A DNA stretch of 60,683 nucleotides, counting the filler, from Platydemus manokwari (lineage: Eukaryota), in the NCBI GenBank assembly GCA_037951405.1. It is 6 parts of 6 records of this genome, joined end to end, with 100 filler letters (N's around TTAATTAATTAA, not from the genome) between each part and the next. Parts side by side here need not be neighbours in the genome. Positions count along the whole stretch, not along the records: positions 48,582 to 60,683 come from JBBMOY010301114.1; 5 more parts are not named here. One strand, given 5' to 3'. The translations under genes were made by a program, and so were the position numbers. Shown here in pieces: positions 1-60,683 of the stretch (within the stretch, counting starts at the first letter, position 1; each line of letters starts with the position of its first letter). The notes under the pieces were generated by a model that made no database searches, had not been told where the DNA came from, and saw only the letters and a program-made list of their open reading frames with translations.

Positions 1-1081
1 TGAGAACACACATCGAGTTATAAAGCTCAGATAATTTTACTCATTTTATAATAATTTTATTATATTTAATTATTTTGGAGTTTAACGTTTATTTACAATT
101 CTTAAATATTTTTCGGAACAGAACCCATTTTTATACTTAGATCTAGTCTCATCAAGTCACATAACAAAACTTTATTCAAGAACATTAATGCCGTGCTATA
201 GGTATGGTTTATGCAAATTTTGTATCGATAATCAAAGTTGTACTTGTTCGGTTTAATAAAGTGACTGCTACATTGTTCTAGATAATTCCAGCAGGCGATG
301 AGATGTAGCAATGAGGGAAATGCTTTGACAGTGACGTTCAAAAAAACCGAAACAATGTATCGGGAAGAAGTGGTTAAAAATAAAAAATGAAATATATAAT
401 GATAAAAATAGAAATAGCTTTACCTATTATTATACATAGTTGGAGCATAAAACCCACTATTTGATTATAATGAATTTTTCATTAATAACGCTCTTACATA
501 GGTAGTCCTAATAATTCAACGAATTTTTGTAATTAGCAGGAATATATCAGTACATTAGTTTTCTATTCGTTATATATCGAATAATATATATATATATATA
601 TATATAATTTTATCCATATTAATTAAAGATTATATGTCGAGGGTTTGCTTATCAAATCCATTCCTCGAGTCTCAGCAATTACCACTGTTAATGGTAAAGT
701 TTTGTTTGTCGATGCAGCATTGAACTCTTCGAAAACGATTTTCAAGAAATTCTCATTTTTCTTTGAGAAATTTAAACAAGTTGGTTTCTTGGAAAATGAG
801 AAACCTTCAAGTATTTTGAAGAATGAAAATACTTTTCGAATTAGAATAACACTCGAACTGATGATACAAAACAAGATAATCAATGTTCAAAACACGCACA
901 TTATATATAAAGCTAAAAAATGTATCAATCCTAAATGTATTGTTCAAATCAATGGGAATAATTTCATCCAGAATGCTCGATGCAAATATATATCATATCA
1001 AAAATATTTATAAATAAAATGTTTCAATATGCCCCACATTTATATAAACTCTGCAAAATAAATGGATGAAATCGATCATAC

Positions 1082-4000
1082 CTTGAGATTCGAAGAACTC
1101 TAAGACACAGATAAAATGAAGTATCATTGGAATTAAAATATAATGAGATAATCTTTTTTTATATAATATCAGTTCACTAACCGTTTTTATATTTTTATCC
1201 TTAGAACTGACAGTTATAGGGGAGAGAATGATTTCCTTGATAGGATTATCATAAACAGTATTAGGAACATCGTTATCTGTTTGGGATGTCAGTGGTGTTG
1301 TTTCCTCCTCTACTAGACTATTGGTATTTCCAGAAATACCAGAACAATTCAAAGTAGTCGAGGCAATCGATCTTCCTCGATATTGTCTAGCGACTTTCTT
1401 TTTAATGACAGGACTAGTAAATCGAGAACTCAACATTTCTAGCTCTTTATCTTTCTAAAATTATATATCTTCAGCGTTTAATACTTTTTTAATAAAAATA
1501 TAAAATTAACAAATAGCATTTGGTTTCTGATTAATAAAAGCGATATGAGAAATCAAACCTTAGCATAATGAACGGTTGTGGATCTCGAAGACCGTGTTAT
1601 ATTCAAGGAATCAGAAAGAGTTCCATTCGGACTTTGCGGTACTTCATTTTCCACAATCGGCTCTATATCCATACTAAAATTGCTTGTATCTAAAAGAGTG
1701 AATCATGTCAAAATAAAAATGATCGATAAATTTGTAAATATTCCCAAAATAACTACCAGCCCATAACGTAAACCAAAAAAATACAAAAAACAGCAGAAGT
1801 AGATAACTCATTTCAAGGAATAATAATAATAATAATAATAATAAATTCTCTTGAAATTATTTTACATTAATTTTCTTAATTGTTGAAATTATTCGATTTA
1901 TTTTTGAATTGTCTACCTCTGCTATTAATTCATCAAATTTTCATCTTACTGTCAAGCAGGCCTGCTGTTTTAGCTTGATAAAAAAATTTTAAATAGGAAT
2001 TAAATGACACAACATTGACCTAAATTTCCATGCTAAACATAATGCAGAATACGAAAAAGGCATTTATCTAAAATATCATTCATTGTGCAATCTACTGATT
2101 GTTAATAAAATCCAAATAAAATAAATATATATATATATAATCTATTATTATCTGTCAATATTTATATTTTCCTATGAGATTTCGCTAAAATTTTAAAGAT
2201 ATTTTACAAATAGGAAGGAAACGTTATTAATTGATTTTAATAGATAGAATAACCCCATATTTCAGAGTACCCGTGTTTCATAGAGAATTACGATCCAAGA
2301 ACCACACAAAAAACCATTATATTCACATAATAAAACAAGGTGATAATTTTAAAAACCTTTAGTACATGGATAATCGATAAGAAAACAATTCTCCAAAGTT
2401 TTACATATTTTTAATCACATTTTCGTTAAAAGATGTAATAAAAAGACCTGATCTATATACAAGATGACTCTTTAATAACTAGTATACCAATATATAGGGG
2501 CCGGCAAAAAATTGTTTTTATCAGTAAGAATATATCTGAAGATCAAAGTTAAAAATTTTTAAGCTAGATAATTATCAAGACTGGAAAGGCCAAGATTTAA
2601 ATTTAAATAAATCGTTTAGAGTAGATTATATGATTTTGCCTGAAAGATGAAGGCAAAGCAATGCGGCATAACTTTCTTCTTTAACACGAAACAACTTTTA
2701 GGATACCGAAATCCATCACTTTCTTGTCGTCAAGATTTCGGAGATTACCAAAGAGTTTGCAGGAGAACAGCAAAGGTTTATTGAACGAAAAGAAGTTTCA
2801 GGAAAATCAAGACGAGCAATGCAGAAGAGAACGTCATTATTGTGCGTAAAATGATTGAAGATTGTCACTTAAACTGTTCAGCCATTTCAAGAGTCACTGA
2901 CATTAAAGAAACGAGTGCTCACCGCATATTGAAACAAGAACTTGGAAAGAAGTCACTTTACACCAGATGGATTCCTCACAAATTCTTCGCGACGGTGGAT
3001 CCATCAATGCTGAGAGATACCTACAATTCTTGCAGAACACGATTCTAAACTTTCAAACAAGACCACCAGAGAGAGAGAGTGAGATAAAAACTGTTATCGT
3101 TTTTAAAAATCAAAACAAAGTCAAATAATGTAAAATGGATACAGCATCCGAAAACAAACAAAACAACCATGCAATTGGTGATCAAAAAATTTTGTTTCGA
3201 AGTCAGATTATTTTAAGTCGAAATTTCTGTGCTAAACTGCTATCATAATTTAGACTGCCATATCAACTACATTGATCTCCTAGTTCTGGTGATTGAAAAT
3301 CAATCTCCTAATTTTTAAACTTCAAAGAAAATTAAAATATTTATATTTTCAATATTTTAGGAATTATTTCCATTATCTTGTGAATAAAATCTTATCTCTG
3401 AAATTATAGAATTTCCTTTAGTCATTTTAAAATCCTCCTTGTGATCAAGATATTATAATTTTCCTTTTCAAATAAAACAATTAAACTGCAATTTCTGGTT
3501 TTATAATTTTTAAAATAGCTTTGATTTCCAACATAAAATTCATTAGATATTGATTCCCAATATTCTCAAATGTTCTCAATATAATTATTATTATCGATCA
3601 TTATATTAATGGCTACACAATCAATATATAATGGTTTTGTTTATAAAATTGTTTTTGGAAATATATCACTGAAATTACACTGTTATAAAGATCGAAAAAT
3701 TGTTTCAAGGAAAATAGAACTCAGTACAATATAATAAGATCAAATACTTTTATTTTAAATGATAAATGTTTTTAATTATAATGCTAAATTGATCTATAAA
3801 TTCCATTACAAATACCTATGTTTAACGAGAACTTAAAATCAAACTAATAAAACAATAATTGATAAGCATTTTAAAGAAAGAAATAAATCACAATTTAGCA
3901 CAACGAATATCTAATATGTTTAGAAAAAATAATTTTTAAAATATTTTCTCTCATTATAAGAATATGAAACTATATATCGACCGTGTGACGAATGTAACAC

Positions 4001-7000
4001 AAAATCTGAAATTAAAATAAAATATACATGTAAAACATCAAATTTTTATTCAAACTCAACAAAACGTCACGTTAATTTATGTTCGAATAGTAATTCAGTC
4101 TTCGAAATGATGACAGTCATTATTCAAACATGCAGCCTTGTAGGTACCAACTGGCACACACTTTGGCACAACCCATTGTCAATTGATTGTACACCATTTG
4201 TGATTGCTGCAGTCAATTCTTTGATTATTTAAGGCTTTCTGTTGTACATCAATCTTTCAGCGTTGTCCAAAGACAAAATTTCAGTGGAGTAAGATCAGGC
4301 AAAAGCGGTGGCAACTCGATCCAGCCACGCCTTCCATTCCACGAAGCTACGAACTTTGCATTCAACCAGTTTTGCACAATAATTGCTAAATGTGATATTA
4401 CTCTGTCGTGCTTTAAAACGATTCGTTCACCTCGCGGTGTATTTTCGGCTCAATTGTAGCCATAAAATAATCGTTCGAAGATTTTGCGTTACTTTGTCAC
4501 ATCCCACATATTTATATATAACCACAATCTATATACTACATATAAATTGAGTTAAAATTAGAATCCAATTCGTCCAAACCAATTTATAATAAAAATCAAT
4601 TCATTGATATTCAATAAATAGAAATACACAAAGTGGAAATATAATGGAAAAATAGAAAATCATTAAATTAATTTTAACACATCCAAATACAGATCTAATT
4701 GTCGTGTCCTCTAAAACAGACAATTCTAATAAATGAAAAGGAGTAATAGCTAACTACATAATTGGTGAAATCTATAATATTAAATCAATATTTTTGAAAG
4801 TAGAACATTTCTATCACCGGATTTCCAATGGATATTTCTGGCAACCAAACCAGAATTGAAAAATGATATTCATCCATGCATTACAAAGGATAATCTAATG
4901 AGTGCCGTCAACATTCATTAGTAATGTTAAAAAGAGTGGGACAATATTTCCAACAGTAAAAGTTGATTTAGTCGTGAATAAATAATAATAAATCATTTAA
5001 AGATCAAGTATATAATGATTTTGCTATAACCAACTTTCACTGTCCATATAAATAAATCAATACCAGTGACTAAAATGTTAGTGTGATCACGAACTATAAT
5101 ATTCGAAAAAAAATAACGATCAACATGTTAACTGTTGCCAATAAATGGGCTTCAGGTAACAGGTTTATGAAAATATTATTCATTATATTACTAAAATACC
5201 TACCAGGTACAGCTCCAGATACCACTAGAAACATTCAATATGATATTAGTTAGTGGATAGAAATATTTGGAAATATTATAAATTATGTTTCTATGGGATG
5301 AATTAAAAAATTATATAAATTTACAATGATAAAAATATCATTTAATATTTTATTGATAATAATTATTATAAAATATTATTTTATAATAAAATAATTAATA
5401 CATTATCCTTTATTATTATTGAAATACTACAACGACTGATAATAATAATAATCAATGTCATTATTATTAATAAATGTATTGTTGTTATTATTAATTTGAA
5501 ATATGGTTAAAACACACTCAATCTGATTGGCAAGGCTTATTGTAGCAGCTAATTTACATTTCTATGAAATCAAACGGTTATTTTAAAAAATCTCACAAGT
5601 TTAATCAATTGGAACTCCTATAAAAATTCCTTTTCTAGAAATTTCTAATTCAATAAGTAAGAAATGGAACGAACCGAACACAAAACACCAATTAACTTTG
5701 AAGTTTCCAAAATGATCAATGTCAATAACCCGATGCAATGTTAAGGTGATGAAATAATTAAAAGAGAAAAAGATTTCAGATTTTGAAAGTATAAAACCAA
5801 TATTTTAAAAACTCTATATTAAATGATAACTCAATAAAATGAGAGTATTTTACAACTATATTTTATTAATTTAAATCCATTCACCATCACTTAATGTGCA
5901 TTCAAAATCAATTATTTTGTTTAATATCTCAAAAAATTGTAAATTTGACTTTTTAACAAACAGGATTTAATTTATCTGGCTAGTTGAATTGATTTAATTA
6001 CATTATTTACAAGGAGACAACTGAAAATAGATTCACTGTTCTAGTTCATCTAATTATGATTGGTGACAGAAACTATTTCTGTTTATAGCCAAATATACAT
6101 CATTGGTTGTATGTATTTGGTATGTATGTATTTTTTTCTGAAATAGATGAGGTGATTTTAATCGAGTTTTGTTAATCATATGATCCTTATTTTATAAATC
6201 AAATTTACATAATTATAACNNNNNNNNNNACTTATTATTAAATCAAATTATTATAAATCTAAGCAAACGTGATAAGTCTTCGAATATGTCCAAATATTTG
6301 GCTTATCAATAATAGAATTAATAATGTATAAAAATTAATAATATTATAAATACTAAAATGAGTTATTGGCCGTGCTCTGAACTTCAAATTTAAACATGGA
6401 ATAGATGTGATCATGATTAACCATTAACATAAATTCCTATTGGCTTAGAAAAAAGACGTTAAAATGAACCTGCATAGATTTGATTGATAAAGTTAATAGG
6501 AAATATTTTAGATAAAAAAAATCAGAGTACTGATAACAGAACACAAATAAATTATTAATGAATAAGTAACGAAAAACAATAAGACATCAAATCCCATACA
6601 TTGCACGGGAACATCAACACATCTCAACAGATTAGCATTTTGAAACTGTTATCAAATATTTTATAATGTTGTAAAACTCGATCGCACAATGAAATCAATA
6701 AAAAAATTATTCCGAATGACGAACATCAATATTGAACACAAATAAACTCTGTTTGATTAATAGGATTCAAGTTTATATCAAAAAATAAGCGTAACGACTT
6801 ATTTTATATTAGTGTTTTTTTTATACTATAAAAAATCATATAAAAATACCTCTCGGTCTTGGCATATGAGGTGTAGGCGGAGAATAACCTTCATCCATTC
6901 TTTTACATACATGCAAATGATTCTCCACAGTATTAATGGTAATACGAACTAAATAATCGACAATGGCTCGAAATCCACCAACCACACCACTTCCGGCACC

Positions 7001-8496
7001 TGATGCATTATATTCATACTGGAAAAATTTATCAATAATTCTATAATTAAAATATTATATAAAGAACCTTATAAAGAACAACAAGAAGGACATTCAACCA
7101 ATGAATTCTGGTTTGAGGTTCCAATAACCAAAGGCTAAAGGTAGGAGGTTGACTATCACTTGCGTATCGTTGTGGAGAAGCACAGAATTGCAAAACTACT
7201 AATGTCTGATGAAGAATTGAATTCCCCATTGAGAAATTGCAATCGAGAACTTTGGCAACATTAGATATAAATGCGTGGAAAACTGTAGAATTTCTAAATT
7301 ATGAAAATTACATCATTAAGTTTATCTTGTTAGAAAATACATTGATCCCAATGAAAATTCCTTCAAAAGCGTAAATTAAACTGTAATTAATCGAGTGTCT
7401 CAGTTAAAATTCAAGATTAATGAAACGTTAACAGAAACATTGGAAAGCGCCGTTACCTACGATTGGTAAACAATTTATAATGATATTAAGCAAGTTAGTG
7501 ACATCCCGGTGTGAAAAGTAGTTGTTGAAGTCATAATAATGGGTTTTGTAGTATTTTTGACATGAAAACAACAAAATAATTCTAAAAAGATTCATACTAA
7601 ATGGCTTGAAAAAATCAATAAGGTCAACAAGATATGGATAAATTTGAAAATAGCATGACGTTATCACCATGAATATCAAATTCGGATGAACAGTGGAAAG
7701 TAACTGCAAATTGTTTCGAGAATTCGCTATTCGAATTAATTGACAATAATAATAGGTAATCAATGAGTGGACAGATTTTACGTAAGGAATCTAAAATCCA
7801 TCATTCTGTCAATGACTTCAAACCAAAATGCTTTTCATTAAATTTCACGTTAACTTACTACGATGTAAGCAAAGCGTTAAGAGCTTTCTAAGTCGAGTTT
7901 TATCAAAACAGCATGAGTAATTTTAAAATCGTACAAATAAGTGAATTAAGTATTGATTGGTACAAGGTCGTATATGAAACTGTTAAGTAGAAAATATTCC
8001 TGTTGGGTACTACTCCACTCTAGATTTCCATATAATAAGAATTCAAAGTTTTCACGCGAAAATATATTTCCTTAGGGTAATCACAAAAATCTTTCAATTA
8101 TATACTCGACAAAGTTACAGTAAATAAATTGATTTATTATTTCCAATTCATATTTATCACTCAAATTTTACGAAATTCATTTCAAGATGAATAACTATGA
8201 TCAAATAAAAAATAAAATAGCTTATTATTATTACCTTAATTTATAGGGAGGAATATTGAATGATTGATCGGTATAACCCAATAGTAAAGCTAAATGTCTT
8301 TGAACTTTGCTTAGAGCTTTTTTATCTTTCAATTCATCTTTAGATACTTGCATATCGACACTTGCCATAAATTTCAACAGAAGCATTACCCATTGATGAA
8401 GTGTGTCACGACTTGATCCTTCTAAATCCAATGCTTCTTGAATATTTGTCAAAAATCGATTATTAGGATCAGTATATTCGGCAACATTTAGACCTC
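1082..8496 (-). CDS. UNC79: UNC-79 (NALCN channelosome subunit), internal portion only; 5' exons are missing and the 3' end is unresolved
   Basis: Phase-consistent GT-AG exons: 8496-8235, 7293-7068, 7018-6850, (5224-5204 microexon), 1689-1559, 1454-1182, (1099-1082 microexon). Spliced translation includes RDTLHQWVMLLLKFM...ALSKVQRHLALLLGY...FNIPPYKLRNSTVFHAFISNVAKVLDCNFSMG...LQFCASPQRY...FSLWLLEPQTRIHWLNVLLVVLYKYEY...HLHVCKR...PRPRD, which matches the invertebrate UNC-79 central region as I recall it, followed by a low-complexity S/T/P-rich linker. Confidence 0.8.
2496..3200 (+). mobile_element. Degenerate mariner transposase remnant
   Basis: ENVIIVRKMIED...AHRILKQELGKKSLYTRWIPHKF corresponds to the second HTH plus the WVPHEL-type linker of mariner transposases. 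It is frameshifted and contains stops; ends are approximate. Confidence 0.75.
3978..4508 (-). mobile_element. Internally deleted Tc1/mariner-superfamily element (rosa/DUF4817-like) with imperfect TIRs
   Basis: Minus strand reads QNWLNAKFVASWNGRRGWIELPPLLPDLTPLKFCLW (consensus WIGR.G..EWPPRSPDLTPLDFFLWG). Inverted repeats TGTGACGAATGTAACACAAAATCT (3984-4007) and AGATTTTGCGTTACTTTGTCACA (4479-4501) lie in TA-rich flanks. Inside a UNC79 intron. Confidence 0.75.
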
Positions 8497-9944
8497 CTGG
8501 TACAAAATTTGGATTAATATTTGCATTGTATCATTGATATTCAGCTATTTTATCATTTTCTAATATTTGGATATTGAATATAACCAGTATTCAGGATAAA
8601 ATATAGTGTTTCATTTGAAATAAAGTGTTATATATATAAGGCACGATGCTTAAGACGTAATAATTTTCACAAATATATTGAAAAGTTCAATCAAAGAATG
8701 ACTCGAAAACAACAAATAAAAATATTTTACAATCAATTTTATAAATTAAAAATAATAGCGATAAAACCCGGGCAATGAAGAGGGTGTGGCAAAAGTGACT
8801 CCTTATATCTTTGTATTTTTATAGTTTACAAATACATGCATTTTTGTTTTATGATACTTGCGTGATTAATGAATGAACCGTCATTAATTAAATGATGACA
8901 ATTGTGCTGAAAATACTCGCTTGGTATTTGGGGAATTTGAAATTCTCCACATGCATGGTAAAAAAAATATTAATCATTATTGAACCATGTATTTTGAAAA
9001 CTGAAGTTCACTTTCAAAATCAGTGAGTCAGGCAATTTCAATATTTACGTTTCTTATAAATGTAAATCTTTCACATACACACACACACACATTTTATCTT
9101 TGAAATTTTTCAAAATTACTTCCATAGTTTTAGACTTTGACAATTATTATGATACATAAGAGGCGCATTTCTGGGTTGAAAATTATTATTATTTTATGTA
9201 AACTTGATTTTCAGATGAATTCTTAATCTCAAAATTATGGAAATAGCTCTGTAAAAAATATCATGACTAATTGAGTGAAATCGTAAGATCATGAAGCTGA
9301 TTTCATTGACAAATCGTTATTTGATTTATGGTCTAACAAGTAGTCAGGGCTATACATTTCTACCAGAAGTAGATACAGACTGGTATTTTATACTGTACTT
9401 TATAAACCAAGCCGAGAGATTCCAGACCTCATATTCTTTGAGTTGCATATAAAATATTTTTAAAAAAACCATGATTATTCAACAAGGAACATGGATGGTA
9501 ACTATTAATTTATAATTTCGAAAATTTTATAAAAAGCCTGGCATGCTCAGGGACCTACAAGAAAATTTTCTGATAATTTGGTGAATGATCAGACTCATAA
9601 CAATGTCTCCATTCATAGAGAAATTTGAATATAAGTTTTCATGTTTTTTTCTTTTTTGATCATTTGTGATTAAGGAATGAAATTTTCCTTTATGACCTTA
9701 TTTTACTTTTGTCAATATCATAACGATAAATAGAAGCCAGTTTAATATGCTCCACGAGTCTAAAAATTTAATTAAAAAATAAAACTAACTTTGGTAAAAC
9801 TGACCTCTGAATTATTAATGAAATTAAGTAGTTACTTAGTTACTTGGTGCAAAAATAATGGCCGTTGTCTAACAGCAACTTTAAAAGACTATAACTCGCT
9901 TAAAAAATAAGTTTATTAATCAAAATAAAGCCCATTGGATTCGA

Positions 9945-10044
9945 NNNNNNNNNNNNNNNNNNNNNNNNNNNNNNNNNNNNNNNNNNNNTTAATTAATTAA
10001 NNNNNNNNNNNNNNNNNNNNNNNNNNNNNNNNNNNNNNNNNNNN
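9945..10044. other. Artificial 100-nt assembly spacer (N44-TTAATTAATTAA-N44); same at 18804-18903, 29586-29685, 38761-38860 and 48482-48581
   Basis: Identical structure five times. TTAATTAATTAA places stop codons in all six frames, as expected of a contig-joining linker. Confidence 0.95.
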
Positions 10045-12327
10045 TTGAATTTGATTTTAAATTGAATTTAATTTTATATTGAATTTAAATTCATATTGAA
10101 TTTCATTTGGTATTAAATTTTATTTATTTGTTTAAGTAATTGTCTTTAAATAGAATTGAATGTCTAGTCTTTTCAGTTCGTTTTCGATGCGTTTTTTTAA
10201 TAAAATAGTAGCGGCTTACAATGTACATACAGTTAACAAAATACATTTGTTTGATTTTGCAAATCTAAGACTAACTTCTTCCTGAAACTGGAACAACAAT
10301 CCCAAAATCGGATCATTGGACGTGTTTTTGGAATTTTAGTGTATTATAATTTATAATTTTGAGGAAAATTAAAATCATTCTGATCAATACGGCCATTATT
10401 TAAATCCCTTGAATAATTTTTAATGAGTAGACAATTTTGGATATAATCCCTATATTAAATTTATATTTTACTGAGTGACTTAATGATTTATTGAAGTCAT
10501 TTGAATGTGATAGCTACCGCAAATATAATTTTATTTGTTAATTTTATGTTTTATTTGTATTATTTGGTCTGTATCATCATTATTATCCTTAATGTTATGA
10601 ATTTCCTGTTATAATCCAAAGGTTTATTATTTAATATAAATTCATTTGTTTAATTTGTCATATTACTGTTCTTTTCTTCATCTTTACAACAAGTGTAACT
10701 AATAAATTATTTTGATAAAGAAACAAACAGAATAATAAACATAATAGTGATGAATAAATTGAAATATAAAGAAATGTAGATTAAAGACGTACAAAGAGAT
10801 TATATCAAGAATAAAACACAATTTATTAAATAATGTTTCAATCAATTTTCAGTGTTTGTTTTAATTGTTTTATTTAAAATAGTTCTATTAAATCATATTA
10901 TTAATTTTTGATAAAAAAACTTCTAAATAATATCGAGAATTTGTGTGTAGATGTTTAAGTTTGATAAATTATCTAGATAATATTTTTATGAAGATAGCAT
11001 TGTTTAAAAAATAGTAAAGCACACAATTGAGCTGATCGATTATCTAAAAATATTTTCACAATAAACGTGAATCATTTAAATTGATATATCATATTACATG
11101 CATTTTAATTTCTTGGATCTTCACAGCCATCTGTTGGGTTTTTGTGTCTATAGACTCAACGATGTGAGCTCAATATAAAAGATGTTTATAAAATAATAAC
11201 ATTTAATTCATTATTCATCATTTGCGATAATCAATAGGTGTTATATTTTCAATGTGTTCCTTGTTATATATTTATTATTCGATAAAACAACACTCAAACT
11301 TTAGTATTTTTTATATTGAAATCAAAGATAATTACAATGAAAGAAAACATACAAATTTAGTTCAGACAAAATTATTTAAGGGAAAGGATTTGTTTAATTA
11401 AGATACAGATTCTATAATATGCGATACACTATTTTCAGCGCTGGAATGCAACCTGGATATAATTATTTAAAGGGTCTAAGTATTTATATATAATTTATTA
11501 GAAAATAAAATTGTTCATTTTATTTATCAGTTTATTTATGCTGCCAATGTCTCATGAAAAAAATTTTCAATAAAAATACCAAATACAATTTTCGAATCCC
11601 TCAATCAAGTTTTTCTTTCCGAGAAGTCAAAAAACCGAATTATTGGATCGTTCAGAATCTGATAAGTTTTAATGGAATTGGTTGTTCCTTTGAATTGATT
11701 CTTTTTTAAGAGTTTAAACCTACGTTGGTTTTCTTGATTATCTGCTATTCATTCCACTTTATTTGTTTTTTTCTAAATTTTCCATATTTCACTAACCTGA
11801 CATACCTCTTTTCCATTTTTTATTGGCCTGTCTCCATCTTTCACTCGATTGTTTTTATTTTCCCCACACTTCTTGGGCTTAACACACTCGACACAGAAAA
11901 TTATCGACCTGAGAAAAAAATCGCTCGTCTTTTTATTATGCTTATTTCTGAAATGTATATCTTCGTATGATCAATTATAGTAGTATTATTTCTCGAATAA
12001 GTTTAAACATAATATGTGTATTATTACTTCAATTTTTGGTTCTAAGAGAAATGGAATTATAACTTTTAATCTTGACAAAAATACTACATGCGGATAATTT
12101 TTCTGAAGTAACCTCGCATGCCGTATTTTTATGCATAATATATTTATTTGTAAATAACGATATAAATGATCTACACATTATTAATTCATTTTATCGATTA
12201 AGGTATTTAGAAAGATTATTAGCGAAGTTTTGACATTAGCACTTATTCGAAATATTATATTATAAATTCGTTTATTGCTCTTAAACTTTCTCTTAAAATG
12301 TAACATGGCAAGTGATAAAAGGTTTAA

Positions 12328-12703
<376 letters not shown>

Positions 12704-13967
12704 AAATGTCCATTGATATTTAGTTGTATTTTAAAATATTGAACTATTAAAGGTTTAAAGAAATATAATCATTAGTTATCAGTTTAATTATATAATTGAT
12801 CAATTAAATTTAATAATAATTTTGAAAATGAAACTCTAAAAATCAGATAATACATATATTTGTTATGGATTTGTAATAAACAAAATATAAACTGAAGATC
12901 ATTATGCTCCTATCAAACGTTTTCCTGTTCGATTTTATATAAATTGATTGAACAAATTTCAATTTCATTTGCTTTCTTGATTAAAAACTATTTTGGGGTG
13001 TATTTTAAATAATTAGATATAGATTTTAAAATTTTACAAAAATGGATTTAAATTTTTTAAATTTGGAATATAATGATAAATTAATAAAGCAAATACTACT
13101 CCTGGTAAGTTAAAATTATCGCCATGATAAATGCATTAATGAGGAACTTCCAAAATATATAATTTAAAATAAAGAAAAATAGAGTGCTTTTTTTATCATA
13201 AGTTGTTTCAAAACTATTTCAATTAAACTAACCATTATTTCACATTATCAATAGATAACTTGAAAAATAAATAGAAGTTATAATTAAATTACGGCTTTTT
13301 AAATATTATTATCGACAAGTATCTGCGCACCAGGAATGCGTATTTTATTATTTTTTTATATATTTCATTACGTAATTACCATATTTAATTAACGCATTTA
13401 TTTCTCAATTAAAAATAAGTATTCGAATAAAAGCTGGCGTTTCTAGAAAGTCAGTATCAGAATAATTTTATATTAAACACTGATTATCAAATTAAATTTG
13501 AATCAAAGCATTTTTTAATTTTAAAAATTTTAGAAATAACTGTATGCTTTGATTATTAAGATATAGTTTATGTAAGTACAATATTAACTATCAAAATTAA
13601 TCTGATCATTTCGACAAAAATATGCTATATTAGTTTATTAAAAACTTACCTTTATTTTATGTTTTATTCATACTTAGAATTCGATAGAAAATCGTATGAT
13701 TATATTGCTTTAGCTTTTGATTTAAAATTAGAAATATTAGTTTTTGTTTCTTTTTTAAATAATGAAGTAAATGGATAAAATTTTTGGATTAACTTCTGAT
13801 TTTAAATTATGTGATAAATTAATTTGCTTTGTTTGTTTAATTACGTGACCAGATATTTTGTATAAAGATTTAATTTCAAGGTTATTAAATTACATTAATT
13901 TAATTTATATACTTTATTATTTATTTTCATTATATTATTAAGTTTCTATAATTTTATTTATTTCTGA

Positions 13968-17069
<3,102 letters not shown>

Positions 17070-18903
17070 AATGGTATTTTTTTCTATTGCAAATATATGA
17101 AATGATTAGTTTTTTTTATAAAATCGATATTTCACAGGCCTTGACATTGAATGACGTCATTGAGTAAAACTTTCACCGATAAATCATAAAAATGAATGAG
17201 AATTTGAACTTTGATTATTTGGTTATTATTTGAGATATTTATATGTGGCCAGTCGGGAGGGGAGGGAGATATCAGCGTTATAAAGGTCAATTCATATGTT
17301 GATTTGATATTTATTTGGGTCATTCCCGTCTGTAATCAAGCATATGGTTTTTGAATTAATTCTCTTATTCAGAAATCATTTTTCAAATACGACCTGATTT
17401 GTGAGTTTTCTAAAAAAAAATCAATAGTTAATGCATTGCGAATTAATGAATGGTTAACGTTACCAATGCAATCTCTCGACAAATCTAATCGATAAAATAC
17501 ATTAAAATGCTTACAATGTGAATAAGCGTGTTTTATCAAATCATTTGTTTTACAGGATTTGTTTATATTAGATTTACGCATTATGTAGTAAATAAGAATT
17601 ATGAATGATATTTGATATTTTAACAGATTATTAACTGTTTCATTTTGAATAATAATATTGAAATGATTAAATCAGAATAATATCATAGATATATGAAATG
17701 AATTTGATTGAGAATTATAAATGGATAAAAGATGATACAATCTGTTCACAATTGTTTTATATAATTATTGATTTATTTATCAATATTTTTCATGATAATG
17801 TTCAAGGGTATCATTATTGTTCTCACGGTTTATCATTAAATATATTTTTGTTTAATTGATTATTTAAATACAAGTTAACAAATACTGAATGTTTTAACAT
17901 CAAATTATTTATTATAAATGTTTTCATTGACTTTCCGAATTCTCAGACAATTTTCAGCTCCGATATTGTCATAAAAAGTTTTAAAAAAATAGTTTGAATA
18001 ATTTACATTCAATATAAGTTCAGGGATATTTTAGTGATTATTTTATAAATCAAATATTATTCTGTCACTTCAACAATATAATTCATTTAACCATTTCTTA
18101 TAATTTGCCGCTATTTAAATTTTTGACAAATGATCATTTTCCTGTCACTGTATGGCTGTTTCGGATAAAATAAAGATGATGAAAATCACCGAAGCAACTA
18201 TAAAACATTAAGACAATTTCATCAACACCTAACCACGCAAACAGTCGAAATCGAATAAACCCGACAAGCACACTAGATAATAACTTTTTATTCCATATTT
18301 GAATACAAGTAGATAGATATGAACTCTCATAAAACTTTAGAACTAAAACTCCGGTCACTGCAAAAAATGAAACATTGATTATTAGCAATGAGATTTTATT
18401 AGAAGTTGAATTTTCTCATAATGCTTGATAAAATAATCTGGTATTCTGGTGATCAAATTGATAAATGGATAAGCGGGAAAATCACAATTAATCAAAATTT
18501 GCTAAAAAAATTCGATAAAAGCGCACTCGCAGTATGTTGCTAGATAAGAAATATGAGCAAAAACCTAACATTAATTAAGAAATACAGATGCAATTAAAAA
18601 AGCCACTATAGTGATAACATAATAAAGAGAACATTTATAGTAGCGATCTTCCTATCAGCATTCCACAAGGGTGTCTCACCTTTTAGTTCTGGACAATCCA
18701 CTCCTTTAAATGAGCCCTTGATTATTAAAGTGGTATAAGTCATTTCAACCTTTCAAAACCAAATTTCCATTTAAAAATGATAATAAATTTCACAATCATA
18801 TTANNNNNNNNNNNNNNNNNNNNNNNNNNNNNNNNNNNNNNNNNNNNTTAATTAATTAANNNNNNNNNNNNNNNNNNNNNNNNNNNNNNNNNNNNNNNNN
18901 NNN

Positions 18904-19369
18904 TTATTATTCACTGATTAATGCACTTTATTTCTTATTTCTTATTAATCAGTTGCATTATTACAATATGGCGGAAGCAGATAGTGATGTCAAATTTTTG
19001 TTTGCGGATAGTGTTTATATTTAGCATTACAAAAGTGTACCAGAGTAGTGCCAAAGCTTGCCAAGAATTTTAACAACATTTCAATCGTGCACTACTAGCT
19101 AGGACAACAGTGCAATACTGGAAACAGAAGTTTGAAGTAACTGGAAATTATGAAGAAAAAAAGTCGTCCTTAAATGTTATTCAAGCTCCAGGGAATTATG
19201 CGATCTCTGCTTGGAGTAAAGTGGTGAACATTTTAAACAGTTGCTATGAAATTGCTAATTATTTACCGTAATTTGTACTTAATGTCATTTTGTTTTGTTA
19301 TGCATTAAAGTAACTCAATAAATTTAGTTTGTTCTAAATGTTGTTTTATTTTAGTTTTAAAGACAGAGA

Positions 19370-19375
<6 letters not shown>
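18904..19375 (+). mobile_element. Internally deleted copy of the Tc1-like/DUF4817 element at 26.3-27.2 kb (opposite orientation, left end lost in the gap)
   Basis: Closely matches the reverse complement of about 26870-27115 (SSAKACQEF.QHFNR...VQYWKQ) and ends with the same TIR TGTTGTTTTATTTTAGTTTTA.AGAC.GAGACTTAT, followed by (TA)n. Confidence 0.85.
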
Positions 19376-19406
<31 letters not shown>

Positions 19407-19848
19407 TATTTCGAATTAAATTTAAAATAATTCAATCAACAATCAATACTTATAATAAATTTATTTATAAAGTAATTTCAGCGACATTTATATATAATTA
19501 AATTTTATTTTTGGTTACAGACGAGTTTTTTTTAATTTACGTGGATGGATATAATAATATACGAGTTAGTAATCAATTCACTGTCTAGAAATTTCAGATA
19601 TCTCTGAAAGGAAAATATAGCACTGTATTTTTCAAAATTCCTCAGCCTTATAATAATTTCCGTTTTATTTTCAAGTTTCATTAAACAATTTAATAAGGAA
19701 ATTATTTTTTTAGCAGTTTTTTGAATATGGCTTCATAATTTTTGAAACAAATGAAAATCTATATTTTTGATTAGAAAATCAATAACTGTAATAAAGTTTG
19801 GAATTTATTCTTTTGAATTGTTGACTTGATATGTTTTTGGAATTTCAG

Positions 19849-19978
19849 TGTCTGGAAAACATTGGCATGGTTTTATAGATTTGGAAAACCGAAATAATGA
19901 ATTGGCTAAATGCAGTTGCAAGAACAATGCAGATCGTTTGATGGACATTTTGCAAATTCCGACAAGTAATGCACTACG
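19849..19978 (+). CDS. Candidate internal exon of an unidentified gene
   Basis: tttcag acceptor, open frame SGKHWHGFIDLENRNNELAKCSCKNNADRLMDILQIPTSNALR, gtttga donor. No family recognised and flanking exons not resolved. Confidence 0.3.
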
Positions 19979-20369
19979 GTTGATGTTTTACTAACAGATT
20001 GAGGATGTTTTGAATTGATTATTTAATAATTTTCTCACTGGTTGATTCGAATTCTTGGCAAAATATTGGAACTCATTTACTATCGTTTTATTGATACTGG
20101 AATAAAATGCAATCACACCATGTGCTGATGACTCCAAGTTAAGTAAAATTGAAGAAGATATATGGTGTATTCGATTTCACCAATGATCGAATTATTTAAT
20201 TGATGAATTTACCGTCATGTTTGATTATGATTGATTGGATGAACTTTGAGAATACCAGCTGTGATTGTCAATCATTTTAACAAAAAGCTCTCATTATCAT
20301 CATTACTATTATTATTATTATTATTTCATTATTTTATTATTATTATTATTATTATTATTTCATTATTAT

Positions 20370-21560
20370 TATAGTAAAAACACATGGAAAGTGAGCTAAC
20401 ACAATCACTTGCTGCACTTTCGGTTTGTATATCGGCATCATCTTCTTCGTCAAGGATGCACAATATTCTCTTCGGACTATTAGCAAAGGAAGTTTGAATG
20501 TTCACTGCGAAATGGCATTCTCTGAACAAATGTACTTCTTTTCCGCATATCAAGCATTTATTTAGCAGTACACATTCAAACTTCCGTTGTCCAAGCTCAT
20601 CACATCAAAAACTACCTCCTGGTTTCAAATAACCTCCATGTGGTGTGGGTTTTCCTCTGCAATCGTTGTAAAATTTAGAGGCAATAACCTTCATTGATCT
20701 TGTTGGTCTGTCATTGTTTGGAGATTCAATACAATTAACTGGTGGTCGATAATATTCCATTACACCAAAATCTTTTTCATGCACGATTGGACTTAACTTG
20801 TTGAACGAAGTCTCCTTTTGAAAAATCTTTCTTGGGTCACTTTTAAATACTGACTGAGAACATGTCTTCTTGATGGCGCTTATGGGCTACGTCGGAGTTA
20901 ACTTCTCAAAATTAACAGTTAGCTCTCTTCTTCTACTGTTTGACATTGCTGGGTAGAGAGTAAATGACTATTTCAATTTCTTGCTATTTAGACCTTGCAG
21001 AATAAATAGTCTTGAAATTTCTTCAAGAGTGTTTTTCTTAACAAACACCTCCGAAACTAGGTTCTTTACTCGAAGTTCAAAACTGCGATATTTTTTATCT
21101 GATCTTTGTTGCATTTCTGCCAAATCCTGAACCTTGTCGTACACTGTTTTGGCATGTGAAAATGTTTCTAAAAATCATTGCCCAATTTCTTCATTTAAAA
21201 CAGTCTCTTTGAAACTGCTGAATTCTTGACACGGCTGTTTGGCGTCATCTCTCAACAGCATGCCAAATGCAAATGATAGTTCCATTTGATTAAATGTCGC
21301 AAAATCTTTCGTTGTTTGGAACCAATTCTCTGCATATTGGATTGATGAATCGAAGAATGACGGTTTCGGAATTAATAACTCCTGACATTTTTGTGGTATA
21401 TTCGCAAATATTTTCTGCCTCTCTTCTCGTTTAGCTCTAGTCAGAGCGTTAATTTCGGTGTGGTCGCCAGTAAAAACACAAGTTGCTTCAATCAATATTT
21501 TATTTTTATTTAAAAATCACACGCGTTTTTATTAATATTAAAACAAATCTCATTTTTATC
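20370..21560 (-). mobile_element. Ty3/gypsy LTR retrotransposon remnant: LTR end, PBS and decayed gag
   Basis: PBS-like TGGCGACCAC at 21469-21460 after an AATAAA-containing segment. Capsid-like AENWFQTTKDFATFNQ...MLLRDDAK, then LAEMQQ, then two tandem zinc knuckles (F*CDELGQRKFEC and CLICGKEVHLFREC). Contains stops and frameshifts. Confidence 0.8.
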
Positions 21561-22402
21561 TAACTATTATTATCATTATCATTACTTGTATTATTATTAT
21601 GTAAGGCTCAATATGATTGGCGGCAAAATCAAAAACTGAATTTTTCTGCAATTTATGAAATAGGTCCAGATTAAGTTCTATTATTCATGGCTATGAGACT
21701 CGGATAATGATAAAAATAACACATTTGTTATCTGAACTTTGATGAAATCATAAATATAAACAATACTGCTCATTGTGTTGTTTTGATTGTTAAATTAATT
21801 TATCAGAAAATATATTTTACCTTAATGAAAATGTGATCGAAATATCTATTTAAATGCCCACCATAAATTGTTTACAAGTTCTGCAAGTTGTTTTCAAATA
21901 ACTAGTATTGTCAATATTAATTTTCATTTGATAAAATGTGTAATGTGATAAAAAATAATAAAATAATTGCGACTTCTGTGCGATTTCATTTTGACCATAT
22001 ACGATGTTCTAAATGATTTTTAAAATTTATAGTCTTTTGATAAAGAAGTATTATACACACATACACGCACACGCCAACACACACATATTTATAGTGATTA
22101 GATTTCATAAAATGTTGCAAATAATTCAATAAATTCTCTGATAAATAAAATCGATTTAAAACTTTTTCATTTGCATATGTTATATTTAAATAAATAATCT
22201 GCATTAGTTTTTGTCTCATAATTTAATTAATTAGAAAGTAGTAAGGAAACTGCTAAGTTAAATTATAATTGTGAGATTTCTCGTCAAAATGAATTATTTT
22301 CGCAAATTATAACAAATAATTATTTTTTCTTATCAATTTAACTCCAATAATTCAGCATTACATTATTGGAAATATCGGTCACTTACAGGCCATCATGTAA
22401 CT

Positions 22403-23120
22403 CAGTGGTTCCAAACGACTGTGCCGCGGAATGATTACTTTTTAGCCACATTGTTATGCTTTATATCTCGTTTACCATATCTACAGACTCTTTGCAGATA
22501 GTTCTTTTTTTTAGTATTTAGGAGTTCTAAGTTAAGGTTTTAGTAGGACGATTAAATATGATAAAAATTGTCTTTGATTTATTTTCTTCAATTTTTTATT
22601 TATTTCACCTTTAAATCTGGACGAATTTTTCAAAAGAAAAGATGATAGTGGCAATAATGATTCTACAACTTCATTTATAAAACCAAAGGTTCATCAGTTG
22701 TATAGGGATAATTGCTTGAAATTTTGGTTTCACTGGACGTGAGATACACAGATTCCTTCTCCGTTGTGTGGCATAACGCTGACTAATGAAGCAATGGTTC
22801 CAAGTAAGATGAAAAGGTATCTTACTACAAATCATCCTAATCTTCAAACTAAAAATGTAGATTATTACCAACAGTTGTTAGAATCAAAAGCAAGACAAAG
22901 TCAGCCATTTAAGAAAACAGTAACTTTGTTCGAAAATGCTCAATTGGCTTCTTATGATGTTGCAGAAATTATTACTCTTAAATTGAAGTCCCATGTTCTT
23001 GCAGATTCGGTGATCCTTCTTTGTTTTATATTATTTCATTGCAAAAAGTCTTTATCAGTAGAAAATATTGATTTTTTATGATAAATGTGCCGTGATGTAA
23101 AACTAATCGAAAATGATTTC
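22403..23120 (+). mobile_element. Internally deleted hAT Buster/Charlie (ZBED8/SCAND3-like) transposon
   Basis: Left end CAGTGGTTCCAAAC...TGCCGCGG. ORF CGITLTNEAMVPSKMKRYLTTNHPNL...AQLASYDVAEII..K.KSHVLADSVIL matches the N-terminus of Buster-family transposases (L.N..M.PSKL.RHL.T.H; ASY.VA..IA....PH...E..I). Right end is degenerate. Confidence 0.85.
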
Positions 23121-26100
23121 AATCAAAAGCTGAAATGACTTTTGGAATTTTTAGCATATTAATCATTTCTTGCCTGCAAATGGTATATGTTTATTTATAA
23201 TTTATCATACTGTTTTCCAGAAATTACTAATGATGATCTTAATAATAAACACGTTAAGTTCATCAATGTAACCATGAATACACAAAACTTAATTTGGAAC
23301 ATGCCAATTACAACACGACAAAAATGTGATGTTTTTTGAAACTGAATATCGAAATATTTTCAACAGAATTTTTAAATGGAATTTATTTTGAAGTTATTTT
23401 TTTTTAATAAGAATTAAACATTCGAAATGAGGAATTTTTTCGCCCGTAAATTTAGATTGTTTCTGACATAATTTCATTTATAACCTGTCAAAAACTTCCT
23501 TTAATAGAAAAACAGAATTATTCATATATTTCCGTAGGGAATTTGAAAGACGAACTAAAAACATTAATCGCCCTCTCCACCATGTTACTGAGGTTGGCTT
23601 CATTAATTCAAAAACATTTCTAAATTATGGAAATAGATAATTTACATAAATGATTTAATGATATGAAATTAAACTTGTAATTCGAATGAATAACAATGAA
23701 GAATGAGATGATATTTGATGAGTGATGGAGCTTTAAAATTCAGTAAAGATAAACGCCGCAAATTGAAACGAATTGAAGGGAGTACATGTAAGTGTTTGAA
23801 ATCAGAATTGAATTTGTATTTGTATCCAGAGATTGGATTTTATCAGCATTTAACATTTGAAATTTGTATTATTTTTGTAAAAGAAATTTTGTACAGAAAA
23901 TCTTTGTAGTTAAATAAAATTACATTTTTTTATCGAAGGGCATTATATAATTAATTATATATAATTAATTAGTATTTGTTATATAATTCGAATTTAAAAG
24001 AAACTAACAATTTAATCAAAATATTTAAACAAATCATTTAAAGATATTTTTAGTGATTTTTTACTTAATATAATCAAATTTATTTATAACTTTAAAAACT
24101 TCATCTCTTTTATTGAAATTTCTATTTATACCTATATATCTATGTTGGGTTGTCAATTACCAATTTAGATCTGAAAATTTGTATGTACTAAAATATTACA
24201 ACCTAAGTCTCAACAACAACACCACCAAATCTCTACGTAATTCACAAAGAAAATCATTCGAGATGAAAGTCAAAACCAGAATGAAGAGTAATCAAAAAGA
24301 CTGATTACTGAAATCACACATGAGCCAAGCACTGAAGTTATCGACCAAAAAAGACTGATAGGAATCTATGGAACTCAACCTCTTTTATAGTCCTATCGGG
24401 TGTGTCTACTTGATGTCACGGATCTTCGTTTTCAATTTGCGGAATTTTGTTTGTGTATCGACTTATTACTTTATTAAATACGAACTGAAAACGATTATAA
24501 GAACCCAAATAATCAAATAAATTATTTACAAAATATTTAAAATTCACGTCGTATTAATAATAATTATTAATATATTTATTCGATCATTTGTTTTTATACA
24601 TTAAAAATGATATCGAAATTTTAAATTTTTTAATTATCAACCTTTGATTTTTAATTTTTTAAATTTTTTTTAATATTTATATTAATTAATAATTTTACAT
24701 TATTGAAATCTAAATTATTTTTAAAATTTTAGGCTTAATTAAATACTTATTGCACGATATTCATGTCATACATTTTTTATGAAAAAACTTGATAATGAAT
24801 TACAAAAATTCCGGTTTAATTATTTTATACTGTTTTGATAAATATTTTCAATATAATCATGCAAAACTTTAATGTTAGTGTGAACTTATCTAAGCTAGTT
24901 TTGAGTATTAAAAATAGCGCATTTATCAAAATATTTAAATTTATATAATTGAAAATGAGTTTAAGAAACAAAATTACCAATTTCTAGAACAAATGAATTC
25001 TTAATTAATTTTAATTAGTACGTCTTTTTTATTAAATTAAAAAACATATTAACAGATTTTTAAAGGATTACAAGAACATTATTCTTAAGAATTATATTTA
25101 TATATTCGATTTGATTTTGTGATTTGTACATAACAAAAAGTTTTTAGACATTTCAAAAAAAGAACAGCGATAATTTTTGTTTTTTGTAATTGATGTTACT
25201 TTTATCAGTAATTTACGATGTTTTAATGAATTGTAATTCATTCTTCCGTTACATTTTAAATATTTAAATTTGTTGATAAAAAAGTTGCAAATTAAGTATA
25301 TTTCTGTATGGAAATATAGTTAATAATTGAATCTGTTGAATTGAATTTCAGGGAATTACTTATGAACAAATCTAAATCAAATTACTGTAGCAATTTTAAG
25401 TAGCAGTTTTTTTCTTGAATTCATCGAAATTACTTTTAAAAGTTTCTCCTCATCGATAATTCCTTATCCCAGATGATCACGAACTTTGAAAACCAAATCA
25501 ATGGAATCCCCTCACAGATACAAGTTGTAAGAATATAAAGATTTCTGAACAGGAAATGGTAATCTTTTTCAACTTAATGCAGTAATTATGGAGTGAAACG
25601 ATTCGGAAATTTCGTTCCCTGCAATTCAAAGTCTCCAAAATCCGATGAAATATTTAACCACAATCATTCTTTGTCGTATTTGGACGGTAAAAGAGAAAAA
25701 TTTCGCTTTTATTCCATCACAACGAGAAATGAAATGAATAAATTCATCAAACTCTCTATTTGAAATTGGAATAAATTTAATTTATTCATTAAAGTAAAAT
25801 TCTATTTTAGAAAATTCATTCTAAGTTTTGATCGTAACTTATCGTTAATCAAGGAAAACTTTCGCTGGAAATTGTTTTTTGTTGGAGACCAATTGACAAA
25901 TCTGATGTGGAATACCAAAATATTCGATCATCACATATAAATGTCGAATCGATATTTTAAATTCGGATTTACGGTGTCATATTCTTTGGAAATATAATAT
26001 TGATTTTTAATTTGTTAATTCATTCGTGAAACCAGGAAAATATTTGAGAGGTTTTGTCAATGAACTATTAAGGCTATTTGACAACGAATTTTCTCTTAAA

Positions 26101-26334
26101 ATGTACAAGTCAAAAAAATGATTAATGTTGTCTTATTCGATTATGAATGTATTGGAATATCTTAAATGGTCTTTTATTGAATTATGAGAATATCTAATTA
26201 AAATATATTTTAACAGACAAATTTTTATATAATTTTTTGAAACAATAATAGAAACAAAAGTAAAATAAATATTTTATAAACAACATTTATTAGAAATTTT
26301 AATTGTCAAATAGATAACACACACAAATATAATG

Positions 26335-27207
26335 CTTGATTCATAAGTCTCCGTTTCTAAAACTAAAATAAAACAACAGTAAGAACAAATAAAGATAAAT
26401 ACTAAGCAATTTCATAGCAATTGTGCAAGATGTTCACTGAAGGTTACATCAATATGGTGACAGCCACCAAAACGGTCAATCCAGGTGATTTAAGAGGTAC
26501 AGATAACACCCGACGTTCATTCACTGTAGCGTAATAAAAGAGATTGTGTTTTCGTATGAGGCCGTTTAGGTGAAACGCAGCTTCATCTGAGAAAATAATC
26601 TTTCTATGGAAATTGACATTGTTTTTGTTAATGACCTAAGAACAAAATTCAAGCCTCCTTCGAGATCATCTTCTCCAAATGCTTGATTAAAACAATATTT
26701 GAAATGTTTCATTTTTTCTTCCTTGAAATATATGTAAACCGAAGTTTGTGAAGTCATACACAATCGTGCAGTTTCTCGTTCATTTGTGCTATCGTTCTCT
26801 TTTACAAAATTCACCACCTTTTCCGCCATGATTTCATTAGACGGTCTTCCTGATCGCAACCTAGTGGATAACTTTCCAGTTTATGCAAAATTCTGTTTCC
26901 AGTATTGCACTGCTGTCCTAGTTGGTGGTACACGATTGAAATGCTGTTGAAATTCTTGGCAGGCTTTCGCACTACTCTTGTACACTATTGCTTGGCTAAC
27001 TATAAACACTATCTGCAAGTGAAAATTTAACATCACCAGCTGCTTCCACCATATTGTAATAATGGAACTAATTAATAAGAAATAAGAAATAAAGTACATT
27101 AATCAGTGAATAATAATTAATATCAATGAGTAAAAAATTTGAGTATAAATTATATTGTGTTTTGTTGTTTTATTTTAGTTTTAGAGACGAGACTTATGAA
27201 TCACAAG
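26335..27207 (-). mobile_element. Tc1/mariner-superfamily element (DUF4817 HTH, rosa-like) with about 45-bp TIRs and a decayed, partly deleted transposase
   Basis: TIRs GATTCATAAGTCTC(C)GT.TCTAAAACTAAAATAAAACAACA at about 26338-26378 and 27163-27202. Translation includes ACQEFQQHFNRVPPTRTAVQYWKQ, RSGRPS, ARLCMTSQTSV and IIFSDEAAFHLNG. Confidence 0.88.
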
Positions 27208-27721
27208 GTATATAAAAGGTTATTATTAACCAATCCTATTTCAATCTTAAACAAGAGAATTTTAATGAAATAAAATAAATACAGAATAAATCGTTAAAAA
27301 AAAGAAATCTAAAATACACATTGAAATGAGAAGACGATCATCAACGATTTTGTTGAAAATTTATTTCTGTGTGTTTGCTCAAACAATTAATCGAAGAGAA
27401 TATTAAATTCCATTTTTAATCGTAGAAAGTTAATATAATATAAACTTATGTTTCTATGGTAACACTGAACCAACTTTCAAAGAAAAAAATTGCGCATGTT
27501 CTTCTTCCCAATCAATTTAATTAAATAAAACAGAAATGCGAAATCGTATGAAAGAAATATATTCCTTATCGAAATAAGAAGCAAAGATTAGACGTTATGT
27601 TGAATCAGATCATCAATCAATGAATATGTTGGAATAATTAAATGTTACATCGACATGAGTAGTGATATCATGTATGTGATATCATATATCATGACACATG
27701 TTTGGTCTACATGGTGTAGAG

Positions 27722-27844
27722 CAGGGGTGGCCAATCGGTCGATCGCGATCAACTGGTCGATCTTGAAGCCAATTTTGGTCTATCGCATGAGATGTTATTC
27801 AAATGAAAAGTCGATCTTACGTACACAAAAGTTGGCCACCCCTG
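27722..27844 (+). mobile_element. 123-bp hAT MITE (family 1, copy A)
   Basis: TIRs CAGGGGTGGCCAA / TTGGCCACCCCTG. Perfect 8-bp TSD GTGTAGAG (27714-27721 and 27845-27852). Confidence 0.95.
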
Positions 27845-29200
27845 GTGTAGAGCACAACAATACTAGTTAACTTATTAATCTGACTTCAAAAGACAAATAA
27901 ATTGATTACTAAGATCTATTTGTTATTTCACTATAAAAGCTCTCATTGTAAAAGATTAAATTACAAAGGTGAGCTCTTAAATAAGTCTGCCAATAAAAAG
28001 CGGATCAAGTTAGAGCACAGAATTGAAAATATTGGTCAAGGATCTACTCCCGACCTTATCAGTGAGTCCATAAATACTACTCAGATACGTGTAGCCCTTA
28101 CCAGCCATTGCAAATACTTTTAAGTTCGTTTTACTTATTTACTAAACATAAATTTCAATTAAAATAAATAAACTCCATTTGTTTAAATAAATTATTCCAT
28201 TATTATTTTTAATCTTATTTTATATTTAGTAAAAATAATTTTATTTTAACAATTATAATTTCCTTTAAAATTTTATTTATTTATTTTTAATTTTAAAAAA
28301 TATCAAATTTTATTTTTATGAATTTATTTTAGTTAATTCTTTCTTTCATTTTATTTTCATTTACTGGACTCTTCAAATAGATTGGGTGGACTTGTTCTGA
28401 AATGATATCTGATTTATTTTTCAAAATACTTTTCGCAGAATAATCTATTATAATTATTATATTTGTAATTCAGTGATAAAACATTTCTTTATAAGGTTTT
28501 GATTAATACAAAAATTAATGTCAAACATGTTGGACTGAATAAACTCAAGCTCCGAAAGAAAAACAGAACAAAAGGAGTACTAGAAAACAGTACCAATGAT
28601 AGGTTTTTTTATTTATTATAGAAGTTCAAATATATTATTAAACTTAATACATATATTTAAATTAACGTATTTATTTAAACGTAATATATTTTTAAATGAT
28701 ACTTTAATCTGCTGTCATTAATGGTGAATCAATTTGTTCTCGACAAAGATATCTTTATAAAATTTTCAATTTTCGCAGGCAAGATACTAGAAACCGCTTA
28801 AACATAACCTTGATGATAAGACTTAAATAATTTTAATAATTGTAATATTTTGTAAAGACAGTGATAGTAAATATTGCCAGTTAGAATTCCGCTAATATAG
28901 CTTGCATTGTTACACATAAATGATTTTTTGAACATCCACTGAGCGGATAAAGTTATTTCGGAATTTGCTTGCATGCGGAAGATATTCTCACTATATAACT
29001 GTCATGTATTTAATAAGTAAAACCATGTTTAATCATTTGTTTAAATATGGCGTACTATGGAGATGAATACAGAAGTTATAAATGATATAATAATAAAAAT
29101 AATAATAATCATTGTAAGTCGCTATTATTTTATAAAAACACATCAAAAACAAAATGAAAAGACATGACACCCAAATGTATATTTAAATACGATTTTTTAA

Positions 29201-29363
29201 CCCTTTCAATACTGCGGGGATATTTAAGTCCCAGAGAATGTTCAAAAAACCATATTTTCTAAAAATCTAAAATTATGTAAATATGTTCCTTTATTTATTT
29301 GCAGAACATATAGTTCAGTTATACAAAAAATATTTTCACTGGCCAAAAGTCGTATTGAAAGGG
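29201..29363. mobile_element. 163-bp piggyBac-type MITE
   Basis: TTAA on both sides (29197-29200 and 29364-29367). TIRs CCCTTTCAATAC / GTATTGAAAGGG. Confidence 0.88.
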
Positions 29364-29453
29364 TTAAACGAATTAGTATAATTTAAAAAAAATCAAATTT
29401 TCTTAAAAATTAAATCTTTAGAAACTTTAATTCAATTTCAAATGCTCATAATG

Positions 29454-29493
<40 letters not shown>

Positions 29494-29497
29494 AGGG

Positions 29498-29585
29498 TTA
29501 TTCAAATCTATAATCTCATTTATTCAAATTTATAATCACATTTATTCAAATTTATAATCACATTTATTCAAATTTATAATCACAT
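29498..29585. repeat. 22-bp tandem repeat TTATTCAAATTTATAATCACAT (at least 4 copies, runs into the gap), preceded by (AAT)n
   Basis: Four consecutive units visible, the first with two substitutions. The array is truncated by the N spacer. Confidence 0.9.
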
Positions 29586-30340
29586 NNNNNNNNNNNNNNN
29601 NNNNNNNNNNNNNNNNNNNNNNNNNNNNNTTAATTAATTAANNNNNNNNNNNNNNNNNNNNNNNNNNNNNNNNNNNNNNNNNNNNTGATCAAGCCAGCTT
29701 TGATCCACAAGTAAAATCAATATAGAGACTGATAATTTGAATAAAATAAGTGCAACCCCAAACCACATCATTTATGAAAATCCCAGATCATTTTGTTCGT
29801 CTAGGTCTACCCGCTTGTGCATTCCCCACCATTTGGAATGCTCTTCTCTTGGATCCACTGGGATTGTTGGCTCCATCTTGACCGTCTCCTGGAGTTCCTT
29901 CCGGCCAACCTTCTCGGGCTTATCCCCACGATAGACCGTTCCATCCCAGTTGCCTTCTTGATCGAGCTAAATCCTTTCATCGGCATTGGTAGGTGTTATA
30001 CTTTGAGCATTGGGTGGTATGTAATAAGATGTGCTTGGGGCGTTAGAGGCGCTTTCCCAACACAGCAGTTGGGATTGAGGCCGGCTTTGAATTCGGATTG
30101 AATTGAGTTTGAATTTGGGTGCATTTTACATCTATAGTCAAAGGCATATATTGTGTGTACGTTAATAGGTATATATTATATGTATGTTATAATGCGTTGT
30201 TCTATATACATCTTATAATGGATTGCTGTATGTTTGTTATGTTGGGTCTGGATAAGATTTTGAATTTGGGCTTTGTATACTAAAGGATGGAAAATTTTGA
30301 TTACAATTTTCTAATAATGAAAATTGTGATTTTTATGGGA

Positions 30341-31026
30341 TTAAAAGGTTTGAGTAGTTTTATTTAAGTGGGACACCCCAACAAAAATGCTTGAAAAAAA
30401 GTTCAGTTTCATCCATATTGAGTATAATCGATTTTTGAATCTATAGAGCAATTCTTTGCTGAATTTCAGGTCATCAGCATTTAGTTTTTGTCCAAATTCC
30501 TTTGATTTTGTAATGATAATTTCATCAGTCACGTAACTATTTATCGCATCCATTCGATCAATGAATTCTCAAGCAGAGAATGAATTTTCGAAGATTGTCT
30601 GGAGTAAGTGTTTGAGCTTTCATAATTTTTACATTTCTGAAAACATAAAAATTCCTAGGACCAGGTTTAATTCTCTTTTAATAATTTGAGACAATTCACT
30701 CAACGGCAATTTCTTCGACTCCTTTATTGCACAAATTTTTGCCTTTTGATGAATTATAATTTCTGTTCTTTTTCTACCCGTAAGGATATTTAGTTTAATT
30801 AGATTAAAATTGTAAACAAGCTTATCATTTAAACAAAATTAATCCGAAACTTTTAAACATGATTAGAAATTTAATTTAAAAAGAGCTTTCCGGTTGCGGA
30901 TCATGAAGTTTCGAATAAATGAATAAAATTTGTCTGGAAACGTTCGAAAATTAGCGAAATAAATAATTTTTTTTCGGACTATGAAGTTTTCGGATTATTG
31001 AAGTTCGGATTAATGAGGGTTGACTG
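30341..31026 (-). mobile_element. pogo/Tigger transposon remnant (5' end plus CENP-B-type HTH)
   Basis: Terminus TA|CAGTCAACCCTCATTAATCCGAAC with repeated TCCGAA motifs. Translation VTDEIIITKSKEFGQKLNADDLKFSKELLYRFKNR matches the Tigger HTH (I..KA......L....FK.S.GWL.RFK.R). Confidence 0.8.
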
Positions 31027-33644
31027 TAGTTACAATTAATAATAATTTAACAGTACAAAAAACAAGGTCATAAGACAAGAATTAAGAAATTCACAATGAA
31101 AATTACATAAAGACAAAGCAACGTGTTACAAAAATACATGTAATTAATTAAAAAATTATTAGAGAAAAACATGTGGTCTAAATGTGGATCACTATAAATA
31201 CATATACAATATCCGAACACACCACAACAATTTGACTTACAGTCGAGCTAATGGCTAATTTTTTCGTTATATTTCAGCTATTATTGACATTTTATTTCGT
31301 AGAAAAATTTTATAAAAAGCAATCTTGAGCGTACTAATTTAGTAGAAATAGTGAAAAGCATTTATTAGTTGTTGATATTATAATTTTAGAACTACTGACG
31401 AAATCATAGCCAGCCTTTCATCATTAATCAATATTAATATAATTAAAGTCAGTTTTCATAACCTTTAAATTAAATCAATATATTTGCCAATAACGTGGTT
31501 TTCAATACCCTTTGTTGAAACCCATTAGGACCAGCAATAACTCTAAGCTAACGTTAATAATTCAATTTAAGTTGCAGTCAGTAGAAATCACTAATCAGTC
31601 AACAAAACCAAAACCATAAACTTGTTATATAATATTATCTGTAATTTTTTACTATCGAGCTTTGTCTCAGATATCTTTCGGTAAAAGGTTTTACCTCAAG
31701 GGTGTGGAGTACATCAACCGTCGCTTACTCCATAAGATTAATTGCATATTGTATTGGTAAAACTAACTGTATTATTTGTTATATATTATTAGTTATCGGT
31801 GTTAGGTGTAATAAATAAATTTTTAAAAAATCAAATAATTCGTTTTTGATTTATTAGAATAATTGAAACAGAACAATAGCATTAGAAATTGCATTTTGAG
31901 GCATATTAAGAGACTGATTAGAGTATTCACAATAATTAATAAGACATCGCTGCTACTTTTATCGTCTTCACGTGGTATAAAGCGTGAAGTCAAGAAAAAA
32001 AGTTATAATAAGGTTACACGATGACCCGAGGCCTTGATCAGATAATCACAGGGATTGGTTGAGTCAACGGTGATCCTAGATCAAAAACCATCTAATAAGG
32101 TGTTTAATAAAGAACCATGTAAGGCCCAAACGCAATGATGTTAATTAATAATCATAATAATGTGTGAATAATAAGTACATTAATAAAATATAAAGTAAAC
32201 TTTAATATAAAAATCTAAAATAACTAGGCAAAATATAACAACACAAAAGAATATCGAAAGATACCCAAACTTCCTAAATGCGATAAAAAATCAAGCATTA
32301 AATTATGGAATGTACATGGTTCTTTCCTTCGATCGTTTCAATCGCTAGTTCAATCCTACAATCAAACAGTAATTATTTACAATTATTTAACAAAAAATTC
32401 AAATCTAAACGATATCTGATTTGTGATTATCAGTCTTCCATCAAAGAAGAATACATATTATTAAATTGTTTTAAACCCAGCCTATTTATGCAACTACATA
32501 GAATTTTCATTATACGAACACGTCCTTTTTTGTGGAGGATCAGAACAAGTTGGAAAGCATCATAAAATTGCAACCTTCAAAAAATTTATAATACCATTTT
32601 ATAAAAAGTACATAATTTAGCATTTTTCCTGTACCAACATTTGTATAAATATTTTATAATATCAATATTTTATGAAATTCCAACAATTATATGAATTTTA
32701 TTTTTCCAAATACTATTAGACACAGACACAATCACAATAATATTGATAATAAGAAACAATAAAAATATAAATAAATGAATAATAAGAAACGCCTAAAAAT
32801 GATCTTAAAACCCTGTGGACAATTTGGGATTATTATCTTTGAAAAATCAATTAATTGTGATATTAATCAGCACACATTACTACTCAACAAGAAGAAATAC
32901 ATAAAAAGCTGTTAGAACTTTCAAGAAACTTGGTGATTTTCTGAGCACTAATACCAGAAGAAAAATTGATTTGTTTTCAAAAAACGGGTGTTGTAATATT
33001 ATTACAACTCGTTACAGCTAAAGGTTTTCTATTATGTCGGGGATTCTACAAAGATCAGAGTAAACATTTTTATTATCTTATCGTAACTTATGAAAATCAC
33101 AATAATTATTATTTCATGCGACCTGAACCCAGTTTAACCAAATCTTAATTAATTTATAAAATCCAAAAAAATTTAGGTAATGGGAAAACTTCATAAATTA
33201 ATTAATGAATTGCTTACAAAAATTACGAGTAATATTTCTTGGTCATTTGTGAAAAACCTGAGATGATTTCCTGATTATCAAATAGTGATGGCAGACTTAT
33301 ATGCCCTATCAATCGTCGCACAATACCGATTAATTAAAATATCTCGTTAAAATGTAAAAAATTATATTAAGAATTGGATAAGTTTTATGGTGACCTCAAT
33401 AATTAGAATAAAATTTGGTAATAAATTGTATAAAAAAGCAAAATAAAAAATTGAAAGATAAATGATGATAGCATTGTTATTGATTTCCATTATAAGCCTT
33501 GTCACCATACCAACATAGGAGACGAGATTTTCTAATGACACTTAAACTGTATTATGAATGTAAGTGTCTTTATCACACAATAAAAGTAGTGAAGGAAATC
33601 GCCTCATTAAAAATGTTTCCAATAGAAATCCAAACACTTTCTCT

Positions 33645-36600
33645 TCATTTCACTTTCCTGACAAGGTCAGATCACGAAATCATCCAGTATATAATGATAT
33701 TTGTTGACTTACTTTCTCATTACTGCCGGATAGATAATTCTTAGTTTTTTACCATTATAATGGTCAAGAAATTCTCTAGTCAATCTAATAAATTATCAGA
33801 ATAATACACAATCAATGAATGCTTTCGATTTATAAATTTATATTCAATCATCTTATTTGATGACCATCATAGTTCTTACTCAAATATTTCCATTTTAATA
33901 CAGCTGAAAATATGTACATCATGTCTACGAACTTCATGAAGTGAATCAAGCTTGAAAAATAATAAAATAAATGATTCTATGAGATTCAATTGTGGAACTT
34001 GTGATGATAATAATGATCAATAAAATGATTAATAAAATAATTACATCAACAATAATTAATTATAATGAAATTGATAATAATAATAATAATAATAATCAAA
34101 ATGAACTTATAATTGGTAATAAAATATTTATAAATTATTATTATTAATTTAAAATGCTCATATCTTATGAATACTGATATAATTATAAATAATGTATAAA
34201 ATAGCGTTAATATAATCTTGATATCATAATTATAATAACTATAAGAATTATTATATAATTTATAATAATATAATTGTTCAAATTATTATATCGACTCGAA
34301 AATTCGTCTCTAAGACATTCACCTATAAAGTTTTCTCGACATATTTCTAGAGTCAGCCATTCTGAATCTTAACTCGAAGAAAAGCTATTTGATGTAGGCT
34401 TTAGATTTGTCGAATTACAATTGAGATATTAAATAAAGATTACAATGTTGAGTGAAAAACTTAAAAAGTAAATTTATCAACAAAAGTCGTGTTCCAAAAT
34501 TATTAAATTGTGCTGATTGAACTGTAATTCTAAAAATGTCATTAGATATACTTCGGACACATGTGTTTGGATCCAAACCCATAATAAACCCACATTTTGA
34601 CAATCAGCTTTACGCTCACAAAACAGATAAATAATAAAAATCCTATAAATAGACTAACAATTAAAAATAGAATTTTAAAATCCTATAAATAGATCAAGAA
34701 TTAAAATACAGAATTTCAAAAATACAAAAAGCTAAAAATAGGATTATGAAATTACAAAAATAGAAAAATCACGATTGGCTGAAAAATAATGAAAAACAGT
34801 ATATAAGAACGACATTTAGAGGAAATTGCCAAATAGTTAAGTGCCAAAAAATTACTGCGAATCAGCTCTGCTAACAAATTAGACAGCCAGACCTTCAGTT
34901 AAGCTCAAGCACTCAGAGAGACGACAGACTTCGAAGCCAGTAAATCGTAATTCAACAACTATCCAGAAATTACATCCGCGATCAATCATAATTCATGAAA
35001 TTTCGTATCGTGTCGACAGATTCGATACTAAGTAAAATTATCTTTGTTTTCTCCATTTTTGCTATAAGTTTTATTCATTGTACGGTAAATCCCGTATCAT
35101 GAATCGGCCTATCTGGTTATGTGACAAAACACTTCGCCAGCTCTTTGTTTACCCATTTGCTATTTTATTGTTCTAATACATTGTTCTAATAATATACTTT
35201 TCAAGTTATATCGCGTTATTGCTATTTAAAAATTATAATTTATGTCTATATTATATCCTTCACATGAAACACAACAGAGTGTTCGGAGTCCGATCTGAGT
35301 TCAAGTAATAAATCACTCACAAGACAACAAAAAATCAACACATGTATAATTTTCTTGAAATTCTACTAATTCAATTTTTCTAAATTTTTTTAAATATGCC
35401 CATGTAAATACAGTTTTACTTGTGACTAAAATTATATTTTACTGCGACGTAACATGTTTGAAAAATTATTGAAAATTTATGTTCGCTTAAAGAATTTCCT
35501 TCATATGTCATTGTGTTTTCTAAATGCATTTGAAATTAAAGAAAATATTTTGAAAATATATATTGTCGACTTTTTCAAATGTCTTTCAAAGAAACTGTTG
35601 CTTTCCTTAAATACTTTTATATCACAGAACATTTTTCTGTTGTTTTTTCCTATACTCCTCGTCGTTTTGTGAACGGTCTGTTAAAGTGAACTGTAAAGTG
35701 TGCAAAGAACATGAAACTGTCTTGTCATGTTTCATTCATAAAACGATTAATTTAGTCCAAACCTAAAATTTCTAACGTTGAGGTAATCATGAGTTTGCTG
35801 GCTAACTCTAGAACCGGAAATATGTGTTCGTGATCACTTATGACCAAGTCATACTTAAAGATAATTTTAAGATTATTCAAGAACAATCAAATATAATAGG
35901 AAACTTATGATATCGTTTAATACACAACGCATATCTCAAAAATATAATATCTATGATGAAATTAATAGAAAAAATTTTTTAATTAAGTTCCATAGTAACA
36001 GTAACATGGAAATTCGAGATAAAGCCAAAGAAACAGCAATAGTACACAAGAAACTTTAATAAACTTTAAGCAATTATAACATCGTTCCTTATAAAAATAT
36101 TGAATTAAGGGACAAGTGAGACAACAAACAAAGAATTCCACATAAAGAAAAAACTAAATGAGAAAGCAACCTGATAAATAATTTTTATATATTGTTTAAT
36201 GTAATTAATATGATTCTAATATAATTCATTTTTATAAAGTAGAACAAATCGAACGGAAACACTTATCATTGCTATTCTAATTAAATTTTATTCAAATAAA
36301 ATAACCATGATCTATCTAGGTCTCGCCCAGACCTCATGTGATTGGAGCCGATTAAATCCATTATTAGAATTTTAGGGCTCAACAATCACCCGTCTCATTG
36401 GTAATGTAATATTTATTGTAAACAAGTGAAAATAACTCATCTTGTTTTATTTATCAAAAGTATTTTTATTTTGATAATTCAAAACTAAGAAAAATTACAC
36501 ATCGCCATGATTCTGCTGCGAGTCAGACATTTCATAACTACAATTAAATATATTATCAGTTTTATGGGTCGAGATTATTCTTGATATTGGTTTATTTCAC

Positions 36601-37880
36601 ATCACATTTACAAGTATGTTGGGAATCGTGTGCTGAATGATAATTATACTATGTAAGGAAGAATAACAGTGACAATTTGCATGATATAAATGCATGTGGG
36701 TATCATCTTTCAAATCTTGTGTAATCTTTTTATGTGCCACTTTAATGCATTCTGAAATAATAAATGGTTTTTGGACTGAAAACCCGATAAATGTTTAAAT
36801 TAAAAATGATCCTACTTGAATATAACAACTATATCAGACAAATAATTAATCCCATTAGAATAACCATGCCTTTAAACATGAGCGAATAATTAATTAATTG
36901 AAGGATAAAGTGTTCATATTTAATAAGATCTAATGGCCATTAATGGAAATAATTATCAGGAATTTAAAAACAAATCAAATAATTCATTCGTTGGTTTATT
37001 AATTTTAATCAGTATTAAAGGAAATTAACAGTTAATATTGCAAGCAGCTTCTTACAGTTAAAATGAACACCGGTTATCGCCATGTTTAAATTCCATCACT
37101 AGATTACAATTATTTTCACCCTAAAAAATTATTTTAACTTCAAAATCATGCATTTTTCTCAATTTAATTTTAATTCCGAGATGAGAAGAAAAATCATCAA
37201 ACAAAATAAAATATTAACAATGATAAATATTTACGATTGGCATTTATGAGACGTCAAGACGTACAAAAAAACAAAACCAACGAATTAATTAATGATTAAT
37301 AAAATTAAAGAGTTGTGCAGCCTCCACTCGAAATAAAAAGATGTTTTTAAAATAAATGAATCTAAATAAACCCAAAAGCAATCCGAATAAAAATTCTGCA
37401 GTAATAAATTTTAAGCATAAATAATAACATGAATAACAAGGCCACCATATTACAAAGCAATAAGAAAATGAATCATACTAATACAATGACCCGGTGTCAT
37501 AACAAAATCCGTTAAATATTATGGAATAAGCATATCTGCATATGAATGTCAGAATAAAATGTAGATCATTAGAATCAGAAATCATTCCATATGTATTGCA
37601 ATGAAAAATTAAAAAGCAAACAAAAATAATATAAAATTCCCCACGTCTCACTGAAGAATTTATAAATTAAAAAAAGAAAATTCAATCACTAATCCTTCGT
37701 GATATCCATTCTAAACAATGAAATAACTGGTAAATAATTATCTATAATAAATTCCAATCGACATAACCTAGATAATGACCTCTATAAATGAATACAAATA
37801 TTAAAATTTTCTCATCAAAAAACTTACCAAATTTTTTTCATGATAGTTTAATAGATGATAAAAGATTTTTTTGTTAATGA
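33645..37880 (-). CDS. 3' exons of a multi-exon gene, possibly a divergent CFAP61-like ciliary protein
   Basis: Clean phase-consistent exons 33950-33880, 33784-33713 and 33657-33645 give LDSLHEVRRHDVHIFSCIKMEIFELTREFLDHYNGKKLRIIYPAVMRKKVK*. Exons 37880-37828 and 37781-onward give INKKIFYHLLNYHEKNLRSLSRLCRLEFIIDNYL..., then ETWGILYYF. Both blocks weakly resemble the CFAP61 C-terminus (L.G.HE.LLNNL...ITD.Y...EPW; TLDYLHYN). The linkage of the two blocks and the intervening exons are unresolved. Confidence 0.4.
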
Positions 37881-38891
37881 CTTGAGAAAGAGACAAAAGA
37901 ATATTTTGGGGCAACTATGTTTTGATTCATGCAATAAGTCTGTGCCGGAAATTAATGATTACGTTAGCAATCCAGAAGTCTCAACCATTTCACCAGAAAT
38001 AAAAATGAAAGAAATTATGTTTTTATAATAATTAACTCTACGGCTAAGTGTAGTTGTCAGGATTTAGTGTACATCAATATATTCACTTTTTCTTCTAGAA
38101 AGTTGTTTATCCAATCACGAGTTAATTGTCTGGTAGTTATCGAAGAAGTACCAGAACAGTCCCTTCTTCGGATATTATTAACGATTCTTGATTATTGGGG
38201 TTTTATCGTGTTAAAGTGCATAGTGTTATACTAAATACATTTTATTCAACAGAAAAATATATTTACTCGTAATGAGAAGTTAAATAGTTTAAAGTAGTCA
38301 CCAATATTAGTAGAATCCTTTCAGTTCGAGTAGTACCGAACTTAACATAATTAAAGGGCAAAACGAGTAATTTGTATTTAGTGTTTTACGCTTAGATATT
38401 AAAAATTTATAAAGTATACCTGGCGAGTTACTTTTACAATAAAGTAATATTTATAAGTGAAATATCGGCCCCTGGATCTCAATTTATATAGGAAAAAGGG
38501 CCCCCCTAAATTCGTTCAGTCACTGACAGGTGCAATGTTTTTAAGTTAAGATTCCAAAGTAAAAATTAAAAAAAAGGGCAAAGTCCAAATATAAAAGTAC
38601 ATATTTCAAACTTTCAAAATTTTAGGTAGCAGTCCTTTATGTTTTAATAGATAATGATAATAGACAGCCATATACACAGGTATACAGCTGCGTATAATAA
38701 AAGTTTTAAATTTTAAAAGTTTAAGTGTCATACAGGTAGAGAGCGTATATAATAAAAGTTNNNNNNNNNNNNNNNNNNNNNNNNNNNNNNNNNNNNNNNN
38801 NNNNTTAATTAATTAANNNNNNNNNNNNNNNNNNNNNNNNNNNNNNNNNNNNNNNNNNNNAATGAGTGAAATAAAATGTAAATCTACAAAC

Positions 38892-39272
38892 TGCAACAAT
38901 CAGTTCTTGCAAAGATTCGAATAAATGAAATGTCAGAGAGATTTTTCAGTACAATGAGCCACCATTTATCTGTAGACTGACTTTCGTAACAAGAATCTAG
39001 ATAAACATCACAAAAAATAATGTATTTATTTGATCTCTTACTAGCTTTCGCATCACTACGGTAATTACCATCAACCGCATTCGAAGAAGAAGAATTGAAT
39101 TTTGGATTCTGTTGAATATTCAAAGCAAATGTAGGCTGATTCCTTGACAGAAGTTTACCTAAATGGATAAAATATCAAAATGCTAGAAATCACCTTAATA
39201 ACCAATTTCAGCTGAATCAACAAATCGAAACACCCATAATTTCAAGATGAGCATATTAAAATGAGACAACAT
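38892..39272 (-). CDS. F-type lectin (fucolectin/FTP domain) gene copy A, 5' exons intact, truncated by the gap
   Basis: Exons 39272-39203, 39158-39042 and 38996-38892 give MLSHFNMLILKLWVFRFVDSAEIGKLLSRNQPT...SNAVDGNYRSDAKANSCYESQSTDKWWLIVLKNLSDISFIRIFARTDCC: putative signal peptide plus the FTLD motifs AVDGN, SC, WW.V.L and R.DCC. Confidence 0.8.
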
Positions 39273-40416
39273 ATATTAAATGATAGCTTTTATTCGAGAA
39301 AGGTAGAAAAAATATTTTCTTTAATGATGTCAAGCATAATAAATACAAAATATACATTTCCATTATTTTATAAGCATTATAGAAAGATAACAATAGCTTA
39401 ACAAAGTAATTTGATTTTTTGAAAACATGGAGTCGTCTTTGTTAATATTTGGTTTCAGTCTAATACTGAATATTGTCTCTTAAATTTTCTTGCACAGAAT
39501 TTGGTAAAGCATTAAGCCATCATCAGTTATTTTTACTTCACATAACTCTTACTTATTCATAGTTATAAATGTTTTCTTTTCAACGAGATATACATTATTT
39601 TTTTGTTTTATCTTGATACAGATGGAATCAGGCTATAAGAATTTAAGGTTTTTATTTTGAAAATATAATGTTAATAAATAATTATAAAATAATATTGCCT
39701 TTGTGGGACCAAGTTATCATAAACTGATATTATATTCGAATAAATACCATTTACTTGCTTTAAATGAGATTTTGCCAAAAAACTAATTTTATCATTTAGG
39801 AAAATAAAAGTAATAATTGACTCAACAAAGTATTTAATTATACATCTCAGACAATTTATGGATATAATATTATCATTGTTATATTATTTTCGTTATATTA
39901 TTATCATTATATTGATATTATTAATAATAAACATACATGAAATTTACGATATTTATAAAATGCCACTATATGGCATTATATGCCATCAACAATTGTAAAA
40001 ATTTCATGTGCTACTGTATCGATAACTGCAATGATTTTTGAAATAAAGTTTTTTAGATAAAAATTTTGACGAGATGTCATTAAGAGTGTCAATGGTATCT
40101 TTATAATAATATTTAGATTTTCCTAATGAATAAAAAGCCCAAAACTTATGGTTGACTTGACTACTTTATAATCACTTTAGAAATATTTAAAAAATCATTG
40201 GCACCTTGTTTCTCCGATTGAAATGTTTGTTTATAGAAGAGCAATTGGTTCGTAACAATTGGTAAAGGTGTGTAAATAACGAGATAATGATAAACAAAAT
40301 TAAAGAAATTATTGGATAAAGATACAAGACGCAATTGTGATTGTTACTAATATTGAGTGATTATTATTGTCACGGAATTAAATTTTATATAATACTCCAT
40401 TCTGTGTCATGATGTA

Positions 40417-40743
40417 CTACAATTTGATTTGGTGTTTCTGTGTTCTTATTGGGTATTTAGGTGTTTTGGTCGTGTATGGCCTTGTAGGCAAGTAAATGTT
40501 CAAAGTGACCCAGTTGGCAATTTGTTTTGCTAGTCTTTGTAATTTGTGATATTGCGCGTCGCCTTTGGTTTGGATGTTGAGGTTTCTGAGCACGAGGGCT
40601 ACTGCCAGGTCTCTAACTTTCATTAGTTGTTTGGAATCCAGTGCTAAATATTTAAACTCCATCTGTAGATTGTGGCCCGCCATGATTTTATATTTCAGTA
40701 ATTCCTGCATCTCTAATTCAATCTCTAGAAATCGGTTAATCAT
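40417..40743 (-). pseudogene. Intronless fragment resembling a DEDDh 3'-5' exonuclease (REX4/ISG20-like), central part only
   Basis: LLKYKIMAGHNLQMEFKYLAL...KVRDLA...HKLQRLAKQI resembles L..KILVGH.L..D...L.L....IRDTA...SLK.LA. ExoI and ExoIII motifs are not seen. Confidence 0.5.
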
Positions 40744-41364
40744 AGTTAATAAAAATCATAATGAAATAAATTTTTAAAAGGAAATTGAATAAAAATTGAG
40801 TGACAGAAAATCGGGAACAAGTTAAAACGTAAAATTACAATAATCGACGTTTAGATATAATTTTATAAATTCAAATTAGGAGCCATAAATCAAATTATAT
40901 TTATATCTATAAATTAATTAATAAATTGCTGATTAATAAAATTAGAAATAAATAAATAAATAAATTTCATAAATAATAAATTTCATACAAAAATTTTAAT
41001 TAAATGATTACTTATTTCAGCATAGTATAAATGAAATTATAATTGATTCAGTTTGAAGTTTACTTTAGCTTTTGTTATAATTAATGTTTCGTAAAGAGAA
41101 TTTCTAAGAAATACGCAGTAAATGAAAATGAAAAAATTTATCTCATTTCATAAATGTTATAATATTAAATTTTTATTTGCATTTTAGCAGTTCTATATGT
41201 ATTATTAAATTTCTCAATTTTACATTTTGGTAATTTTCGAAACCATACATCGTTGGTTTCCATCGAAATTAATTTTGTTCAAAAGTCACAGGTTTTTTTG
41301 GAATATTTGAAAAATTTAAGATTTATCTAACTTTCTTCTATTGTTGTTTGTGAGATCATCATAA

Positions 41365-41570
41365 GTCACTCAATGCCTTGTGATCAATGCAAGCAATACT
41401 TATAATGCATTGGGAACTTGTAAATTGCAAAAAGCGCCTTGTTGGCCATTTCATGCATGTTAAAAGTCCTAGGAGAATAAGCTACTACTGTCTGTCTTCT
41501 AGTGTCTTCGAACTTGCTTAGAACGGCTGTTTTTGTATTGGTGTTATATTTAATAAACATTTGCAGCATT
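41365..41570 (-). mobile_element. Decayed Ty3/gypsy RNase H remnant
   Basis: VVAYSPRTFNMHE...ALFAIYKF.MHY and, in a shifted frame, IDHKAL, matching VAYASR.L...E...A..FA..KF.HY...TDHKAL. Confidence 0.6.
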
Positions 41571-41734
41571 CAATTTTAGTCCTTAATCATAAAGGAATCA
41601 TAATTATTGTAAAAGAAAATATTTTAATAGTTTAAATAGGATCACAGACACATTCTCCAAGATTTGTATTCAAGACACGTTGAAGAGACTAAAAATATTT
41701 TGTAAATAAGATAAAAATTAAAAAAAATATTTAC

Positions 41735-42451
41735 TTATAGAATGATTCGGTTTCAAATATCGGCTTTCGAATACCTCAACTTCACAAAAATTAAGAGAAT
41801 CGTCTTCATCCAGATTGGTTATAACTATTTTTCTGATAATATGAATATATTTAATATTGGATTTTATTATTTCCAATATTTTGGTTAATTATTTATAAAG
41901 TTTCTGACAAAGTGATGTTGACATTTTTGATTTCTTTTTGTTAGCTTGATAACAAGTGATTTTTAAAATATTAGATGATTTACTAACAAATCCAGTTTGA
42001 AGCTAAAAAAGTGCATAAAATAGAACATAGTCAGCCTATTTGCTTAAACACTTCGAATAAATTATTGAAATTAAATATAAATCAACGAACTGCAAAAATC
42101 TGTTCTAGCAGAAATTCGAATAAATAAAATGTCACAAAGATTTTGCAGTACGAAGAGTCACTTTTTGTTTGCAAAATCAATTTATTAACGAGAATCTCGA
42201 TAGCCATTATATAAAATAATACATTTTTTAGTTTCTGACTAGCATATGCATCACTACTGTATTTACCATCGATACCTATAGTAAAAGAGAAACTGAGGAA
42301 TTCATGCTAGTAAGTATTTAAAGCAAATGTAGTTTGATTTATTGGTAGAAGTTTACCTAAATCAGTAAAATATCAAATTATTTGAATCAGTTAAATAACT
42401 AATTTCAGCTTAATCAACAAAACTAATCAACCATAATTTCAAGACAAGCAT
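41735..42451 (-). pseudogene. F-type lectin gene copy B, pseudogene
   Basis: Colinear with copies A and C including intron positions (GIDGKY, ARTDFC, LNFCEVEVFESRYLKPN), but with in-frame TAA, TAG and TGA stops in exons 1-3. Confidence 0.85.
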
Positions 42452-42759
42452 TTCAAAATGAGAGAACAAGTATTGATTGTTGACTTATCGTGGAAAGATA
42501 GAAAATATTAATTTTTCAAATCCAATCATAATAAATGTATCATGTATTATAAAAAAGCATGCACCGGAATATATTGTTTGAAACTCGATTTTTAATTTTT
42601 ATTGCGATAACTTATAATCATATACCATTGATAATAATGAATGTCTAGAAATAATAAAGACGCTCTGATAATGTAGTCAGAACGGACATGTATTCACAAT
42701 ATTATAAAAAACATTTAATTAAAGGTGGCCTTTACAGATAGCACAGCACAACGATGCAA

Positions 42760-43445
42760 AAATAGTGGAGACATTCAGATTTCTAAATGGTGAAATAACT
42801 CTAACTTGTGCGGAATTCTGGAATAAAAGATAAGCTGAAGGTGATCGACAACATGCTGATGCTGGAGGAAGAGAAAGGTTTAACTGCTATAATATCGAAA
42901 GATTTTGCCGCTCAATTTGTCAAAACAATTCACGAGGAGCTTTGCCACAAAATCTCCAAAGAAAACCTTCGCATATTTCAACGACGGTTTTTATTGGTCA
43001 GAGATGTTCAACACCATTAAAAAGATACTGAAAGAATGTATTATATGTGCAAAGAGAAAGATTGATCAATCCAGGACTAAGGGGTTTCTACTTCCTCGGT
43101 TAGGCTCTGAGTTTCAAGAGCAAATCATGGTGGACATTGCACAGATGGACGCGATGCATAGTAAAATGTCTATTGGATTCATAATATTCATTTGGTTGAA
43201 ATCATTATTGTTGTCATTGACCATTTATTTAAGATAATCTAATGTTATAACGGATTACGGGACAAATAGAATAACAAGAAAATCAATGAAACGATAGAAG
43301 AGGCAAGTTTAAAATCAAAATTCAATTTTCAACCATCAACTACGTCGAGGTCAAGAAAGAACAATTTATTAAGGTTAAAATACTAGTTGAGGATTGAAAA
43401 TAATTCAGCAGACTAACATAAGTCGAAGGTGGTGAGTGTTATCAT
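42760..43445 (+). mobile_element. Ty3/gypsy integrase remnant (HHCC zinc domain) with probable PPT and 3' LTR start
   Basis: FVKTIHEELCH, then frameshifted KKTFAYFNDGFYWSEMFNTIKKILKECIICAKRK...QIMVDI. Purine-rich GAAGGTGGTGAG followed by TGTTAT at about 43425-43442, then (AAT)n. Confidence 0.8.
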
Positions 43446-43467
43446 TTTTAAATCAAGTTTGAAGAAA

Positions 43468-43515
<48 letters not shown>

Positions 43516-46500
43516 AATCCCCATCGATACAAAATCACATCATGAAATTGAACAGATATATTTTCCATGAATTCATGAATTTATAATTCTCTTCAAATCT
43601 CTCACGAAAGCATTCAAAGTTAAGGATAGTTAATAGATCATTTATAAAAGCACAATTATCAGTTTGTAGTTACAGTGTTCCAAATTTTTATGAAATAAAT
43701 AATTATAATTATATTATTACTATTAATAATAAACTAATAAATAATAATAATTGACAGGACAATTTAAAAATTCAAATAATTTGTCATAAACCAACAATAT
43801 TGATTAATTTACGGGTGTCTAATGGGTATGGTAACATGGAACCAATGTGCATTAACATCATGTGATTAACAAAAAGCAAGATGTTCCGTGAATTTCCTGT
43901 GGTAAATCTATGCAGAAATTTTGAAGTGGCATAATTGAAGTTAACAGGCGCAAACGAAATTGATAAGGAAAGATTTATGTAATGGATACAGAAATGAATG
44001 GAATACTAATTATAATTTGATTATGAGTTTGATTATGAGTTTCACCTATAATCAAATGAGTAAATACAGATCATACTCACAGAACAAATGCCTATAAAAT
44101 TATTGGTATATCATCATATATATTTTCCTAGCAACATAATTAATGTGCTATATGGGGGACACCTATGTAGCTAAAATTTATTTTTGTAAATTGTTTGTTT
44201 CATTAAAATAGGTTAATGAGTTGAGGTTAATATCGATTACTACTTTGAAATAATATGAAAAATTTTAAAAATCATATTATATTATATAAAAATAGATTAT
44301 TCAGTTCATTAAATGAGAATCGCGCTAAATTTAATTTTCATTTCCTAAATACCGATTTGATTCGAATAATAAAAGGGCACAAAATATTAATTATTTCCCT
44401 TCAAGGGCCATAAAATCTTTGAGACAAGTGATAAATGTAAATAAATTTCACGAGTTTTCTGTGTGCGAAATATTTATAATTTTAGATTCATCAAATGCTT
44501 TTAAACATATATAAGTGTGTGTGTCTCTGAATGTGTGTGTTTGTCAACAACTTATCTCTTATTACAGTCAAGATATCGCATAATTTCTGAGAATTTTTAA
44601 AGTTTTGATTTCAGCATCTTGTCGTTTAGTTGGAGAACATTGAGGGGTTTATTTGCTGCATTAATAATTTCGCTGGGCTTTTTAGGAGATTGCTATTGCC
44701 ATGCGTATTCATTCAAATCAAAAATCATTCGATTAATCACTACAGACGTATCGGAAATATTTAAGGATAAGGCTCACAGAACACCACAATGATCACTTTA
44801 AAACTATTTATAACCAGAAAAATTATTTTTCTTAACATCATGCTTGGATCATTATTTATATTTCTATTGATAGCAATTACGGGCGTCAAAGAGAATATTT
44901 ACTGTCTGTCTAACTCGACATCCACTGACTAAAACCAAAACCAAATCAGTTTCATTATGAATTAATTTCTTTATGCTGTATTGGGAGCCTTTTCGTTGGC
45001 TCTTTCATTCTGGTATTAAGCTCTATTATTGACATTTCATATAAATTATTATTATTGATTATCATTATTTATAATTGAATTGTTATTATTATCATAAATA
45101 AATAATCAGTAAATCAATATAATCACATATAATTCTATCGAGCGTACACAAATCAAATAAGATCTATAAACATACCAGACACGCTGATCCTTTTTATTTG
45201 TATCGATGCTTTATTCCTGACATTTTTAGATGAAAATTTGATGTGCCTTAAATATTATTTGTAAATCATACAAGTGACATCAAAAGAAACTTTTTGTATG
45301 TTCGTTATCTTGATTCTTCAACAAATTCATCAACAGACATCAATGAATAACACAAAACCGTTACGTATAATGTTTAGATACCTTCTAGATTTTCAAGATT
45401 CCTTTATTGATTGAGCAATCGTTATATTGAAGCAATTGGTGAATTCAAGGTCATTTCAAATTTTGATATTACTTGTTACTACGCAACATAATATTGAAAC
45501 AAACAAATCTAGTTTAGTTATTATTAGATTGTTATGTAGACATGTGTAAAAAGGATATTTAATTATCTTTAAATAAATAAAGCTAAAATTACCTCCAATC
45601 CACTGATTATTGGGTTTCAAACAATAAATGACTAAAACGAAGTTAGATTTATTAAAAATAAATTCAATATTTATAAATTTTTTTGTGAAAGAAATTGCTA
45701 TAAATGTTATAACAGGGGTTTCAAATAAAAATTTTAAATTTGTAAAGTGTATAATAGAAATCTATATAGTTTCTTTAGATAAATTCATGAAAATCATTTT
45801 GAATTTTATATTTAGGTTTTGTTGTTTGAAACCACATATTAAGTATAAAATATATTATTAAAATCTCCTAAAATTTAATTATTTCTAAAATGGATCACTC
45901 GTTCAAATTAAAATTTATTGAAAGCTAAGGAGAACCAAATTTTGGAACGATATTTACACTTTTTATAATAAAGATTTGAAAATAATTTATCCATTTAAAT
46001 ATTCGGTATTTGAATTTTAACTTAAAATAAGGACATTTTGTTTATTCAACAGATCGATCATGTTGAGTATGTTATAAAACCATGCAAATACCGATTTAAA
46101 TCATGAAAATAACCTTCGAACTATCGATATACACATATCCGATAAGTGAAAATCCAATCAGACTCTTATTATATATAAATCCATATTTAAAACTCAATGA
46201 TCGAATGATGTACAACAAACTTCGAAATGTACCAATTATACAAAATATACAGAAAATTTTCAAAGGAACTGATGTGTAAGTGAGCCAATGAAATGAAATG
46301 TGAGTAATTTAGATATGAAATGAACAAGCACGATAAGCCTATAAATGAAGTTGTATTCTCGAGCATTTGCTAGGCTTTATTAATTGATGACTATAATTTG
46401 TTGTAAAATTTGCTGATTTTCCAACAACTAGTTTTATGGTAGTTATATTTGTTGCTACCAAACTTTCGAGCTATGTTTCCGCTACGTATTGATTATGGAC

Positions 46501-47002
46501 TTGCTAGTGTGATTTTGGTCATTTTTTATTTAACAATTAAGTTTTCCGCATAATATTGTGATTCGTATATATTATTTTATCTTTCGGCACAAGAGATATT
46601 AGTGAGTGGTACATACATCCAAAACCCGTGAACACATAAATGAATTGGAAATTTAATCCAAATCAAATGAATCCGTTAAGATACTCCTCAACAATTTTCT
46701 AATTGCTCACTCCAAAAACTAGAAGGCTATGATTTTATTTTCAATCGCGTATTACTCAGTACTACTTATAGCATACATTATTACATTCAACTGAAGAATA
46801 TAAAGAAAACCTCACTTCCAACTGGACGTTTGCTATATTTACATAGATATTTGTATTCAAGATTTCTTTGTAATTTTTGAGTGACGTTTGAATCACACAT
46901 TGTGATGAATTAATGATTGTTACGAGAATAGCATTAACAGTAATTATATTAAAATAATTTTTGCAATGCTGTATAAACCAATATATAATAAACAATATTT
47001 AC

Positions 47003-47722
47003 ATATCGAAGGATTCGGTTTTAAATATCGGCTTTCGAATATCTCAACTTCACAAAAATTTAGTGGTGTTACTTTATTCGTCTTAGTTAAAACTATTGTT
47101 CTGCCAATCTAAATGTATTTCAAATTGAATTTCATGATCACTAATATTTCGAGTAATATTTTTACTGTTTCAGGTAGAGTTATGTTGACAGTTTTGGATG
47201 GTTTCTTCATGTTTCCTTTATAATAAGCAATTTTGAAAAATTTAGATGATTTGTTGTCAAATTTAGTTTGAAGCTCCAAACTTGCATAAAATAATAACTC
47301 GGCTGTCCTAGAAGCTTAAATAGATTTATTAAATGAGTAAAATAAAATGTAAATTTACAAACTGCAACAATCAGTTCTGGCAAAGATTTGAATTAATGAA
47401 ATGTCAGAGATTTTTCAGCACTATGAGCAACCATTTATCTTTAGAATGACTTTCGTAACAAGAATCTAGATAAACATCACAAAAATAATGCATTTTTTTG
47501 ATCTCTTACTATCTTTTGCCTCAGTACGGTAATTACCATCAACAGCATTCGACGAAGACAAATTGAATTTTGGATGCCGTTGAGTATTCAAAGTAAATGT
47601 AGGCTGATTCTTTGACAGAAGTTTACCTAAATGGATAAAATATCAAAATGCTAAAAATCACCTTTATAACCAATTTCAGTGGAATCAACAAAACGAATCA
47701 ACAATAATTTTACAATAAGCAT
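47003..47722 (-). pseudogene. F-type lectin gene copy C, complete FTLD with one 2-nt frameshift; possible decayed downstream exons to about 45.2 kb
   Basis: Five exons give MLIVKLLLIRFVDSTEIGKLLSKNQPT...NAVDGNY...SCYESHSKDKWLLIVLKNL / DISLIQIFARTDCCTSRTAELLFYA...IGRTIVLTKTNKVTPLNFCEVEIFESRYLKPNPSI. A CT dinucleotide is missing at about 47406-47410 relative to copy A, which could be a mutation or an assembly slip. Confidence 0.8.
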
Positions 47723-50017
47723 TTGTAAATGAGATATCAAGTATTGATTAGCACATTTTATGAGGAAAGACAGAAAACTTTTAGCCAATCATAATAAATG
47801 CAAAACTAACATTCGCATTTTTTCTTATATCATGTATTATTAAACAATATCACAATTACTTGTAAGAGATTTTACTGTCTAAAAGTTGATTTTATATTTC
47901 TTGCGACAGTTCGTACCATGGGTAACAATTATTATGGTCATATAAATCAAAAATTTATGAAAACATCTAAATAAACAAATGATTTTTATGAATATTTCCA
48001 ATTATTTAAATTATCTTTCAAAAATAGAGTTTTATTTCCAGTTAGAAAAGTTGCTTAATAAAATATATCAATGAGACAGGTTCAGTGTAAATTTGTTGCT
48101 ATTCAATAAACTTGACATGTTCGGTTATCTTAAAATTCTTTTAATAACCATTACAGTATTTCCATCTTTGATTAAAATAACAAGAAAATTTATTTTTAAA
48201 TATCTCAAAAACTCAAACTAATAAGGCAAATATTTTTGAATTATTTATTTCTATTTTAAATAATCCACAAATTCATCACTATCTTTAATTAACTGTTAAA
48301 TCATTTTTAATAATCCTAAATAAATCATAAATTAATTAAAATTAATTTTTCTAAAAAATAAAATTGCATGTCAAGATGTTAGCCTATATGTTAACTGTTT
48401 GCTATTAGAAAATATTTGATTTATTTAACTTGTCCAGAAAAAAAATAATTAATTAAAACTGAAAAATAAAATTTAGATAATNNNNNNNNNNNNNNNNNNN
48501 NNNNNNNNNNNNNNNNNNNNNNNNNTTAATTAATTAANNNNNNNNNNNNNNNNNNNNNNNNNNNNNNNNNNNNNNNNNNNNAATAAGATAACCCAAATTA
48601 GATAACTTTAATAAGATTAAAATAAAATTTAATTAATAATTTTAAAGGTTGGCAAATTTAATGAATTTTTAAGTTTAAAGCACTTTTAAAATGATAAATA
48701 ATTAAAGAGCAAAGTAACAAAACTGATTAAAAATTGTAAAAGTGATGACAAATCCAAAGTGCAAAGTATCGAATCTCACCATCTATATAAGCTAATGCAT
48801 TTTCATCAAATTCACTCTTATGAAAAAAACTTATTTCGAAAGTATCGTGATAAGAAACTTTGAAGCTTTGACAAGGCAACAAGAAACTCTGAAACTTTAG
48901 GTAATAATATATTCAACAATTAGCAATAATCAAGCTTTAATAATATAATAACCAGCCTTTAATAACAATCGATAACAATAATATTTAAATTAAGTTAATT
49001 AACTGCTGTTCTAAAGGATCACCTCTTTGGACCCTGTGTTATAAAATTTATATAAAAATTGTATGAACTCAAAACACAAGTCCTCAGGTATCGGTTGAGA
49101 TAATTCATTTGCTGCAGTAAAATTGATTGAATTAAATTTATTTGAGTTAATTTATTATGTACAACTTGTGTGTAATATTATAAATAAATATTTGCATTAA
49201 ATTTTTGAGTGATTATTTTTATAGTTAATACATAATATTACATTCTTACAGAACTCACGCCGTTGAGTTGCAGATAATAAACATCAATAAAAACATCAAA
49301 GGCAATCCAACATAATGTTAATTATCGTGACTTTTCATTTCAGATAATCTACTGAGTAACCGTTTCTTATTCCGAAACTGATGCAAGACATCGGTTGTAA
49401 AAATCAATTTTAATATTGCTTAATCTTAATTTGAGTGAAATTGTTTAAACCCCACCAAATGCGTAAGTAATTTATCAATTCATATTTGTCCAAAGAGACA
49501 TCACCGACAAAATATTAATCAGAATATTAACAAACACTCTAATTAACACCGTTCTAGCTTAAATTTAAAATTTACAAAATAAATTTTCAATACATGCAAA
49601 AATTATTGTTAAATATAGGATTGATTCCAATGTTGGTCATTTTGAATTTTAAAAATACTCAAAAAGTTTCTTAATTAATCGCTTCATTCAAAAAACTTTT
49701 CATTACCATTATCAATCGAGAATTTTATTTAATAATATTTTTTCGAAATTTTGACAAATTACAATGTCTTACTTTCGATTTTTATGAGATTTTAGAAGTC
49801 TAATTTATAAATGTTAAAATATTGATTATTTTTGTAATAAAAAACGAAAAACTAACTAGATAATATAACTAATTACAGTAATGCATAAAATATTTTAATA
49901 ATTATTTAAGAACGATCGCTTATTGTTTATATGTCTTATTGTTTAATTTTAAAGTCGAAGTTCACTTAATTGTTAAAACAATTTTTAATACAAATGCATT
50001 GATAAGTAAATGAAAAA

Positions 50018-50802
50018 ATGCCAATCTATTTAGCATTAATTTCATATGAAGGTAAAATTATTTGTCAACATTCTTTACTTCTCTGTAATATCAATACATT
50101 TATCAATGAATTAAATCACAAAATTTCATGGAAAACAGAATACTTAACTCTTGTTTCTGATGCATTTTTTATTCACTATCATAATCAGAAACGATTAGTG
50201 TTCCTTTGTTTAACAGATCCAGTATGAAATTTAATATTGTAATAAATTGAAAATGAATTGCAGGATTTCGACAGATCGAAAAGTTTTTTGTTTCTCAATT
50301 ATTTGCATGAGAAAATAAAAAAGGTAAAAACCAAAGATATTCAATCATGGTTCAATCCACGGATCAAGATCGTATTCAATCGAATTTTAATTAACGCAGT
50401 CTGTAAATTTAACAGTAATAAGTTGCCAAAATCAGTTCAGAAAATCGATCTTATGGATAAAGGCATTCGATATTTAAGTTGGTTTGATTATGATAGTACA
50501 GATTATCTTAAAATTCCTTCATCATTTTAAGGCGAATTAAAATTAAGTGAGCCAAATATAACCAGTGATGATCAGATTCATTATAAAGTGCAAAATAATA
50601 TTTGGTTTTTTAATATTATTTTGATTCTAATGATTTTCAGGTTACAATTAAAAATGAAAGCACACCATTGCTCAAGACGAAATCAAAGAGTTTTTGCCGT
50701 CGATATGTTGGATTTAAAAAATATTGGACTGTTTTTGGATTTGTTTGTATTGTTTTGATAATTGTAATCGTTTTAATTGTGATATTGAGTATAAACAATT
50801 AG
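50018..50802 (+). CDS. VAMP7: VAMP7-like longin-domain tail-anchored protein, about 211 aa, with a degenerate SNARE motif
   Basis: Exons 50018-50221, 50264-50477, 50532-50587 and 50641-50802 are phase consistent. Longin domain MPIYLALISYEGKIICQH...FFIHY.NQKRLVFLCLTDPDFDRSKSFLFLN aligns by eye with VAMP7 (LFHYICQDRIVYLCITDDDFERSRAFNFLN). C-terminal TM WTVFGFVCIVLIIVIVLIVILSINN* follows a basic stretch. It may be a paralog rather than the ortholog. Confidence 0.78.
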
Positions 50803-52993
50803 ATTATTTTTCAGTGGTTTTGTGATTGAGATTATTGTGGTGGAATTTATTATGAGACTTTAAATAAAAACATTTTATTCTTTTTACATTTATGAAAATA
50901 TTTTTGATTTAATTTTATCGTTTATTATTGATTATGTGATTATGCTCGGTTTCAAAGTACCCTCAATATTATATTGAATTCATTTTGAACTGCATGCTAC
51001 TCATCAATTTGCCGATTTATTAATGCTTATTCCTACTTAAATATAATTTTGAGATTTATTATGTTATCACTTTGTCAAAACTTTCAGTGAAGAGCTCATT
51101 GTTTTTGTATTAATTCATAAATACTCAATTATTTATTATCGAATATTTTATATTAATGACCATAATTGCTTGTTTACAATCTCCTATCCATAGAAAAATA
51201 TTTCTCTCACTGATACGTACGTTAAAAATCACTTTAAAAAATTGTGCTTATGGCTGTTGCGACGAGATTTTAATATTCCATACAAATTCTGACTTAGATA
51301 CGATTTGTTGTTAAATATATTTCGAACAGCTAATGAGACATAAATATTATCTATTGTACTTTTGATAGTGTTATTATATGACGAATATCGATTATCAATA
51401 ATGTGCGCATTTGAATTTCACTGCTCATGGCCAATATGATAATAGTTGTAACTGAATAAGATTAAACTAAAAAACACAAAGTAAAGCATTTTGGTAAATT
51501 CATCACCATCGGATTACACCGATTTGAGTAAATATGAATCTCTTGACATTTTAGTAAGTAAAAATTCAAACCGGATTAATTGTTAAAATTGTCGATATCT
51601 TATTAATCAAAATGTTCTATACATTTTAAACAATATAATATCTAAAATTAAAAAGAATAAACAATGTACATGACTAATTCGATTTGGATATTTACTTGCT
51701 TAAGCTAAGATCCAAATTAGATGAAATTACTATATATATATATAGTAAATAATATTTAATTTTAATTATTTAATAAACTATTCTTCAAGTATTTTATGTA
51801 AAAGCATTGTATATTGAATGTAATTCATACATTACTGTCATCAGAAAAAATTTAATTTATCAAAAGATCTGAAATAAAAAGTGACTATTTTTCCTTGTAT
51901 TTCTAGACAAGTGAAAGTTTCAAACTAATAAAAGAAAGATTGCTTTAATAAACATGCATTTAAAACATAAAGTGCTCAAAATTGTGTAAAAATAAATTTT
52001 AACAACGTTTTTTGGGTGAAAAATAAAATCGAAGCTGGTAGTTATTGTGAAGATGTTTTTACTTGAATTTTACAAATCCTTATATTTAATGCTGAAAAAT
52101 TGTCATTCTTTAAATTGACTGACAATATGATTACGATAATTATATGAAGTGATGAAAGCAAATCATCATAAATTCGTTGTAAATTACCATAGAATATAAG
52201 ATAGCCTTGCGAATAAATTATTTACGAACATATGTATTCAACTTCATAAGCTACAATTTACAATGTTAGACATAATAGTGGAAGGACTTTAAATTTATCT
52301 AAACCTACAATTGTATCATTAAATAATATCAATTATCTTTTCATATTAAATTTATCAATCATTTATTACCCTGGAACACTAGATTATTGATATCGAATAT
52401 ACATAATTAAACAATCAAAATATCTAATATGCGTCATTTGATAATAATATAAGTTTTAAAAATGGAATATGTTACATAAATAAATTACGTTTTATAAAGT
52501 CTTTATTGATGTACATTTCTACCGAATTCTGAAGAATCATATAAATTACTTCGAGTTACAATTATATGCGATTAATCAGTGCAATTTTTAGCTAATATTT
52601 TCCATTAATAAAAAAACAATAAGTCCGGTTTATAAAGTTATGATATATATTTCTTGTTTGTTTAAATTTTGTTGAATATTTAAAATGACACGTCTGTAAT
52701 ATGACTCATATTTTCTCCATTAATAACATTTCGATTCATATGGTAAAATTTAATTCAATGTAAATTTCCCAAAATAAAAAATTTTCGTTTTTTAAATCTC
52801 ATAAAATATCGATTGAACACGAAATAAAACACAATAACCGGATAAAAACAAAGCTTAGATTATAATTTAATAAAATATTCTCAAATTTTCTTGAAAATCA
52901 TTTACAACAATAAACATTTTATTACCATAAATTATTACATAAATTTTATAGAAAAAATACATCTTGATATGATAAAAAAAATTATATATTAAT

Positions 52994-53880
52994 TCACAAA
53001 TCGATTTTGGAAAGTCTCGGACCTTTTTGTTTTTTAGTTTTCGTCTTTTGAGATTCCTTTTTTGAAACTGACTTTTGAATATTTTCCACATTTTCACTAA
53101 AAGGATTTACATAATCAATTTGCTTCTCTATCAAGCCCAACTCTTGTGATGCCTAAATTGGAATTAATACTGAATCAAAATCGATAATTAATTATACTAA
53201 ATTAAATAATTTTTGTTCATGATTAGGAAGCAATGAGGAATGAGTGGAGAATGCGAATGACCAATTGATTAATTGCTTTAAGTCATTAGTTTTTGCCATA
53301 AATGAATGAATGAGATCCGGAAAATACAAAGTCAGATCACAAAATAATGCACTGTTTTCGATACTAACTAGATATGCTAGAAATGTAATAAAAATAATTT
53401 ATTTAGAACTGTATCAAATATTAATAATAGTTTTTGAAATAAATAATAGTTTCTAAACGAGCAAGTTTTTAAATTCAATTTAAACCTTCATGCAATTCTT
53501 TGTCTAGAGGAATATCATCACCTGCAAGTATTGCATTTGTAACTAATAACTCCTGATTTATTTTCAAAATCTAAAATGAAAAATCACAGTAAATATTTTT
53601 TGAACAGACATAGCAACCTGAAAAATCTTTTTTAACATAATAGTGACTAAATCATATTGCTTGACACGAGAAGAATATTTTCGAATAGACTCAATTGCAT
53701 GTTTGTGCATAGCTCGTTTAGTTTCATAAACTTTTTTATCTAAAAAATCATTGAAGTCGAATAGAAAATTAACAAAATATTACCTCCTAAACCATTATCT
53801 TGATGAGACAAATTAATGAAAAAAGTAAAGTATAATAAAATAAGTAAAGACCAAAATCTTATTATTTTGAAATGATTCAT
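52994..53880 (-). CDS. CCDC134: Coiled-coil domain-containing protein 134 (ER-luminal), 213 aa, five exons
   Basis: Exons 53880-53784, 53739-53618, 53570-53486, 53376-53198 and 53152-52994 sum to 642 nt with consistent phases. Signal peptide, then KQYDLVTIMLKKIF, ENSALFCDLTLYFPD, LINWSFAF, LASQELGLIEK..DYVNPF and KGPRLSKIDL*, matching CCDC134 (ENTAFFGDVVLRFP, LMAQELGISEK, NPF, KGPRIS..SEL). Confidence 0.92.
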
Positions 53881-54949
53881 TATTTTCGATTAATTAAACA
53901 ACGTATAGTAAAATAATCTCTTATGAGTTAAAAAGTAAGAATAAAATATACTTGAATTTTTTATTGACAAAAAAAAGTTGGTTAGAAATAAATATTAATA
54001 ATTTGTTAATGAACAAAGTTTTAATTAACATTTTTATGAATACTTATCATTCTGACAATTTTTCTGATAAAACAAAATGAAATAATAATAGTTGAAATAA
54101 TATTGTTGACTATATTTATACTTATGATTAGTAACTTATAGGCAGGTTTAGTAATCTAGCTGATGTCACAATAAATTTCAACACACCTTAAAGATTTTGA
54201 AGTATATATTTTAAAAGATTATTTATTATGACATCGAAAATTCTGATCCTTTTGGCGGGTTATTTTATTAATTACAATTATGTATTTACCGAAAGTAATT
54301 AATTAATGTATTAATTGTTAATTTCCCGAAAATTTTAAGTTCATGAGTTTAGTTAAAGATTATATTGATCCTAAATTCACTGCAATTTGTTCTTGAGTAT
54401 GTCAAATTATTCATGAGAAATTATTTGTTATGAACTTTCATTGAAATCGAATTCAAGCCTTTCAAAAATTAGTGAGTGGTGATTGTTTCCGATGTCAATT
54501 TATAAATTTATTGATGCTAGATACTTTGTACTGAGGATCATCCAGTAAAATTTAATATTTTCGGTAATGTGTACCTTAATTATTATGGAATATTTAAAAG
54601 TTAATGGCACTTAAAATTTTAGAATGAGATAATGGTGAATTAGAAATTGTTTATTACTTGAACTTTATTAATTTTCCTTATTGATATTCTTTCTTGGGTG
54701 TTTTCCTATTATTTATATTTATATTTTATATTAATTTTTTAGTAAAATTCTTTCTTTATTTAGAATTTTCATTATATAAATAATAATACTATACATTAAT
54801 TTATAGTCTTTTTTAATAACAAACCAAATTTTTTACAATACCAAAATCATCAAATATTGTAAGTCGTTGTTAATAAATTACAAAGTTATGAGAGAAATAA
54901 ATCATATAATTATAAGTCAAGAATCGCAAAAAATATTGTCAATTTTATT

Positions 54950-57500
54950 GGGATTTAGAATTCTTGCCATCACTATTTACACTGGGCCATTGTTACCATA
55001 CGTGGTGAGATCTTTTCTCACTATCCAATACTTTGCTCGTCAAACCATATTTCTTTGACATATATATCTTGCCTATTCTGTTTCAGCATTCTTCCTCTTC
55101 CACGATTCATATGATTTAATGGTCTTAGGTATTTTTTCATTTTCTGGCATGCTGTCTTCACTATTTATGTTATACTCCTCCCAAAGTTCTTCCGGTTGTC
55201 TGATAAGAGGGGGTCCGTCTTTTTATATTCTTTTGTTGGGGTGACAATTTTTTTCGGACTTTATTAAACTTCTCTTTTTGAATTGGGCTTTTCAGTTTTT
55301 TGCGGTAAGAGATCATGTTGTCTGATAGTGAAAAAAGCTTACTCATATCATGCATATCCTTATTTACTTCCTGGACATTTTGTAACTCTTTCCAGACTGT
55401 CTGAATCACTATCACTTGGGAATTCTTATTTAACCTCACTTTTTATCCTCACCTATTGATCTTTCTGTTCTTTTACTCTTTTTTGGTTAATGCTTTCTCT
55501 TTTCTTTAACTGTTCATATGATTTCATTTTTTTCTTCATACTCTTTTTGTCGGCTCTTTCTTATACTTTTCTGACCTTCCTGTTGGAAGGATTACTTTCT
55601 TCTAGTTAAAGTATTGATCCCTCTTTCTTCTTTTAATTTCAATGAGATTAGTCTCCATGGTGTACTGCTGGGTTCTTCGATCAGTCTTTGTACAATGTCA
55701 TTCTGATCTAACTAACACATATTTGGAGTTGATACCATTTATTCTGGGTTTCATTGATGCGTTTTTGGGTCCAATATGAATATCAAATTACTAGTGATCA
55801 TCTTCTTATTTATCGGGATGTTTCTTTCAATAAAATACCTTCCATATTTGTCTAACTCGATGATGTAATGTTGGCGTCGCCCGGTATTTTCTTCTGTCAT
55901 TCCATGATATATATTCTTGTGTAGTTCGCCCAAGGTACATGATATCTGATACATTGGTTGTATCTAGGATTACAGTCAATCCTTGGAGTATTCACATTAT
56001 TGGTTTAAATTGAGGGTACTTTTTGTAGTCTACTTCTAATTGATCTTTCATGACGTCCTTCAGATAAATAGTGGTTGTCTAAGGTCAAACTCCGAAAGTC
56101 TCGTTATTTATTTGTGTATTAATGACCAATCCGTGTTTTGGTGTTACCTTGCACTCACAAACTATCTGTCATACAAATACAATTACATATACTTGATGTG
56201 ATACCCTATTTTAGGCAAAGACGGCATTAATATTCACGAATATTATCTAATTCCATAATTCCTCTACATCTTTTAAATACGACATCTGCACATAATAGAG
56301 TTATATTGATTTTCTTACGTTCCCTCTGATTTTCTGTGATTATTTTACTAATTTTGTATTGTCCTGCGATGGATTGTCTCAATTGTGATTGTTGTTGAAA
56401 GCTGGTAAGAGTGGATTATCATAGTTTGGTACCCCCTGTAATTTTCAACTCCAGGAGTCTTAAAATGGAGTTTCAAATTACTTGATAGATTTTTCCGTGC
56501 TGTTATTGTTACCGGGAATAAAGTGATGTGGATGCCCGTGGCTCTCCGTGTGTATCTTTTTTGAGATTTAGTACGAGTGTTAATAGACTTCATTGGTGGG
56601 CGGAGTCATTTTAATCATCTTCAGATCTCTGTTTTCAGTGTTGACTTTTAATTTATTTTGGAATTTAGTTTCATCTGTATTATATCTATACGTGATTCCA
56701 CTGAGGTGATTTGCTACTCCTCGATGGAGGTATCAATAAAATGCTGAAGTCAATTTTAGTTCCTCTTTTTGAAGGTCTTGTTTGAAGTTCTGTGCTCTGT
56801 AGACTTAGACATTCGCATTGATTTGCTTCTGGTTCGGTAGTACATATTTGTTCATCTCTAGAATTAATAATTGCTAAGTTCATGGCGTAGATTTTGATCT
56901 GCACTATCACCATTTACCATATATAACTAATGATATCAAACAAAACAATTCTCATATTACACATTCACTCAACCGTTGCAGACGTACTATAGTTTTACTA
57001 ATTGTAGAAGTTGACTTATTTTTGCAATGGTGGGGTAACTTCTGCTTGCTACCTGCTTTCTGTAGGTGTCATACTTGCATACTCTCTATCCTGGTTGCCT
57101 CAAGCATTCTGAAGAGGTTTGTTTGCTTTTGAAAATGTCTATGCACTACTACCCCTGACATTATAGCCACATTACTACTCATATTATTGATGCTACAATT
57201 AAATAATATGACTAATCTAAGGCAGAGGTGGCCAACTTTTGTGTACGTAAGATCGACTTTTCATTTGAATAACATCTCATGCGATAGACTAAAAATGGCT
57301 TCAAGATCGACCGGTTGGCCACCCCTGATCTAAGGAATAATCTAATTTTTCCTTTTCTTTCCTCATCATCGCATCCAATTGATCACAACCATCGATTATT
57401 TTCTAGTATTCTGGAATAGTAATGATAACCAGACAATGAAGGCACATCCTTTAAATTAATTTTTTTCCCGCCACCATCAGGTCCTCCCCGAGAAACTTGT
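54950..57500 (-). other. Decayed, intronless, coding-like island of unknown origin (TE or endogenous viral element)
   Basis: About 2.5 kb visibly richer in G+C than its flanks, with an A-rich minus strand and four successive broken minus-strand ORFs (56913-56686, 56593-56348, 55954-55751, 55439-55170). No motif recognised. Interrupted by the MITE at 57223. Confidence 0.4.
57223..57327 (-). mobile_element. 105-bp hAT MITE (family 1, copy B, inverted relative to copy A)
   Basis: Near-identical to the reverse complement of 27722-27844 minus 18 bp. Perfect TSD ATCTAAGG (57215-57222 and 57328-57335). Confidence 0.95.
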
Positions 57501-58869
57501 TAAAACAGAAAAATATAGTAAGATATCCTGATCAGAAATGTCTCTTACGAAAATTTTCTAAGTTTACTACAGATAAAATGATCCGAATTTTAGGTTTAAA
57601 AAATGACTACGAATGACTTTGATATCAATAAAATGATAGACGAATTAAAGAGGAATCATAGTATTATAGAATAAATTAAATAAAGAAAATGGTATAAAAC
57701 TGGGATATATTGATTCAGAAATATTAAATATGGAAATGAAGAATTTATTGTAAAATCTATTACGCCAATCATAGAAATAAATAATTTAACAGCATGAATT
57801 GAAAAATATTTTTAATTTAAAATACATAATTTTTAATTACAGGATTAAGGTAACAAATTTATTTTGTATTTGGTGTCTATGAATTCAAATTTGAAATTAC
57901 TCATAACTTATCAAAGATTACTTTATAGGGAACAAAAACACAAATAAAAAAGAAAAAGAGATTAAAACTTATTTTGAAATGTTGGAAAAACAAATCAACC
58001 TAATTTTAAAATTTGGTGGGTTCACCCACATAACATATTACAAAAATATTTACTAGCAATAATATTCTTCCAACATAACATAATCTCCTGGACATTTTAC
58101 AAACAACATACCATGCATACCTCCTTCAGTAAAGACGCAGAGAGTGCCGCGCATATTTAAAAAAATGAATATAATTCTAAGGCAATCAATTCACATCCAA
58201 GCAAAATCAAAAAATACTCAATTCAATCAACATTTGACGTATTTATTTAGTGATTCAATAAACGTTGATATTGATTTTTGGTTAGAAATCATCGTTATTG
58301 TTATTTTGACATTATTAATCTGGAACTTTTGAATTGAAAATATTATTGATTGATATTGATGTGGAGTTATTAATTGAATTAATATTTATTTGATTATTAT
58401 TATTATTGGTTATATTGACCGTTTTAAAGAGAGAGAAGAAATAATAAAAAAAATAACAAAATAAGATAATTAATTAATAATTATATACAAAAATGGCTTA
58501 TAAAAGGAATTTAAAGAATGCATGAAAATACAGTTTGTTCGCTTATCAGGCTAGTATAAATAACCGATCAGAATTTCATCACAACACAACAATTAAAACA
58601 ACAATACAAAAGCACTACATTAAAACACGATTTTTAAGAAGCGACTTTTGAACTGAATAGATAAGCCTGAAAAATTCAAACCACAGATATAGTTTCGAGA
58701 TACATTCATTGGTAGAGATAACTAATCGTTTCTACGTCGCGGAATAACGTTCATCGCTAATTTTACGAAACAACAGTAGTGGTTTTTTCGACTGGGAGGA
58801 AGAACATTTTGCGAAGGAAGTCATTAAAATAATTGTGCGAAGTAAGATTATTGTTTAATTATCAATAAT

Positions 58870-60045
58870 TTATTTTCACTATCTCATAACAATAATAATT
58901 TAATTGTTTCATATTTTATGCAATAAATTAATATTTTCCTATATTGACCATCATAATGTAACTTTTTAAAGTAATTTCTTTTCAAATTTATTTAACTCTA
59001 TGAGATTAACATTAGTAACTCATAAATTTGAAAATATTGAAAGTGTTGGAAAAATTTATAGTATTTTAAATTTCATATTACTAGAAAGATCAATTGAAGA
59101 AATCGGAAAATTAATAGGTTGGGTACCCGATAAAAATAAAGTAGATCCAAATTAACACAATAAAGCTTTTTAAAGAAGAAAAGCTTTATATAATTTAAAA
59201 GAAGGATTAAATACTGATAAGTCTGTTTTAGTAATTTAATTAAACAGATGATCAAATTTTATTAATATTACAAAATTATCAGTATTTAACAGCTGATAGC
59301 TTTATTAAAAAATAGTCTGAGATATATACTAGTAGGATTGAAAGATAAAATGGAATACACAGAAAATAATTAAAAGTTTATTCAGATAATTGGTAATAAC
59401 ATAATTAAATAAAATAAGAGTAATTTATGTAAGCAATTTAAAAACAAATCACTATTAAATATCTTAAATTTTCAAAATTTATGCTCAATATTTTGTTTAG
59501 ATGTTAGTGCTCAAGATGAAATATTAATAATAAACGACTGTAATTTAAATATAGAAATAGAAAAAGACCCTGATTTAGAATGTAAAACTGCAGTAAATAT
59601 TGTAGTGTATTAGAAGAAATAATAATTAAAGGGTGAAAGTATACTATCCAAGTTAAGTTATATATTTTTTATTAAAAAGTGAGTAATGATGAAAAACTTT
59701 TAAAAGAAATAATTAAAAATAAATAACCAAAATTAATTAATTGCAATGGAGAATAAATTTATACGAATAAAAAATTTTAAATTAACGAAATTAGATAATT
59801 CTTAATAAAGATATTACAAAAAATAAAAATAAGGTGGTGTTTTACCTTTATTGGCGGCTTTACCAGCAATAATATCAGGTTTAGGTGGAGCTGCAGGAGT
59901 ATGTGAAAGAATCACAGTTGTCTTAAATCAAGCAAAACAAGCTTAAAAAACAGATGTTGAAACTGATTAAAGAAAAGAAGGATTACCTTAACAAAAGGGA
60001 TGTAACAAAAAAAATACAGGGGCTGGTATCTATTTACCGTATTTG
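58870..60045 (+). mobile_element. Decayed Polinton/Maverick (adintovirus-like) capsid module: major capsid protein remnant plus a GGxLP-type small structural protein remnant
   Basis: NVTF*SNFFSNLFNSMRLTL...FENIESVGKIYSILNFI...LIGWVPD...NKAF*RRKALYN, LRYILVGLKD and FQNLCSIFCLDVSAQDEIL resemble Polinton double-jelly-roll MCP motifs. Downstream are GGVLPLLAALPAIISGLGGAAG (from 59833) and GAGIYLPY. Intronless, with many stops and deletions. Confidence 0.7.
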
Positions 60046-60056
60046 ATGGCATATAT

Positions 60057-60508
60057 CAGAGGTTCTCAAAAAAAATTTTCTCAAAGACGCCTTGCCATGT
60101 TTTTCGGTTTTGGGTAGACCCTTTGATATACACTATAAAAGATTTAAATTTCAACAATAGTGAGGTTCTTTTAATATGAAAAAGCAAAAAAACAAAACAT
60201 TTTAATATAATTTATATATGCCTAATTACCAGTTTATATTATAATTAAATATTTACCTATTTAAAACTAATGATCGCATAAATAATGTTAGCTTTATTGC
60301 CGAGAAAGAAGCTTAGCACCAGTGCGAATATCCCGATTTGATAATGCTACAAGGTTAAACTTTTATAATTTTTTAAAATATTAAAATTGTATCAATTATA
60401 CAGTTTTTGGCAATTTTTGAAATATTCTTCCCATTGAAGCCCAAGTATTTTAACCCACGTAGACCTTTTGCAGGTCTTCATCGATATGGGCCGCTTTGGA
60501 AATTACTG
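60057..60508. mobile_element. 452-bp non-autonomous hAT element inserted at the end of the Polinton remnant
   Basis: Ends CAGAGGTTCTCAAA / TTTGGAAATTACTG (degenerate TIRs). Perfect 8-bp TSD GCATATAT (60049-60056 and 60509-60516). Confidence 0.8.
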
Positions 60509-60683
60509 GCATATATGATGTATTCATTTACCAAAACCTTAAATCAAAGAATCGCCTTGTGTCTATTATATGAAGATGAGACCGCCTTTGTCTAATTTTC
60601 ATAGTGTCTGTGAGTCTAAATAATTTGTATCTCTGTAATTGTGTATTTGTATGTCGATAATAAGTCACAACATAACTCTCTCT

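What the first reader, a model, noticed from the sequence alone, without database searches (positions are those of the whole stretch)
50018..50802. Animal 'phytolongin-like' protein: VAMP7 longin domain plus TM anchor with the R-SNARE motif eroded
Seen: an intact longin domain and tail anchor, but the middle reads NKLPKSVQKIDLMDKGIRYLSELKLSEPNITSDDQIHYKVTIKNESTPLLKTKSKSF. Only KIDLMDKG recalls VAMP7 NIDLVAQRG: the zero-layer Arg appears as Lys, the N-terminal heptads (QVDELKGIM) are absent, and prolines interrupt the helix. Known: longin-plus-TM proteins without a SNARE motif (phytolongins) derive from VAMP7-type genes in land plants, and SEC22a/c are non-SNARE longins of a different subfamily. 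Inference: an independently evolved non-fusogenic VAMP7 derivative in an animal, possibly a trafficking adaptor or SNARE regulator. The frame is intact across four exons, suggesting it is functional.
Basis: partly seen in the sequence, partly recalled or inferred. Interest (0 to 1): 0.72.

Follow-up and report, generated by a model that had tools for sequence, protein, structure and literature searches.

The report
VAMP7-derived longin with decayed SNARE core
A small four-exon gene encodes a membrane-anchored relative of the vesicle-fusion protein VAMP7 whose fusion-driving helix has decayed in place; it resembles plant phytolongins and the human VAMP7j splice form, but expression and relatives could not be checked.

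Summary
Exons 50018-50221, 50264-50477, 50532-50587 and 50641-50802 (+) join through GT..AG introns of 42, 54 and 53 nt into a 211-codon frame. The N-terminal part matches only VAMP7 longin domains, weakly but colinearly. A 21-residue tail anchor closes the protein. No exon shows a Synaptobrevin or R-SNARE signal.

All three introns sit where human VAMP7 (SYBL1) introns sit, in the same phases: 68|69 phase 0, inside codon 140 versus 145 phase 1, and phase 0 just before VTIK versus SVTFK. So this is a true VAMP7 descendant, and the splice model is supported by homology.

The small exon 3 corresponds to the human exon that carries the zero-layer arginine. It is four codons shorter, has no arginine, carries a proline and is not alignable.

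All indels are in frame, which argues against a pseudogene.

Three things could not be tested. There was no RNA run, no relative in any collection, and only this piece of the genome, so a canonical VAMP7 elsewhere is unknown. Non-SNARE longins are already known, so this is a new variant of a known kind.

The parts
50018..50221 (+). Exon 1, codons 1-68: longin domain strands b1-b5 and helix a1
   Evidence: phmmer against PDB hits only VAMP7 longin chains (E 0.02-0.03), with model residues 2-67 aligned to VAMP7 2-67 without gaps, 18/66 identical. Pfam Longin scores 16.5 bits, E 0.0079, below the gathering score of 26.2. Atlas features score 0.93 to Longin clusters. AF2 on this exon alone gives b-b-a-b-b-b at pLDDT 60. 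Foldseek hits are weak and are nearly all longin/roadblock folds, including VAMP7.
50222..50263 (+). Intron 1, 42 nt, GT..AG, phase 0 between codons 68 and 69
   Evidence: Same position and phase as the human SYBL1 exon 3/4 junction (..T D D | D F E R.. versus ..T D P | D F D R..), from the primers and peptide MD2 in PMC3123573.
50264..50477 (+). Exon 2, codons 69-139 plus one base: longin helices a2 and a3, then a remnant of the N-terminal SNARE layers (about residues 119-139)
   Evidence: Residues 64-81 share 11/18 identities with human VAMP7 64-81, ungapped, across the junction. FLN sits at 78-80 in both. AF2 on the exon alone gives helices at 72-88 and 100-117, and residues 126-139 have pLDDT below 50. 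On its own the exon gets no Pfam, PDB or Atlas recognition.
50478..50531 (+). Intron 2, 54 nt, GT..AG, phase 1 inside codon 140
   Evidence: The human SYBL1 exon 5/6 junction is phase 1 inside codon D145 (primers VAMP7a-R, VAMP7b-R and VAMP7i-R). Retaining this intron gives a stop after 17 codons.
50532..50587 (+). Exon 3, 56 nt, codons 140-158: equivalent of human exon 6, the zero-layer exon, degenerate
   Evidence: Same entry and exit phases (1 and 0) as human exon 6, but 19 codons against 23. It has no arginine and carries Pro147. It shares 0-1 of 17 identities with human 150-166 in colinear registers. Skipping it shifts the frame to a stop (read directly from the sequence).
50588..50640 (+). 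Intron 3, 53 nt, GT..AG, phase 0 before codon 159
   Evidence: Human exon 7 starts in phase 0 with S-V-T-F-K (primers VAMP7j-F and VAMP7b-R). Model exon 4 starts with V-T-I-K.
50641..50802 (+). Exon 4, codons 159-211 plus stop: short C-terminal SNARE remnant, a Lys/Ser-rich juxtamembrane stretch about 10 residues longer than in VAMP7, the transmembrane anchor (50728-50790) and a 3-residue luminal tail
   Evidence: 53 codons, the same number as human exons 7+8 (168-220). Pfam Synaptobrevin matches only profile positions 59-87, the transmembrane part, at E 1.7 and 8.9 bits.
50863..50868 (+). AATAAA, a possible polyadenylation signal 61 nt after the stop
   Evidence: This motif is common by chance in 24% GC DNA, so the support is weak.

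Best explanation
This is an intact, frame-maintained gene descended from VAMP7. It keeps the longin domain and the C-terminal tail anchor. The 60-residue R-SNARE core between them has decayed in place. The N-terminal layers are recognisable but interrupted by small indels. The exon that should carry layers -1 to +4 and the zero-layer arginine is four codons shorter, polar, proline-containing and without arginine. Only a short piece before layer +8 is still similar. The spacer to the membrane is about 10 residues longer than in VAMP7. Such a protein cannot zipper a 16-layer four-helix bundle up to the membrane, so it is most likely non-fusogenic (inferred). It would then work through its longin domain on a membrane, as a sorting or regulatory factor like human VAMP7j or the plant phytolongins (inferred by analogy). 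The surviving N-terminal segment may still fold back onto the a1-b3 groove of the longin domain, where L43 and T44 are identical to VAMP7 and Y45 is replaced by Leu (speculative).
For: VAMP7-specific colinearity covers residues 2-81. Three of three introns coincide in position and phase with human SYBL1 introns. No Synaptobrevin signal is found on any exon or stop-free stretch except the transmembrane segment. In a 16-layer threading no register gives more than 8/15 hydrophobic layers; the one register that reaches 9/15 runs into the anchor; the register from L122 to K174 gives 5/7 in the N-terminal half, 1/8 in the C-terminal half and Glu at the zero layer. None of 121 frame-preserving GT-AG paths creates a SNARE motif, and nothing SNARE-like lies downstream. 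All inferred indels are multiples of three, and the linker frame stays open at P about 2e-3. Each conserved exon of the neighbouring CCDC134-like gene passes the Pfam gathering score on its own (31, 48 and 34 bits). So exon-wise scanning has power here, and the lineage is not generally hyper-divergent. Precedents are phytolongins, which keep heptads only in the N-terminal half, and VAMP7j.
Against: No RNA data exist: the only run holding the locus is unspliced DNA, probably the source of the assembly. No orthologue or paralogue could be retrieved, so there is no dN/dS, no phylogeny and no test for a separate canonical VAMP7. The joined protein was never scanned or folded, so all domain scores are exon-wise and weak. 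Pfam Longin is below its gathering score. The alignment of residues 115-141 and 173-188 to human VAMP7 rests on my recall of the human sequence, checked only for consistency with fragments printed in papers. The N-terminal heptad pattern (5/7) is not significant on its own. Loss of fusogenicity is inferred from sequence, not shown.
Confidence: 0.6

Rival explanations
1. It is still a working, very divergent R-SNARE, possibly the only VAMP7 of a fast-evolving lineage, that pairs with co-diverged Q-SNAREs.
For: Overall length and exon architecture are conserved (211 versus 220 aa). Short similar pieces remain at both ends of the core (KGI, R, VTIK..S..L). The longin domain is itself only 27% identical to human, so general divergence is high for this gene.
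Against: There is no Arg or Lys at any zero-layer position with a supporting heptad pattern, and at most 8/15 hydrophobic layers. Prolines lie at 147 and 167. The core is net 9 residues shorter, which is not a multiple of 7, and the juxtamembrane spacer is longer. The neighbouring gene is well conserved, so the divergence is gene-specific.
Confidence: 0.12
2. It is a decaying or silent duplicate (unprocessed pseudogene) whose frame is still open by chance.
For: There is no expression evidence and no relatives in 1.84 billion representative proteins. Exon GC (0.26-0.29) is barely above intron GC.
Against: 211 open codons have P about 5e-9, and the diverged linker alone about 2e-3. All three splice-site pairs are intact, all inferred indels are in frame, and the tail anchor is kept in frame behind the most diverged exon. 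Divergence deep enough to erase the similarity of exon 3 would be expected to bring stops in 24% GC DNA.
Confidence: 0.1
3. The gene model is wrong and the true transcript carries a normal SNARE motif from other exons.
For: Junctions are predicted only. Many GT/AG pairs exist in AT-rich DNA: 121 frame-preserving paths were counted.
Against: All three junctions coincide with human VAMP7 intron positions and phases and are flanked by conserved residues. Only about 300 nt separate the longin domain from the anchor, and no frame there encodes heptads with Arg. No Synaptobrevin-like stretch lies within 2 kb downstream.
Confidence: 0.03

Closest known systems
Human VAMP7j (SYBL1 splice isoform skipping exons 5 and 6; PMC3123573, PMC10743575)
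   Same: It is an animal VAMP7 product consisting of the longin domain, a short non-SNARE hinge and the original transmembrane anchor. It is non-fusogenic and acts in cargo (L1CAM) trafficking. The part missing or disabled covers the same exons: the equivalents of exons 5-6.
   Different: [quoted passage not shown] Here the architecture is fixed in the gene. The core is kept at nearly full length (about 69 residues) but is degenerate, and the N-terminal part is the better preserved. Y45, the regulatory phosphosite of VAMP7 and VAMP7j, is Leu here.
Phytolongins (plant Phyl1/Phyl2; PMC2779197, PMC4861013)
   Same: They have a longin domain, a 60-90-residue central region without a detectable SNARE motif, and a C-terminal transmembrane anchor. 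They derive from a VAMP7-type gene. Heptad-like hydrophobic positions survive only in the N-terminal half, and there is no zero-layer Arg.
   Different: Phytolongins descend from the plant-specific VAMP72 clade. This gene shares intron positions with animal SYBL1 and sits beside a CCDC134-like gene, so any likeness is convergent.
Sec22a / Sec22c (vertebrates) and the kinetoplastid Sec22-related longin without a SNARE domain (PMC5399786)
   Same: They are longin proteins with membrane anchors that have lost the SNARE motif.
   Different: They belong to the Sec22 subfamily. Exon 1 here hits only VAMP7 chains at E up to 10. Sec22b and Ykt6 structures are, to my knowledge, also in the PDB and did not appear.
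Canonical VAMP7 / TI-VAMP
   Same: Longin domain residues 2-81 are colinear. Three intron positions are shared. Total length is similar, and both have a tail anchor with a basic and aromatic juxtamembrane stretch.
   Different: There is no Synaptobrevin profile match, no zero-layer Arg, indels and prolines lie in the core, and the linker to the membrane is longer.

Membership tests
Longin domain (Pfam PF13774; VAMP7-type) | Profile match at or above the gathering score | tested here: inconclusive
Exon 1 alone scores 16.5 bits against a cut-off of 26.2, over profile positions 7-40 of 84. Exon 2 alone gives nothing.
Longin domain (Pfam PF13774; VAMP7-type) | b1-b2-a1-b3-b4-b5-a2-a3 topology over about 118 residues | tested here: met
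   AF2 on the exons separately gives strands at 4-8, 14-19, 39-46, 49-55 and 60-64, a helix at 25-36, and helices at 72-88 and 100-117. Confidence is low (pLDDT about 60) and the domain was folded in two pieces. Foldseek hits are weak but are nearly all longin/roadblock folds, VAMP7 included.
VAMP7 subfamily | Sequence closer to VAMP7 than to Sec22 or Ykt6 longins | tested here: met
   The only PDB hits at E up to 10 are four VAMP7 entries. Residues 64-81 share 11/18 identities with the VAMP7 peptide of PMC3123573.
VAMP7 subfamily | Gene structure shared with SYBL1 | tested here: met
   Intron 68|69 is phase 0 in both. The phase 1 intron lies inside codon 140 here and 145 in human. The phase 0 intron lies just before VTIK here and SVTFK in human. 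The human junctions were derived by my own translation of junction-spanning primers.
R-SNARE (Pfam PF00957 Synaptobrevin) | Profile match over the SNARE core | tested here: not met
   Only the transmembrane part matches (profile 59-87, E 1.7-1.9). There are no hits for the exon 2 tail, exon 3 or the start of exon 4. Caveat: the test was exon-wise, so its power is reduced.
R-SNARE (Pfam PF00957 Synaptobrevin) | Arginine at the zero layer within 16 heptad layers, with layer +8 about 10 residues from the transmembrane segment | tested here: not met
   The exon-6 equivalent contains no Arg. The best in-range threading gives 8/15 hydrophobic layers. Arg137 at the zero layer gives 3/15.
Tail-anchored protein | A single C-terminal hydrophobic segment with a very short luminal tail | tested here: met
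   Residues 189-207 have a mean Kyte-Doolittle score of 3.75, and 3 residues follow the segment.
Phytolongins | Descent from plant VAMP72 | not testable with these tools
   No longin sequences could be fetched for a tree. The context (animal-type intron positions, CCDC134-like neighbour) argues for an independent origin.

The most novel reading that the evidence does not exclude
An animal lineage has fixed in its genome a dedicated, non-fusogenic, membrane-anchored VAMP7 longin. This would be convergent with plant phytolongins and would hard-wire what primates achieve with the VAMP7j splice form. The zero-layer exon would have decayed in place while the longin domain, the reading frame and the anchor stayed under selection. 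It would then act as a longin-based sorting factor or as an inhibitory, half-zippering SNARE.
Probability: 0.4. Interest if true: 0.6.

Novelty: new variant of a known kind. Interest (0 to 1): 0.45.

Why it matters
Non-SNARE longins are known from plants (phytolongins), from the Sec22 branch (Sec22a/c, kinetoplastids) and as human VAMP7 splice isoforms. A stand-alone animal gene in which the VAMP7 SNARE core decayed exon by exon would be a third, independent route to the same architecture. That would strengthen the idea that a membrane-tethered longin domain has a fusion-independent job. The shared intron positions give an unusually clear picture of which part was released from constraint. The case remains a single sequence without expression data or relatives, so its value now is as a lead.

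Tried and rejected
These searches and tests gave nothing useful.

- Exhaustive HMMER of exon 1 against 1.84 billion representatives gave 0 hits at E<=1e-3, not even the protein itself.
- The word search with exon 1 found no candidate sharing three 5-mers.
- JGI metagenome scans with exons 1 and 2 found nothing.
- The RNA run search found only one DNA run. Its contig covers the locus unspliced and is identical, so it is probably the source and not independent.
- PDB searches with exon 2, its first 27 residues and exon 4 found nothing relevant.
- The Atlas search with exon 2 returned LRR noise at low recognition and was discarded.
- Rfam, tRNA, repeat and tandem-repeat scans of the piece found nothing.
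- Paper searches for VAMP7 core peptides found only the antibody peptides of PMC3123573, and the supplements held no sequences.

It gives local similarity: IDL, then G and R, or L139, L142 and N148 in the ungapped variant. But it needs two compensating shifts of about 15 residues and contradicts the intron-anchored alignment.

The joined model was built only inside scripts from window.fa, for descriptive statistics.

Full report
**1. What is there**

The piece (48582-60683) is 22-35% GC. On the + strand an ATG at 50018 opens a frame. With three GT..AG introns (50222-50263, 50478-50531, 50588-50640; 42, 54 and 53 nt) it runs through 636 nt to a stop at 50800-50802, giving 211 residues.

The frame is not a chance product. 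Stops occur at 0.087 per codon in the surrounding DNA, so 211 open codons have P about 5e-9. The 69 codons between longin domain and anchor have P about 2e-3, and 30 of 20000 shuffles stay open.

The neighbouring gene on the minus strand (52994-53880) has five exons and introns of 44, 47, 109 and 45 nt. The proposed introns therefore have the local size.

**2. Identity of the ends**

- Exon 1 hits four PDB sequences at E up to 10, and all are VAMP7 longin domains (E 0.02-0.03).
- Model residues 2-67 align to VAMP7 2-67 without a gap, with 18/66 identical.
- Pfam Longin is seen on exon 1 at 16.5 bits, below the cut-off of 26.2.
- Language-model features point to Longin clusters at 0.93.
- An antibody peptide printed in PMC3123573 gives human VAMP7 residues 64-81. 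Model 64-81 matches it in 11 of 18 positions, ungapped and with the same numbering, across the exon 1/exon 2 junction.
- Folded alone, exon 1 gives strand-strand-helix-strand-strand-strand and exon 2 gives helices at 72-88 and 100-117. Together this is the longin topology, at low confidence (pLDDT about 60).
- Foldseek matches are weak (E 0.04-0.4) but are almost all longin/roadblock folds, including VAMP7.
- Exon 2 on its own is not recognised by Pfam, PDB or the Atlas.
- The C-terminus is a clear tail anchor: residues 189-207 have a mean hydropathy of 3.75, followed by a three-residue tail.

**3. Gene structure shared with human VAMP7**

PMC3123573 prints junction-spanning primers for SYBL1 isoforms. 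I translated them by hand and combined them with the numbered peptides and the statement that exons 1-4 encode residues 1-114. They give these human junctions:

- phase 0 between D68 and D69 (exon 3/4);
- phase 0 after L114 (exon 4/5);
- phase 1 inside codon D145 (exon 5/6);
- phase 0 immediately before S-V-T-F-K (exon 6/7).

The model's introns are:

- phase 0 between P68 and D69, the identical place, flanked by TD.|DF.RS in both;
- phase 1 inside codon S140;
- phase 0 immediately before V-T-I-K.

Three of three introns therefore coincide in phase and, given the local alignments, in place. This supports the predicted splicing and shows descent from a VAMP7 gene rather than a retrocopy.

It also fixes the exon correspondences:

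| Model exon | Human equivalent | Length difference |
|---|---|---|
| exon 2 | exons 4+5 | five codons shorter |
| exon 3 | exon 6 | 19 codons against 23 |
| exon 4 | exons 7+8 | 53 codons in both |

**4. State of the SNARE core**

- *Profile scans.* Pfam Synaptobrevin matches only the transmembrane part of exon 4 (profile 59-87, E 1.7). Nothing is found on the tail of exon 2, on exon 3, or on any stop-free stretch across them.
- *The zero-layer exon.* Human exon 6 carries layers -1 to +4 and R150; the peptide for residues 150-166 is. Its equivalent here has no arginine, has Pro147, is polar, and shares 0-1 of 17 residues with that peptide in colinear registers.
- *Layer threading.* I threaded a 16-layer template through residues 101-191, using spacing from my knowledge of VAMP2 layers. 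It never gives more than 8 of 15 hydrophobic layers, except in a register that runs into the anchor. The register from L122 to K174 has 5/7 in the N-terminal half, 1/8 in the C-terminal half and Glu at the zero layer. The 5/7 is not significant by itself.
- *Similar pieces that remain.* Using the human sequence as I recall it, the exon-5 equivalent keeps N-K..K.V, I-D, K-G-I and R, with indels of about -4, +1 and -2. The start of exon 4 (VTIK..S..L) resembles human 169-178. My recall is consistent with every fragment the papers print: A-Q-L at 112-114, R-N-I-D-L-V-A-Q at 142-149, residues 150-166, S-V-T-F-K, and the composition of a scrambled 12-mer. The spacer from there to the anchor is about 10 residues longer and rich in Lys and Ser. 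These two alignments are inference.
- *No hidden motif.* Only about 300 nt lie between longin domain and anchor, and all three frames were read. Of 7 one-intron and 114 two-intron GT-AG paths that keep the frame into the anchor, none produces a heptad-regular stretch with Arg. Nothing Synaptobrevin-like lies in the 2 kb downstream.

**5.

That pairing has real local similarity. But it puts the zero layer in the exon-5 equivalent, 10-11 codons away from where the shared phase-1 intron places it, and it needs two compensating shifts of about 15 residues.

The intron-anchored alignment instead pairs it with the N-terminal layers. So the N-terminal part is what partly survives, not what is absent. 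Both readings agree that no functional 16-layer motif remains.

**6. Is it alive?**

All inferred length changes are multiples of three. All splice sites are intact. The anchor stays in frame behind the most diverged exon. This argues for selection on a full-length, membrane-anchored product.

Each conserved exon of the CCDC134-like neighbour passes Pfam's cut-off on its own (31.3, 47.8 and 34 bits). So the genome is not generally hyper-divergent, and exon-wise scanning can detect conserved domains here. The weak scores of this gene are gene-specific. That fits a released or redirected paralogue better than a housekeeping VAMP7, but I could not look for a second copy.

No RNA run exists in the index. 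The single holder is an unspliced, identical DNA contig and is probably the source. No relative was found in 1.84 billion representative proteins, in the word search, or in JGI metagenomes.

**7. Mechanism**

- *Shown:* the architecture is longin + degenerate spacer + tail anchor, and the gene descends from VAMP7.
- *Inferred:* it is unable to form a full trans-SNARE bundle. It would instead act through the longin domain held on a membrane.
- *Groove residues:* the a1-b3 groove residues named in PMC2878558 are partly kept. L43, T44 and I36 are identical, and Y45 is Leu.
- *Speculative:* the surviving N-terminal segment could still fold back, as proposed for phytolongins and for VAMP7b. A half-motif might also nucleate but not complete SNARE assembly, which would make it inhibitory.

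**8. Comparison and novelty**

The closest precedents are:

- human VAMP7j, which has longin + hinge + anchor and regulates L1CAM transport;
- phytolongins;
- Sec22a/c and a kinetoplastid Sec22-like longin.

I found no report of a dedicated VAMP7-derived non-SNARE gene in animals in the searchable library. That is not proof of absence. I rate it a new variant of a known kind, of moderate interest, limited by the lack of expression data, relatives and genome-wide context.

Noticed in passing
window 52994-53880 (-): A five-exon gene, convergent with the longin gene, encodes a 213-aa protein with a signal-peptide-like N-terminus. Three of its exons match Pfam PF15002 (ERK-JNK_inhib, the CCDC134 family as I recall it) colinearly at 31, 48 and 34 bits. 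Its introns are 44, 47, 109 and 45 nt. This is consistent with an animal genome.
   Followed up: partly
window 54600-57600: A segment of about 3 kb has higher GC (0.28-0.35 against 0.22-0.25) and a strong T excess on the + strand. It has no long ORFs, no Pfam hits, no repeats and no RNA families. It is unexplained and may be a degraded mobile element or an untranslated or rapidly evolving gene.
   Followed up: partly
window 49885-49908 and 50076-50093: A second short contig (847 nt) of run X1 matches two stretches of 18-24 nt on opposite strands. This is probably low-complexity AT-rich similarity and has no bearing on the gene.
   Followed up: no
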